The position numbers were made by a program, and so were the translations under genes. Shown here piece by piece: positions 1-64,000 of a DNA stretch of 64,000 nt (positions within the stretch are counted from its first letter, which is position 1; each line of letters begins with the position of its first letter). Source of the stretch: an uncultured delta proteobacterium (GTDB lineage Bacteria; Myxococcota_A; Polyangia; Polyangiales; Polyangiaceae); assembly GCA_963716725.1 (NCBI GenBank), contig CAVQUB010000006.1, positions 128,001-192,000 on the forward strand, written 5' to 3'. Under the pieces are notes generated by a model. The model saw nothing but the letters and a program-made list of their open reading frames with translations. It was not told where the DNA came from and ran no database searches.

Positions 1-1386
1 GCTCGGCGGAGGGTCGCTGGCGGTGGTGATTTCCCGCCCCGAGGATCTGCGCTCCGCCACCCTCACGGCCATGGCGGGCGGTCCCATCGCGGCGGGCAAG
101 GCGCCGAGTGAGCTGTCGGCTCAGGCCGAATTCATCGTGCCCACGGACAGCAGCGGCGGCGGCTACGGGTACGCGCCGCGCAACGAGATCAAGCGCGGCG
201 CCCCGAGCAGCGCCACTGCAGCCGCCTTGGTCGGTTACTCCGGCGGAAATCTGCGCGTGAGCCCCTGGGGAACGACGGCCCCGTACGGCATGGGCGAGCT
301 GACCTTGCTCGCCTTCGACGCCACCAAAGACCCGGGCGCGAGCGACGAGTGGGTCCGCTTGAAGATGGTGGACCTCACTCGCCACGCCTGGGACCGCCAG
401 GTTTCGCTGGCCCTGCCCCACGCAGCGACTGCCCTCGACACGGGCAGCCTCGACGGCGTCCGCAAGCACCTCGATCCCAACGAGGGAGCACGTTGGGCCA
501 TCGTGGTCGCGCTGCTCTTGCTGATCGCCTACTCGATGCTCGCGGGACCGCTGAACTTCTACTTGGCTTCCAAGAAGGGCAAGCCGCTCCGCGCGCTGTG
601 GCACCTGCCGATCTGGTCGGGAGCCACCATGGGCGCCATCGTCGTGCTCGGCGCCCTGGCCAAGGGCGTCACCGGACGCGCGCGGCACCTGACGGTGATC
701 GAAGCCGGCGCCGGCATGACCCACGGCAGCGTGACGCGCTTTCGCGGGTTCTACGCCGCGGCCGCCGAGCAACTCCTGGTGCGGGCTTCCGACCGACAGA
801 ACGTGCTCGACGTGGCCGGCGACGACGCCGCCGAGACGTCCCGCGAGCTGGTGGTCGATCGCGACGGCGCGCGCCTGGAGAAGCTCCAGGCGAAGCCCTG
901 GCAGACCGTGGTGGTGCGCGAAGATGGCTTCACCTCCCTGGGCGGGGGCGTGAGCCTGGTCGATCGCGGGACCGACATCGAGATCACCAACCGCACGGCG
1001 CGAGATCTGCTCGGCGTGTTGGTCTGGAACCCCAAGACCGAGGCCAGGTTCTTCCCCCGCATCAAGGACGGTGAGCGCGTGCTGGCGTCCGCCGGCCGCA
1101 AGCTGCCCAAGAAATCGGGCGCCGTCGCTTCGTCGGCACGTTGAACCTCCGAGATCTCGACGCGCAGGACTTCGCGCCCACTATCGAGGCCGACGTGAAG
1201 GGCGCCGGCGAAGCCTGGAAGGCCATCGACGAGCTGATCGACAACAACGTCAACTGGTGGCCGGACGATGCGCCGACGCTGATCGGGCAGCTCGAGGGCG
1301 GCGAAGGCAAGACCGTGGACTCGGGACTGGCCGTGGACTTCGACCGCGTCCTCGTGCGCGTCGTCGGCTTCGGAGGTGTGCCGTGA
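1..1386 (+). CDS. Membrane protein of ABC/DUF58/vWA locus (5' partial; apparent frameshift near 1140)
   Basis: ORF 23..1144 has two TM segments (AIVVALLLLIAYSMLAGPLNFY; WSGATMGAIVVLGAL) and continues in ORF 1141..1386. The stop overlaps the next GTG. Confidence 0.6.
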
Positions 1387-2556
1387 GCGAGAGCGCACTG
1401 CAATTCCCAGCAACGCCGAGCGCGCTGATCGAGCCGCCCGCGATCCGAATTCGCCACCTGTGGCACCGCTACGGGAACATGGACGTGCTCCGCGACGTCA
1501 GCCTGGAGGTGGGACACGGCGAGATCTTCGGCTTCATCGGCCCGAACGGCGCGGGCAAGACCACCACCATTCGGATCATGGCCACGCTGCTCGACCCCAT
1601 GGCGGGGCGCGTCGAGATCGACGGCATCGACGTCTCGGTGGATCCGGATCAAGTCCGCAAGATCATCGGCTACATGCCGGATCACGCGGGCGTGTACGAC
1701 CGCATCACGGTGCGCGAATACCTCGAGTTCTTCTCGGACGCCTACCGGGTGACGAGCATCGGTGTCGTCGACACCGTGATCGAGCTCACCGACCTGGGCA
1801 ATCTGCAAGATCGTCTGGTCGCGGCCCTGAGCAAGGGCATGAAGCAGCGCCTCGGCTGGCGCGCATCCTGCTGCACGACCCCAAGATCCTGATCCTGGAC
1901 GAACCCGCAAGCGATCTCGATCCGCGCGCGCGCATCGAGATCCGCGACCTCTTGCTGGAGCTGCGCGAGCTCGGCAAGACCATCTTCCTGTCCAGCCACA
2001 TCCTCACCGAGCTCAGCGACGTCTGCACCTCGGTGGGCATCCTCGAGCGAGGCAAGCTGGTCGTCGCGGGGCCCATTGGAGAGATCGCGGAACGGCTGGA
2101 AGAGCAGCGCGCCGCCCAGGCGGTGGGCATGCAGGCCGGGGATCCCGCGGCGCCGCCAACCGGTGCAAGCCTTCGTGCCCGCGGCGATCGAGCCGGCCCC
2201 GCTTGGGCGCCGACGCCCCCGCCCTGACGCCCATGGCCGAGGTGCCGCCACCCGCGGCCGGGGTGACAACCGCCGGCGGCGCCGCGATCCCCGCCTCGAC
2301 GCGCAAGCGCCTGCGGCTGCGCGTGCTCGGGGACGCCCGGGTGGTGATGCCGCTGATCGCCGGCGGCACGGGGATCGCCGCGGTCGAACCGGGCCCGGGC
2401 GGCCAACTCACGGTGTATTACGTGGGCAACGACCGCTTCGTTGCCGATGTCGTGCGGCACCTGGTGGCCAACGGCGTCGGCATCGTTGGCGTCGAGCCCG
2501 AACGCAACGAGCTCGAACGCATCTTCCTCGAGGTCACCCGAGGAGATCTGCAATGA
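1383..2556 (+). CDS. ABC transporter ATP-binding protein (CcmA/ABC-2 type), broken by frameshifts near 1858 and 2160-2210
   Basis: Walker A GPNGAGKTT, signature LSKGMKQRL, Walker B ILILDEP and H-loop SSH are spread over three frames. C-terminal LERIFLEVT. Confidence 0.9.
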
Positions 2557-4265
2557 GCGCGCAGACTGGCCGCCCGACCCTCGCCGACGCCCCGCCGTCC
2601 TCGCGACGCATCGACCGCGCGCGCATCCGCGTCAAGAACATCAAGAACGATCCCAACCCGATCTGGATGCGGGAGATGAGACAGGCCGCGCGCCTCGGGC
2701 GGACTCCGATCATCCTGGCCGTCATCACCGGACTGATGGCGCTGCTGATCTGCGCCGTGGGTGGCGTCGCCAGCGTCAAAGCCGAGCCCGCCAAGGTCGG
2801 AGTCGCGCTCTTTCACACCTTCTTCTCCCTGGCCTTTGCCGTCGTCACTTGGATCGGACCGGCGGTCGCCGCCAGCACCATCGCCAGCGAGCGCAGCGGC
2901 CGCACCTGGGAGGCCCTCTCGCTCACCGGGCTGGGGCCAGTCACCATCGCCCAAGGAAAGTTCCTGGCGTCCCTCAGCTACATCTCGCTCTACATCGTGA
3001 TGCTGGTCCCGGTGGGCGCCCTACCCTTCTTGTTCGGCGGGGTCAGCGCCACCGAGGTGCTGGCCGCCTTCGCGCTCTTGTTCTGCTTCGGCGTGCTCTC
3101 GGTCGCCTTCGGGCTCAGCATCAGCTCGCAGTTCTCGAGCTCAGCGGTCGCCATCGTCGTCACGCTGTTGGTGGCCATTCCGCTCTCGCTCCTGGTCTAC
3201 CTCTTGGGCGGCGTCGCGCTCTCGGTCGCGGTCCACGACATCTGGCCTGCGATCCCCAAGGGCGCGCCGGTGTGGCTCCCGACGGCCTACGTTCGCGCCG
3301 ATTTCGGCCTCGAGTACCTGGCGTTTCTGGTGCTGGCGCCCCTGGTCGCCATCGGCGTTCCGGCCTGGTTCCTCTACGAAGTCACGGTCGCCAACATGGG
3401 CGGAGTCAGCGACGATCGCTCGAGCGGGATCCGGCGCTGGTTCTTGATCTCCGCGCCGGCGTTCTGCGTAGCGTCCGTCGTGCCAGCCCTCGCCGTCCCG
3501 AGCGACCGCTGGGCCGCGGTGGCCATCGGCATCAGCACGATGTTCATTTTTTTCACGACCATGGCGTTTGTCTTTGCCGGTGAGCCCCTCGGACCGTCAC
3601 GGCGGGTGTTGATCCACTGGGACCGTCGCGGGGTCGGGAGGTTGCGGCGGTTCTTGGGCCCCGGTATCGCGCGGGCCGTCTCGCTCTTGATGATCGTCAG
3701 CACGGCGTGCATCGCCCTCCAGGTGGCCGTGGGGGTCAGCATCGAGCTGTTGGCTCGGGGCCCCACCGCCGTGGAGAACGCCACGCGAGTCATTGCCTTT
3801 GGCGGTTACGCGGCCGGCTACTGCCTGTTCCTGGCAGGGTTCGCCGCTTGGACCCGCGCCCGCTCGGCGACCACCAGCGTGCCCCGCGCGTTGCTCGTGG
3901 CTGCCCTATTTCTGACCTCGGCGGGCCCGTGGTTGGCCATGGCGGTGGCCGGTGTCCTGACCGAAGGCAGCGACGGAGCCTTCGTCTTCGCGTCGCCGTC
4001 ACCGAGCTACGTGTTCGTGATGCTGCAGCACATCGGCACCCCCTCACCGGATTCCGAGCTCTTGCTGGCGGCCGGCGCCGCCTGCGCGTTTGGCTGGGGG
4101 CTGCTCGGATTCGGCTTGTTTGGAGCTGCGGCAGCCCGATCGAGGAAGGCCGTGCGCGCGCACGACAAGGCGCAGCGGGAGCTCGACGCATTGCTCGCCG
4201 CCGAGGACAGCGCCGCTGCGGGCGAGCACGCCGCCGAGACGGGGGCCGTGCCCCAGGAGCCATGA
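2553..4265 (+). CDS. ABC-2 type permease (multi-pass membrane protein)
   Basis: NPIWMREMR and ASTIASERSGRTWEALSLT motifs, many TM helices. ATG overlaps the previous stop. Confidence 0.85.
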   Translation: MSAQTGRPTLADAPPSSRRIDRARIRVKNIKNDPNPIWMREMRQAARLGRTPIILAVITGLMALLICAVGGVASVKAEPAKVGVALFHTFFSLAFAVVTWIGPAVAASTIASERSGRTWEALSLTGLGPVTIAQGKFLASLSYISLYIVMLVPVGALPFLFGGVSATEVLAAFALLFCFGVLSVAFGLSISSQFSSSAVAIVVTLLVAIPLSLLVYLLGGVALSVAVHDIWPAIPKGAPVWLPTAYVRADFGLEYLAFLVLAPLVAIGVPAWFLYEVTVANMGGVSDDRSSGIRRWFLISAPAFCVASVVPALAVPSDRWAAVAIGISTMFIFFTTMAFVFAGEPLGPSRRVLIHWDRRGVGRLRRFLGPGIARAVSLLMIVSTACIALQVAVGVSIELLARGPTAVENATRVIAFGGYAAGYCLFLAGFAAWTRARSATTSVPRALLVAALFLTSAGPWLAMAVAGVLTEGSDGAFVFASPSPSYVFVMLQHIGTPSPDSELLLAAGAACAFGWGLLGFGLFGAAAARSRKAVRAHDKAQRELDALLAAEDSAAAGEHAAETGAVPQEP

Positions 4266-5167
4266 CAGTGGCCGGCGGCACGCCCTCGATCCTGGATCCG
4301 GAGTTCGTACGCGAGCTCGAAGCCCTCCGACGCCGTCTCGAGATCCGCGCGCGCTCGGGCGCCGCGGGCGAGCACGCCGCCAAGCGCCGCGGCGGCGCGG
4401 CGGAGTTCCAAGAACATCGCTACTACGAGCCGGGAGACGATCTGAGACGCGTCGACTGGCTGGCCTTTGCGCGGACGGGCCAGCCCGTCGTGAAGTTGTT
4501 CCGAGCCGAGGAGGACGTCGTCGTGCGCCTGCTCATCGACGCTTCCGCCTCACTGGACTTCGGTGACCCGTCGAAGATCGCCGTCGCGCGGCGCCTCGCA
4601 GCCGCCTTCGGCTACATGGCCCTCGCCGGCTCGCAGCGCGCACAAGTTCTGGTGGCCGGCGGACGCGAAGCAACGTCCGGCCTCACGCGTCGGTCGAGTG
4701 CGCGCCGAGGCCGCGGCGGGCTTGCGGGACTGTTGCGCGATCTGGATCGTGACACGCCCAAGGGCGGCGTCGACCTGGCGCGCGCCCTGGACGACGTGAT
4801 CGTCCAGTCTGCGCGACCAGGAATGCTGGTCGTGCTCAGCGACTTCTTCGACGCGGGGCCAGTCACCGCAGCGCTCACTCGCGCGGTGGTTGCCGGTCAC
4901 GACGTGGCCCTCGTGCAAGTGGTGGATCGAGGGGAAATCGAGCCGAAACTCGAGGGGGATTACGAGCTCGAAGACGCGGAGACCGGCCAGACCGTCAGCA
5001 TCACGATGGATGCGAGCTCGATCGATGCGTACGTGATCCGCTTCGCGGGCCTCGTCGAAGAGCTACGCGCCTGGGCACGTCGACACCGCGCGAGCTACGT
5101 ACGCGTCACGACGGACGAAGCGCTCGAGGGCGCGGTCCGCCGATTCGTTGCTCGTTCCGTCGACTGA
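4262..5167 (+). CDS. DUF58 domain protein (MoxR-associated, vWA-like)
   Basis: EFQEHRYYEPGDDLRRVDW, LIDASASLDFG and VVLSDFFD motifs. Confidence 0.9.
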   Translation: MTVAGGTPSILDPEFVRELEALRRRLEIRARSGAAGEHAAKRRGGAAEFQEHRYYEPGDDLRRVDWLAFARTGQPVVKLFRAEEDVVVRLLIDASASLDFGDPSKIAVARRLAAAFGYMALAGSQRAQVLVAGGREATSGLTRRSSARRGRGGLAGLLRDLDRDTPKGGVDLARALDDVIVQSARPGMLVVLSDFFDAGPVTAALTRAVVAGHDVALVQVVDRGEIEPKLEGDYELEDAETGQTVSITMDASSIDAYVIRFAGLVEELRAWARRHRASYVRVTTDEALEGAVRRFVARSVD

Positions 5168-5308
5168 CGCCCGGCGAAAGCCCTGCGGACGACGGAACAG
5201 GCAACGGGGGCACGAGCGCAACGCTCGAAAGCAGTCGCGCTCGCCACCTCCCGTCCCCTCAGACACCGAGTCGCCGAGCATGCTCAGCGACGCGGCACCC
5301 AGAAGGAC

Positions 5309-5533
5309 TCACGCCTTCTTGGCGCGCTTGCGACGTGCTTTCTTCTTCGGCTTCGCCGCCGGGGCTGCCTTCTTGACTGCCTTCTTGGCTGCCTTCTTGG
5401 CTGCCTTCTTGGCGCCCTTCTTGGCTGCCTTCTTGCGACGCGCCTTCTTCTTCGGTGCCGCGGGTGCCGCCGCTGCCGGAGCCGCTGCCGCCGCCGCTGC
5501 CTTCTTCTTCGATGCCTTCTTCTTTGCCGCCAT
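5309..5533 (-). CDS. Small Lys/Ala-rich histone H1-like basic protein
   Basis: 74-aa MAAKKKASKKK...KKAAKKGAKKAAKKAAKKAVKK, with purine-rich GGAGA upstream of the ATG. Confidence 0.75.
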   Translation of the reverse strand: MAAKKKASKKKAAAAAAAPAAAAPAAPKKKARRKKAAKKGAKKAAKKAAKKAVKKAAPAAKPKKKARRKRAKKA

Positions 5534-5928
5534 GATCTGTTCTCCGATTCCGCTCATTGAATGAGCAGGGTGAACACACTTTCATCCATAAGTTCGACTC
5601 TCGTCAAGACGATCTTTTCGATCATCGTCATCGTGAACGTCACCACGAACACCACACGCGAGCGTGCGCGTCGCTCTCGAGCAAGCTCCGACGCGAAGCG
5701 GATGCAACTCGCATCTCGGACCGACTCGACACCGACGGGACTCTTCTGCGAGCAGCGTTCGTCCCGCGTCTACGCTGCGCGCACGGTGGGCGTTTACTGC
5801 AAATCTCCCTGTATTTCTGACTGAATTGCCACGCGCTCCCGGCACCCGCGCGAGCGCACGCTCGCGACTCGGAGCACGACGACATCACCCGAAGACCCGG
5901 GACGCACTCCACGCTAAGCTGCCCGCAC

Positions 5929-7890
5929 ATGCCGTTCGAGTTGCGTAGCCCCGGGGGTCTCTTGCTGCTGGGACTCGTCGTGCCGCTGGTGCTGCTCTAC
6001 GTGCTCAAGATCCGGCGCACTCGGCTGCGCGTCGCTTCGACCTGGCTCTGGACCGTCGCCGAGCGTGATCTTCTGGCAAAAAGCCCGTTCAAACGCCTTC
6101 TGCTCCAGATCCCGCTCCTGCTCCAGCTCGCCGCGCTGCTGCTCCTCGCGCTCGCGTTTGCGCAGCCCGCGACGCGCGGTGGAGCAATCATGGGCGACCA
6201 CGTCGCGATCGTGGTGGACGTCAGCGCTTCGATGGGCGCGAAGACTCCCGCGGGCACGACCCGGATGCAGGCCGCGCGCGCGGCCGCGGTGAACGTGGTC
6301 CGCGCCCTGAGCCCGGGGGCGGATGCCCTGGTGATCGAGGCGGGCAGAGAGGCCCGCATCGCATCGCCGCTCGACCGCGATTCGCGCCGCCTCGAGGCGG
6401 CCATCGAGCGGCTCGAGCCCACCGACGTCGAGGGGCACCTGGGCCGTTCGCTGGCCATCGCCGCGGACCGGCTCCGGCAACTGCCCGGCGACAAGCGCAT
6501 CGTGGTGGTCACCGATCGGGCGCTGACCGATCCCGAGTCGCTCGCCGCGGTGTCCCTGCCCGTCGACATCGTCGACGTGGGCGGCGACCCCTCCAACACC
6601 GCCATCGTGCGCGTGGACGTGCGCAGCGGCGTGGATCCGGCCACAAAACGCGATCAAGTGCAGGCATTTGCCATGGTCGCGCACTACGGCAAACAGCCCC
6701 GGGACGTGTTTGTCACCCTGCGACAGCGCAACGTGACCGAGCCGCTGGCCTCCCGAAAGCTGACCCTGGCGCCGGGCGAGCGCGCCCCGGTCGTACTGAC
6801 CTTCGAGCCGACGCCGGGCGATCGCGGCACCGGTCTGATCGTGGAGCTTTCGCCGGACGACGCCCTCACGACGGACGACCGCGTCTACGCGCGCGTGCCG
6901 ATGGGGCGTAAGATCCCCGTCGTGCTGGCGCCGAGCGACGGCGCCCCCTGGGTCCGGCGAGCGCTGTCCGCCGATCCGGACGTCGAGCTCTTGGGCGCGA
7001 GCTTGGCGGGGCTATCGGCCGGGGCGGTGCCCGACGACGCGCTGGTGGTCGTGGACGCCGCGTGTCCGGCGGCGCTGCCCGGCGGGGACCTCCTGCTCGT
7101 GAACCCGCCCGCGGGGAAGTGTCGCACCGCCGTGGTGGGCGCACCCATCGAGCGGCCGGTCATCACGTCCTGGAGCGAGGCGGACCCTCGCTTGCGTTTT
7201 CTGACCCTCGATGGGGTGGACGTCGCCCGCGCGCGCAAAATCGAAACAGAGGGCCAGGCAGACGCATTGGTGAAGACGAGGGAGGGCGTCCTGATCAGCG
7301 ACGTGTCTTCGCCCGGGAGAACGGGCACGCTCGTGGCTTTCGATGTGGGGGAGAGCAACTGGCCGCTGAAGGCGTCGTTCGTCCTCTTCATTCGCAACGT
7401 CGTGGAGCTCGCGCGGACGCACCGGGCCCGGGGTGTGACGGGCCCAGCGCGCACGGGCGAGCCGATGACCGTTCGGGTCCCTCCCGACCTGAGCGCCGTC
7501 GACGTGGAAGATCCCGCGGGGAAGACCCTGTCGATTCCCGCCCGGGCGGGCCTCGCGGTGGTGCCGGAGGTCGCGCGAGCCGGCTTCTACTACGTGAGCT
7601 GGAAGGGTGAGCGGCCCGGGAGCGTGCTGGTCCCGGCCAACCTCACCAGTGAGAGCGAGAGCGACATCACGCCGAAGACGCTGCCGGGCGGAAGCGCCCC
7701 GGTTCGGGTATCCGACGCGGCGACGGTGGCCGACTCGCACACCGACTGGGCGTGGGTCCTGGCGGCTATCGCCCTGGCCTTCATCGCGTTCGACGCCTGG
7801 TGGCTCACCCGGCGACCCCGGCTGGTGACGCCGACCGTCAGCGCCACCCCCAAGCTCCCGCAGCGCCCGGCGGCGCGAGGTGCCCGCTGA
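5929..7890 (+). CDS. BatA N-terminal / vWA domain membrane protein
   Basis: N-terminal BatA-like double TM (LVLLYVLKIRR...STWLW...LLLQLAALLLLALAFAQP), MIDAS DVSASM, C-terminal TM. Confidence 0.85.
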   Translation: MPFELRSPGGLLLLGLVVPLVLLYVLKIRRTRLRVASTWLWTVAERDLLAKSPFKRLLLQIPLLLQLAALLLLALAFAQPATRGGAIMGDHVAIVVDVSASMGAKTPAGTTRMQAARAAAVNVVRALSPGADALVIEAGREARIASPLDRDSRRLEAAIERLEPTDVEGHLGRSLAIAADRLRQLPGDKRIVVVTDRALTDPESLAAVSLPVDIVDVGGDPSNTAIVRVDVRSGVDPATKRDQVQAFAMVAHYGKQPRDVFVTLRQRNVTEPLASRKLTLAPGERAPVVLTFEPTPGDRGTGLIVELSPDDALTTDDRVYARVPMGRKIPVVLAPSDGAPWVRRALSADPDVELLGASLAGLSAGAVPDDALVVVDAACPAALPGGDLLLVNPPAGKCRTAVVGAPIERPVITSWSEADPRLRFLTLDGVDVARARKIETEGQADALVKTREGVLISDVSSPGRTGTLVAFDVGESNWPLKASFVLFIRNVVELARTHRARGVTGPARTGEPMTVRVPPDLSAVDVEDPAGKTLSIPARAGLAVVPEVARAGFYYVSWKGERPGSVLVPANLTSESESDITPKTLPGGSAPVRVSDAATVADSHTDWAWVLAAIALAFIAFDAWWLTRRPRLVTPTVSATPKLPQRPAARGAR

Positions 7891-10800
7891 TGCCGCCCGC
7901 CCTCGCCGCCCAACTGCCGTGGGTCGCCCTCGCGCTGGGGATCCTGGCCTTCGGCGGCTACGTGGTCTGGGCCCACCGCAGGGGGCTCGGCAAGCGCCCG
8001 CTCCTGCTCGCGCTCGCCATCCTGGGGTCATTGCCTGCGCTGTACCTGGGGCTGACGTGGACCCGCTTGCTCCCCGAGCACTACCTGCGCTTCGAACGGC
8101 CGCTGCTGGCGCTGCCGGTGGCTGTCCTCGTCGTGGCCATCGCTCACCGCCTGTTGGCCCTGTCGCCCCGACAGGGGGCCGCTCGGCGGACCCTCACCGA
8201 GCTCTTGATCGGCGTCTCGGCCCTCGCGGCGGCGCTGGCGGTGGTGGGTGCCGAGCTGGGCAAGCCCCTCGACCGGCTCGCGGTGCTGGTGGCCATCGAT
8301 CGGAGCCGCAGTATCGACTTGGTCCCCGATGCCGATGCCCGCGTCCGCGCCGAGCTGCAGGTCGCCGAGCTCGGGATGCGCGACGACGACCGCATCGGCA
8401 CCATCGCCTTCGCGGCGGAGGCCTCGGTGGAAGATCCGCTGCGTCCGAGGACCCGCCTGCCCGCCCCTCAGAAGGTCGAGCTGGGTCGCGATGGAACCGA
8501 CATCTCCGGAGCGATCCGCCGGGCCCTCGCCGAAGTCCCGGCGGACTCGGCGGCGCGCATCGTCGTCATCAGCGACGGCGTCTCGACCCGGGGCGATCCG
8601 CTGGAAGCGTCGGCCGCAGCCGTCGCTGCCGGGATCCCCGTCGACGTGGTCCCGCTCGATCAGGCCAAGGTACCCGATGTGCGGGTGGCGGCGCTGCGCA
8701 TGCCCCCGCGCGCCAGCGAGGGCGAGACCCTGGAGATGCGTATCGTGACCTCGGCCAGCGCGGAGACGCCGGTCGAGCTGCGGATCTTCCGCGACGGGCA
8801 GCTGCTCCGGAAAGGGACCGCCAAGGTCGCTGCCGGTGAAGACGTGCTCCGCCTGCGCGAGCAGGCTCCCGGTCCGGGCCTGCATCGCTACGACGTCGAG
8901 ATCACTTCCCTCGATCCCAAGCTCGACGTACGTCCTGAAGACAACACCGGGGCCACCTTCGTGCGGGTGCGCGGTCAGGCCGCTGCGCTGGTGATGGAGC
9001 GGGAGCCCAAGCTCGCCGCTGCCATGGTGCGGGCGCTCGAAGCCGCGGCATTCCGAGTCGACACCGTGGGTCCGAGCAGCGTGCCCGCGGACATCGCCGG
9101 CTTCGCCTCCTACGACGTGCTCGTGCTGTCGGACATCTCGGCGCCGGACCTGTCCTCGACGCAGATCGATGCCATGGCCAGCTACGTGCGCGATCTCGGC
9201 GGAGGGCTCTTGCTGATGGGCGGCGACAAGTCCATGGGGCCCGGCGGCTTCGGCAAGACTCCCATCGAGGAGGTCAGCCCGGTCTCTTTCGATCTCAAGC
9301 AAGAGCGCCGCCGCGCGAGCCTCGCGGAGGTGATCGCCATCGACTACTCGGGCTCAATGGCCATGCGGGCGGGCAAGCACACCAAGCTCGAGCTGGCCAA
9401 CGAGGCCGCGGCCCGCTCGGCCGAGCTCCTGGGCACGGGCGATCGGCTCGGCGTCATGCACGTCGACACCGTCGTGAGCTGGACCGTGCCCCTCGGTCCC
9501 CTGACGAACAAGGCGGCGATCTCGAAGGCCATCCGCGCGGTGGGCCCGGGCGGGGGCGGCATCTACGTCGACTTGACCCTCAGAGACGCCTACGCCGCGC
9601 TGGATCGCGAAAAGGTGAACCTCAAGCACCTGCTGCTCTTTGCCGACGGCTCGGATGCCGAGGAGCGAGCCGGCGCCTTTGCGCTGGTCGCCGGCGCCAA
9701 GGCCCGCGGCATCACCACCAGCGTGATCTCGCTGGGGCGCGGCTCGGACAGCGCCGATCTGGAGAAGATGGCGCGCCTCGGCGACGGGCGTTTTTACCTC
9801 GTGGAGGACGCGGGCCGGCTGCCCAGCATCTTTGCCCAAGAGACGGTGCTCGCCGCCAAGAGCTCGATCAACGAGGTCACGTTCAAGCCCGCCCCAGGCG
9901 CGCCGGGACCGGCGATCCGCGGCATCGAGGTCGGTGCGCTGCCGGCGCTGACCGGCTACGTCGTGACCATCCCGAAAGGACGCGCGCAGGTCCACCTCAA
10001 GGGCCCCGAGGGCGATCCCATCCTCGCGACCTGGTCGGTGGGCATCGGGAGAGCAGGGGCCTTCACCAGCGACTTCAAGGACCGCTGGGGCAGCGCTTGG
10101 ACGGCGGCGCCCGAGGCGGCTCGACTGTTCGGACAGCTCGCGCGCGATCTGACCCGACGCGCCGACGATCCACGGGTACGCCTGGAGGCCGACGCAGCTG
10201 GGGGCGAGCTTCACGTACGCGCGAACCTGGTGGGCGACGACGGACGTGCCGAGAGCTTCCGCCGCCTCAAGGTGCGAGTCGGCGGACCGGACGGTTTTCA
10301 GCGCGAGGTCGCCCTCGAAGCCGTCGGCGCGGGGGCTTACGCGGTGGCCATTCCACTCTCGCGACCCGGCGCCTACATCGCCACGGCCATCGACGAAATC
10401 GCAGGCGACCCCGTCGCGACCACCGGGGCGGTCCTCAGCGCGGGGGAAGAGCTGCGCCCCACCGGCACTGATCGCGGTCTGCTCACCCGCGTCGCGGAGA
10501 TCACCGGCGGCCAGGTCCGCGACACGCTCGCCGGGATCTACAAGGAGCGCAGCGCGAAACGCTTTGCGTACACGAGCCTGGTGCCGCCGTTGCTCCTGCT
10601 CTCGGCCTTCGCTCTCTTGATCGGCGTCGCCGCGCGCAAGCTCGCGCTCCCGGAACGCATCAGCGCCCTGCCCAATCGCCTGCGCTCTCGGCTGCGCGAC
10701 CGCGACGCGCGCCGAGAGGAGCGCAGCGCCGAAGAGAAGGCCCAAGCCACGTCGGCGACCACGACCCTCGGCGCGCTGCGGGGACGAAAGCTGGAACGCC

Positions 10801-11021
10801 AAGCCGAGTTGTCGCGAGCGCCGCCCGTCGTCACGGACTTGCCCCCCCCCAGCGTGCCCCACTTCGGGCACTCGGCCCCCGCCCCTCGGCCGGTCGGTGT
10901 GCCGCCGCCCGCAGCCCATCCGGGCCCCGGGCTCGGAGCCGACGTGGCCTCTCCACCCTCGGCGCGCGGATTGAGCGCCGCCGAGATCCTCCTGGCGCGA
11001 CGCCGCGGACGACGTGGCTGA
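7890..11021 (+). CDS. Membrane protein with two vWA domains and a glutamine-amidotransferase-like (DUF1355-type) domain
   Basis: MIDAS motifs DRSRSI and DYSGSM; YVRDLGGGLLLMGG...SMGPGGF; N- and C-terminal TMs. Confidence 0.85.
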   Translation: MPPALAAQLPWVALALGILAFGGYVVWAHRRGLGKRPLLLALAILGSLPALYLGLTWTRLLPEHYLRFERPLLALPVAVLVVAIAHRLLALSPRQGAARRTLTELLIGVSALAAALAVVGAELGKPLDRLAVLVAIDRSRSIDLVPDADARVRAELQVAELGMRDDDRIGTIAFAAEASVEDPLRPRTRLPAPQKVELGRDGTDISGAIRRALAEVPADSAARIVVISDGVSTRGDPLEASAAAVAAGIPVDVVPLDQAKVPDVRVAALRMPPRASEGETLEMRIVTSASAETPVELRIFRDGQLLRKGTAKVAAGEDVLRLREQAPGPGLHRYDVEITSLDPKLDVRPEDNTGATFVRVRGQAAALVMEREPKLAAAMVRALEAAAFRVDTVGPSSVPADIAGFASYDVLVLSDISAPDLSSTQIDAMASYVRDLGGGLLLMGGDKSMGPGGFGKTPIEEVSPVSFDLKQERRRASLAEVIAIDYSGSMAMRAGKHTKLELANEAAARSAELLGTGDRLGVMHVDTVVSWTVPLGPLTNKAAISKAIRAVGPGGGGIYVDLTLRDAYAALDREKVNLKHLLLFADGSDAEERAGAFALVAGAKARGITTSVISLGRGSDSADLEKMARLGDGRFYLVEDAGRLPSIFAQETVLAAKSSINEVTFKPAPGAPGPAIRGIEVGALPALTGYVVTIPKGRAQVHLKGPEGDPILATWSVGIGRAGAFTSDFKDRWGSAWTAAPEAARLFGQLARDLTRRADDPRVRLEADAAGGELHVRANLVGDDGRAESFRRLKVRVGGPDGFQREVALEAVGAGAYAVAIPLSRPGAYIATAIDEIAGDPVATTGAVLSAGEELRPTGTDRGLLTRVAEITGGQVRDTLAGIYKERSAKRFAYTSLVPPLLLLSAFALLIGVAARKLALPERISALPNRLRSRLRDRDARREERSAEEKAQATSATTTLGALRGRKLERQAELSRAPPVVTDLPPPSVPHFGHSAPAPRPVGVPPPAAHPGPGLGADVASPPSARGLSAAEILLARRRGRRG

Positions 11022-11049
11022 CCGCGTCATGTAGACTCCGGCGCCTCGC

Positions 11050-11718
11050 ATGAGCTCGATCCCGTCGTCGGCCGTGGCAACGCTCGCGTTGGCGCTGGCA
11101 GTTGGCTGCTCCCGCGGCCCGGAGCCCTGCGTCTCCGCAGGGACCTGCCCGGCAGGGCAGGAGTGCTTGGCCAACCGCTGCGTCGTCGCCGGCGGCGATC
11201 CCGTGTCAGCGGACAGCCAGCGACTGGTGCTCGAGCCCATCGAGATGGCCGTGGTCGAAGGCCGCGGGCGCGACCCCAGTGAGCTGCCCGCCGCCATCAC
11301 CTTTGGCAGTAGCGCGACGACGACAGCGACCCTCTATCTGAAATTCCCCCGCGCGTGGCGCGACAAGCGACGCGTTGAAGCTGCGTTCGTGATCCTCGAG
11401 CCCATGGCGGCGACCTTCGGCTCCAACGACGACGTGAGCGTCGCTGTCTGGCGCGTCGGCGAACGTTGGCAGCCCGCGGCGCTCGCGCTGGCCAAACAAC
11501 CGGCGCTGCTCCCCCCGCGGGGCCGTGGCATCGCCCGATCGGCGCCGCCAAGCCCGCTGCGCATCGACGTGACCGAGATCGTCCGCTACCTCGCGAAGAA
11601 CCCAGCCAACGACCACGGGATAGCGCTGCGCGCCTCCCCAGGTGAATCGGCGGGCGCGAGCTTCGCGACTGGCAGCGCCGGGGGACGCAGCCCGCGGCTC
11701 GAGATCTACGTGCGCTGA
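11050..11718 (+). CDS. Lipoprotein with DNRLRE/CBM96-like beta-sandwich domain
   Basis: Lipobox AVGC, Cys-rich N-terminus, IDVTEIVR...NDHGIALR...PRLEIYV pattern. Confidence 0.6.
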
Positions 11719-11782
11719 GCGATCTCACGCTCGGGCCCTGCCCCTGTTCGCGCCCTCGGAAAAATGCTCTAACTCGTCGGCG

Positions 11783-12793
11783 ATGAGTGACACGTTGCTC
11801 CGCGTGGAGCATCTGACGACCGCCTTCCACACCGACCGTGGAACGCTGCGCGCCGTCGACGACGTGTCCTTCAGCCTGAAGAAGGGCGAGACTCTGGCGG
11901 TGGTCGGCGAGAGCGGCTGCGGCAAGAGCGTGACGGCGCTGTCCATCATGCGCCTGATCCCGTCCCCGCCCGGACGCATCGAGTCCGGGAAGATCGATTT
12001 TCTCGGAAAAGAGCTGACCAGTCTGCCCGAGCCCGAGATGCGCAAGGTCCGGGGTGACAAGATCTCGATGATCTTCCAAGAGCCGATGACCTCACTGAAC
12101 CCCGTCTACTCGGTGGGAGCTCAAATCGTCGAGGCGATCCGCATTCATCGCAAGGTCAGCCGCCGCGCAGCGCGAGAGCGCGCCCTGAAGATGCTGGATC
12201 TGGTGGGCATCCCCAGCCCGGCCGAGCGCATCGACGCCTACCCCCACCAGCTCTCCGGCGGCATGCGCCAACGGGTCATGATCGCCATGGCGCTGTCCTG
12301 CGAGCCTGAACTCTTGATCGCCGACGAACCCACCACCGCGCTGGACGTGACGATTCAGGCGCAGATCCTCGACCTGTTGCGGCGCCTCCAGGAGGAGCTC
12401 GGCATGAGCATCCTGTTCATCACCCACGATCTCGGAGTCGTCGCCGAGTTCGCAAACGACGTGGTCGTGATGTACGCCGGCCGCGTGGTCGAGACCGGCA
12501 GCGTGCGCAGCATCTTCGCCGACCCGCTCCACCCCTACACGCAGGGCCTCCTGGCCAGCGTGCCTCCCATGGACTCGTCCCGGTCCGACGGCAAGCCGCG
12601 GCGCCTGCCCACCATCGACGGCGTCGTGCCCGACCTGGCTCACCTGCCCAAGGGCTGCCGCTTCGCCGATCGCTGCGCGCTCCACGCCTCGGGCAGCATC
12701 GACGCCGATCGCTGTACCAGCGAAGAGCCGCGCTTCACCGCCCGCGAAGACGGCCGCGGAGCGCGCTGCCATTTTTCGAAGGGGACCCATTGA
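11783..12793 (+). CDS. oppD: Oligopeptide/dipeptide ABC transporter ATP-binding protein
   Basis: [30 protein letters not shown] and C-terminal HPYT...GCRFADRC. Confidence 0.93.
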
Positions 12794-13882
12794 GCGAAGA
12801 CTTGCCGCCCGACGCGGGTGAGGCCGACCTCGGCAGCTCGGGGCTCTGGGAGCCCCCCGTGCCGGATTCCGCCCGCCGCCGAGCCCGAGTCCGCGCCCAA
12901 GAAGCGCAAGACCCTGGTCCAGGTCGAGCGCCTCGCGAAGTTCTTCCCGGTGAAGAAGGGCCTACTCGGTCGCACCAAGCTGGTCCGCGCCGTCGATGGC
13001 GTGACCTTCTACGTGCGCCAGGGAGAGACCCTCGGGCTGGTCGGCGAGAGCGGCTGCGGCAAGAGCACGCTCGGGCGCGCGGTGCTCCGTCTGGTCGAAC
13101 CGACCTTCGGGCGCATCGTCTTCGACGGCAAGGACATCACGCCGCTCTCACAAGCCCAACTGCGTCCGCTCCGGCGGCGCATGCAGATCATCTTCCAAGA
13201 CCCCTACTCGTCGCTCAACCCGCGCATGACCGTCCGCGCCATCGTCGGAGAGGCGCTGCAGATCCACAAACTCGCCAGCTCGCGCTCGGAAGAAGAAGCC
13301 AAGGTCGAGGCACTGCTCAAACGCGTGGGACTGCGCCCCGAGGCCATGCAGCGCTACCCCCACGAGTTCAGCGGCGGCCAGCGCCAGCGTATCGGCATCG
13401 CTCGCGCGCTGGCAGTTCAGCCCGACTTCATCGTCTGCGACGAACCGATCAGCGCCCTCGACGTGTCGATTCAGGCGCAGATCGTCAACCTCTTGCTCGA
13501 CCTGCAAGAGGAGTACAACCTGTCGTACCTGTTCATCTCCCACGACCTGAAGGTGGTCGAGTACGTCAGCCGTCGCGTCGCCGTGATGTACCTGGGCAAG
13601 ATCGTCGAGGTGGCACCGGCGGCGATGCTCTACGAGAGACGCCACCACCCCTACACGCGGGCGCTGCTCTCGGCGATCCCCGTGCCCGATCCCGAGCGGC
13701 GCCGGCTGCGCATCTTGCTCGAGGGCGACGTGCCGAGCCCCATCGATCCGCCCTCGGGCTGCAGCTTCCATCCTCGCTGCTCCCGGGCCGAGAAGGGCAA
13801 GTGCGACGTGGAGAGCCCTCCACTGCAAGAGATCGAATCGGGCAGTCACCACCGCGTGGCGTGCTTCCACCCGTACGTGTGA
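12790..13882 (+). CDS. oppF: Oligopeptide/dipeptide ABC transporter ATP-binding protein (start uncertain; possible 5' frameshift)
   Basis: [36 protein letters not shown] and [19 protein letters not shown] in ORF 12818..13882. Confidence 0.92.
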
Positions 13883-13945
13883 TCCCGGGCGGCAGCGGAT
13901 CGAGTTCCCGAGGCGCGCTGGCCCCGGGCAACGATCGAAAGTACG

Positions 13946-14357
13946 ATGGGCCCGATGGTGCTTCCCGTCCCGCGTGGCTTCAGCGAAGCCGAATACCTCG
14001 CCCTGGAGGCCGCGGGCGAAACCCGGCACGAGTTCGTGGGCGGGGCCATCGTCTCGATGGCCGGAGCCGAACCGCCGCACCATATTCTCTCGGCAAATGC
14101 CACGGCGCTGCTGGCGGCTTTGATCAATGGCAAGGCGTGTTGCTGGTCGAGGTGACCAGCGACACCGCCGAGGATTTCGATCGCGGCTCGAAGTTCGTGC
14201 ACTACCAGTCGATTTCCTCGCTGCGCGAGTACGTCATCGTATCGCACCGGGAGCGGCGGGTGGACCACCACCGACGCCTGCCCTCGGGACAATGGCTCGC
14301 GACCATCTCGAGCCGGCCCGAGGACGCGTTGATTCCGCCGGGAGCGTGGGAAGCTCG
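13946..14357 (+). pseudogene. Uma2/DUF820 family endonuclease pseudogene
   Basis: SEAEYLALE...RHEFVGG...MAGA is joined out of frame to [27 protein letters not shown]. The central segment is missing and the 3' end runs into an inverted-repeat-bounded element. Confidence 0.8.
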
Positions 14358-14581
14358 AGAATCTGTCGAACAAAGGGTGATGGATGGATGGCAGCGACTG
14401 CGGCGGCGGCCATTCGTACGGGTCGCTGCGCGTCGCCGACGTGATCCATCGGCCGGCGGGGCACGGCCCGTGCGGCAGACCGGCTCAGGTCGTCGTAGTG
14501 GTTGGGAGCGTCGAGGCGGCTGGCGTGTGGAAGGTCGGCTGCCGTCGACGCTGCGTCAGCCGAGCAGCTTTGGGGCGTGCT

Positions 14582-15387
14582 GGACCGCCCAGCTCCGAAC
14601 CGGCGACGGCGTACTGCACGTTGTACCCGGGGCGAAAACCGCCATCGCCCATCTTCATCACTCTCGCTTCGGCGTCGGTCGTCGACGCGCGCGCCGGTTT
14701 GTCGCTCGGCTTGCGCGTCTTTTGCAGCTCCGTCACCGTCACGATCGCGGCCGCCACGCGCTCCTGATAGTCCCGGGCCGCCGCCGCCCGAGCCGCATGT
14801 TGGGCACGCATGTATTCCGGGTCGTCCGCTGCTGCCAGCACCGCCTCGAGGTGCAGCTTGGCCTGCTCCCGGCACTCCAGGAGCGAGCCGTACGTCCGAA
14901 ACGATGGCGCGGTGGCGGCCGCTCGAATCCGCGTGCCGTCCTGCGCCACCAGATCGAGCGACCGGAGCCCCTTGTGCATCAGCGACGCGAGGATGTCGGT
15001 CATCAACTGGTCGAGCGCCTCGCCGTGGTCGACGCGAAACGACGACAGCGTGTGATGGCTCACCTTCAGGTCCCCGATGATCCAGCGATACGCATCGTCG
15101 CTGCCGGTCAGGCGCTCGATCTCACGCGCGCTGCCGACGGCCTGCGAAATGGCGTACAGCCAGAGCACCAGCTTCATTCGCGGTGACAGCGTCTTGCGCC
15201 CGACCGTGCCCTCCACCGCCTTCACACCGTCGAGAAACGCGCCGAGGTCCAGCGTGCCCACCACGTTCCAAAGCACGCGCGCCGGGTGCGTCGGCGCAAG
15301 CGCCTCCTCCGGCAGCTCGAATCGGATCACGCACTGGCTCCGCTGCGGCTCTTTGACTCGTGGCTCGCCACCGCGCTCGTCGTTCAT
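14582..15387 (-). pseudogene. IS1182-family transposase, C-terminally truncated
   Basis: HPARVLW...PRMKLVLWLYA...SAREIERL...AYRWI...HHTLSSFR (DUF772-like), VAQDGTRIRAAA and STTDAEARVMK...GYNVQ. Homology stops after about 270 aa. Confidence 0.88.
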
Positions 15388-15547
15388 GCCTACGGAACAG
15401 GATCCAGCCGATTTCGATTTTCGGAGACTATCATTTTGGGGTCTCCTCACATCTTCGTGGATGCGGGGAGTAGCCACCGTCGCGGAGGCCGCGCCGGCGA
15501 GTCGGGTCTTCGCCTGCACCAGGGGCTCCGGGGACGCCGGCGCTCCC

Positions 15548-16788
15548 TCAGCATCGCGCAGGCGACACGGTGGGGGTGAGCTCGGCGAGCGCCGCCCTGA
15601 GGAGCGGCTCGAGCCCAGGCTCGACGCCTCGAGCGCGCGCTTGCTCGACCGCGCGGCGAGCCTTCGCCGTGCGAAAGCCGAGCCGTACCAGTGCGGCCTG
15701 GATCTTCTCTGAGCTCTCGTCCCACTCGGGCGGCGCGTCCGGACCTGGCTTCTTCTCGGTCGCTTCAGCGATCTTCTTCCGGATGTGATCTTCGCCGAAG
15801 ACCTCTCGTGCGCGCAGGGCGTTGTGCGATGAACACAGGAGAGAGAGGTTCTCCACGGCGGCCGGACCGCCGAGCGCGTGCGGGTCGATGTGCTCGAGGG
15901 TGACCAAGCGCCGCTCCGAGCAGCGTCGGCCCTCGCCGTCGAGGTAGGTGCACTGCCCGCGGTCTCGCTCCCAGACGACGCGGGCGACCTCCACGGGGAC
16001 ATGCCGTGAGCCTGGCTCGATTGCGCGTCGCTTGCGCGGCTTGCCCGCGCCGAAGCGGCGCTTCGTCTCGGCCTCGAGCAACGCCTCGATGGCGCGCTCG
16101 AACAGCGCGGCGAGATCCCCGCTGGGGATGGCGTGGCCCAGGAGGTTCTGGGCCTTCACGAGCTTGTCGTGGAGCGCGGCGCTGGCGGTGAATTCGACCC
16201 AGTAGCTGGACGCGGAGAGCGGCTGCACTCGGGGCTTCGGAGCCGGCGCCGGCGCGGGCTCCGTGCACGCGCCGGGCGCCGCGGCGGAAGGACCATGCTC
16301 GAGCATGGTCGCTGGGCAGCCAGGCAAGGGTGTCACGCTCGGCAGCACGTCCGACCTTGGACGCGCTTCGTGACACCCGAAGGGCCGAAGGGGTGGAACC
16401 AGCGGGCCAGCAAACACTCGAGGTCACGCCGAGACTTGCCCCGAGCTTCGGCGAGCAGGGCATCGGCGTTCTCCGAGGTCAGCCGCCCCGACAAGAGGAA
16501 CAGGCCGGTCAGGTGGATTCGCCCGCTCCGGAGCTCGTCCAGGGCCTGGGGCAGGCGCTGGCAGAGCCGGGCCACGCCGACCCGCACCTGGGCCTCGTTC
16601 TCGGAGTAGCCGAGCCGCTCGGTGCAATACGAGGAGAGCGATGAGCACGCCGCCGCTGTGTACAAGCGGCGGCGGTCGAGCTCGCAGAGGTACGCGATGA
16701 GCTCGGCGGTGGCTTCGCGTTCGAGAGCCCGAAGGCTGGGCAAACGCGCGAGGAGAGCCTGGTTGTCGAGAGAGTCGAGCGCGAACAT
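15548..16788 (-). pseudogene. HNH endonuclease (DUF222-like N-terminus, RuvA-C-like tail), frameshifted by a 35-bp insertion at 16361-16395
   Basis: VWERDRGQCTY...C...LEHIDPHALGG...ENLSLLCSSHN HNH motif; C-terminal AALVRLGF...ARRAV...LLRAALAEL. Removing 16361-16395 restores one 402-codon ORF reading RWFPRSDV. Confidence 0.85.
16361..16395 (-). repeat. 27-bp-type micro-insertion, copy 1 (with internal 8-bp duplication)
   Basis: GTTC|CAC-CCCTTCGG-CCCTTCGG-GTGTC-ACGAAGCGCGT|CC on the minus strand. Confidence 0.85.
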
Positions 16789-16930
16789 GTCTCGGAATAC
16801 CACGAGGATTTTCGGTCCCGCCGCGGCCACCGAGAGCGACGAACGGGCAGCTCGACGCGTCGAAAGTCATCCGGGAGCCAGAGCGCCGTCGTGGATCATC
16901 CTCGCGCTCGCACGCGGCAGGTTTCGGACG

Positions 16931-16955
16931 ACGCGCTTCGTGATCCCCGGAGGGG
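16931..16955 (-). repeat. 27-bp-type micro-insertion, copy 2 (25 bp)
   Basis: GTTC|CCCCTCCGGGGATC-ACGAAGCGCGT|C on the minus strand. Same 3' 13-mer TCACGAAGCGCGT as copy 1. Confidence 0.75.
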
Positions 16956-17277
16956 GAACTCGTCGCTCGCGTGCGTCGTGCGTCGAGAAACGTGTCGAGC
17001 GAAATCGTACGAGAAGCGTTCTTTTTCGATTCGCAGCCAGCTGAAGCGTGCGCCAGAACCACGATGCTTGCACACCCTCCACACAAAGGGGGTGCACGGA
17101 TTGCCGTCGGTGGGCTTGGCAGCGGCAGCGTCGTGGGTGTGGCGGCGCGCACGTGAAGCGAAGGTCTCCGGCTCCTGCCTGCGCTCGTCCACATCACGCG
17201 CATGCGCGGCTTCCTCGATGCTCAGCGCCGAGCCGCGGGCGCGCAGGGCCGGACCTCGCAGCAGAGCGCGCTCGTTC

Positions 17278-17412
17278 CACCCCTTCGAGTGTCCCCCGTC
17301 GGGGACTTGCCCCTCCGGGTACTTCCCGGGGACTTCCAAGGGTCGTCCCACTTCTGGGACTTCCAAGGGTCGTCCCACTTCTGGGACTTCCAAGGGTCGT
17401 CACGAAGCGCGT
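17278..17412 (+). repeat. Nested cluster of micro-insertions, 135 bp = 5 x 27 bp, including a 27-bp tandem repeat at 17329-17401
   Basis: GTTC|CACCCCTTCGAGTGTC ... ACGAAGCGCGT|CC. The cluster parses exactly into five 16-nt and five 11-nt modules. Confidence 0.85.
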
Positions 17413-17721
17413 CCTCGGTGCGCGGGTGCCACCGAGCGCGCTCCATTTCCGCCTGCCGCACCGAACCGACCCCGGACGCTTGGAAAGGGCTCCGCTCGAG
17501 GCCCCTCAGGGCTGCGGCGCCGGCGGGGGGGGGCAGTCCGGAAGCAGGCCTGCGAAATTGTGCGTGCGGGACGATTGCCGTCGCCGCAGTCGTAAGTGAT
17601 CGTGAACGCGTCGCTTCTTGCGCCCGTCCGGCCCGACTACCGAGCAAGACTGGCTTCAGACGCCCACGAACATGTCAGGAGAGCCTCATTTTTCGACAGA
17701 TTCTTTAGCCGCAACCGAGCT

Positions 17722-18204
17722 TCATCGGGCGGAAAACGGAGACCCCGCCATGCACGCTTCCTGAGTGGCCACTTGGGTGCCGCAGCCGCCGAACCACTTC
17801 ACCCAGCCGGCCGCCGTCGAGTCCTGGTGGACCACCCAGCAAGGCGCGTCCGGCCCAGAGGCAGTGCAGGTCATCATGGCGCCCGGAACGTTCTTCGCGA
17901 GCCAGCACCCGATGAACTGCTGCGCTCCGCCCGGATCCGCCGCGGGCCGTGCGGTGATCACCACGCAGGCGGGCGTGGCCTTGCACGACTGCTCGTTCAG
18001 GCCGTCACACTCGTTCGTCGTTCGGGGCTGACAGCTTTCGGTGGCGCTGGCGTCCCAAGTGCAGCCGGCCGTGTGCGCACACAGCTCCGCGGCGCGCCCG
18101 CGGCAGAACGAAGCCTGCTGCTGCGAGCCCGGGTCGTCGTTGTCGTTCGAGCAAGCGCCGAGGGCAAAGGCGCAACCAATCACAAATACGGTCCAGGGTT
18201 TCAT
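17722..18204 (-). CDS. Cys-rich lipoprotein
   Basis: MKPWTVFVIGCAFALGAC lipobox, many Cys, GGAGG upstream. Confidence 0.7.
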   Translation of the reverse strand: MKPWTVFVIGCAFALGACSNDNDDPGSQQQASFCRGRAAELCAHTAGCTWDASATESCQPRTTNECDGLNEQSCKATPACVVITARPAADPGGAQQFIGCWLAKNVPGAMMTCTASGPDAPCWVVHQDSTAAGWVKWFGGCGTQVATQEACMAGSPFSAR

Positions 18205-18238
18205 CGTGCCTCCTCTCATCGCATCTGGGTGTCCACGC

Positions 18239-19678
18239 TCAGTCCGCCGCGGCGTCTCGCTCGGGCGCCGGGCCCGGCCTGCACTCGATCAAGCTGAGCT
18301 CCATCGCAAGGCCGCGCGGTCGCGCCACCAGGAGCTTGCCCTTGGAAATCGCCAACAGATCGGCGCTGCGCACCGCCGGCTCCACGCCTAGCGCATCGAG
18401 CAGGTTCGCGCTGGGGCCGAGGGCCCCGATCCGGGTCGCATCCGAGACGCTGTCGAGCGAGAGCCACGCGTGGGGCGCGCTCGGATCCTTCGGGGCGTCG
18501 TCCACCAAGATCGCCGGCACCCCGACCCCGGGTCCGCGGTCGTCGAGCAGCCGCCGTTCCGCCGTGCCGTCGGGCTTCACGCTACCGATGTAGATCTGCC
18601 GCTCGTCCGTGCCTGGGGCTGAGTCGTCGTCGCGCCACGAAAACAAGAGCGATCCGTCCGGACCTGGGGCGAGGTCGAAGACCAGCACGTGAGAGTTCTT
18701 CGGCGTGATGGCCTTCGGCTCGGAGACCGCGACCCCGTTGTGATCGAGGGGAACCGCGCTGAGGTAGCGTTCACCGAGATCGACCAGGGACGGTTCGGGC
18801 AGGTCGGCCGACGCGCTCGCTGCGGGCTTGGGCAGCGGGGCCCTCGGTTTCGGCGCCGCCGTCCGGGAGATCCACGCCGCCCAGAATCCGCCAGGACGCC
18901 GGACGACGCGCGGTGCCTCGGCGTCTTCGCCGCGCAGCGATACGATGCGCTTCTTGCTGACGTTCGAGATGTCCTTGCGGGCAAAGCTCGAAGTGACGAT
19001 GACTCCGTGTTTGTCCGCGGCGCTCCACTCGTCCCAGATGGCGACGCCGCGCTCGGGACCGAGTTCGAGACTCGCCACCCGAGACTCGTCACGGCTGGAC
19101 GCGATCTCGGCGCCGAGCACGACCTCGGCCTTCGCCGCACCGGGCCGGATCGCCACCAACCGGAGCAACTCGCCGCCGGCATCGCTGTCGTGCACCAGCG
19201 CGACGAGATCCGCGTCGAACACCGCCAGCTCGGGAGGATCCGGATCGCCGTGCAGCCTGCCGAGCTCGACGAGCTTGCCGCCGCCCACTTCCGCATCGAG
19301 GAGCGCGACGGTCGCGATGGTCTTGCCGGCCCGCGCCCACAGCGCCGACACCGCGAAGCTACCGGCAAAGGGCACGGCTCCCCCGAGCTCCGCGGCGAAG
19401 GGCAGCGCGGGCTGGTCCAGCCCGTCGTCCGCTTCGTCCTCCGCGCCGGCGTCGGGAACGGCCTTGGTACCCTCGCCCAGGGTGAAACGCTTGCCCGGAA
19501 AGGGCTCGCTGCAACGCGACGCAATGGCCACCGGCGCCAGCGCCGCGCTCGGAGGCCCCGCGGGTGTGGGCTCGGGTGAGCGCCGTTTGCACGCGGTCGC
19601 CGCGACCAGCACCGCCAAAATCGGCACGAGCAGACGGGACGTGCGGCGCGAATTGCAATGCATGGCTCGGCGACGCAT
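18239..19678 (-). CDS. Hypothetical lipoprotein (beta-rich)
   Basis: 479-aa ORF with hydrophobic leader ending ATAC and good codon usage. Confidence 0.7.
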   Translation of the reverse strand: MRRRAMHCNSRRTSRLLVPILAVLVAATACKRRSPEPTPAGPPSAALAPVAIASRCSEPFPGKRFTLGEGTKAVPDAGAEDEADDGLDQPALPFAAELGGAVPFAGSFAVSALWARAGKTIATVALLDAEVGGGKLVELGRLHGDPDPPELAVFDADLVALVHDSDAGGELLRLVAIRPGAAKAEVVLGAEIASSRDESRVASLELGPERGVAIWDEWSAADKHGVIVTSSFARKDISNVSKKRIVSLRGEDAEAPRVVRRPGGFWAAWISRTAAPKPRAPLPKPAASASADLPEPSLVDLGERYLSAVPLDHNGVAVSEPKAITPKNSHVLVFDLAPGPDGSLLFSWRDDDSAPGTDERQIYIGSVKPDGTAERRLLDDRGPGVGVPAILVDDAPKDPSAPHAWLSLDSVSDATRIGALGPSANLLDALGVEPAVRSADLLAISKGKLLVARPRGLAMELSLIECRPGPAPERDAAAD

Positions 19679-19709
19679 GATGCCTCGCCCGGACGGGGCG
19701 TGCTAGCGA

Positions 19710-22337
19710 ATGCCGAGACGCGAGCTGACCCAGCCGTACGAACCGAATCCAGCGCTGAGAGCGCTGTATCGGCCGTTCTTCGATCGCATCCAGGTGGACC
19801 AGAGCTGGGTCGACGAGGTCCGCCGGCTGGCCGAGGCAGGCAGCGTCGTCTACGTGCTGCGGAACCTGAACTTCATCGACTTCCTGGCGCTGGACCATTT
19901 GACCAAGCGCTTCGCGCTGCCCCAGGTCCGCTTCGCCAACGACCTGGGCCTGTGGATCCTGAACCCGATGGGCAAGGGGTGGCTCAACGCCATCTTCCCG
20001 CGCAGCGACGTCAAACCGTCGGACGAGCTCGCGGACGCCCTGAGCCGGGGCGGATCGGCCGCCCTCTTCCTCAAGCGGCCCCCCGGGGTGCTCGACGTGG
20101 CCGCGGGCGGCAGCCACGGTCGCGGGCTCACCGAAGGCGACGATCTGATTCGAACCCTGATCCGCCTGCAGCGCCAGCAGACCCGATCCATTCTGCTCGT
20201 GCCTCAGGTGTTCGTGTGGTCGAAAGACCCCGACACCCGCGGCAAGGGCTCCTTCGACTTCGTGCTCGGCCCCCGCGAGTGGCCCAGCGCCATCCGCACC
20301 GTCGGGCAGTTCCTCTACAACTACAAACACGTCGCGCTCAAGGCTGGTGACCCCCTCGACCTCCGAGACTTCCTCGCCAAGCGCGATGCGAGCGAAGACG
20401 TGGCCGTGCGCCGCATCACCTACGCCATGCTCGCCCGCGTCGAACGCGAACGGCGCAGCGTCACGGGCCCCGCCGAGAAGGCCCCCGATCGCGTGCGCAT
20501 GGAGATCCTGCGCTCGCCCAAGCTGCGGAGCACCATCGAAGATCTCGCCGGCGAGAAGCTCGCCGATCGCTACGTGATCACCGCCCGCGCCCTGGCCATG
20601 CTGCGGGAGCTCCAGGCCCTGCCCGACATGGCCGCCATCAAGGGCCTCGAGGCGATCTTCGACCGGGTCTTCCATCGGATCTACGCCGGCATCGAGTACG
20701 ACAAGAGCGAAATCGAGCGGGTCCGCGACGCCGCCAAGCAAGGCTCGCTCGTGCTCCTGCCCAGCCACAAGAGCCACATCGACTACCTGGTGTTGAGCTA
20801 CGTGTTCAACGAGTCCAACCTCCAGCTCCCGCTGATCGCCGCCGGGGAAAACCTCAACTTCTTCCCCCTCGGCACCATCTTCCGCCGCAGCGGCGCCTTC
20901 TTCATCCGACGCTCGTTCAAGGGTGACAAGCTCTACACCGCGGTGGTCGACGCCTACATCCGGCGACTGATCCGCGACGGATTTCCGATTGAGCTTTTCC
21001 TGGAAGGCGGGCGCAGCCGCACCGGCAAGCTGATGGCCCCCAAGTTCGGTCTCCTGAACATGATCGTCGACGCCGCGCTGTCCGTGCCGCAGAAGACCAC
21101 CTACTTCGTGCCGGTCAGCATCGGCTACGAGCGAATCATCGAGGCCGCGAGCTATGAGAGCGAGATGGCCGGCGGCGAAAAGAAGCGGGAGGACGCCACC
21201 GATCTGCTCCGCACTCCCGAGGTGCTGCGCCACCGCTACGGCCGCATCAGCCTGCAGTTCGGCGAAATCTTGTCGCTGGCAGAGGTCGGCGCGGAGCTCG
21301 GCATCGCGCTCGAGGACGTTCGTTCCCCCGGCAAGCGGCGCGCGCTGGTGACTCGCCTCGGCAACCGCGTCATGGACGAGATCAACCAGGCCACCGCCGT
21401 GACCCCGGGGGCGCTCACGGCCCTCGCGCTGCTCTCACACCCCCGGCGAGGCATGCCCTGGAGCGAGCTGGTCGACCGGGCCTCGAAGTTCTCCACCGTG
21501 CTTGCCTCCCTCGGCGCGCACATCTCGAAGAGCGCCGTGACCCCGACCGGCGCCCTGCGTTCCGAAGCCATCCGCGAGTCCGCGCAGATGTTCGCCGACG
21601 CCAATCTGGTCGAGGTCCACACGCCCTTGGGCGAGGGCGCGAAAGAGAAGCGCTCGCGCAGCATCGAGGACGAGTCGATCCTCACGCCGGTCGAGAAACG
21701 CCGGCTCGTGCTCGACACCACGAAGAACATCATCGTGCACTTCTTCGTCGAGCGCGCGCTGGTCGCCGTGGCGGCGTTGGTACCGCCCGGACCGCCCGTC
21801 GCCGGAGCCACGGTACGGGAGCGAGTTCAGACGCTGTCGCGCCTCTTCAAGTACGAGTTCCGCTTCCGGGCCGACGCGCCCTTCGACGCCATCTTCGACG
21901 AGACCGTGGCGGCGATGCAGGAGAGCGGGGCGATCGCTCGGGATCCGGGCGGAGACCTCGTTTGCGGTCCGGGAGCCAACGGCGCGAGCGGACGCGATTG
22001 GCTCGAGCTGTACGCGAGCGTGGTGACCAACTTTCTAGAGGGCTACCGCGTCGCTGCCCGAGGCCTCGGAGCCCTGCTCAAGGCGGACGCCACCCCGAAG
22101 GATCTCACCAAGAAATGCCTGGCCGTCGGCAATCGCATGTTCTTCGCCGGAGAGATCTCGCGCAAGGAGGCGGTCAGCAAGCCGCTGGTCGAAAACGCGC
22201 TGACCGCCTTCGTCGATCAGGGGTACCTGCTCAAGAATGAGGGTAAGCTCGAGCTGACCGACACCTTTCGGGCGCAGACGGCCGTGGCCACCATCGAGAG
22301 CAAAATCGCCTTGTTTCTGGGGCAAGGCAAAGAATGA
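19710..22337 (+). CDS. plsB: Glycerol-3-phosphate acyltransferase (PlsB type)
   Basis: PSHKSHIDY (HX4D), GAFFIRR and FLEGGRSRTGK motifs; 875 aa. Confidence 0.92.
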   Translation: MPRRELTQPYEPNPALRALYRPFFDRIQVDQSWVDEVRRLAEAGSVVYVLRNLNFIDFLALDHLTKRFALPQVRFANDLGLWILNPMGKGWLNAIFPRSDVKPSDELADALSRGGSAALFLKRPPGVLDVAAGGSHGRGLTEGDDLIRTLIRLQRQQTRSILLVPQVFVWSKDPDTRGKGSFDFVLGPREWPSAIRTVGQFLYNYKHVALKAGDPLDLRDFLAKRDASEDVAVRRITYAMLARVERERRSVTGPAEKAPDRVRMEILRSPKLRSTIEDLAGEKLADRYVITARALAMLRELQALPDMAAIKGLEAIFDRVFHRIYAGIEYDKSEIERVRDAAKQGSLVLLPSHKSHIDYLVLSYVFNESNLQLPLIAAGENLNFFPLGTIFRRSGAFFIRRSFKGDKLYTAVVDAYIRRLIRDGFPIELFLEGGRSRTGKLMAPKFGLLNMIVDAALSVPQKTTYFVPVSIGYERIIEAASYESEMAGGEKKREDATDLLRTPEVLRHRYGRISLQFGEILSLAEVGAELGIALEDVRSPGKRRALVTRLGNRVMDEINQATAVTPGALTALALLSHPRRGMPWSELVDRASKFSTVLASLGAHISKSAVTPTGALRSEAIRESAQMFADANLVEVHTPLGEGAKEKRSRSIEDESILTPVEKRRLVLDTTKNIIVHFFVERALVAVAALVPPGPPVAGATVRERVQTLSRLFKYEFRFRADAPFDAIFDETVAAMQESGAIARDPGGDLVCGPGANGASGRDWLELYASVVTNFLEGYRVAARGLGALLKADATPKDLTKKCLAVGNRMFFAGEISRKEAVSKPLVENALTAFVDQGYLLKNEGKLELTDTFRAQTAVATIESKIALFLGQGKE

Positions 22338-23182
22338 GATCAGCCGTCCTGATTCCCTTCTTGCTCACTTCGGGCTGCTTCGGTGTGCCGACTCCCCTCG
22401 CCCCGCTGGTCGACGGATCCGTGGGCGTCCCGCACGCCGGCGTGCTGCGCGGCGGCGCGGAGCTGCCCGTGCGCGGCAAGGGCTTCGCGCGACTGCGCCC
22501 CAAGAGCTCGCACTACTGGGGCAACCCGCGCCTGGTCCGATCGATCGAGGGCGCCGCTCGCGCCGTCGCCGAGGGCGCCCCCGGCGGCGCACCGCTCTTC
22601 GTTGGCGATCTTTCGGCGCGCCAGGGCGGCAAGATCCCCGGCCACCGTTCGCACCGGACGGGCCGCGACGTCGACTTGCTCTTCTACGCCACGACGCCCT
22701 CGGGCGCTCCGGTGCCGAGTCCGGGCTTCGTCAAGTTCGGCACCGATGGGCTCGCGCAGGTGAAGGACGAACACTTCGTGCGATTCGACGTCGAACGCAA
22801 CTGGCTCTTGGTGCGGGCTCTCGTCGCCTCACCCGAGGCGCAGGTGCAGTGGCTCTTCGCCAGCCGTGGCGTCGAAGCTCTCTTGATCGACTACGCGCGT
22901 GCCCGGGGCGAACCGCTCGACCTGATCTGGCGGGCCGAGACCATGCTGCTCGAACCCGGTGATTCGAGCCCCCACGACGATCACTTTCACGTCCGCCTCG
23001 GCTGCTCCGCGGACGAGGAGATCGCCGGCTGCGAAGGCGGGGGCCCGCGCTGGGACTGGCTCGAGAGCTACCCGCCGCTGCCGCCGCTCGATCGAAACGC
23101 GCTCAGCGAAATCGCCAGCGATGACCCCTTCGGCCTGGAAGCCGCCGCGCTCGAGGGTGCTGCCGCGGGCGACGATGTCTGA
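22334..23182 (+). CDS. mepA: Penicillin-insensitive murein endopeptidase (MepA family), lipoprotein
   Basis: VGDLS...GG...HRSHRTGRDVD and HDDHFHVR; lipobox TSGC. Confidence 0.85.
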   Translation: MRSAVLIPFLLTSGCFGVPTPLAPLVDGSVGVPHAGVLRGGAELPVRGKGFARLRPKSSHYWGNPRLVRSIEGAARAVAEGAPGGAPLFVGDLSARQGGKIPGHRSHRTGRDVDLLFYATTPSGAPVPSPGFVKFGTDGLAQVKDEHFVRFDVERNWLLVRALVASPEAQVQWLFASRGVEALLIDYARARGEPLDLIWRAETMLLEPGDSSPHDDHFHVRLGCSADEEIAGCEGGGPRWDWLESYPPLPPLDRNALSEIASDDPFGLEAAALEGAAAGDDV

Positions 23183-24083
23183 ACGCAGCCCGGGGCCTCG
23201 GGGCGCCCTGCTCGAAGGCGACTGCCTCGAACAGCTCCCGACCCTGGGCCGTCAGCGCTTCGATCTGGTCTACGTCGACCCGCCCTTCAACACCGGATTC
23301 GCTCATCGCGCGCGCCGCACCCAAGGAGCGCGCGTCCACGGCGCACTCGCCTACGACGACGCCTGGGGCGGACTCGACGCGTTCTTGGCCATGCTCGAAC
23401 CGCGCCTCGCGGCGATCCGCGGCGTCTTGGCCGACACTGGCAGCCTGTGGTTGCACCTCGATCACCGCGCCGTGCACGACGCCAAGGTCGTCGCCGATCG
23501 CGTCTTCGGTCGCGGAGGCTTCAAGGGCGAAGTCATCTGGGTGCCGGGCAACGGCGCCCGCGGCAAGAGCGGTCCCTGCGTCACGCACCAGACCATCCTG
23601 GTCTACGCCAAGGCGCGCGAAATGCTCTGGAACCACGACGACCCCTGGCTGCGCGAGCCCTTCGCCAAGACCAGCCTCGACATGCACTTCACGCACACCG
23701 ACGCCCAAGGCCGCCGCTTTCGCGAGCGCGTCATCGGCGGCAAGGCCTATCGCTACTACGCTGACGTCGGACGCAAGCTCGGCAGCGTGTGGACCGACTG
23801 CCCGGCCATGCGAGCGAACACGCCCCTCGATCCCGAGTCCACCGGCTATCCCACTCAGAAACCCGAGCGCCTTCTGGAACGCATCGTGCGGGCGACGACG
23901 CCGGCCCGGGGCCGGGTCCTCGATCCGATGTGCGGCAGCGGCACCACGCTGGCCGTCGCCCAGCGCCTGGGCCGGCGTTGGGTCGGCATCGACCAGAGCC
24001 CCGTGGCCCTGGCCGTCACTCGCGCTCGACTCGGCCTCACGAGTTCAAAGCCGGGGGCGCGAGCTCGTAGCGTGTCGCGGTAG
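23175..24083 (+). CDS. Site-specific DNA methyltransferase (N4/N6, beta class), orphan
   Basis: [23 protein letters not shown] and [11 protein letters not shown]. Confidence 0.92.
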
Positions 24084-26765
24084 CTCCCGCGCGCAACGGA
24101 ACGAGAGACCGGTGCCACGCGTGAGGGCGTAGAGCCCACCGCGGGAGGTCGATCGCGCCCAGCTCGCGTCGCCGCTCCAGAGCCCGGAGCGCACCATGCG
24201 AAAACCCGACTCGCCTCGGCCGGTCTCGGGATCCGGCTCGGGCTCCTGGTCGAGCTCCGCGGCGGTCTTCTCCTTGAAGATGTCGCCGACCCACTCGCGC
24301 ATGCCGCCGGCCAGGTCGCGCACACCGTAGGGCGAGACGTCCTTCGGGAACGAGCCCACCGGCTCGGGTTGCTGGATGAAGGGTCGCGAGTCGCGCATCT
24401 TGCAGAAGGTCGCGTCGAAGCGATCTCCCCAAGGAAAGAACCTACCGTCGCTCCCTCGCGCGGCCTTCTCCCACTCAATCTCGCTCGGCAGACGAACCGG
24501 AGCCCCGAGGCGCGCCGCGAGCCAGCGACAGTAGGCGCGAGCGTCGAACCAATCGATCAAGTGAACGGGTATCCGCCAGAGGTGGCCCTCGGCCTCGGGG
24601 AAGAGCTTGCGGGCTTCGCCCTCGATGATCTCGGAAATGGGCTCCCACCTGCCGCCCTGTCCGCGCTTGACCGCCATGCCTTCGGAGCCGCGCATGTCGT
24701 GGGGTGCACGGCGGAGCGCGAGGTCGGGCTGCTGCTGCGAGATCTCGTCGAGGAACTCGCAGTACTCCCGGATCGTGACCGGATACTCCGCGATGGCGAA
24801 ATCGCCGACGGTCACGTCTTGGCGCGGGATCGGATCGATGGCGTCCGGATCCCCGCCGACCGTGATCGTACCGCCAGGAACATAGACGAAACCCTCGCCG
24901 ATCTCGTCGTCCCGGTAGAGCGTCACGCGGCCGTCGTGTCGACCTCCGCGGGAGAGCGAGACCGGATAGCGCACGTCACGCAAGCCCGGAGCGCGAAGCA
25001 CCACGAGATAGCTGCCCGGATCGAGCCGCACGTCCGCGAGCGGCGTACGACCCAAGAAACGCTCCGAGCCCGGCACCAGCACGCGGTCTTGCTCTGCGTA
25101 GCGCTGGGCAAAAACCTGCGCTCCCGGCGGATTCGAGCGCAGACTGAAATGCGCTTCGGCGCGGATCAGCGCGCCGAACTCCCCGCTGTCGTGTTCGAGA
25201 ACCAGCGCCTCGTAGTAGACCTGTGCCGCCGGGCGGCGATCGGTCTCGGCGGTCAAAGCCCGTGACCAGTAGAGTTCGGCCAACCCGCGGTGGGCCGGCT
25301 GGCACTCCGAGTCGTAGCCAAGCGCCTTGGTGTAGAGCTCGATGCACTGGGCCAGCGCCAGGCCTCCCTCGCGATCGGCTTCGGCGATGCGGTCTTCGAT
25401 GCGCCAGGCCGTACGCTTCTTCTCGACGGACTCCCAAGCCGCGATCTCTTTCTTCACCTCGCGCGCCACCCCGGTGAGCTGGCGCCGCTCGGCCTCGAGC
25501 TCCTGGTGGCGCCTCCTCGGCTCGGCAGCCTGGTCACACAGGCGCAGCGCCTCGTCCCGTCGGCGGTCCTTCTCCTTGGCGCCCTCGAGAAACTCTTCCA
25601 CACCCTGGGCGACCAGATCGGCGGACTTGGGCCGCTTCGCCGGATCGGACTCCATGAGCTTCAGACACAGGTCTTCGAGCAAGAGCGGGCAGGCAGGGCT
25701 GACTTCGCGGGGCGGGGTCGCGCCTTTCTCGTACGCGGCCACCAATGCCCGCGCGTCCGACGCGAAGCCGAAGGGATGCTTACCGGTCAGGATTTCGTAC
25801 AGGATGACGCCGAGGGCGAACAGATCGCTGCGTTGATCGACGTCTGCCCAAACGCCCAGCGCGACCTCCGGCGCAAGGTAGCCAGGCGTGCCACCGGCGG
25901 GAGAGCCGAAGGCCGGCGGCGGCTGCGAGCCCCGCAGGTGCTGGCGCAGGGAGCTGTCCCGGTGCACCTTCGCCAGGCCCCAATCGGCCAGGTACACCTC
26001 GCCGAAATCGCCGAGCAAGATGTTGTCGGGTTTGATGTCGCCGTGCAGCACTCCGCGCGCGTGTGCATAGCCCAGCGCGCGACACACCTGCACAAAGGCT
26101 CCAAGCAGGCGCACCATCGACCACTGCGCGCGCAAGGCGGGACGGTCGAGCACGTCGCCCAGCGACTGCTTCTTGACCACACGCATCGTGAAGAAGGGCT
26201 CACCGTCGTCGAGGACGCCGAGGTCGTAGATCGGCACGATGTTCGGGTGCTCGAGCTGCGAGGTGATGCGCGCTTCGGTGAGGAAGCGCCGGATCATGGC
26301 GCGATCGGGCTCGGGGTTGTGCATGGTCTTGAGCGCGACGATGCGCCCAATCTCGCGGTCGAGGGCGGCGACGACCTTGCCCATGCCGCCGCGACCGAGG
26401 ACCTCGACTGGCGAATAGCGCGGGCCCTCGAAGCGACCCGGCAGCAGGCTGACCTCGCGCCGCGATGGGCCCGTGCCGAGCTCGACGCTGGCGGGTGGCA
26501 ACGCGAGGCTGCCCGGCATCGTCGCGCGTTCGGACGCCGCCGGCGCCAACTGCTCAGGGAACGCCTGCAGCGTCGCCACGGGCCGGCGCTCTCCCGACTG
26601 GGTCAAGGCGACGAATCGCTCTTGCGGCAGGACTGAGGCGAGCGCCGCTTCGGGTGAGACGGCCGGCTCGCCCGCCACCTGCGCGATCTCCCAGAACTCT
26701 TCCGGGCTCATGAGCCCGCGCGAGAGCGCCTCCAACGCCAGCTCGCGCGCGTCTCGGAGCTTCAT
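24045..26765 (-). CDS. Ser/Thr protein kinase fused to PEGA-like and FGE-sulfatase (SUMF1) domains
   Basis: [16 protein letters not shown] and DWGLAK; C-terminal [14 protein letters not shown]...[15 protein letters not shown]...FRC. Confidence 0.92.
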
Positions 26766-26806
26766 CAGAGCATCAGGCTATCACGCAGGTCCGGCGGCCG
26801 CGGCGA

Positions 26807-27241
26807 TCACGGGTCGCAGGCGACGGGTCGGAGCGAGAAGGTCGGGGCGGGGTCCTGGGTCTCGTCCACCGAGCCGTCCCAGACCGTGTCGACGCAGCAC
26901 TGCTTGCGCGCCATGGCGCCCAGCACCGCGCGCGTCGCAATGCGACGTCCCGGACCTTCGGGCACCTTGGTGATGATCTTGTTGTAGATGGAGATGAGCG
27001 GGTTGCAGGGGTTCGGCGGATACATGGGCCCGCCGACGCCCGGCAGGTGCGCTGTGTTCTGGAGCCGCCTGAAGTAACCCAAAGCGGCTCCGGCTCCGGG
27101 GTACCCGGCGAGGGTCTCCGCCTTGCCATCGAAGTCCATCATCCTCACGCGGGCCGCCTTGTTGGGAGCGGAGTTGCCCACCCCAGCGATGGTCATCACA
27201 CCAACTACAGAGAGCAGGGCAGAGATCTTCAGGTGTCGCAT
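26807..27241 (-). CDS. Small secreted hypothetical protein (4 Cys)
   Basis: Signal-peptide-like MRHLKISALLSVVGVMTIAG; GAGGAG upstream. Confidence 0.6.
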   Translation of the reverse strand: MRHLKISALLSVVGVMTIAGVGNSAPNKAARVRMMDFDGKAETLAGYPGAGAALGYFRRLQNTAHLPGVGGPMYPPNPCNPLISIYNKIITKVPEGPGRRIATRAVLGAMARKQCCVDTVWDGSVDETQDPAPTFSLRPVACDP

Positions 27242-27389
27242 GGAGCTCCTCGATGTGTGCACGGGGCGAAATTTCCCGAGAGTCACCGATAACGATACCC
27301 GAGTCTCTTCCGCCGTCAACGATCTCGACGCAGGCGAGCGCTGCCTACACCTGACGCCAAGGTGAGACGCCGCGGCGCGGCGCGGCTCG

Positions 27390-28043
27390 TCACACGCTCA
27401 TGGTTCGGAGCTCGGTCGACACGCGCAGCGGGGGCTCGGTCTTTTCAATGACCTCATCGGCGGTCACGCCCGGCGCGAGCTCAACCAAGGTGAGCCCGCT
27501 CGCGTCGACGTCGATCACGGCCAAATCGGTGATGATGCGGTGCACGACGGCCTTGCCGGTGAGAGGCAGCGCGCAGACGTTCAGGATCTTGGGCGCCCCG
27601 CTCTTGGCCGTGTGCTCCATGATCACGACCACGCGCTTTGCGCCGTGGACCAGATCCATGGCGCCACCCATGCCCTTGATCATCTTGCCGGGGATCATCC
27701 AGTTGGCGAGATCGCCCTCGCGGCTGACCTCCATGGCGCCCAGGATGGCCAGATCGACGTGCCCACCCCGGATCATCGAAAAGCTCGTGGAGCTATCGAA
27801 GATCGAGGAGCCGGGCACCATGGTGACGGTCTCTTTTCCGGCGTTGATCAGGTCGGCGTCTTCTTCACCCTCGATGGGATAGGGCCCGATGCCGAGCAAG
27901 CCGTTCTCGCTCTGCAGCATCACCTCGACGCCGTCGGGGATGTAGTTGGCCACCAGGGTCGGCATCCCGATGCCGAGGTTCACGGTGAAGCCGTCTCGAA
28001 GCTCTTGGGCGGCCCGCTGTGCAATCTGCTCTCGCGTCAGCAT
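27390..28043 (-). CDS. scoB: 3-oxoacid CoA-transferase subunit B
   Basis: [15 protein letters not shown] and GMGGAMDLV. Confidence 0.93.
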
Positions 28044-28057
28044 CGTCGTCTTGCTCC

Positions 28058-28756
28058 TCAGCTCTTGCGAGTGGTTCGGCGTTCGATGCGCTTCTGGTGG
28101 GCTCCACCGCCCACCACCACGCGCTGCACGAAGACGCCGGGCGTGTGGATGTCATCCGGATCGAGCTGCCCGACCTCGACCAGCTCCTCCACCTCGGCAA
28201 TGGTGATCTTTCCTGCCATCGCCACCAGGGGATTGAAGTTCCGCGCCGTCAGCCGGTAGCAGAGGTTGCCGTAGCGATCGCCCTTCCAGGCCTTCACCAG
28301 GGCGAACTCGCCGGTGAGGCCGCGCTCCATGACGTACATGCGTCCGTCGAACTCGCGCACCTCTTTGCCCTCGGCCACCTTCGTGCCAAAGCCCGCCGGC
28401 GTGTAAAACGCGGGGATGCCCGCGCCGCCGGCCCGCATGCGCTCGGCCAGGGTGCCCTGCGGCACCAACTCGACCTCGAGCTCTCCCGAGAGAAACTGGC
28501 GCTCGAACTCTTTGTTCTCGCCGACGTAGCTCGAGACCATGCGCCTTATCTGCTTGTTCTGCAGCAAGATGCCGAGACCGAACTCGTCGACCCCGCAGTT
28601 GTTGCTGATGAACGTCAGGTTCTTCACGCCCTTGTCCCGCAGCGCCTGAATGGCGAGCTCCGGGATGCCGCACAAACCGAACCCGCCGGCGAGGATGCTG
28701 GCGCCGTCTCCGACGTCGGCCACCGCCTCGGCGGCGCTCTTCATGACCTTGTCCAT
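28058..28756 (-). CDS. scoA: 3-oxoacid CoA-transferase subunit A
   Basis: [32 protein letters not shown] and TARNFNP. Confidence 0.93.
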
Positions 28757-28945
28757 GGCGACGTTTCGCTACCACCGCCCGAGAGCGGGAGGAAGCGCGG
28801 AGCGGGCCCCCGACGCCGGCCCAGTCTCCGGCGCCCACGAGGTGGCGCAGCGAGCCAGCTCACCGACACAAGCCGTCCACGTACGCCGTAGGCCTGGCGG
28901 GTTTGGTTTGCGCGAGCAAAAACCGCTGCAAGACAAGGAAACTCG

Positions 28946-29245
28946 CTACAGCTTCGGGCCGCGGCCGCGGCGGGCACCCCAAACCGAGTGCAGCATGATG
29001 ACCTGGGCCTTTCGGTCGATTGAGAAGTACACGTGGTACTCGGTCTTCTCGAGCAGCCAGCGGCGGATGAGCCGGTTCTTTCGGTAACCGTAGACTTGGC
29101 CTGATGCCGGCGCCGCGGAGAGATGGAACTCGGCCGCCTCGAGCTCGTCCAAGAACAGCAGCAGCGCCCCAGGCCGGTTCTTGTTCCACCACAGGGCAGC
29201 GCGGACGATCTCGCGCTTCGCGCGGCCGGTCGCGCGGACTTTCAC
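28946..29245 (-). CDS. Type II toxin, RelE/ParE family
   Basis: 99-aa basic protein (A.REI..A..WW...LFLDEL...YHVYF...IMLHSVWGARRG), start overlapping the upstream partner. Confidence 0.8.
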   Translation of the reverse strand: MKVRATGRAKREIVRAALWWNKNRPGALLLFLDELEAAEFHLSAAPASGQVYGYRKNRLIRRWLLEKTEYHVYFSIDRKAQVIMLHSVWGARRGRGPKL

Positions 29246-29487
29246 AGCTGCACACGAAGTTCGGCGATGATCTTCGACAAGTCCTCGACGTTGCCCGCTT
29301 GCTCGTCATCCATGCTCTCGTCGATCGAGCGATGCAGAGCCGCTCGTTCCTCGTCATCGAGATCGTCGCCGCCGGTCGCGATCACCTCGTCGAGCGGAAT
29401 GAGTTCGATGACCTGCCCCTCGGGCAAGTCGGTGGGCTCGTCAAGCTTGAGCCGACCGTTTTCGACGCGGGCCTTCAGAGCTGACAT
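29242..29487 (-). CDS. Putative antitoxin (DUF104/AF2212-like N-terminus)
   Basis: 81-aa acidic MSALKARVENGRLKLDEPTDLPEG..., 4-bp overlap with the toxin. Confidence 0.75.
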   Translation of the reverse strand: MSALKARVENGRLKLDEPTDLPEGQVIELIPLDEVIATGGDDLDDEERAALHRSIDESMDDEQAGNVEDLSKIIAELRVQL

Positions 29488-29654
29488 GCCGTGAAGATAC
29501 CGCGTTTCGCCCCTCTGCGCCGCGTCGAACAGGCGGTGCAGCTGGTTCGGGCCGATCGCCTTGGCTGCTGCCCTGCGCCCTTTGCGGCACGATGTTCCGC
29601 GCCGTAGCCGAGGCACGGGGACGCGCGCGCCTGCGGCAGAGCTGACGAGGGTCG

Positions 29655-31280
29655 TCAGAGAATCGTCTCGAAACCGTGCCCCTCGGCCCTCAACACCTCT
29701 TCGGCGGCGCGCACCCCGTGATCCTGCGCTTCTTCGAAGAGCCCGACGCCGGACAGATCGGAGTGCGCGAAGTGCACGCGGCCGAGGGGCTCCGCCGCCC
29801 GCTTGCGAGCCGCGCTCCAGATGAAGCCCGGGCCCGGCCGGACCATGGCGTGACCCCAACGCACGACGTCCACGCGTTCGATCACCTTGCCGATGTCCGA
29901 GTGCGCGGGCTCGAGCTCACGCAGGATCTCCGCCACGAAGTGCGTGTGATCCAGCTCGAGCAGCTTGGTACGGGCCAGCCGCGGTTCCGGATCGATCACG
30001 GGCTGGTAGTAGGTCAGCACCGTCGGACCGTAGTCCTCGAGGCGTTGGTGGGTCGCCACAACGTAGCCGAGGGAAGCGCCGCCGTAGATCACGTTGTCCC
30101 AGGCCATGCCGAAGCCGCGGCTCTTGGGCCGCCGGCGCAGGTGCAGGTTGGCGACCCACCACACGCCGTAGTCGAAGGATCGCAGGTGCTCGGGCGGCTG
30201 ATCGCGGAAGGGCCGGAGCACCCGAGGCACGACGAACTTGGGCAGGGCCATGATGACGCGGTCCGCAACGACCTTCGCGAGGGAGCCTTGGGCCGTGTCG
30301 AACACCGACAGCTCCACATCGCGCTCGCTCGGCACCACGTCGGTCACGAGTCGGCCGGTCGAGAGGCGACCTCCAGCAATGGACGCGAGGTGACGCACGA
30401 TGCGGCCGTTGCCCTCGGGCCACGACAGGAAGGGCGCGCTCAGGGCCCGCGGCGCCGGCACCCGCGAGCAGAAGTAGAAGAGCATCGCCCACGCGCTGGT
30501 CTCGGCGAGGGAGGCGCCGTAGTCGTCGCGGCAAGCGTACTCCACCCACCAGCGCAAGACGTCGCCGGAGAGCCCGCGCTGATCGAGCCAGGCGGCAGCG
30601 CTGATCCGATCGAGCGCGGTCACCTCCGCGTCGTCGCTCGACTGGCGGAGCGGCAGCGCAAAGGCGCGACGACCCTTGCCGTCACGCCACGTGACCCAGC
30701 GGTCGATCTCCTTCTGGAAACGCTCGAGCTCCGCACGGTCCTCGTCGGTGGCGATTGCCTGGGGCCACAAGCCCTCGTGCCAGCGGCCGTCGGCGAAGAC
30801 GCGCTCCTCGGGCTCGCGCACCAAGAGCTCCTCTTTGCCCCGGGGCTCGCCGTCCGGACCCCGCGCCTCGAGCGCGCCCATTTCGTCGAGCAAGGCCGTG
30901 AGCGCGCGGTTGTCCCGCGTCGGGACCGGCACGTAGTGCGCGCCCCAGGGGTGAGGCACGACTCCATCGGTCCCGAAGCTGCTGGTGCCGCCGGGCTCCG
31001 GCTCGAGCTCGAGCACCACGAAGTCTTTGAAGCCAGCGCGCTCGAGCCGCCAGGCCGCCGACAGACCGCTGGGCCCGGCGCCGACGATGACGACCTTCAC
31101 TCGCTTCGCTTCGCCGCTCGCGCGCTCGACGGTGGCGTCGCGCAAGCGGTGCCCAACGCTCGGATCGGGCCCGACCAGCTTGCCGGGGATGTCCCGAGGC
31201 GAGCGCTTGCATCCCGGAGCGGTCGCCATCAGCGGCGCCCCCGCGATCAGGCCGAGCAGCTCTCGGCGCGAGACGCTCAT
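29655..31280 (-). CDS. Tat-exported FAD-dependent amine oxidoreductase
   Basis: SRRELLG twin-arginine leader, GAGPSGL, WGAHYVP, RWGHAM and FAHSDLSG..LFEEA. Confidence 0.88.
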   Translation of the reverse strand: MSVSRRELLGLIAGAPLMATAPGCKRSPRDIPGKLVGPDPSVGHRLRDATVERASGEAKRVKVVIVGAGPSGLSAAWRLERAGFKDFVVLELEPEPGGTSSFGTDGVVPHPWGAHYVPVPTRDNRALTALLDEMGALEARGPDGEPRGKEELLVREPEERVFADGRWHEGLWPQAIATDEDRAELERFQKEIDRWVTWRDGKGRRAFALPLRQSSDDAEVTALDRISAAAWLDQRGLSGDVLRWWVEYACRDDYGASLAETSAWAMLFYFCSRVPAPRALSAPFLSWPEGNGRIVRHLASIAGGRLSTGRLVTDVVPSERDVELSVFDTAQGSLAKVVADRVIMALPKFVVPRVLRPFRDQPPEHLRSFDYGVWWVANLHLRRRPKSRGFGMAWDNVIYGGASLGYVVATHQRLEDYGPTVLTYYQPVIDPEPRLARTKLLELDHTHFVAEILRELEPAHSDIGKVIERVDVVRWGHAMVRPGPGFIWSAARKRAAEPLGRVHFAHSDLSGVGLFEEAQDHGVRAAEEVLRAEGHGFETIL

Positions 31281-31293
31281 CGCATGGGCTCGG

Positions 31294-32565
31294 TCACAAG
31301 CAGCAGAAGGTGACGGGCCCGGCCGGATCCGCCGAACCGCTGACGGTCCCGCCCGTGGTCGGACAGGTCGCACCGGAGGCCGTGCCCCCCGCCAGCTTCA
31401 GCGAGCGACTGTCACCACCGAAGGTGTTGCAAGCCGGCGCCGCGATCGGCGTCGAGTCCGCCTTGAGGTTCGTGCACGATCCCAGGCCCGGGCCTGGGAT
31501 CGTGTCCTTCTCCTGCGTGCAGCTCGTGTCGGTGAAAATCTCGAGCGTCGCACCGGTGCAGGTTCCCGTGGCTGAGCCGCAGCCGCAAGCGCCACAGCTT
31601 CGGTTGTCGGTGATGCTCCCGGTGTAGAAGACCGACTTCTTTGCCCACGCGCCGCCGGGGCACGCCACGTCGCCGGTCTGATAGATGCAGATGTTGGAAG
31701 CAAACCCCGAGGGTGGTGTGGGAACGCACTTGCTGGTCGCGCCGCACCCGCTGGGATCCCCGGTCGGATCGCCGCAGGCGCGGACCGACTTGGCGTACTT
31801 GGGCGTCGGCTTGTTGATCGTGCCTTGCGACGTGGACGTGCAGGTTCCGCCCGCCAACTTGAGCTCGGTGAAGGCCGCGGCGAGTGGCTTGTTGGACGAT
31901 GCGTCCCAGCACAGATTCTGGGGCTTGCAGGTCGAGGTGACGGTGAGCGGGTTCGCACCGCCGCAGACGCCCGCCCAAGAGCCCCAACAGCCGCTTCCGG
32001 TGCACGACAACCCGTCCGTGAAGGTCACGTCCGCTTGGCAGCTCACGCCCGAGGGCGCGCCGCACTGACAGGTCGGACACGTGACCGTGCCGGCTTCGAC
32101 CGTTGAACTCGCGGTCTGCTTGATCGTGGGATAGGTGGCCGGACACGACGGCGCCGCTGCCGCGCCCTCGTAGTAAATCGCCGGCCCCTGCCAGCCTACG
32201 GGTGGGTCGGGCACGCAAGTGCCGTTGGTGCAGGCTGCGCCACCGGTGCCGCCCGTGCCGCCGCCGCCCGTGCCGCCGCCGCCCGTGCCGCCACCGCCCG
32301 TGCCGCCGCCGCCCGTGCCGCCGCCGCCGGTACCACCGCCGCCGCCGGCACCACCGACTCCACCGACTCCACCGACTCCACCGACTCCACCGACGCCGCC
32401 GGTAGCCCCGACGCCACCGACGCCGCCGGTAGCTCCGACGCCACCGCCCGTCCCGTAGAACTGATCGTCTTCGATGAAGGTGAAGTCAGGAAAGCCGCAG
32501 CTGGTCAGCGCGAGCAGCGCGCCGAGTGTCGAGAGTCGCCTCGAGAGATCAGAACGCGCCGACAA
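31294..32565 (-). CDS. Gly-rich linker, Cys-rich myxobacterial lipoprotein
   Basis: Lipobox LTSC, (GGV)n/(GGGGT)n tract, then CVP..P.GW.GP Cys-rich domain. Confidence 0.8.
   Translation of the reverse strand: MSARSDLSRRLSTLGALLALTSCGFPDFTFIEDDQFYGTGGGVGATGGVGGVGATGGVGGVGGVGGVGGVGGAGGGGGTGGGGTGGGGTGGGGTGGGGTGGGGTGGTGGAACTNGTCVPDPPVGWQGPAIYYEGAAAAPSCPATYPTIKQTASSTVEAGTVTCPTCQCGAPSGVSCQADVTFTDGLSCTGSGCWGSWAGVCGGANPLTVTSTCKPQNLCWDASSNKPLAAAFTELKLAGGTCTSTSQGTINKPTPKYAKSVRACGDPTGDPSGCGATSKCVPTPPSGFASNICIYQTGDVACPGGAWAKKSVFYTGSITDNRSCGACGCGSATGTCTGATLEIFTDTSCTQEKDTIPGPGLGSCTNLKADSTPIAAPACNTFGGDSRSLKLAGGTASGATCPTTGGTVSGSADPAGPVTFCCL
32235..32452. repeat. Coding low-complexity tandem repeats (9- and 15-bp units)
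   Basis: ccaccgact and gccgccgccgcccgt units encode the Gly-rich linker. Confidence 0.8.
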
Positions 32566-33571
32566 GGTTCACTCCTTTGAGCTCAGGGCCCGGAAGCACG
32601 TTCAAGCGAACGCGGGCAGCCTTGGGTTTCTCTCCGCCGCCGCCCCCGCTCATCAGCATGACAGCGGCAACCCCGATGCCGACCACGCCGACACCCAACC
32701 CCACGTTGGCCATGAGCGCGTAGCTCTTGCCGTCGTCCGCAAGAGTCTGCTTCGACTTCGGGCAGGTGCCGTCGCCCCGACAGACGTCCTCGAGCTGGGA
32801 CTTTGCGTCGTTCATCTGGAGATAGAAGTAGCCGCCCGCAGCCAGCCCCAGCACGCCCACCCCACCGATGATCCACGGCAGCGCCCCGGGGCCCGTCTTC
32901 TTGATTTCGATCGGGGGTTTTTCGTCGGGCGGGTCGTCGGGTTTCGGCCCACCGACGACGGGCGCCTTGGTCGCCCAGTCTTCTGGCGGCACGAGCTCCA
33001 GGCTCTTGGTCTCGCCTTCGGCGAGCGTGACCGTCTCTTCGAATTCGCGCCCCTTGCTCTTGGCAACGACCCGGTGTGGGCCGGGATCGACCGACACTTC
33101 CTTGCCGATCTGGGCCTCCCCGATCACCACGCCGTCGAGCTCGACTTTGACCGACTCGGCGCCCTTGCCCCGGCTGATCACCAGCTTTGGAACTCGCGCC
33201 TCGAGCTCGGTGCGGGCCTTGACGATCTCGTCCAGCTCTTTCGCGCTCTGCTGTTGGGCCTCGTACTCAGCGATGCGGTACTCGCCGAGCGCCTCGTTCA
33301 ATCGGCCAAGGTGCTCTTTGCAGCGACCGACGTGGTAGCGCACCGCAGGCGTGGTCTTGACCCTGCCGACTTCGTTGAACTTGGCGAGCGCGCCCGCCCA
33401 GTCGCCGGCGGCCTCGAGACTGAGGCCCTCCTTGAACAGGGCGCGAGCCTTGGCCAGCTCGACGGCGGTCTGGGCCTCGGCGAGCGCCGGCGTGAGCATC
33501 ACGCCGAAAAAGCCCGAGGTGGCCGAGAACGATGCCAGCGTGAGCGCAGCTGCCAAGCGTCTAAGTCGCAT
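32549..33571 (-). CDS. Secreted TPR + PEGA-like domain protein
   Basis: Signal peptide, ARALFKEG...GRLNEALGEY TPR-like helices, VELDG...VSVDPGPHRV, and C-terminal TMs. Typical myxobacterial partner upstream of Cys-rich lipoproteins. Confidence 0.8.
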   Translation of the reverse strand: MRLRRLAAALTLASFSATSGFFGVMLTPALAEAQTAVELAKARALFKEGLSLEAAGDWAGALAKFNEVGRVKTTPAVRYHVGRCKEHLGRLNEALGEYRIAEYEAQQQSAKELDEIVKARTELEARVPKLVISRGKGAESVKVELDGVVIGEAQIGKEVSVDPGPHRVVAKSKGREFEETVTLAEGETKSLELVPPEDWATKAPVVGGPKPDDPPDEKPPIEIKKTGPGALPWIIGGVGVLGLAAGGYFYLQMNDAKSQLEDVCRGDGTCPKSKQTLADDGKSYALMANVGLGVGVVGIGVAAVMLMSGGGGGEKPKAARVRLNVLPGPELKGVNLVGAF

Positions 33572-33628
33572 TCCCCGCGAGTCTAGCACCGGATTGTCCC
33601 TCGCCGCGAATCCAGGTGGGGGCGCCCC

Positions 33629-34441
33629 CTAGCCCGGGAGCGGAGGTCTCGCGGAGGCTCGATCGTGCCGGAGCGCTTGCCGCTCGGCCTCCGCCACCAG
33701 CCGGGAGTACGCATCGAAACGCTCCGGAACCTCTCTCCGCGCCGGCAGGGACGCTCCCGGCATCGGCGTCGCAGAGCGAGTCGAGCCGGACCCGCCCGTG
33801 AACGACGCGACGCTCGAGACCTTGCTCGCTCGATCCACCCGCACTCCGATCCGCTCCCCGAGGGCGTCCACCAGACGGTCCAGATCCTGGGCCCCGCCGC
33901 TTTGCTCCCCGAGGATCGAGAAATCGAAGCTCCGCGCGTCGATGCGCGCGGACCAGAGCACGGTCGCGAAGTGGAAGTCGGCTGCCGCGAAGCCGTCGAT
34001 GGGCGGCGTGCTGACGACCTCGAGGCTCGCCTCCGGTGCGATCGCCCGGAAGGTCGCGCTGGAGCTGAATCGACGCCGGGAGCCGACCTGGACCTCTCCC
34101 CGCACCACCGCCAGCACCGCCCGAAAGGGAATGGGCATCTCCCGCTCCGTCAGGTGCAGCACGAGGCTGCTGTCGGTGACCTCCACCGCGCGCAGGGGCA
34201 CGAAGAGGCGGGCCGGGTCGGACGCGACCGCCGAATCCACCACGGCCACCCGAAAGCCCTGCGAACGGAGCCGATGCGCGAGCTCTTCGGCCCGATCCAC
34301 GTCCCCCAGGGCCCGGACCACGCCCCAAGCCGATGGTCGCAGCTTGGTCTTGAGCTCGTAGGGCAAGAGCCCGGTCAGCTCGGCGAGCCGTCCGTACTCG
34401 TCGTCGCTACCCGAAAAAGGAGGCCCGATCAGCACCAACAT
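33629..34441 (-). CDS. Hypothetical protein
   Basis: 270-aa ORF with natural composition filling the gap. Confidence 0.65.
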   Translation of the reverse strand: MLVLIGPPFSGSDDEYGRLAELTGLLPYELKTKLRPSAWGVVRALGDVDRAEELAHRLRSQGFRVAVVDSAVASDPARLFVPLRAVEVTDSSLVLHLTEREMPIPFRAVLAVVRGEVQVGSRRRFSSSATFRAIAPEASLEVVSTPPIDGFAAADFHFATVLWSARIDARSFDFSILGEQSGGAQDLDRLVDALGERIGVRVDRASKVSSVASFTGGSGSTRSATPMPGASLPARREVPERFDAYSRLVAEAERQALRHDRASARPPLPG

Positions 34442-34581
34442 GGCGTTCTTGGAGGCCGAATCTTACGCGACCCGAGTCACCCGGCCGAAAAACCGGCAAG
34501 CCCCCCATCGCCTTGGTCGCAAAAACCCCTAGCTTCGTGATAAACGACCCGTGATAGGAACGAGGGAGAGGTTAGCGCGAC

Positions 34582-34806
34582 ATGGACATCAACTGGGCCC
34601 CATTCGTCAAAGCAATCGTCGCGTCGATCGTCTACTCGCTGATCGGCATCGTCATGTTTGCCATCAGCTTCTTGGTCATCAAGCTGGTGACGCCGTTCTC
34701 GCTTCGCAAAGAGATCGAAGAAGACCAGAACACCGCGCTGGCCATCATGATCGGCTCGGTGATCCTCGGTCTGAGCATCATCATCGCATCAGCCATCGGC
34801 GGCTGA
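34582..34806 (+). CDS. DUF350 family small membrane protein
   Basis: KLVTPFSLRKEIEEDQNTALAIMIGS; two TMs. Confidence 0.9.
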   Translation: MDINWAPFVKAIVASIVYSLIGIVMFAISFLVIKLVTPFSLRKEIEEDQNTALAIMIGSVILGLSIIIASAIGG

Positions 34807-34834
34807 GCGCGACCCGAACGCGAGCGTCGTCCCG

Positions 34835-36421
34835 ATGACGGACGAGGGCGACTCCGCCGAATCGAATCCAACCGGTTGGCCTGATCCGACGCGCCCGGTC
34901 GCGCGCCGGCAGCAGGCCAGCGTGCTGCTCGGCATGGTGCTGGTCATCGCCACCGCCGGGCTCGTCTACGAGCTGGCGATGGCGGCCGTCGCGAGCTACG
35001 TGCTCGGCGACTCGGTCACGCAGTTCTCGACCATCATCGGTGTGTACCTGTCCGCGATGGGGCTCGGGGCGTGGCTCTCGCGTTTCGCCGAGCGCCGCCT
35101 CGCGCTCCTGTTCGTCGACATCGAGCTGGCGACGGCGCTGATCGGTGGCCTGTGCGCGCCGGGGTTGTTCCTGGCGTTTTCCTACACCAACGCCTTCCGC
35201 CTGATCCTGTACGCCACCGTCGTTGCCGTCGGCGTCTTGGTCGGCCTCGAGCTACCGCTCTTGATGCGCATCTTGCGCCGCGAGCTCGAGTTCAAGGAGC
35301 TGGTCGCACGGGCCCTCACCTTCGACTACGCGGGCGCATTGGTCGGCTCCCTGGCCTTCTCGCTGTTCTTGGTGCCCCGGCTCGGGCTCGTGCACACCTC
35401 CCTGGTTTCTGGCCTGCTCAACGCAGCCGTCGGCCTGCTCTCCACCTACGTGCTCGTGCCCGAGAGCGAGGACGAACGCCGCGGCATGGGCAGGGCGCGC
35501 CTGCGTGCGGTGTTCGTGGTCGTCGTGCTGGGGCTCGCGCTCTTCGAAGGGCGCCGCCTGACGTCAATGGCCGAAGCCCAGAGCTTCGGCGGTCCGGTGA
35601 TCCATTCGACCACGTCGCCGTATCAACGCATCGTGCTCTCGGAGCGCGGCGCCGGCTTCGCGCTCCACCTCAACGGGAACCTCCAGTTCTCGAGCCTCGA
35701 CGAGCACCGCTATCACGAGGCGCTGGTCCATCCCGCGATGGCCGCCGTGGCATCGCCCCGGCGGGTGCTGGTGGGCGGAGGCGGGGACGGCCTGGCGGTA
35801 CGCGAAATCTTGCGCTGGCCCGAGGTCGAGCGGGTCGTGCTGGTGGATCTCGACCCGGCGGTGACCGACCTCGCTCGCACCAACGACCGGCTGGTGGCGC
35901 AGAACCGGGCGGCGCTCGCGGATCCGAAGGTCTCGGTGGTCAACGCCGACGCCATGAGCTTCATCGCCGACAGCAGCGAGCGCTTCGACGTCGTGGTGCT
36001 GGATTTCCCCGATCCGAGCAACTACTCGGTCGGCAAGCTGTACAGCACCACGCTCTACACGAAAGTGCGCCGGCTCCTGGCCCCTGGCGGCAAGCTCGTG
36101 GTGCAGTCCACGTCGCCGCTCTTGGCGCGGCGTTCGTTCTGGTGCGTGGTGAGCACGCTCCGGACCTCCGGTTTCACGGTCATGCCCTACCGCGTCTTCG
36201 TTCCCAGCTTCGCGGACTGGGGCTTCGTGCTGGCGGGTCTCGAGAGCTTCGACCGCCCGACCCGCCTGCCGCCAGCGGCTCTGGCCTACCTCGACCCGCG
36301 GACTCTGGAGCACCTGTTCGACCTGCCCGCTGACGTGAGCGAGGTGCCGGTCGACGCGAACCGGCTGAACAACCAGGCCCTGGTCTCGTACTATCTGCGC
36401 GAGTGGAGCCGATGGGAGTGA
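34835..36421 (+). CDS. speE: Membrane-bound polyamine aminopropyltransferase (spermidine synthase-like)
   Basis: N-terminal TM domain (GLVYEL...LGDSVTQFS), LNGNLQFSSLDEHRYHEAL, GGGDG and DFPDP. Confidence 0.9.
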   Translation: MTDEGDSAESNPTGWPDPTRPVARRQQASVLLGMVLVIATAGLVYELAMAAVASYVLGDSVTQFSTIIGVYLSAMGLGAWLSRFAERRLALLFVDIELATALIGGLCAPGLFLAFSYTNAFRLILYATVVAVGVLVGLELPLLMRILRRELEFKELVARALTFDYAGALVGSLAFSLFLVPRLGLVHTSLVSGLLNAAVGLLSTYVLVPESEDERRGMGRARLRAVFVVVVLGLALFEGRRLTSMAEAQSFGGPVIHSTTSPYQRIVLSERGAGFALHLNGNLQFSSLDEHRYHEALVHPAMAAVASPRRVLVGGGGDGLAVREILRWPEVERVVLVDLDPAVTDLARTNDRLVAQNRAALADPKVSVVNADAMSFIADSSERFDVVVLDFPDPSNYSVGKLYSTTLYTKVRRLLAPGGKLVVQSTSPLLARRSFWCVVSTLRTSGFTVMPYRVFVPSFADWGFVLAGLESFDRPTRLPPAALAYLDPRTLEHLFDLPADVSEVPVDANRLNNQALVSYYLREWSRWE

Positions 36422-36465
36422 GACGCGAGGCGTGTTAGATGGTCGTCGCCGCGGAGGGAACCACC

Positions 36466-38127
36466 ATGACGCTGAAGACGCAGCTGGACTACGTGCAGAA
36501 GTGGGAGCGCGAGCGCCCGAACGACATCTGGTTCACCCAACCGCTGGGCAAGGGTGAGATCCGGGACCTCAGCTTCAAAGAGGCCCTCGACGAGGCTCGG
36601 CGGATGGCGGCCCACCTCCGCTCCCTCGATTTCCCCGCGCAGTCGAAGATCGCACTGTTCTCCAAGAATACCGCCTGGTGGATCCTCGCCGACATCGCGA
36701 TTTGGATGGCGGGCCACGTTTCGGTGCCGCTCTATCCCACGCTGACGGCGGAGACGATCCGTCAGATCCTCGAGCACAGCGAGGCAAAGCTGATCTTCAT
36801 CGGCAAGCTCGATGGCTTCACGGCCATGGAGCCGGGCATCCCCGACGGCATGCCGCGCATCACCCTGCCCCTCAGCCCCAAGCTCGAGGCACCGGCCTGG
36901 GCCAGCATCGTCGAGAAGACCGAGCCCCTCGCCGGCGAGATCCGCCGCGCCGAGACCGATCTGGCCACCATCGTCTACACCTCCGGCAGCACCGGCGTGC
37001 CCAAGGGCGTGATGCACAGCTTCCAGACCATGATCGCGCCGGGGGAGCGCTTCACGGAGTTCTTCGAGGTGCGAGCCGACGACCGCATGCTCTCCTACCT
37101 GCCCCTCGCCCACGCCTTCGAGCGCTACGTCGTCGAGACCGGCACCATCGGCCGCGGCTTCCACGTGTTCTTCGCCGAGAGCCTCGACACCTTCGTCGAC
37201 GACCTCAAGCGCGCGCGCCCCACGCTCTTCGTCAGCGTCCCGCGGCTGTGGCAGAAGTTCCAGCTCGGTGTCTTCTCGAAGATGCCGGAGCCCAAGCTGT
37301 CGTTCATGCTGAAGGTGCCGATTTTGAGCGGCATCATCAAGAAGAAGGTGCTCGGCGGCCTGGGCTTCGATCAGGTCCGCATCGCGGGCAGCGGCTCTGC
37401 GCCGATCCCGGCCGAACTCATCTCTTGGTACCGCTCGCTCGGGCTCGATTTGCTCGAAGGCTACGGCATGAGCGAGAACTTCAGCTACTCGCACATGACG
37501 CTTCCAGGCGACGTGCGCGTCGGCTACGTCGGCAAGGCCTGCGCCGGCGTCGAATGCAAGCTGAGCCCCGAGGGCGAGGTCTTGGTCAAGAGCCCGGGCA
37601 CCATGCTCGGCTACTTCAAGGCGCCCGATCTGACCGCCGAGATGTTCACCGAAGACGGCTTCCTCAAGACCGGTGACCGCGGAGAGCTCGACGCCGACGG
37701 TCGCCTCAAGATCACCGGTCGCGTGAAGGAGCTGTTCAAGACCAGCAAGGGCAAGTACGTCGCGCCGTCCCCCATCGAGAACAAGCTCCTGCTGCACTCC
37801 GACGTCGAGCAGGCGCTGGTGACGGGCAATGGCTTTCCGCAGCCCTACGGCCTGGTCGTCCTGAGCGAGCAGGCTCGGAAGCGGGTCCAAGACGACGCCG
37901 CGAAGGAGCAGCTCTCGGTCACGCTGAAGGGCCATCTCGACGAGGTCAACGCGAGCCTGGACCAACACGAGCAGCTCGATCTGCTCGTCGTGGTGAGTGA
38001 CGAGTGGACCATCGAGAATGGGCTGCTCACGCCGACCATGAAGCTCAAGCGCAGCGCCATCGAAACCAAGTACGGCGATCTCGCCCCGACCTGGTACGAC
38101 CAGAAGCAGCCCGTGGTCTGGGCCTGA
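36466..38127 (+). CDS. Long-chain acyl-CoA synthetase (AMP-binding)
   Basis: YTSGSTGVPKG, EGYGMSE, TGDRG and LLTPTMKLKR. Confidence 0.92.
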   Translation: MTLKTQLDYVQKWERERPNDIWFTQPLGKGEIRDLSFKEALDEARRMAAHLRSLDFPAQSKIALFSKNTAWWILADIAIWMAGHVSVPLYPTLTAETIRQILEHSEAKLIFIGKLDGFTAMEPGIPDGMPRITLPLSPKLEAPAWASIVEKTEPLAGEIRRAETDLATIVYTSGSTGVPKGVMHSFQTMIAPGERFTEFFEVRADDRMLSYLPLAHAFERYVVETGTIGRGFHVFFAESLDTFVDDLKRARPTLFVSVPRLWQKFQLGVFSKMPEPKLSFMLKVPILSGIIKKKVLGGLGFDQVRIAGSGSAPIPAELISWYRSLGLDLLEGYGMSENFSYSHMTLPGDVRVGYVGKACAGVECKLSPEGEVLVKSPGTMLGYFKAPDLTAEMFTEDGFLKTGDRGELDADGRLKITGRVKELFKTSKGKYVAPSPIENKLLLHSDVEQALVTGNGFPQPYGLVVLSEQARKRVQDDAAKEQLSVTLKGHLDEVNASLDQHEQLDLLVVVSDEWTIENGLLTPTMKLKRSAIETKYGDLAPTWYDQKQPVVWA

Positions 38128-39793
38128 TCAGAAGCCCGGATCGGTCACCGGAGGCGGAACGAAGCCGGTTCCCTTCTTGGGATCGGGCTTCTTCGGATCC
38201 TTTTCTTTCGGATCCTTGGCATCCTTCTCCTTCGGATCGGCGCCTTGGCATCCTTCTCCGGCGGCTTCGCCGGGCCCTGAGGGGCGACCCCTGGGTTCGC
38301 AGCGGCGCCCTTCTCCACGGCGAGCTGGTTCAGGTCGATGGCGCCGGACTCGTCGAGCTTCTCGCCCGAGCCCACGGGCGCCGGCACCTCGGCAATGGCC
38401 GATGCCGTGGGCGCAGGGACGGGTGGCGTCGCCGCGGCGCTATCGCCGGACCCCCGGCCCCGAGGAACTTCGTGGCGACGAGAGCGCCACCGACCAGCAC
38501 CGCGGCGACCAGCAAGCCGCCAATCACCCACAGCGCACCACTGCTCTTCTTCTTCGCAGGAGGCTCCGACGGCAGCTGTGTACCAAAGGGAGTCTCGGGG
38601 GCGCTCATCGCGCTGCTGGTAAACTCGGGCGTCGACGGGCGAGAGAACGAGCCGCTGGGCGTGGGAGCGGTGAGGCCCGTCACCGAGACGCGCGCGTGCT
38701 CGGGGCTCGACGGCGCGCCGAAGGGAGCCGGCGCGACGCGAGTGCCGAGCTCCGGTACGCGGCCCAGGGAAGCACTGACCTCGAAGGCCGCCGAACGTTC
38801 GTCCGCCAAGCGGACCGCTTCTTTCAGGGCGGCGCGGCGTTCGTTGCCGCGGTCTCCGAGCATGGCCGACACGAACTTGCCGACGTCGTCTTGACGGATG
38901 CGAGGGACCGTTGGCGGAAACACTCGGTCGAGGGCGGCCTCGAGCTCGGCGGCGGTCTGATGGCGCTTGTCCGGGTCGCGATCGAGCGCCTTCAACACCA
39001 CGGCCTCGAGCGGCTTCGGGTACTCCTTGTCGTACGCCCGCGGGGGAATGATCGGTCGATCCGACACGATGTTCTGCAGCGTGATCATGTCGTTCTCGCC
39101 GCGGAACGGATGTTTGCCGGTGGTGAGCTGGTAGAGGATGATGCCCAGCGCGAAGATGTCCGTGCGCCGATCGATCTCCTTGCCGAGCGCCTGCTCGGGC
39201 GACATGTACGGCGGCTTGCCTTTGATCTGACCCGAGTTGGTATGCTCCACCGTGCGACCGGCGGCCTTGGCGACGCCGAAGTCGACGATCTTCACCACCC
39301 CGTCGAAGGTGAGCAGCACGTTCTGCGGTGAGATGTCTCGGTGCACCAATCCCACGGACTCACCGTGCTCGTCCTTGAGCTCGTGCGCCGCGTGCAGACC
39401 GGCAGCGGCGTCTTGAACGATCTTGACCGCGATGGGACGCGGGACTCCGTCGCGCTTGGCCGCGACGCGCCGGATCGACGACAGGGGCTCGCCGTCGACG
39501 AACTCCATCACCAGGTAGAGCAAGTCGTCTTGTTCGCCGAGATCGAGGATCTCGACCACGTTGGGATGCCGGATGCGCGACGCGAGCTGAGCCTCGTCGA
39601 GGAACATCTGCTCGAAGTGCGGGTTGTCGCTGATGGTCGGCAGCATCGTCTTGACGGCGACCGTCTTGGTGAAGCCGCGCGTGCCCTTCAGGCGCGCAGC
39701 CCACACCGCTGCCATGCCCCCCTGTGCGATCGGCACCAGGAACTCGTACCGGCCCACCGTCTGACCGGGCTGGATTTCCCCGAGAGTCCTCAT
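38128..39793 (-). CDS. Membrane Ser/Thr protein kinase (frameshifts in the low-complexity C-terminal tail)
   Basis: QGGMAAV, HRDISPQN, DFGVAK, YMSPEQ and a TM. The tail continues in other frames to ...VTDPGF-stop at 38128. Confidence 0.9.
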
Positions 39794-40026
39794 TGGTGCG
39801 GCTTAATCGACAAGAGCGTGGCAGACAGCAGGGCATCGCACAAGCCTCCAGACGCTGCCGAGCGCCCCGCGGTCCCAGACCGCCCCGCGGGGCCGGCGGA
39901 GGGGTCCCGAAGGCCGGAGCGTGGGGGCTAGTTGGGGAGCCCCTGTGAGGGACTCCTGTACAACCCGGTAGTATCTTGTGTTCAGGCTTCCGAAAGTTCA
40001 GTGCCTTCGACCGCTTAGGTAATCTC

Positions 40027-40073
40027 GCCCAATCTGTCGTGGTTTTTTCTTGCCCCACCACAAGTGATTGGGG
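40027..40073. promoter_or_regulatory. Tandem NrdR-box-like sites
   Basis: GCCCAATCTGTCGTGG (40027-40042) and CCACAAGTGATTGGGG (40058-40073) resemble acaCwAtATaTwGtg. They are 31 bp apart and upstream of a ribonucleotide reductase gene. Confidence 0.55.
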
Positions 40074-40279
40074 TAACAAGACCCTCCACCTACCGCGAGA
40101 GCTGTTCGTCGGTGCAGTCGGTCGGACCTACTATCCCCGGCGCATCCCCGAACGCACGTTCAGCTGAACCAGTCCGAGCGCAGTGGGGTTCCTTTTTTCT
40201 TGGCTTGATTGGGTGACGGGGCGGACGCCCAGTTAGCAGCGGACGAACGACGAGGTTGGACAACAGGGGGTCCTAGCGT

Positions 40280-40320
40280 CCTCGCTTCCCAGAGAGGCGG
40301 ACGGCGCGAGGCTTTTTTTT
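40280..40320 (+). terminator. Intrinsic terminator-like hairpin in the nrdJ leader
   Basis: CCTCGC...GCGAGG stem followed by T8. Confidence 0.5.
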
Positions 40321-40388
40321 GCCCTGCGGGCGGACGGGTGCCGCGCGCGGGTCGAAGGCAATACATGCCGCAGATGAAGGAGCGAGGG

Positions 40389-43658
<3,270 letters not shown>

Positions 43659-43686
43659 CAGGAGCCCGGCCGAGGGGCCAAAACAC

Positions 43687-43716
43687 CAGGCGGCCCTGAA
43701 AGCTCGGGGTCGCCTG
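43687..43716 (+). terminator. Stem-loop downstream of nrdJ
   Basis: CAGGCGGCCCTGA-AAGC-TCGGGGTCGCCTG. Confidence 0.55.
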
Positions 43717-43773
43717 ATGCGTTTGCCCCAGAACAATCGTCCACCCGGTGGAATCCTGGTAGAAGTGAGCCCG

Positions 43774-44298
43774 ATGCTGAAGCAAGGCAAGCCCACCGCG
43801 CGAACGGCCGTGGTCGCAGGAGCAGCAATCGTGCTTGCGCTCCTGGCGTGCAAAAAGGAAAACAGCGACACGACCGCTGCAACCGCGACTGCGCTTCCGG
43901 CAGTGTCGGCCCCAACACCCGACCCGCCCAAAGATCCGGAGCCCACCGCCAGCGCCGAGCCCGAGAAGAAGGACGAACCCGCCGCCAAGGCGCCGGTGGT
44001 GAACGTGGTCAAGACCACGACCGACGCAGGTGCGACGGCGAAAGTCGACGCCTCCGTGCCCGACGCCGCCGCACCCGCGGCGAACACCGCGGCCGACGCC
44101 AAGGCCATCGAGGCCTGTTGCGCCAGCCTCGCTGCCGAGTCCAAGAAGCCGACTCCCCACAGCAACAAGTACAAGAGCGCGTCCGCCGTCTGCGGCGGCA
44201 TCGCCGCGCAGGTCAAGAAGGGAAACGCGAACGCGGCCTCGGCTCGGACCACGATCCGCGCGCAGCTGCAAGGCGTTCCCGTCCCCAGCGGTTGCTGA
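43774..44298 (+). CDS. Lipoprotein, Pro/Ala linker plus C-terminal 4-Cys helical domain
   Basis: Lipobox LLAC; ACCASL...C...C-stop. Confidence 0.8.
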   Translation: MLKQGKPTARTAVVAGAAIVLALLACKKENSDTTAATATALPAVSAPTPDPPKDPEPTASAEPEKKDEPAAKAPVVNVVKTTTDAGATAKVDASVPDAAAPAANTAADAKAIEACCASLAAESKKPTPHSNKYKSASAVCGGIAAQVKKGNANAASARTTIRAQLQGVPVPSGC

Positions 44299-44368
44299 CC
44301 CCGCCCCAGATCCAATAGTTTGCCCCTGACCCACGTCTGACTCGAATGCACCGTCTCTGGAGGACCCG

Positions 44369-44806
44369 ATGAAGAAGGCTTCGCAATCTGCAGCGCAAGC
44401 GTTGCTCACCCCCATCATGCTCGGCCTGATGGTGCCGGCGGCCTTGGCTCTCTACGCTGGGTGCAAGAAGGACGAGCCACCACCGCCCCTGCCCGTAGCG
44501 GCGCCCGAGGCGACGGCGAGCGCGCCCTTGGTGATCGAGGTCGAAGACGCTGGCGACGACGGCGACGCGGGCGACGCCGACGCGGACGCGAAGGTCGGCA
44601 AGTACGTGCCGGCGGCCAGCCTCAAGGCTTGTTGCGCTGCGCTCGCGCAGAACGCCGCCAGCGCGCCCCCGCCCACCAGCATCTACATGCTGCAAGCCGC
44701 CGCTGCCTGCAACGCCGCCGTTGCGCAGGGCAAAGACAAGGCGAGCGTCACGGGCATCGTGTCCGGTGCGCTCAAGGGCGCCGGCATGCCGGCCGCCTGC
44801 CGCTGA
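44369..44806 (+). CDS. Lipoprotein, paralog of the upstream gene
   Basis: Lipobox YAGC; ACCAAL...C...PAACR. Confidence 0.8.
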   Translation: MKKASQSAAQALLTPIMLGLMVPAALALYAGCKKDEPPPPLPVAAPEATASAPLVIEVEDAGDDGDAGDADADAKVGKYVPAASLKACCAALAQNAASAPPPTSIYMLQAAAACNAAVAQGKDKASVTGIVSGALKGAGMPAACR

Positions 44807-44863
44807 TCCGGCTTCCCCATCCCCTGCTCCCTCCTCCGCTCCGCCACCGCCTCGCCACGACAA

Positions 44864-45108
44864 AGGCGCAGCGAACGCAGCGAACGCAGGGCACGCGGCC
44901 AAGAGTCTCTTCTGCTCTGAGCCAGAAATTCTCTGCGAACTCCGCGTTCCCCGCGCACTCCGCGCCTCTCGCCCCGCTGCCTCCCAGAAGAGGCGCAGCG
45001 AACGCAGCGAACGCAGGGCACGCGGCCAAGAGTCTCTTCTGCTCTGAGCCAGAAATTCTCTGCGAACTCCGCGTTCCCCGCGCACTCCGCGCCTCTCGCC
45101 CCGCTGCC
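44864..45108. repeat. Two identical 118-bp REP-like imperfect palindromes (44864-44981, 44991-45108)
   Basis: Direct repeat with a 9-bp spacer. Each copy has 9-bp-periodic arms (GCGAACGCA... / ...CTCCGCG). Lies between convergent genes. Confidence 0.9.
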
Positions 45109-45113
45109 AGCGC

Positions 45114-46082
45114 TCAGCGAGCCAGGTGGTCGAAGCCGCCGCGCGTGATGCGCCGACGCGAACCGTCGGCGCGCTCGAGCCACACGCTACGTCCCGCCTC
45201 GATGCGTCCGATGCGATCGAGGTCGGGGTGCGGACGCGCGCTCGTGGCGAGCAGCGCGTAGTCTTCTCCTCCGAACAGCATCAGCTCGAGCGGGCTCGTG
45301 CCCAGGCGCTCCGCAGCGAGGCCAAAGCCCTTGGGCTCTCGGGCGAGCAGCGGTGTGGCTTCGATCACGACTCGAACGCCGCTCGCCCGGGCGAGATGCG
45401 CCGCATCGCCGGCGAGGCCATCCGAGACATCCACGGCGGAGTGAGCCCGGCGGACGAGCGCTTTCCCTTGGTCGATCAAGGCGCGCGGTCGTCGCCACGC
45501 GCTGATCGCCGATCGCTCGGCTGCCGTGCGCGGCGCTTGGCCCCGCTGCAGGAGCCGCAGGCCGAGCGCGGCCCGACCGAGGGCGCCTACGACGAAGAGC
45601 CCGTCTCCTGCGCGGGCGGCGCTCCGCAGCAGCGGTCGGCCCACCTGCCCGAGCACGGTGGTCACAACGCCAAGCTCCGAGGCCCGCGACAGGTTGCCGC
45701 CAACGACCGGGCAAGAGATGGCGCGCGCAGCCGCCGCCTGTCCGCGCGCCAGCAGCGCGAGCTCGGAACGCTTGACCGACGCAGGCAACCCGAGCTGCGA
45801 CAGCGCGGCCACGGGCGTTGCTCCCATGGCCGCGAGATCGCTCGCGGCCGCCATCAGCGATTTCCAACCCAGATCCGCCAGCGAGAGCCAGCGCCGGTCG
45901 AAGTGCACGCCCTCCGTGCAAGCGTCCACGGTCCAGACCAGGCGCTCACGGCCCAGGCGGAGCACCGCGGCGTCGTCGCCAATCCCGATCTCGACCTGGG
46001 GCAGGCGCTGACCCGAAGACAGCGTGCGCTCGAGCAGCGCGATCGCGGCCTGCTCCGACAGCGGGCGCCGATCTCGCGTCAC
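45114..46082 (-). CDS. thiL: Thiamine-monophosphate kinase
   Basis: GIGDDAA, EGVHF, SDLAAMGA, DVSDGL and GGEDYAL; GTG overlaps the kinase stop. Confidence 0.92.
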   Translation of the reverse strand: MTRDRRPLSEQAAIALLERTLSSGQRLPQVEIGIGDDAAVLRLGRERLVWTVDACTEGVHFDRRWLSLADLGWKSLMAAASDLAAMGATPVAALSQLGLPASVKRSELALLARGQAAAARAISCPVVGGNLSRASELGVVTTVLGQVGRPLLRSAARAGDGLFVVGALGRAALGLRLLQRGQAPRTAAERSAISAWRRPRALIDQGKALVRRAHSAVDVSDGLAGDAAHLARASGVRVVIEATPLLAREPKGFGLAAERLGTSPLELMLFGGEDYALLATSARPHPDLDRIGRIEAGRSVWLERADGSRRRITRGGFDHLAR

Positions 46083-47497
46083 GCGATGGTGGTTCGACGA
46101 CACGGAAGAGTCACCACGAACACTGCGCCCTTCGGCTCGTTGTCCTCCACCCGCACCGTACCGTCGTGCGCGTCGACCAGGCGCCGTACGATCGACAGGC
46201 CCAGACCCGTGCCTTCGTGCTCGCGAGTGGCGCTGCCGTCGACCTGATAAAAAGCGTCGAAGACCCGCTCTTTCTCGGCGTCGGGCACCCCGATGCCGGT
46301 GTCGACGACGCAGATCTCGACGGCCGGCCGCTTGGCGCTGAACAAGACCAGCCCGCGCCCATCCTCGTCGGCGCGCCGCTCGATGGTCGAGGCTCGCACC
46401 ACGAGCTTCACGTGGCCCCGCTCGGGCGTGAACTTGAGGGCGTTCTCGGTGAGGTTGAGCACGACCTGGCGGAGGCGCTCGGCGTCCGCCCACACGGTCG
46501 GCAACCCCGGCTCGGACTCCACCTTGATCTCCACGGCCTTCTTCCGCGCCGCCGGCGCCAGAGTCTGCGCTGCGTCCAGCACCACCGGAACCACGTCGAT
46601 CTCGGCCTTCTTCAGGCTCATGGTCCCGCTCTCGAGCTTCGAAAGATCGAGCAGGCCCTTGATCAGGTCGAGCAGCTGCTCGCCCTTTTCGTGGATGGTG
46701 TGCACGAAGTCGCGCTGCTCCTCGGTCAGCTCTCCGGCGATGCCCTCGCGCAACATCTCGCTGTAGCCAATGATGCTGGTCAGCGGAGTCCTGAGCTCGT
46801 GGGACACCGTCCCGAGGAAGTTGCTCTTCAGCCGGTCGAGTTCCTTGAGCCGATCGAAGGCGTGTTGCAGCTTGGCGTTCTTCTCCGAGAGCTCACGGTA
46901 GCTCTCTTGCACGCTCGCCAAGTGCATGTTGCTGGTGAGCAGCGCCTTGTGACCCGAAAATAGGATCAGATCCAGAGTGCGACACAAGTGTCGAACGACG
47001 CTTCGCGCGTGCTCTTCCGACAGTGAGGGCAGCTCGGCATAGGCGCTGCGCACGCGCTCCATGTCGATGCCCGGATCGAGCGCTTCGATGTCGCTCCCGG
47101 GGCTCGCCGCCGCGGGATCGCGGTAGGGGCCCAGGATCAGGCGGCCGAGTGAGCGCCCGTCGTAGCTGACGGGAGCAACGAGGTAGCGCGCGCCCGTGAC
47201 ACAGGTGAATTTGAGCTCCTGGTCCTCCTCGGGGACGAGGGATTTGACCGAGGCGACCACCGCGGAGAGCGCGGCCTGTCCGCCCTTGAACCCGTCGAGG
47301 TAGGCGTAGAGCGCCGGCTGCTCGCTCGCGTCCGCGAGCAGCTTGCCAGCCTCGCTGAAGATGCGCAGGGAGGCGCCGAAGAGCTCGCGGGCGCTCTCCG
47401 CCGTCTCACGCAGCGCAGCGCGGTCGACCAAGCTCTCGAGCTCGACCGCTCGCCCCATGGTGAGTTCTTCCAAGAGTTGAGTCGGACTCTCGCCCAT
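46079..47497 (-). CDS. Cytoplasmic sensor histidine kinase with N-terminal PocR-like domain
   Basis: LKSNFLGTVSHELRTPL, NLTENALKFT, DTGIG and GTGLGL; N-terminal CVTGARYLVAPV...GRLILGPY; no TM. Confidence 0.88.
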   Translation of the reverse strand: MGESPTQLLEELTMGRAVELESLVDRAALRETAESARELFGASLRIFSEAGKLLADASEQPALYAYLDGFKGGQAALSAVVASVKSLVPEEDQELKFTCVTGARYLVAPVSYDGRSLGRLILGPYRDPAAASPGSDIEALDPGIDMERVRSAYAELPSLSEEHARSVVRHLCRTLDLILFSGHKALLTSNMHLASVQESYRELSEKNAKLQHAFDRLKELDRLKSNFLGTVSHELRTPLTSIIGYSEMLREGIAGELTEEQRDFVHTIHEKGEQLLDLIKGLLDLSKLESGTMSLKKAEIDVVPVVLDAAQTLAPAARKKAVEIKVESEPGLPTVWADAERLRQVVLNLTENALKFTPERGHVKLVVRASTIERRADEDGRGLVLFSAKRPAVEICVVDTGIGVPDAEKERVFDAFYQVDGSATREHEGTGLGLSIVRRLVDAHDGTVRVEDNEPKGAVFVVTLPCRRTTIA

Positions 47498-48222
47498 CAC
47501 TCCACCTCCGGGCGCAGCACTTCCAGGGCGCCACCGACGCAGGCCCCCAGCAGATCCGCGAGCGGTCGCCGGTGACCCAGCTTGGCAGCGACGCTCTCCA
47601 AGAACGCGCTCGAGTCGAAGCCGAACTTACGGTTCAGGTCGTGCTCCGCGTCGAGCGCGCCCCAGGTCAGGTACAAGAGACCGATGAAGCTCTCGACCAC
47701 GCCGTCGCCCCGAGTCGCAACGGCCAGGTAGACCGGCTCCCGGCCTTGGGCGCCCAGCGATGCGATCTCTTCATCGCTGCGCACGGCGGGCAGGTCACGC
47801 TTGTTGAACTGGATGATGAGCGGGATCTGCTTGAGCGTGAGGCCGTAGGTCTTCAGGTTCTCCTTCAGATCCACGAACGCCGTCGCGTTGTTCTCGGTCT
47901 CCGCGACCTGCGAGTCCGCGATGAAGGCGATTCCATCGGCGCCCTGAAGTACGAGGCGCCGGGTCGAGGCGTGGATGACCTGTCCGGGAACGGTGAAGAC
48001 CTTCAGGCGGACCGACAGCCCGCCCTTGTCCCGGAAGGTGAAGGGCAGCAGATCGAAGAAGAGCGTGCGATCGTCCCGCGTCTCCAGGGTCATGAGCCGG
48101 CCGGTAATTCCCGGATCCGCAGCCTCGTGCAGCGCGTGCAGGTTGGTTGTCTTCCCGCTCAGGGCCGGGCCGTAGTAGACGAGCTTGATCGTGAGCTCCC
48201 GAGCGGCGAAATCAAGCTGCAT
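47497..48222 (-). CDS. MglA-family small Ras-like GTPase (possibly SofG-like)
   Basis: KLVYYGPALSGKTTNL, DRTLFFDLLP, TVPGQV, NKRDL and AVA; 241 aa with a C-terminal extension. Confidence 0.9.
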   Translation of the reverse strand: MQLDFAARELTIKLVYYGPALSGKTTNLHALHEAADPGITGRLMTLETRDDRTLFFDLLPFTFRDKGGLSVRLKVFTVPGQVIHASTRRLVLQGADGIAFIADSQVAETENNATAFVDLKENLKTYGLTLKQIPLIIQFNKRDLPAVRSDEEIASLGAQGREPVYLAVATRGDGVVESFIGLLYLTWGALDAEHDLNRKFGFDSSAFLESVAAKLGHRRPLADLLGACVGGALEVLRPEVE

Positions 48223-48324
48223 GGTGCGGAGGAAGAACTCTACATCAGCCTTCCGCCAACGGCGACAGCCAGTCGTCGGCCCGACGCGCTCGCCCGGAAA
48301 TCACCCAAAAGTCTGGAGTCCCGC

Positions 48325-49362
48325 GTGAGCAAGACCCTGGTGCTGCTCTGGCTCGGTACGTCCGCTCCGCAGGCGACCCACGAGACTGCCCTCGACTCCT
48401 GGTCTCGGGCGCGCTGGGTCCAGCTGGCCCCTCCGGCGGAAGCCTCCCCCGAAGGCCTCATCTACGACGACGCCTTGGTGTCCAAGATCGATGAGTGGCT
48501 CGAGCAAGCCCGACTCGCCGCAAGCTCGCTCGACGACGCCGCGGCACGCGAGCGCCTCGCCGAGGTCGAAGGTGCTTTGCGTCAGCACCCGGCTCTGCCT
48601 CAGGCCGCCTGGCTCATGGCCGAGTCGCTTCATGTCGAGGCCACGATCGCCGCCCGCGCCGCTCCCGCTGACCGCCCGAAGCTGCTCGCTCGCGCCGCGG
48701 CCCTCGAAGGAAGACGCGCGCCGGCCTTTGGCGAACCCGGTGACCCAACGGCTGCAACCTCGACCCAGTCGAAGATCGCGGTGCGCGGGATGCGCAGCGC
48801 CGACCAGCTCTACTTCGACGGCGTGCCCGTGGCGCGCCGCCTCGAAGTAGCAACCGGCGAGCACCACGTGCGCGTGCTGCGTCGGCAGCGCGTGGTGTGG
48901 GCCGGCTGGGTGTCCGTGGCAGGCTCGGGGGACGTCACGCTGCCCGTGGGCAGCCCCGTCGCGTGCAGCCTCGACGACCTCGAAGGCGTGAGCCTGCGCA
49001 TGCGCAAGGTCGTCGTGCCCACGGGCGTGGGCTGCGAGCGCTGGGCCGTGGCGCGACCGGCGGCGCGCGGCGGAATCGAAATCGCGTCCTGTCGCGGCTC
49101 CGAGTGCGGTCCGCTGATGGTGTGGAAGGCGCACTACGGCGCCATCTACCAGGGCCCGCCCCAACCCCCACCGGAGCCGGGCTTCCCGGCCTGGGCGACC
49201 TGGGCGCTGGCGGGCGCCGGCGCCGCGGTGCTCACCACGGGCGTGCTCTGGCAGGCCGGCGCCTTCGACGAGCCCGAACCCGGCGCGACGCGCTTCGTGT
49301 TCAACGGACCCGGGCAGCAGCAGAAGCTCGGAGCTAGCCCCAGCGCCTTCGGGCGTCGCTGA
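48325..49362 (+). CDS. Hypothetical membrane-anchored protein (PEGA-like segment)
   Basis: 3' part of ORF 47572..49362; LYFDG...GEHHVRV; C-terminal TM. Confidence 0.6.
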   Translation: MSKTLVLLWLGTSAPQATHETALDSWSRARWVQLAPPAEASPEGLIYDDALVSKIDEWLEQARLAASSLDDAAARERLAEVEGALRQHPALPQAAWLMAESLHVEATIAARAAPADRPKLLARAAALEGRRAPAFGEPGDPTAATSTQSKIAVRGMRSADQLYFDGVPVARRLEVATGEHHVRVLRRQRVVWAGWVSVAGSGDVTLPVGSPVACSLDDLEGVSLRMRKVVVPTGVGCERWAVARPAARGGIEIASCRGSECGPLMVWKAHYGAIYQGPPQPPPEPGFPAWATWALAGAGAAVLTTGVLWQAGAFDEPEPGATRFVFNGPGQQQKLGASPSAFGRR

Positions 49363-50710
49363 TCGCCTCCAGCACCCGGGATTTCGCCGGACCGCCGACG
49401 ACGCCGCGCCGCTCGACGGCCTGCGCGGGATCCAGGGCCAGCGTCACGCCCTGCCCCGTCAGCGCCGGATGCGCCTTCACGAGCTCCTCCGCCGACAGCT
49501 CGCCGATCTGGACGCCGCGCTCCTCTGCCGCGCGCACCACGGCGCCGACCACGTGATGGGCCTCGCGGAACGGCACGCCCTGGTCCACGAGATAGTCGGC
49601 GAGGTCCGTCGCGCAGACGTGCCCGCCGTCGAGGGCCGCACGCAGGCGCTCCCGGCGGAAGGTCGCGGTAGCAATCGCGCCGGTCAGCGCTCGAACACCG
49701 ACAATGGCATTGTCGAAGGCATCGAAGATGGGTCGCTTGTCCTCTTGCAGATCGCGCCCGTAGCCGAAGCACAGGCTCTTCTCGAGTATCAGCAAGGAGG
49801 TGGCGCTGCCGATCAAGAGCGCCGCCTTGCCGCGCACCAGCTCCGCGACGTCGGGGTTCTTCTTCTGCGGCATCATGCTCGAGCTGGTCGAGAACTGATC
49901 GCTGAGGCTCAAGAACCCGAACTCCTGGCTCGACCAGAGCACCATCTCTTCGCCAATGCGCGAGAGATGCACGCCGAGGATAGCCAGGGCACCGCTGAGC
50001 TCCATGGCAAAATCGCGGCTGCTCGTGGCGTCGATGCTGTTGCGGGTCGCGCGGGAGAACCCCAGATCCTTCGCCGTGGCCTCGCGATCGAGGGCGAAGC
50101 CAGTGCCGGCCACGGCCCCGGCGCCGAGCGGGCACTCGTCGAGACGCGCCAATGCGTCGGCGATGCGCCCGCGATCACGCCAGAGCAGCTCTTGCCACGC
50201 CATCAGATGATGCGAGAGCCGGCTGGGCTGTGCGCGCTGCAGGTGCGTATAAGACGGCATCAGCGTGTCGATCTCGCGCTCGGCCTGCGCCACGACGGCC
50301 CGGCCGAGGTCGTCCAGGGCCGCGAGAGTCTCTTGGGCGCGGCGTCGGCAGTAGAGCCGGAGATCCGTCGCGACCTGATCGTTGCGCGAGCGCGCAGTGT
50401 GCAGCTTGCCGCCCACCGCACCGACGATGGCGGTCAGGCGCGCCTCGATGTTCATGTGCACGTCTTCTTTGGCGCGATCCCAGACCATCTCACCGCGCTC
50501 GATCTCGGCGGCGACTTGCCCGAGTCCCGCCACCAGAGCCTCGGCCTCATCGGCGCTGATCACGCCGGCGCGGGCCAGACCGCGGGCATGAGCCACGGAT
50601 CCCGCGATGTCCTCACGCCACAGCGCCGAGTCCACGTCGACGCTGGTGTTGAGTGCCTCCATCGCACGATCGATGGCGGCGTCGAGCCTGCCGCCGCGAG
50701 CGACGCTCAC
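49334..50710 (-). CDS. argH: Argininosuccinate lyase
   Basis: EDVHMNIE, LHTARSRNDQVATD, YTHLQRAQP and SSMMPQKKNPD. Confidence 0.96.
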   Translation of the reverse strand: MSVARGGRLDAAIDRAMEALNTSVDVDSALWREDIAGSVAHARGLARAGVISADEAEALVAGLGQVAAEIERGEMVWDRAKEDVHMNIEARLTAIVGAVGGKLHTARSRNDQVATDLRLYCRRRAQETLAALDDLGRAVVAQAEREIDTLMPSYTHLQRAQPSRLSHHLMAWQELLWRDRGRIADALARLDECPLGAGAVAGTGFALDREATAKDLGFSRATRNSIDATSSRDFAMELSGALAILGVHLSRIGEEMVLWSSQEFGFLSLSDQFSTSSSMMPQKKNPDVAELVRGKAALLIGSATSLLILEKSLCFGYGRDLQEDKRPIFDAFDNAIVGVRALTGAIATATFRRERLRAALDGGHVCATDLADYLVDQGVPFREAHHVVGAVVRAAEERGVQIGELSAEELVKAHPALTGQGVTLALDPAQAVERRGVVGGPAKSRVLEAISDARRRWG

Positions 50711-52464
50711 GCGGGCGCTCCAGCGATTGTGCTCTTCAGCGCCTCGAGCCGCGCGCTCAGCTGCGCCAACCGCTCGCCATCGTGCTGCACGCGCGCGAGC
50801 TCCGCGTCTCGATCCGCGGCGCCACTTTCACGCTCGTCACGAACCGACGCCAAGACTTCGATCACCTCGCGGTGCAGCTCTTGGCCCGCGGTGACCACCC
50901 ACTCGTCGAGCCGGCTCGCGAACTCGTCCACCATCTCGTCGATCTTTGGACCGACCTTGGCGGCCGCGTCCCGCAAGACCACTGGCCCCAGCTCGAGCGC
51001 GCGCTTCTTGATCTCGGCCTCGGTGCGCCCGCGGTTCCAGAGCGCCAGCGCCGGCGCGGCTGCCATCAGCAGGCCGCCAAGCAGCACGTTGGCAAAGAGC
51101 ACGCCCATGCCGATGCTCAAGACCGCGAAGATGCCCACGTCGTAGGCAAAGCGGTCGACCTCGATGGGCGGCGCCTTCAGATCTGCTCCCATGGCCCCGC
51201 TCACGCGCTTGCCGACGTCGTGCGCGTCGTCTTTGACCAGCGCGACCATGCGCTCGCCGAGGGCCTCGAGGGCCGCGGCGATCTCTCGGGTCTCGAGCTC
51301 CGCCCACTGCCGGAAGGAGTGTTCGAAGAAGGGGCCCAGGTGCTGCTTCAGATCGTCTCCACTCGCTTGCTCGAGGATCGCCGGCAGCTGCCGCACCACG
51401 TCGTCGCAGAAGCGATCCAGGTCGCGCCGCGCCCAGGCCTTGATCGCCCCGGCCTCCTCGCGGATGGCCAGGCGCCGCTTCTCGACGGTGTCGGCTTGGC
51501 CTGCCAGATCGGCCTCGAGCATTTCGATGCGGCGAGCGATTTGCTCCGAGCTCATGGCGACCGCGCGCCGACGCGCGTCCACGCCGCGGCTCAGCACGGC
51601 GGCCGCAGAGACGCCTTCGCCCAGCGCGTTGGAGAGCAGGACGCGCCCGCGCTCCTCGGCCAGAAATCGCGTCAGGTGCTGCACCAGCTCCGGCAGACCG
51701 CTCTGCTCTGGGCGTTCGGCCAGCGCGGTCTGGGCACTGACGGCGAAGACCTGCGGCTCCTTCACCAGGGCCGCCAGCCGGTTGCGCACGTAGGCCAGCG
51801 CCTCGGTCCGCTCGGCGTCGCTCCAGATGTCGCTCTTGGCCACCACGAAGAAGATCTTGTCGCGGCTCTTTCCGATCAGCTGGTGCTCCAAGAACTGTCG
51901 TTCGCTCTCTTTCACCGGCTGCCCCGCGTCGAGCACGAAGAGCACCGCGTCCGACCGTGGGATGTAGCCGTAGGTGATCTCGGCGCGCGTCAGTGACAGA
52001 TCGTTCACTCCGGGAGTGTCGACCAGCACGATGCGCTCGCGCAGGAGCTCGGCCGGGAACCCCACCTCGACGTAGCTGACGGGCTCCTCGGAGCGGGCGC
52101 CGCCCGTGGCGAAGCTCTTCACGTCCTCGAAGGGCAGCGGCTGCTCTTGCCCCGAGGCGAGCACCACCTTCGCGCAGGGCTCGTCACTCCAGACGATGTG
52201 GTGGATGACGGCCGTGGTCGGGGTGACGCCAATGGGCAGCGCCGCGTTGCCCAAGAGCGCGTTCACGAAGGTGCTCTTGCCGTGGTTGAACTCCCCAACG
52301 ACGACCAGGTGGAAGCGATCGCTCTCGAGCTTCTTCACCAGATCGAGGTCGACACGTGCGGCGAGCGACGCGGCGCCGATGCTCCGGGCGACCTCGCCGA
52401 GATTGCCCAGGGCTTCGATGACTTCGAGCTTTCGCTCGCGGAAAGCGTCCAACATTTCGGGCAT
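50707..52464 (-). CDS. Bacterial dynamin-like GTPase
   Basis: GEFNHGKST, TPTT, DTPG and AKSD; long helical stalk with a hydrophobic paddle. Confidence 0.88.
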   Translation of the reverse strand: MPEMLDAFRERKLEVIEALGNLGEVARSIGAASLAARVDLDLVKKLESDRFHLVVVGEFNHGKSTFVNALLGNAALPIGVTPTTAVIHHIVWSDEPCAKVVLASGQEQPLPFEDVKSFATGGARSEEPVSYVEVGFPAELLRERIVLVDTPGVNDLSLTRAEITYGYIPRSDAVLFVLDAGQPVKESERQFLEHQLIGKSRDKIFFVVAKSDIWSDAERTEALAYVRNRLAALVKEPQVFAVSAQTALAERPEQSGLPELVQHLTRFLAEERGRVLLSNALGEGVSAAAVLSRGVDARRRAVAMSSEQIARRIEMLEADLAGQADTVEKRRLAIREEAGAIKAWARRDLDRFCDDVVRQLPAILEQASGDDLKQHLGPFFEHSFRQWAELETREIAAALEALGERMVALVKDDAHDVGKRVSGAMGADLKAPPIEVDRFAYDVGIFAVLSIGMGVLFANVLLGGLLMAAAPALALWNRGRTEAEIKKRALELGPVVLRDAAAKVGPKIDEMVDEFASRLDEWVVTAGQELHREVIEVLASVRDERESGAADRDAELARVQHDGERLAQLSARLEALKSTIAGAPA

Positions 52465-52490
52465 CCTAGGCTATTTCCGGGTCCGCCGCC

Positions 52491-53387
52491 CTACCCCACG
52501 ACCTTGACGATCTCGTGAACACGCTCGTCCACTTGGTCCATGCTCAGGCCGTCGCTGCCGGCCCCGACGTGCTGGCGGAACAGCGCGCTTTCAGCGAAGA
52601 GGCGCAGCGCCAGCACACGCTTGGGCAGCCAGGGGTGAGTGGCAAAGACCTCGCCAAAACGTCCGATGTTGCCCTGGGCTTCCTCGTGCTGCTCGAGAAA
52701 GGCCTCGATGTTCAGATCTTCGTAGAGCTTCTGCGACCCCAGGGCGAGCTTGGTCAGCGCCTTCGATGCGACCTCGAGATCGCGCGCGCAGAGCGCCCCG
52801 GCTCGGTCGCAGGTGATCTCGGCTCGCCGCGACCAGGCTCGCAGGGCGAGCACCGCGGGCAGGCTGGCATAGCGCAGGAACAAGCCCGCCATCCGCGTCA
52901 GCATGTAGAGCGCGGTCAGGTAGACCACGTGGTTATTGTGAATGTGCCCACACTCGTGGCCGATCACGCTCATCAGCTCGTCGTCCGAGAGGTGATCGAC
53001 GAGGCCCGAGTGGATCATGATGAAAGAGTCGTCGTTGGTGCCATAGGTCGCCGCGTTGAGGTGCGGGTTGTTGACGACGTACAGCGTCGGGGTGGCGATG
53101 CCGAGGGTCTCGCCGCAGCGCTCGGCCAGGGACTGCACCCGCGGGAACTGGCGCGGACCGATCTTCACGGCGTGACCCAAGAGCTCGGCCTTGCCGATGT
53201 GCTTGAACATGCGGACGCCGGCCGCCACCGCCAGCTCCACCGGCTTCATGGTCTCGAAGGCGGAGCGGGTCTTGCGATCCCAGGCGTAGGCGTAGGCGTG
53301 GGAACTCTCGCCGGAGCTCGCCCCCGGTTGGCCTTGCCTTCTGTGTTCGACGAACTTCTGAAAATCGAGGGCTTCGACGCGGGCCAT
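52491..53387 (-). CDS. M48 (HtpX-like) zinc metallopeptidase
   Basis: NAATYG, GHECGH, WSRRAEITCDRAG and THP. Confidence 0.9.
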   Translation of the reverse strand: MARVEALDFQKFVEHRRQGQPGASSGESSHAYAYAWDRKTRSAFETMKPVELAVAAGVRMFKHIGKAELLGHAVKIGPRQFPRVQSLAERCGETLGIATPTLYVVNNPHLNAATYGTNDDSFIMIHSGLVDHLSDDELMSVIGHECGHIHNNHVVYLTALYMLTRMAGLFLRYASLPAVLALRAWSRRAEITCDRAGALCARDLEVASKALTKLALGSQKLYEDLNIEAFLEQHEEAQGNIGRFGEVFATHPWLPKRVLALRLFAESALFRQHVGAGSDGLSMDQVDERVHEIVKVVG

Positions 53388-53439
53388 TTTCCCCGCAACG
53401 TAACGTCGGCTCCGGGTCGCCGCAATCGCGGCCGCAAAT

Positions 53440-54393
53440 TCAGTCGAGCCCGCGGCAGGCCGAGTCGAGGGCTCCGGCCTCGATCTCGGCGAGGCGCGCC
53501 AAAAATCGCCGGTAGTCCCGCAGCGGGGGCGCACCGGCGGCCGCTCGCAGGGAGTAGTCGGTGATGCGTGTGGTCGCGAAGCGCAGCGCCCCCAAGGCGC
53601 CTTCGAGCGGAAGCGCAGCGACCTCCCTCGGACCCAAACGACGCACCGCGTGATAGCCGGCCAGCAGGGCCCGCACCAGCTCGGGGTCGAAGCGATCTCC
53701 AAAGCACCAGGCGTGCACGCAGACCATCAAGTCGTAGACGTACACGCCGTGGCAGGCGCTCTCGAAATCGATGAGCGCGGCGACGCGCCCGTCGTGCCAA
53801 AGCACGTTGTCCCGAAACAGATCTCCGTGAACCAATCCGGCGGGCAGACTCGCATCGCGACGCGCGATGACCGCTGCGAGCCGCTCGGAGATCTCGCGAG
53901 TGACCGGCTCGAACGCGGGCGCTTCCTTCGCGGCTCGACTGAGCCGGGCTTCCAGATCGGCGCGCTCGAACCGCCCCTTCGGCGCGTTGTCGATCCGTGC
54001 GAGGTGAACGCGCGCGAGGGCCTCCCCCACGGCCCGAGTGTGTTCGACCCGCACCCGCGCCTGGCACAGGATCTCCCCGTCGATCCAGGGGAACAGCGCG
54101 ACGGGTTTGCCTCGGTGTTCGTCCAAGACAGACCCGTCCCCGCGCGCCAACGGCATCGGAGTCGGCACGCCGGCCCGCGCGAGCGCCCCGAGCACTGCAA
54201 GCTCCTGAGTCGCCCCCTCCGTCGCTTGCTCTTCGTACACCCGCGCGAAGACCGAGCGCCCCGCTTGGGTCTCGAAGCGAAAGTTCGAGTTCACACTCCC
54301 TCCCTGCACGGGCACCACGCAGACGATGTCCAGCCCGAAGGCGCGCCCGATGCGGCGGGCGTCTTCGAGGGCGAGGGGGGTGATGAGTGCCAT
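53440..54393 (-). CDS. thrB: Homoserine kinase type II
   Basis: GSVNSNF, HGDLFRDNV, IDF, ALRFATTR and DYRRF. Confidence 0.88.
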   Translation of the reverse strand: MALITPLALEDARRIGRAFGLDIVCVVPVQGGSVNSNFRFETQAGRSVFARVYEEQATEGATQELAVLGALARAGVPTPMPLARGDGSVLDEHRGKPVALFPWIDGEILCQARVRVEHTRAVGEALARVHLARIDNAPKGRFERADLEARLSRAAKEAPAFEPVTREISERLAAVIARRDASLPAGLVHGDLFRDNVLWHDGRVAALIDFESACHGVYVYDLMVCVHAWCFGDRFDPELVRALLAGYHAVRRLGPREVAALPLEGALGALRFATTRITDYSLRAAAGAPPLRDYRRFLARLAEIEAGALDSACRGLD

Positions 54394-54434
54394 CTCGGCG
54401 GACATGCTAGCCTGGGAAGCGTCATGCGAGGCGG

Positions 54435-56135
54435 ATGACGGAAGTCTACGGAAACACCAAGGGGCTGCCCCCGAGCGCGATCCGAGCGCTCGAGCGCATC
54501 TACCGCCGCCGCGTCCCGCTCGACTGCATCGCAACCCCCGAGCTGGTTCGGTCGCTGGCCGAAGCGTCGCGCGAGAGCCAAAGGCAGGTCGGCGCCCTCG
54601 TGCATCGCTCGGGACAGGTGGACACGGTCATCGTCGGCAGCCCCAGCGGTCTGATGTTGCCGGACATCGGGCGCCTGCGGGCGGCGCAGGGTCGGTTTCG
54701 CGCGCTGCGCTTGGTGCACACCCATCTCTTCAACGAAGCGCTGACCCGCGACGACTTGGTCGATCTCACGCGCCTTCGCCTCGATTTGATCGCCGCGGTC
54801 TTGCTCAGTCGCGAGGGCGAGCCGCGCACGCATGACCTGGGCGTACAACGTGCCAACACGCGGGGACGGCGTGCCCTACCAGATCGTGCCGCCCACGCCC
54901 TGGGGCACGCCCAACCCGACTTCGGCCGAGCTGATCTCGGCCCTCGAGAGCGAGTTCGCGCAGTCCGCGCGGCTGCGTGAGGTGCGCGCCAAAGACGGGC
55001 GCGCGATCCTGGTCCACGTCGGCGAAAAGAAGATCGCCGGCGCCGGGCATCGCGCCAACGCCCGCCTCGCGGAGCTCGAGAGCCTGGCCCGCACCGCCGG
55101 GGTCGAGGTGGTCGATCGCGTCGTGCAGCTGCGCGATCGCATCGATCCCAAGCTGGTGCTCGGCAAGGGCAAGCTCGAAGAGGTGGTGATGCGCGCCATT
55201 GAGCTCGACGTCGAGACCCTGATCTTCGACCTGAATCTCAGCCCTGCCCAGGTCCACGGCATCAGTCGAGGAGACCGACCTCAAGGTCATCGACCGGACG
55301 CCAGCTGATCCTCGACATCTTCGCCCAGCGCGCCGAGACCCGCGACGGCAAGCTCCAGGTCGAGCTCGCCCAGCTCAAGTACGCGCTGCCGCGACTGGGT
55401 CTGAAGGACGACGCTCTCAGCCGGCTCACCGGCGGCATCGGCGGCCGAGGCCCCGGCGAGACCAAGCTCGAGATCGGCCGGCGCCGCGCCCGGGATCGCG
55501 TGCACCATCTCGAGCGCTCCCTGGCAGAGCTGGCGAAGAAACGCGCCGAGCGCCGCCGGCGTCGCGATCAGAGCGGCGTGCCGGTGGTCGCCATCGTCGG
55601 CTACACCAACGCCGGCAAGAGCACGCTGCTCAACACGCTGACCGACGCGGGCGTGCTCGCCGAAGACAAGCTCTTTGCCACCCTCGACACGCGGGCGCGT
55701 CGGCTCCACCTGCCCGATGGCCGCGAGGTCGTGCTCATCGACACGGTGGGCTTCATCCGCGACATGCCCGAGGGCCTGTTCGCGGCCTTCCGCGCCACCT
55801 TCGAAGAGGCAGCCGAGGCCGATCTGGTCTTGCAGGTGGTGGACGCCTCCGATCCCGAGCACGCGGAGCACGAGCGCACCACCGCCGCCCTCCTCGAAGA
55901 GCTCGATCTGTCGGGCCTGCCCCGGCTCACGGTCTACAACAAGCTCGATCGCCTCGAGCCGCCCGAACGCAACGCGCTCGAGCGGCTGCCCGACTCGGCG
56001 ACGATCTCGGCGCTCCGCAAGGACACGACGCTGAGTCTGCTCCGGCGCGTCGCGGTGTTGCTCGGGTCCCGGGACGCCGAACCCCTGGGCACAGAGCCAG
56101 CCGAGCCTCTGCCACAGGAGCTGGCCGAGGCCTAG
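54435..56135 (+). CDS. hflX: GTPase HflX with N-terminal extension (frameshifts near 54832 and 55265-55300)
   Basis: [36 protein letters not shown] and NKLD over several frames. Confidence 0.92.
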
Positions 56136-56148
56136 GGCCGCGACCTGC

Positions 56149-56925
56149 TCAGATCTTCCCGACCGACGTCACACTGAGCTTGTTGCCGTCGAACTTGAAC
56201 ACGACCGTGTAGTCAGTGGGCGATGCGGTGCTCCCGTTGTTGATGACCACCGTGGTCTCGACTGCGTCGGGAAGACCGGTGACCACGTAATCTTTCGTCG
56301 GGTGGATGGTCCCCTGAGTCGTGCTCTTGAAATAGTGGTTCGGGGCTGCCTCGATCTGGCGGTTGACTTTCACGGTGTCAAAGGACCACCGAAGCCGGCG
56401 CTCAGATCCGATGCAGGAGTCGGGTCCTTCCACCGAGGCGTTGGTCGTCACGTGACAGACCGCTGTCGAGTAGCAGAGCACCGCGCCGATGGTGTTCTCC
56501 GCAATCGTATTCATCGTCAGGTATTGGGGAAGCGCGCTGCACTGCGCAGTGCAGATGTTGGCACCCATGTACGTCTTGCAGGTGACGCCGCTCGAGCCGC
56601 CGCTGCCGCCGGTCGCGCTGCCGCCGCTGCCGCCCGTCGCGGTGCCGCCGCTGCCGCCCGTCGCGGTGCCGCCGCTGCCGCCCGTCGCGCCTCCGCTGCC
56701 GCCCGTCGCGCCGCCGCTGCCGCCCGTCGCGGTGCCGCCGCTGCCGCCCGTCGCGCCGCCGCTGCCGCCCGTCGCGCTGCCGCCGCTGCCGCCCGTCGCG
56801 CTGCCGCCGCTGCCGCCCGTCGCGCCTCCGCTGCCGCCCCCGGATTTGTCGTCTTCCGCGCCGCAACCGGACGCCAGAGCGGTGCAACAGAGCATGGAAA
56901 CCAAGGCGGCTGTCTTGAAGGTCAT
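56149..56925 (-). CDS. Lipoprotein with Gly/Ser/Thr repeat linker and Cys-containing C-terminal domain
   Basis: Lipobox ASGC; (GGSGG[S/T]AT)n repeats at about 56590-56840; GAGGAG upstream. Confidence 0.8.
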   Translation of the reverse strand: MTFKTAALVSMLCCTALASGCGAEDDKSGGGSGGATGGSGGSATGGSGGSATGGSGGATGGSGGTATGGSGGATGGSGGATGGSGGTATGGSGGTATGGSGGSATGGSGGSSGVTCKTYMGANICTAQCSALPQYLTMNTIAENTIGAVLCYSTAVCHVTTNASVEGPDSCIGSERRLRWSFDTVKVNRQIEAAPNHYFKSTTQGTIHPTKDYVVTGLPDAVETTVVINNGSTASPTDYTVVFKFDGNKLSVTSVGKI

Positions 56926-56982
56926 CGTTTTCTCCTCAACCTGCAGCGTGCACGAACCCTCCACCGGCCGCGCTCTCGGCGA

Positions 56983-57005
56983 TGGGGGACTTTTGGGGGA
57001 TGCCC
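56983..57005. promoter_or_regulatory. Putative operator, TGGGGGA-N4-TGGGGGA direct repeat
   Basis: TGGGGGACTTTTGGGGGATGCCC in a divergent intergenic gap; similar motif at 61636. Confidence 0.5.
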
Positions 57006-57044
57006 GCTTGAGCTGCGCCCCAACCCGCAGCATTCTTCTCACCG

Positions 57045-58925
57045 ATGGGCTCCCGAGAGCGGCTCGCATGGGTTCGCCACGCGGCGCCGATCGTGGTCTT
57101 GGTGCTCGCGGTCGTCGCGCTCGGGTTCGTGCCCCCGCGGCCGCACGGGACCATCACGCCGCTCGCGGATTGGCAATATCGACTCTCGGAGCCGGGCTCG
57201 CAGCTCGAACTCTCGGAGCCCTGGGCCAGCCCGCGCTTCGCGCCGCTGAAGCTGCCCGCGCATCCGGCTGGCTCCGGTGAAGTCCTGTGGCTGAGGACCC
57301 GCATCCCCCGGGAGCTGCCGCCGGACGCGGTCCTCGCCATCGACGCGGTGCTCGGCGCCTTCACCGCCTACGTCGGAAGCGATCGCGTGTTCGCGTTTCC
57401 GGAACCCGACGGCGTCGCGGCACGTGGATCGGTCGGACTGCCCTGGCAGCTCATTCCCCTCCCGGCGGGCTCCGAGGGCAAGACCCTGTCGCTCTGCATC
57501 TCCGCCCACTACCGCCCCCTGGGAGTGAAGGGCACGCCGCTGTTCGGCTCCCGCGCGGATCTCATGGCGTGGACCCTCGAGCGCGACCTGCCGCGGTTGG
57601 TGGTGGGGTTCGTGGCAATCTTGCTGGGCCTGCTCGGATTCGTGTCGTTCTCGACGCGCCAGGCGTGGCGTTTGCCGTTCAGCTTCGCGGTCTGGGCGGC
57701 GGCCCTCGGCGTCTACGTGATCCACTACACGCACTTGAAGGACTTGATCGCCGACGTGAGCGTCGTCTCGTTCTTCGCCTGGCTGCTCGCCTTGCCGGCC
57801 ATGGTCGTCGGATCGCTGCTCTTTCTCGACGAGCTCTTCGTGGCCCGTTCGAGCAAAGTGTTGCGTTGGCTCCTGCGCGCGAGCCTGCTGTTCACGCCCC
57901 TCTATCTGCTCGCGCTGACGCTCGCCTGGGTCCTCACGCAATCCACGGAGCACGCGGCGCTCGGGGTCAGCGTATTTGCCCTGGCCACGAATGCCGTTCG
58001 AATCGTGATTCTGGTCTCGTCGCTCCTGGTGCTGGTCGAGGCCTCGCGTTTCGCGAGCGCTGGGGATTTGGACGCGCGGATCTTCTTGGTGGGATTCGGG
58101 TTCTTGCTCGCGTTCGCCGTCCGCGACGTGATGGCAGCCTTCGGCACGGCCATGTTTTCGTGGCGCTCCCAGGTGCACGTCGGCGCGCTCGCTTGCGTGG
58201 TGGCCATGGCCATCTCGGTTCAGCGGCGATACGTCGCACTTCACGAGCGCGCCCGGCTTTTGGCTGAAGAAGCCGTCGCTCGCGGCAGAGAGCGAGATGC
58301 GCTGGTCCGCGACCTCCACGACGGAGTCGGCGCCATGACCAGCAACATCCGCATGCTCGCGGAGCTCGGGCAACGGAAGGCCGAACGCGCGCAGCCGGCG
58401 CTGGAGACCATCGCAGAGCTCTCCGAGAAGAGCCTCGCGGAGCTCCGAGCCTACGTGCACACGCTCGACGACGCCGAGGCGACCTGGGAGCGCCACGTCG
58501 CCGAGCTCCGGCGCTTCGGGGCGAGCTTGGTGGAAGCGCACGGTCGCGCCTTCGAGATGCAGGTCGACGTGGGCACGCAGGAGGCCCCGCCCATGCTGCT
58601 GGGCCTGCATTTGTTGCGAACCTTCAGCGAAGGCCTGACCAACGCGCTGAAGCGTTCAAACGGAAGCTACGTGAAGGTCGAGCTGAGCGTGCATCCCGAC
58701 GCGCTGTCGCTGTCGATGGAGAACGATGGGGACGGCGTCGCGGACGCGAGCCGCAGCATCGGGGGAGGTCGCGGCCTCGAGAACCTGCGCTCGCGCGCGG
58801 CGGAGCTCGGCGGTGAGTTCCGCATCGAGATCGGGAAGACCAATCGGCTGCTGCTCCGTGTGCCGTTGCCGCTCTCCAATCTTCCCGCGCTTGGCCGCGG
58901 GGCCGCGCTCAAGGGGACGGCGTGA
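57045..58925 (+). CDS. Membrane sensor histidine kinase (7TM-DISM-like, HisKA_3 type)
   Basis: Extracellular beta domain, about 7 TMs, RDLHDGVG, EGLTNALK, NDGDG and GGRGLENLRSRA. Confidence 0.88.
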   Translation: MGSRERLAWVRHAAPIVVLVLAVVALGFVPPRPHGTITPLADWQYRLSEPGSQLELSEPWASPRFAPLKLPAHPAGSGEVLWLRTRIPRELPPDAVLAIDAVLGAFTAYVGSDRVFAFPEPDGVAARGSVGLPWQLIPLPAGSEGKTLSLCISAHYRPLGVKGTPLFGSRADLMAWTLERDLPRLVVGFVAILLGLLGFVSFSTRQAWRLPFSFAVWAAALGVYVIHYTHLKDLIADVSVVSFFAWLLALPAMVVGSLLFLDELFVARSSKVLRWLLRASLLFTPLYLLALTLAWVLTQSTEHAALGVSVFALATNAVRIVILVSSLLVLVEASRFASAGDLDARIFLVGFGFLLAFAVRDVMAAFGTAMFSWRSQVHVGALACVVAMAISVQRRYVALHERARLLAEEAVARGRERDALVRDLHDGVGAMTSNIRMLAELGQRKAERAQPALETIAELSEKSLAELRAYVHTLDDAEATWERHVAELRRFGASLVEAHGRAFEMQVDVGTQEAPPMLLGLHLLRTFSEGLTNALKRSNGSYVKVELSVHPDALSLSMENDGDGVADASRSIGGGRGLENLRSRAAELGGEFRIEIGKTNRLLLRVPLPLSNLPALGRGAALKGTA

Positions 58926-61590
58926 GGGGCTGCCCCACCGCCGGCCACACGGAGCCATCGTAGTTGTAGGGGGGGTTGATCCCGTAGTCTCCAGTGTGCC
59001 GAAACGCCGTCAGTCGGTAGGGCGCCTTGGAGGCAACCTCGCTGGCCGGAAGCACCAGGGTGATGGAGTTGCCTGCAATGATGACGCGGGCAGCGCTGGT
59101 CGCAGGCTGGATGTTCCCGTTCAGGGCCGTCGACGTCTTCAGAGCCCACCCCGATGACGGGGCGTAGTTGGCCTCGTACCAGCGGTCCGTGTTCTTGAAC
59201 AGGTCGTCGGCGTATTGCGCGTTCGCCTGGTAGTTGTTGCCGGGGGTGTTGTCCGCGTCGAACACGAAGCCGTACTGGTAGCGGTTCAGGGCGTCCGCGA
59301 TGGGGATGGTCGCGTCGAGAGCCTTGCTGATCACGAGGATGTCGCCAGCCGGGACCGGCGGAGCGCCCGGTGCGCAGAGCGTTGTGCCGTTCGGACCGGC
59401 GCCGCAGGGGAACGCTCCCCCGCTACCGAATACGACGTCGAGCTGGGTGGCGGTGAACGTTTGGCGCAGGGAAGTCCGGCCGTAGAGCGTCGTGTGGTCG
59501 TGGGCGACGGGCTTCGCGGCAATGGTGGCCTTCGAATGTTTGAACAGCTTCTCCTGGAACAGGAACCACGCCGCACACTGGGTGGCCTTCGACCAGCCAC
59601 CCAGCATGCTGCCAATCAGCAGCACCGCCGCGGTCTTCGGGTCGGATTCGCAGGCGACGCCTCCATCGGGGCCGCCCTCGCTCCCGGCGTCGAGGCCGCC
59701 GTCGCCGCAGTCGCCGACAGTGACTTGAGCCGTGCCGCCGTAGGCGAAGGGATGTGCAAAGACGCGGAACGAGTAGGTCGTCGTGCCGGGGCTGGCCCCG
59801 CGAAGTCGGAGGTTCGCCTTCTGATTGGCGTTGTCGAAGATGAGCGTGTTCCACCCGTCGGCATCCTCGGAGCCCGACGCGACGACGGCGATGGCCTTGT
59901 CGAGAGTGTTCGCCTTGCCGGTCATCAGCTTGGTGATCGGCGTCGCCCCCGGCCAACTGACCGGCACGACCACCTCGTCGCCGGGACAAGGGATGCTCAC
60001 GGCATCCAGTGGGACCTGCTTTGGAACCGGGTCGAGACAGACGATTTGGGGCTTCGGATCGACCACGTCGCTGTCGTCTTGCACGATGGTCCACTCCCCG
60101 GCCTCTTTGAGGCTGACCGCTCCGCTCTTGTCGGTGTCCGCCGTCGTGTCGCGCCAACACTCACGCAGCGCTGCGCTGAAGTACGAGCTCATGTTGACCT
60201 CGCCCTCGTAGTTCAGGCCTGCGCCGGACTCGCTGGCGTCGTCGGCGGCCGTGATGGCAGTTCCCGTGAGTCCTTCACCTTGGAAAGCGGAAATCAGTGC
60301 GCCCGAGTAGCAGGCGTCGATGATGGGGTTGACCTCGATGTCGGTGCCCGCGAAGCGACTCGTGACCATCTCTCCAAGCGTCTCCAGGAGCAGCGTGGTC
60401 TTGCCGCCCGTGCCGTCAGAGATCTTGTCGAGACCGCTGATTCCACCGTGGGAGGTCAGGTAGAAATAGATGGTCTGACAGCCGTCGGCCTTCGCCGCGT
60501 CGAGCAGCGCGGCGATTTGGCTCGGCGTCGGTGGCGTCAGGAGACCCTGCGCCGTGCGCTGGGCGAAGACCTTGATGCTGCGCTGCTTGAAGAAGGCCTC
60601 CATCAGCTCGGCGTCCCGGCGCAAGAATCTGTCGGGCAGCCCGTAGACGATCACGGCGCAGGCCTTGCCGCCCGGGCTCGGCTTGGTGTTCTGCGCGTGA
60701 GAACCCGGGCTCAGGCTCTGGGAGGAGGCCGTGCTCGATGCGGCCTCGGCGCTCGCGCCGAAGTCGTGGGTGCGCCAGGCGGAGATGAGGGCGGTGGTGG
60801 GCGCACCAGCGGACAGAGCGAGCTCGGGCCAGTAGCGCGCGCTGACTTCCTCCGGGAGCGCGCCGGCTTGGGTGGCGTCCACCAAGATCATGCGCGTGGC
60901 ATGCTCGTACTTGCTCTGCGGTGCTTCGTCGACCCAGGCGAACCAAGAGTCCTTCTGGACCGAGAGCGTCGAGGTCGGAGTGCCCGCAGAGTTGTCGGCC
61001 GTGACGCTGGCACCTGCCGGCAAGAGCACCGGCCCGTGCAAGAGCTTCCCGCTGCCGGAGGGCGCGTGCTTGGCCTCGAGCTGGCAACGAAGCGATTCGC
61101 CGCTCACCATCGGCTTCGTCGTCGTCAAGCTGATACCGAAGCTCGCCGCGGCGGCAGACTGCTCGAGCAGGGCATCTACCAGGAATACGCCCGCGCTTCC
61201 GGTCACGCCCAAGCGCGCGGTCGCGACGCCCTGCGCGTTGGTGCTCACCCGAGCCGTCGCCGCGCCGTACTTCGAGGGCACCTCGAAGCTGCCTCCCGGC
61301 GAGCTCTCCGGGGCGACGAACAACACCACCGCTCCCACGAGCGGCGCCCCGGCGGCGTCCCGGGCGGTCACCGTGAGCTCGGTGATCTCGCCGTCACCGA
61401 GCAGCCGCGTCGCCGCACACTCGGGGATCTCGAGGGTCGCGCCGGCGGGGGGCTTCGGAGCGGACTTCTTGGCCGTGCCCGAGTCGCCGGAGCAGGCCAC
61501 GAGGATCGCGCCAGCAGCGGCCAGGCACAGCAGGCATACGAACAGCAAGTCGACCCGACGACGCCGAAGGAGGGCGGCCAATTGCTTCAT
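58909..61590 (-). CDS. Large lipoprotein with Ig-like (Big_1) domain and clan CD (caspase/legumain-like) peptidase domain
   Basis: Lipobox LVAC; TVTARDAAGAPLVGAVVLF...TNAQGVAT; FYLTSHGG and IIDACYSG dyad; DTDKSGAVSLKE. Confidence 0.78.
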   Translation of the reverse strand: MKQLAALLRRRRVDLLFVCLLCLAAAGAILVACSGDSGTAKKSAPKPPAGATLEIPECAATRLLGDGEITELTVTARDAAGAPLVGAVVLFVAPESSPGGSFEVPSKYGAATARVSTNAQGVATARLGVTGSAGVFLVDALLEQSAAAASFGISLTTTKPMVSGESLRCQLEAKHAPSGSGKLLHGPVLLPAGASVTADNSAGTPTSTLSVQKDSWFAWVDEAPQSKYEHATRMILVDATQAGALPEEVSARYWPELALSAGAPTTALISAWRTHDFGASAEAASSTASSQSLSPGSHAQNTKPSPGGKACAVIVYGLPDRFLRRDAELMEAFFKQRSIKVFAQRTAQGLLTPPTPSQIAALLDAAKADGCQTIYFYLTSHGGISGLDKISDGTGGKTTLLLETLGEMVTSRFAGTDIEVNPIIDACYSGALISAFQGEGLTGTAITAADDASESGAGLNYEGEVNMSSYFSAALRECWRDTTADTDKSGAVSLKEAGEWTIVQDDSDVVDPKPQIVCLDPVPKQVPLDAVSIPCPGDEVVVPVSWPGATPITKLMTGKANTLDKAIAVVASGSEDADGWNTLIFDNANQKANLRLRGASPGTTTYSFRVFAHPFAYGGTAQVTVGDCGDGGLDAGSEGGPDGGVACESDPKTAAVLLIGSMLGGWSKATQCAAWFLFQEKLFKHSKATIAAKPVAHDHTTLYGRTSLRQTFTATQLDVVFGSGGAFPCGAGPNGTTLCAPGAPPVPAGDILVISKALDATIPIADALNRYQYGFVFDADNTPGNNYQANAQYADDLFKNTDRWYEANYAPSSGWALKTSTALNGNIQPATSAARVIIAGNSITLVLPASEVASKAPYRLTAFRHTGDYGINPPYNYDGSVWPAVGQPLTPSP

Positions 61591-61635
61591 GCCACGATTG
61601 TCGGCGAACGCCGCCAGCCTCGCCAGGGAGCTGGT

Positions 61636-61660
61636 TGGGGGTTTTTGGGGGAGGTTGCCC
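61636..61660. promoter_or_regulatory. Putative operator, second copy
   Basis: TGGGGGTTTTTGGGGGAGGTTGCCC in a divergent intergenic gap. Confidence 0.5.
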
Positions 61661-61703
61661 AGGGCCGTGGTGTCCGCCGCGAGCGACGGCTAGATTACTC
61701 GTC

Positions 61704-62351
61704 GTGCCCCTTGCCTCAGCCCACCGCGAGCGCGCGCTCCGCGTCTTCGTCGTCGACGACGACGATCTGACGCGGGAGTTCCTCGCGGAAGTGCTGGCGC
61801 AGGAGCCGGGTTTCGAGCTGGCGGGATCCGCAGCCAGCCTGGCAGAAGCGTTGTCCGCCATCGACGCGACGGTCGACGTGGCCATCGTGGACCTCGGCCT
61901 CGGCGCTGATTCCGGCGTCGACCTGATCGCCGCGCTCAAGCACCACTTCCCCGCCATGAACGTGATGGCTCACACGGTGTTCGACGACCGCGACAACGTA
62001 TTTCAGGCCCTGAAGGCCGGTGCTTCGAGCTACGTGCTCAAAGGGGCCCGAGCGAGCGAGCTCGTCCGCGCGGTCAGCGAGCTGAGCCACGGAGGCTCAC
62101 CGATGAGCCCAAAGATCGCGCGCCTGGTGATCCAGCACCTGCAGAGCGTCGCGGACCCGGATCCAGCGACACCACGAGAGCGGCAGATCCTGAGGCTCAT
62201 CGATCGTGGCCTCACCTACAAGGAAATCGCCGCTGAGTTCAACATCAGCGCCCACACGGTGCACAGCCACATCAAGAACGTGTACGAGCGCCTGCAGGCC
62301 ACCAGCAGGCGCGACGCCCTGGCGCGGGCCCGGGTGCGTGGGCTGCTCTGA
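61704..62351 (+). CDS. NarL/LuxR-family response regulator
   Basis: VVDDD, IVDLGL, GASSYVLK and TPRERQIL...GLTYKEIA...ISAHTVHSHIKNVY. Confidence 0.93.
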   Translation: MPLASAHRERALRVFVVDDDDLTREFLAEVLAQEPGFELAGSAASLAEALSAIDATVDVAIVDLGLGADSGVDLIAALKHHFPAMNVMAHTVFDDRDNVFQALKAGASSYVLKGARASELVRAVSELSHGGSPMSPKIARLVIQHLQSVADPDPATPRERQILRLIDRGLTYKEIAAEFNISAHTVHSHIKNVYERLQATSRRDALARARVRGLL

Positions 62352-62413
62352 GCCGAACGAGCCCACCCAAAAAAAGCCGCAACCAGACCCGGGCCGCGCC
62401 CGAATGGGGCCTC

Positions 62414-62890
62414 ATGCGCACGCCGGCTTGGGTCTATTTCGCCCTCTGCCTGTCGCCGATCGCCTGCGGGGGCGGCGGCATGTCCCGGGCTCGACACGCC
62501 GCCGACGAGGGCCGGCACCCCGACGCGGTCTACGAGCTTCGAGGCATGGAAGCCGAGGTGACGGACCTGTCGACCGCCGAGCACGCGCGCTACTCGCTCC
62601 TGCGCGGGCTGTCGCATCTCGCCTGCGGCGATCTGATTTCAGCGGCGACCTGGCTGGCTCGGGCGCGTTCCGCCGTCGCTCACGAGCCCGAGCTGCTCAG
62701 CGTCACCGATCGCGGACGCCTCGACGCCGCCTGGCGCAGCATGGGGCTCATGCCCGGGGAGTCGGCGCGAATCACTTCAGGGCTTCCGGCAGCCGTGCCA
62801 GAGCACTCCGAACCGCCGCACGCATCGCGCTCCGCTCGACCGACTTCACCTGACTCGGACGATCCGTCGCCTGGGCCCGACCCTGAATGA
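62414..62890 (+). CDS. Hypothetical lipoprotein
   Basis: Lipobox PIAC and helical body. The 3' end overlaps the opposing gene. Confidence 0.6.
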   Translation: MRTPAWVYFALCLSPIACGGGGMSRARHAADEGRHPDAVYELRGMEAEVTDLSTAEHARYSLLRGLSHLACGDLISAATWLARARSAVAHEPELLSVTDRGRLDAAWRSMGLMPGESARITSGLPAAVPEHSEPPHASRSARPTSPDSDDPSPGPDPE

Positions 62891-63230
62891 TTGCGTGAAT
62901 GCTCCCGCCGCGAGCGCGGCGCAGGGTCGCGCTGACCACCGCGACGGTCTCGGCCTGACCCGAGCTCTCGCGGGTTGCCATCTGCACCAGGGCCGCCGAG
63001 AGCACGAAACGATCCTGGGCCTTCACTTTTGACAGGTCGACCTCGCCAAGCTCGTGCTCGACGAGCCCGCGGAACGCTCGCTCGAGGGTCGGATCGCTCC
63101 GCGCGACCTTCACCTCGCCCAGGGCGACGGGCGAAGATCCCGCGTCGGCCTGAGCGGCGAAGCCCGCAACCGCCGCCACCCCGACCAGTAGGGCAAAGAG
63201 TCGCCTCCTGCTTTCTAGAAGCACGCGCAT
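62772..63230 (-). CDS. Hypothetical secreted protein
   Basis: Signal-peptide-like leader ending AQADA; GAGGAG upstream. Confidence 0.6.
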   Translation of the reverse strand: MRVLLESRRRLFALLVGVAAVAGFAAQADAGSSPVALGEVKVARSDPTLERAFRGLVEHELGEVDLSKVKAQDRFVLSAALVQMATRESSGQAETVAVVSATLRRARGGSIHAIIQGRAQATDRPSQVKSVERSAMRAAVRSALARLPEALK

Positions 63231-63375
63231 GATCGTCTCCTCGGAGCCCGCAACGGGCGGCTCCCAGTGGAATTGGCTGCGAGCCTCGGAGGAAGTGACA
63301 CCACGAGACGCCGCAGCTTGTACGATCGCTCTACCAGGGGCCGCGGCAACCGGCCAAATTCGAGGTCAGCCCAAA

Positions 63376-63840
63376 CTAGCGCGCCGGCTCGATCCGATCC
63401 GCGTTGACCGTCTCGTCCCAGGCGGTCTCGTAACCCTCGTAGTGCACCAGGTAACGATCGGGTCCGGCGACGGCCACGATGGTCGCGATGTACTTCGACT
63501 CGCGCCACTTCACGCGCACGCGATCACCCGGCTTGTAGGGGGACGCGCCGGACGCAGGACCCGAGCCTTTGGGCGCGACCCCGCTGGCGCGCGCGACCTT
63601 CTCGGGCGGCGGCGGCGGGGCGACCGGACTGCTGATCCGCCCCTTGATGCGATCGAGGATCACGTCCTCGTCCCAGCGCGCGTCGAAGCCGTCGAAGTGA
63701 ACACGAAACCGCGCCGCGCCCTTCTTCTCGACGATGTACGCGGGGTAGTCCCGGCCCTCCCACTCGACCCACACGTACTCCCCGACTCGGTAAGGCTCCG
63801 TGCAGGCAGTGAGCAGGAGCGCGAGTACGAGCCAACGCAT
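63376..63840 (-). CDS. Lipoprotein with two Tudor-knot/Agenet (chromo-barrel-like) domains
   Basis: Lipobox LTAC; two repeats of Y..G..V.V.W....Y.A.IV......(F/Y).VH(F/Y).G(F/Y)...WDE.V..DRI. Confidence 0.82.
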   Translation of the reverse strand: MRWLVLALLLTACTEPYRVGEYVWVEWEGRDYPAYIVEKKGAARFRVHFDGFDARWDEDVILDRIKGRISSPVAPPPPPEKVARASGVAPKGSGPASGASPYKPGDRVRVKWRESKYIATIVAVAGPDRYLVHYEGYETAWDETVNADRIEPAR

Positions 63841-63849
63841 TTCGAAGCT

Positions 63850-64000
63850 TCAGTATGAAGTGCTGGTCGAGAACGCCTTGGCGTGCGGCGCAGGGCCGTC
63901 GACGATCACGACCAGCTTGCGATTGTTCCAGTAGAACGACTCCGGATCGCTCCCGGTCACGCTGACGATGGTACCAATGACCCTGTTTTCGTTGTTGGTC
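63850..64000 (-). CDS. 3' end of an unidentified gene (partial)
   Basis: Open frame TNNENRVIGTIVSVTGSDPESFYWNNRKLVVIVDG...STSY-stop. Confidence 0.5.
   Translation of the reverse strand, partial: TNNENRVIGTIVSVTGSDPESFYWNNRKLVVIVDGPAPHAKAFSTSTSY

Follow-up and report, generated by a model that had tools for sequence, protein, structure and literature searches.

27-base hairpin modules copied into spacers, mobile DNA, each other and working genes of an uncultured Polyangiaceae myxobacterium

What are the short palindromic repeats that lie in and beside an HNH endonuclease gene of an uncultured Polyangiaceae myxobacterium, and how did they get there? We analyzed a 64-kb window, i.e. the whole stretch of DNA that contains the gene, together with the rest of the genome, its paralogous loci, related genomes and independent metagenome contigs. 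Modules of 27 bases, each with a hairpin, have spread by copying into spacers, into other mobile DNA, into one another and, in-frame, into working genes; few mobile DNA units known from bacteria are as small.

Three loci around a DUF222-HNH gene

The DUF222-HNH endonuclease gene (15548..16830, minus strand) is part of a multicopy unit of ~3.3 kb and is now read in two frames, being split by the first of three repeats. An intact paralogue encodes 445 aa with HNH and RuvA_C domains, the only two assigned by Pfam. The preliminary description had drawn the three repeats within about 1 kb, each preceded by GTTC and followed by C; their sequences, coordinates, strands and these neighbouring letters are all confirmed. 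The shared string TCACGAAGCGCGT has 3 exact occurrences in the window, while shuffling leads one to expect 0.28 matches; at ≤1 mismatch there are 4 matches, a number equalled by 0/100 shuffles.

Copy 1 (16361-16395, minus strand; the feature is drawn as 16360..16395) reads CACCCCTTCGG+CCCTTCGG+GTGTCACGAAGCGCGT and consists of a 27-bp element of the type called A below plus an 8-bp duplication, 35 nt in total. It has the hairpin CACCCC-TTCG-GGGTG and the tail TCACGAAGCGCGTC, and lies inside the DUF222-HNH gene, whose frame it shifts. Copy 2 lies upstream of the gene. Paralogue comparison delimits it as the type-A 27-bp element CCCCCTCCGGGGATCACGAAGCGCGTC (16930..16956, minus strand), while the form first drawn, CCCCTCCGGGGATCACGAAGCGCGT (16931-16955, minus strand), is correct in its letters. 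Copy 3 (17278-17412, plus strand) is a 16-mer with one mismatch and an 11-mer set apart by 108 bp. It begins with the type-A head CACCCCTTCGAGTGTC (17278..17293) and ends with the type-A tail CACGAAGCGCGTC (17401..17413). Between them, the filling (17294..17400) is made of four 27-nt periods of a second type, B, counted from C17293, namely: a nested and partly deleted B-in-B pair (17293-17346) and two tandem units CCCACTTCTGGGACTTCCAAGGGTCGT (17347-17373 and 17374-17400), all on the plus strand. The earlier proposal that copies nest is thus upheld, as the 108 bp are 4 × 27 bp of type B inside a type-A element. Head, filling and tail are all repeated in paralogue C4, where the same structure holds more type-B units.

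Copy 1 had been taken for an insertion because its removal would restore an uninterrupted HNH reading, and the paralogues agree. C15a, C15b and C11 are without it, and the predicted empty form ...ARWFPRSDV... is found. Seven distant HNH paralogues also lack it, these and the former three reading ARSF/ARWAPRSDV at this point, and a contig from another metagenome (X6) skips exactly 16360-16394, the 35 nt of copy 1. At the copy 2 locus, paralogues C4, C15a and C15b are shorter by exactly 27 bp, the empty site being GACGC(G/T)TC and, across the junction, GT. The three loci are true insertions, copies of a family of mobile 27-bp modules.

The 8-bp duplication in copy 1 stems from a past insertion sequence (IS) of the IS4 family in the hairpin. 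CCCTTCGG stands twice in tandem (16377..16392, minus strand) as an 8-bp target duplication, the footprint of that IS. In paralogue C4, a 1465-bp IS sits between the two CCCTTCGG copies, and contigs X5 and X8, whose loose ends fall at 16384 and 16385, read IS ends there. All full-length copies of this IS (7/7) are located in such hairpins. The hairpins serve the IS4-family IS as landing sites, and the footprints that it leaves behind consist of the duplication only.

The 27-bp module and its insertion sites

Across the genome the module is exactly 27 bp, made up of a 12-nt GC hairpin with a 4-bp stem and a 4-nt loop and, behind it, a 15-nt tail, with 1-3 nt of freedom either way in placing the junctions. 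The length first given thus stands, while the division into 16+11 nt is better replaced by a 12-nt hairpin and a 15-nt tail ending in ...GCGCGTC. Two tails occur. Type A, whose tail ends in RTCRCGAAGCGCGTC, has ~60 copies in the genome, and its position weight matrix gives 64 matches above a score of 20 (0 in the shuffled genome). Type B, with the tail end ACTTCCMAGGGTCGT, has 104 copies, of which 44 lie at 27-bp spacing in head-to-tail arrays; both types together exceed 150 copies. Identical hairpins are found with either tail. The hairpin is at one end of the unit only, and terminal inverted repeats and a fixed-length duplication, as in MITEs derived from DDE transposons, are absent. With a home-made, crude gene caller, 44/64 type-A copies fall between genes. 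In Rfam, no family matches 14000-18500 at E ≤ 1, which leaves the sequence without a name.

Among 125 12-mers chosen by the B tail alone, stem pairs are intact in 110-121, and positions 4/9 pair as C-G (55), T-A (53) or A-T (9); compensatory changes maintain the hairpin stem. The folding energy of the hairpins is no better than that of shuffles (z -0.6 to -1.05), which speaks against strong structure, so the case for structure comes from covariation.

The same sites occur both filled and empty, as comparison with paralogues, with orthologues and with independent metagenome contigs from four studies shows. All nine type-A comparisons differ by exactly 27 bp; for type B, the difference is 27 bp at eight sites, 28 bp at one and about 21 bp at another. 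Thus 17/19 scored insertion events are exactly 27 bp, and single units explain all of them. These results bear out the proposal of a very small, non-autonomous unit that inserts without target duplication, save for the junction ambiguity of 1-3 nt. In the reverse test, only 3 of 20 loci of the congeners G006 and G002 have a joint orthologue in G000 by blastn and all 3 are empty there, the other 17 being uninformative.

Survival inside genes had also been foreseen, and the expected HPFGCH... peptide is present in an intact paralogue at C23. In the conserved C9 gene, 9 extra codons are missing from 80/80 Polyangiaceae homologues. As the unit length is a multiple of three and its common variant is free of stops in all frames, copies persist in-frame in genes.

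GTTC had been put forward as the target of the whole family. In our register it is the flanking 4-mer in 0/35 independent type-A sites and lies ≤2 nt from the hairpin in 1/35, so this rule does not hold; GTTC marks the three loci alone. Each type instead sits behind a few bases that mirror its 3′ end. Type A, which ends in ...GTC, follows ...C and in many cases [C/G]T[C/T]C: the last flanking base is C at 28/35 sites (p = 3e-8), and the 4-mer [CG]T[CGT]C, counted in our own register, from which the side and strand convention of IS91 may differ, is found at 12/35 sites vs. a background of 3.2% (p = 5e-10). Type B, ending in ...CGT, sits after ...(Y)GT, its flank ending in GT at 17/31 sites (p = 1e-14) and in T at 27/31. 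Sites as they were before insertion read CTTC, GTCC, CGTC/CTTC, GTTC/TTCC, GCCC and CTGT. The type-A flank motif is a loose one, only the 12 sites mentioned fitting it. No strand bias is seen relative to GC skew (18 versus 13), a test of weak power given a mean absolute skew of just 0.012, or relative to gene direction (22 versus 23).

Junctions within and behind existing elements fit the motif, which accounts for nesting (B in A and B in B) and for the head-to-tail arrays. In paralogue C15b, a lone 15-nt B tail adjoins a native hairpin. Copy 2, with GAGTTCCCC...GGGGAT, brings type I-E CRISPR repeats to mind. The arrays have a 27-bp period free of any spacer and most copies are solitary; the CRISPR reading was dropped because spacers are absent and GTTC is not general.

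Type A occurs in 8/41 relatives (0 with a reversed control pattern) and type B in 6/41. Within the genus, type-A counts in the seven genomes are 24, 3, 11, 6, 0, 6 and 32, i.e. from 0 to 32; G019 holds 2 type-A and 2 type-B copies. The family is confined to one genus plus two further genomes.

What might move the modules

We tentatively favour, at somewhat under an even chance, a lineage-specific family of 27-bp modules that depend for their movement on an HUH nuclease of the IS91/ISCR kind (Y2), which acts in trans and transfers them as single strands. The module family and its insertion rule are observed here; the Y2 step is what we infer. Nicks would fall behind one and the same short motif at three places, namely: the 5′ flank of the donor, the 3′ end of the unit and the target. 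Transfer would be of the rolling-circle type, and read-through would yield arrays.

The published behaviour of IS91-family elements offers several parallels. According to PMC13181058, the family inserts with no target duplication, and for IS801 and IS1294 the target tetranucleotide is the one cleaved at terIS, beside a subterminal palindrome. As stated in PMC3189936, truncated mobile derivatives of IS801 end at any consensus tetranucleotide. The 27-bp units resemble the family as described there (PMC13181058, PMC3189936) in lacking a duplication, and their short target motif may be of the same type, (C/G)T(T/C)(C/G). Further likenesses are that the terminal tetranucleotide can be identical to the target, that a subterminal palindrome lies beside the presumed site of cleavage, that movement would be in trans and that truncated forms are mobile. 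They differ in size, the whole unit being 27 nt, whereas the smallest IS801 derivative reported in PMC3189936 is 229 nt and the experimental mini-IS91 constructs in PMC13181058 keep 82-89 bp per end. In sequence the units are also unlike the ends of the resident IS91-like elements, and GTTC/CTTG is not their rule.

The link to IS91 and HUH enzymes, raised in the preliminary description, has evidence on both sides. In its favour, Y2 genes are present (14 Y2_Tnp matches in the genome), the flanks are motif-like and there is no duplication. Furthermore, 11/66 independent sites lie ≤1 kb from Y2 matches, whose surroundings cover 0.38% of the genome (p = 2e-15); the clustering of sites in IS and HNH genes may, however, reflect mere tolerance of insertions there. 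Against it, the resident ends are unlike the units, and Y2 genes, which occur in 7/7 genus genomes, are also found in 30/41 relatives, including element-free ones: G004 has 4 Y2 matches and no elements, as do many further genomes with Y2, while G019 has elements and no Y2 match. Derivation of the units from IS91-like ends was rejected, as the right ends of both resident subfamilies (...GGCAGTTCG..CCTTACGCGC) are unlike those of A and B and the left ends are unrelated.

A bolder version, which we regard as rather doubtful, would make each unit of 27 nt a complete rolling-circle substrate that has its own nick motif, origin-like hairpin and terminator motif. An IS91/ISCR Y2 HUH transposase acting in trans would excise or copy it as a single strand. 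Arrays would then be unterminated products, the units would be the smallest transposable units yet seen, and the 9-codon inserts would be a steady source of new protein loops.

A serious rival, possible though on balance unlikely, is templated synthesis primed by microhomology, with template switching at a stalled fork or in the repair of a break and with no dedicated transposase. A 3′ end in ...GT or ...TC would pair with a unit end or flank, one 27-nt period would be copied up to the motif, and the strand would switch back; slippage would then lengthen and shorten the arrays. Such priming explains the mirroring of the unit 3′ end by the flank equally well as an enzyme does. In type-B events, 2-6 nt of the left flank agree with the unit 3′ end (GGTCGT in two events, CGT in three, GT in four), and in type-A events 1-7 nt do, the empty site of copy 2 already having CGCGTC; the C9 target GGGCCCTTCGGTCAC resembles the element head. 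The 28-bp event, that of about 21 bp and the lone B tail in C15b also suit it, as do the hairpins common to both tails and the fact that no enzyme cleanly co-occurs with the elements. However, homology of 2 nt should yield many partial or extended copies, and 17/19 events are exactly 27 bp. Pure copying, moreover, needs no compensatory changes of the kind that keep the hairpin, and fork stalling is universal, yet the family is limited to one genus plus two genomes.

The multicopy DUF222-HNH endonuclease might itself mobilise or seed the units, e.g. by nicking hairpins and so inviting templated repair, which we consider improbable. Copies 1-3, B arrays and another B site do lie in or just upstream of HNH paralogues, and 6/66 independent sites are ≤1 kb from HNH matches (coverage 0.63% of the genome; p = 4e-6). 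All seven genus genomes carry the gene, with counts (26, 12, 21, 24, 5, 7 and 30) that roughly follow those of type A given above in the same order, which is weak evidence because the seven genomes are related. Yet G008 has 27 HNH matches and no elements, G019 and G023 carry elements and no HNH match at E ≤ 1e-20, and the Pfam annotation of the family is limited to the two domains HNH and RuvA_C.

Small GC hairpins in high copy number, mostly intergenic (the same 44/64) and targeted by an insertion sequence, would also suit a classical REP/REPIN moved by a RAYT or an IS200/IS605-type Y1 transposase, and the genome has one good Y1 gene. That gene, however, scores as IS200 (62.7 bits, cut-off 55) and not as RAYT (24.6 bits, cut-off 80), and it has no flanking elements. 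In addition, 5/6 congeners (G001, G002, G004, G005 and G006) have no Y1 match, though G006 has 32 and G002 has 11 type-A copies, and both the GTAG tag and a strand bias are missing. RAYT/IS200 was rejected as the mobiliser on score, flanks and absence from congeners, and this reading is very improbable. That the elements are immobile is hardly credible, whether they are taken for a conserved functional motif such as a terminator or a site of protein binding, for an artefact of assembly or for chance matches: Rfam gives no family and the genome looks metagenome-assembled (84% complete, 35 contigs), but filled and empty alleles coexist for given sites, which already contradicts it, copies lie within conserved coding sequence and the shuffled genome has 0 matches.

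Relation to other small repeats

The statement in the preliminary description that no named element matches was too strong, since similar behaviour is known from the nearest kinds, namely: small dispersed repeats, REPs located within genes and Rickettsia palindromic elements (RPEs). Small dispersed repeats (SDRs) are about 20-30 bp long and nest in one another and in larger repeats. SDR1-8 were reportedly described from heterocyst-forming cyanobacteria by Elhai et al. in 2008. The likeness is one of behaviour only, both being very small modules that insert precisely, nest and have no known transposase. The phylum is different and the sequences presumably are too. Unlike SDRs, the 27-bp units have a fixed 12+15-nt hairpin-plus-tail build, two tail types and a flank that mirrors the unit 3′ end; they also form arrays with a 27-bp period and are translated within genes.

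RPE-1 is about 100-150 bp, whereas the present unit is 27 bp (9 codons) and its host has a large, GC-rich genome and is free-living. What the units share with RPEs, which are named in PMC3733652, is selfish palindromic DNA that persists in-frame in working protein genes. In the same paper (Di Nocera et al. 2013, PMC3733652), the CGTC-tagged REPs have 8-9-bp stems starting with AT, a 4-5-nt loop, a tag adjoining the stem and a CCA tail; they form head-to-head dimers and, as presented there, have no dedicated transposase. Both kinds (for the REPs, see PMC3733652) fall in the 20-40 bp range, have a GC hairpin with CGTC at one end, are mostly intergenic and sometimes in-frame in genes, and serve as IS targets. 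Set against the REPs described there (PMC3733652), the 27-bp units have a GC-only stem of 4-5 bp and CGTC at the far 3′ end, 11 nt past the stem, and show head-to-tail arrays and self-nesting instead of head-to-head dimers. Literature searches, which covered sources other than subscription journals, turned up no account of these elements from Myxococcota.

Just 27 nt that lack terminal repeats and cause no duplication behave here as a mobile element, which sets a lower bound on the size of one. The units also provide a clean natural data set: sites are seen filled and empty among paralogues, among orthologues and in populations from the environment, two tails go with the same hairpins, and nested lengths are exact multiples of 27. 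These data can be used to ask what moves REP-like DNA without a transposase, as for the CGTC REPs and the SDRs. Inserts of 9 codons are tolerated even inside a conserved motif of a widespread gene, and in the annotation of Polyangiaceae genomes the units can break or lengthen gene calls.

The 27-bp units and their nesting

The three sequences of the preliminary description are seen in the window exactly as it gave them, and the 13-mer common to the three copies occurs there three times, compared with 0.28 expected from shuffles. The window corresponds to C6:128001-192000 of the genome studied (G000; 7.9 Mb, 67.8% GC, 35 contigs, denoted C1, C4, etc.). In this genome, the 11-mer ACGAAGCGCGT has 43 occurrences, approximately half of which come after a small GC hairpin. 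A weight matrix for these type-A units, trained on 18 unique 27-mers, detects 64 sites genome-wide at a score >20 and 58 at >25; in a shuffled genome it detects none at either threshold. In the type-A unit, a hairpin of 12 nt (N-CCC, then a loop of 4 nt, e.g. CTTC, CTCC or CGTC, and GGG-N') leads into RTC-RCGAAGCGCGTC. Type-B units share this kind of hairpin, in many cases down to the same sequence, and continue with the tail ACTTCCMAGGGTCGT; there are 104 copies, of which 44 are at 27-bp spacing.

When 12-mers were gathered by the B tail alone, with pairing not required, the four stem pairs are kept in 110–121 of 125, with compensatory changes: at position 1/12 there are 82 C-G, 16 A-T and 14 G-C pairs, and at position 4/9 there are 55 C-G, 53 T-A and 9 A-T. 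Taken alone, the folding energies of the hairpins are unremarkable, and an Rfam search gave no family matching the units.

The units also nest in each other, as had been proposed, and this is seen in copy 3 (17278-17413, plus strand), a type-A unit whose head and tail are separated by 108 bp. The inner stretch is 4×27 bp of type B, namely: a B unit with a partly deleted B unit nested inside (17293-17346) and two tandem B units (17347-17373 and 17374-17400). Many unrelated loci have B in A at this same position, between GGGT[A/G]T and C; B in B lies between ACTT and CC. Elsewhere in the window, a match to the 13-mer with one mismatch (ACACGAAGCGCGT; 49288-49300, minus strand) has no preceding hairpin and is probably due to chance or a decayed tail.

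Whole units insert after a motif that mirrors their own end

Whole 27-nt units are mobile, insert without duplication and land after a motif that mirrors the end of the unit. All nine comparisons of filled and empty type-A sites differ by exactly 27 bp. Within the genome, four sets of paralogues each show this difference. C1 118613 and 173760 are filled and have two empty counterparts; in a family of 153-bp MITEs, 7 members are filled and 1 is empty, 5 hold footprints and 3 hold an IS; one IS91-like transposase gene is filled and 4 copies of it are empty; and copy 2 of the window (16930-16956, minus strand) is matched by an empty site in C4, C15a and C15b, which are paralogues of the DUF222-HNH unit holding the three window copies.

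Copy 1 (16360-16395, minus strand) is missing from C15a, C15b, the C11 paralogue and seven distant paralogues, where the protein sequence is ARSFPRSDV or ARWAPRSDV, and a Logan metagenome contig of run X6 skips exactly 16360-16394; its earlier description as an insertion is thus upheld. The suggestion that a 27-bp form could be tolerated in frame as an HPFGCH... peptide is borne out by paralogue C23, where an intact in-frame copy reads ARWF-HPFGCHGVR-PQSDV. The Logan contigs compared represent four studies with one run each, and the sample of origin may be X1. Those of X1 and X6 give one of the two empty forms of the C15 type, and those of X5 and X6 run through copy 2.

Across genomes, none of the 6 congeners has the type-A copy that lies in a conserved 485-aa gene on C9, and 80 of 80 homologues from Polyangiaceae lack it as well, DPDGP being directly followed by FGHQ in these homologues. 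Both orthologues found for a 1248-aa gene on C13 lack the copy that this gene carries. In the reverse direction, a repeat family in congener G006 and a locus in congener G002 are filled where G000 is empty. For type B, the size differences among the sites listed are 27 bp at at least 8 sites, 28 at one and about 21 at one, and paralogues have arrays whose lengths are some multiple of 27 apart.

In the C-terminal part of the HNH gene, 15713-15731 is empty, as in both C15 copies, and C11 (22405) and C4 carry at least one type-B unit; the native bases, GTCCCACTCGG, look similar to a B-B junction, and the difference in size was scored as about 21, not 27. At 17064-17100 there is a native hairpin, CACCCTCC-ACACAAA-GGGGGTG, where C15b has 15 extra bases that are the type-B tail alone (TACTTCCCAGGGTCG). 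A tail lacking its own hairpin is at odds with a simple rule of whole units.

GTTC, initially named as the target, precedes the window copies and is not general across the independent sites of the family. For type A, which ends in ...GTC, the base before the unit is C at 28 of 35 independent sites, and at 12 of the 35 the preceding tetranucleotide fits [CG]T[CGT]C (3.2% background); for type B, which ends in ...CGT, the flank closes with T at 27 of 31 sites and with GT at 17. The bases of the flank motif are already present in empty sites and hence are native to the target, and the flank matches the unit's own 3′ end over 1 to 7 nt.

According to our own gene caller, which assigns 83% of the genome as coding and was validated for the individually named genes, the 64 type-A copies comprise 44 intergenic, 10 sense in ORFs, 7 antisense and 3 partial; strand bias was looked for and not seen. 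Independent sites cluster strongly around genes for Y2 (IS91/ISCR-like HUH) transposases and HNH-DUF222 proteins: 11 of 66 lie within 1 kb of Y2 matches (0.38% of the genome) and 6 of 66 near HNH-DUF222 genes (0.63%). In addition, one IS91-like subfamily has at least 8 separate in-frame units.

Candidate agents of mobility

Type A is found in 8 of the 41 relatives searched (reversed control, 0), with 24, 3, 11, 6, 0, 6 and 32 copies in the seven genomes of the genus and 2 each in two other genera; 6 of the 41 have type B. Y2 genes are present in all seven genomes of the genus and 23 others, and a search for them in G019, a unit-bearing genome, found none. The HNH gene is also present in all seven, its counts loosely tracking those of the elements; G008, another relative, has 27 HNH matches and no units.

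We tentatively favour, at somewhat less than even probability, an HUH Y2 nuclease that would move the units in trans, with rolling-circle read-through giving head-to-tail arrays. This reading is preferred on account of features described for the IS91 family and because read-through would explain the arrays. PMC13181058 describes IS91-family insertion without target duplication at (C/G)T(T/C)(C/G)-type sites and, for IS801 and IS1294, a target tetranucleotide that is also the terminal one, beside a subterminal palindrome; PMC3189936 describes truncated mobile forms ending at any consensus tetranucleotide. The ends of resident IS91-like elements show no resemblance to the units. Microhomology-primed template switching, by which unit copies could be produced during synthesis, accounts for flank matches of graded length and for the few events of odd size and leaves the near-constant 27 nt and the maintained hairpin unexplained; we consider it a serious competitor, with a probability at or somewhat below that of the Y2 reading. 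A RAYT system is rejected, as its defining features are lacking: Y1 (IS200/RAYT-type) transposases were not found in five of six congeners, and the sole good copy in G000 is IS200-like and has no flanking units.

In IS91/ISCR-like elements at G000:C8:414066-417262 and C13:110100-114500, the right 1.1 kb is partially re-duplicated in tandem, and every re-duplication stops at the same ...CCTTACGCGC, as would be expected from failed rolling-circle termination.

In behaviour, the units are like Rickettsia palindromic elements and like the SDRs of cyanobacteria ('very small mobile repeated elements'). They likewise resemble REPs, among them the CGTC-tagged ones and those located within genes (PMC3733652). 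The defining features of GTAG or CGTC REPs, of MITEs and of CRISPR repeats are absent from the units, and a search of the non-subscription literature gave no description of such elements in Myxococcota.

An IS4-family element in the hairpins and the host unit

In paralogue C4, a 1465-bp IS4-family element (G000:C4:158803-160267; NCBIfam NF033590, 295 bits) separates two copies of CCCTTCGG at the equivalent of window 16384/16385. Its 7 full-length copies all occupy this one position in A- or B-type hairpins, as do 2 partial ends, and the full-length ones are flanked by an 8-bp duplication, CCCKTCGG. The duplication is kept without the IS at six loci, namely window copy 1 and five MITE copies; from their sequence, these look like footprints of cut-and-paste excision. 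The 153-bp MITE (e.g. G000:C8:149396-149575, and at least 15 other loci, none in the window) has terminal inverted repeats CTGAAGGTCTGTCGAA / TTCGACAGCTCTTGAG, and most copies contain a type-A unit, the one at C6:120298 being empty.

The ~3.3-kb unit of the window (14350-17705), which has a DUF222-HNH endonuclease gene, is itself multicopy, with close paralogues on C15 (two copies), C4 and C11 and a 77%-identical subfamily of at least 7 copies. Homologues of one window gene are all in Polyangiaceae (Myxococcota), mostly metagenome-assembled genomes. Most full-length HNH-DUF222 protein matches in G000-G008 (15548-16830 in the window) contain one in-frame TGA (TAA/TAG in G008), which could reflect two same-frame genes or read-through. 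In a reading frame downstream of the HNH gene, a DUF772 match (IS5-type transposase N-terminal; 14995-15201, minus strand) probably represents a piece of some other insertion sequence. The 343-bp stretch 17222-17564, which contains copy 3, is missing in C15a and C15b and skipped by contigs of X1 and X6 (joint 17218 to 17561); by sequence comparison, either insertion or deletion may account for the difference. At the right end of the 3.3-kb unit, 17680-17700 holds TTTTCGACAG, similar to the MITE terminal repeat.
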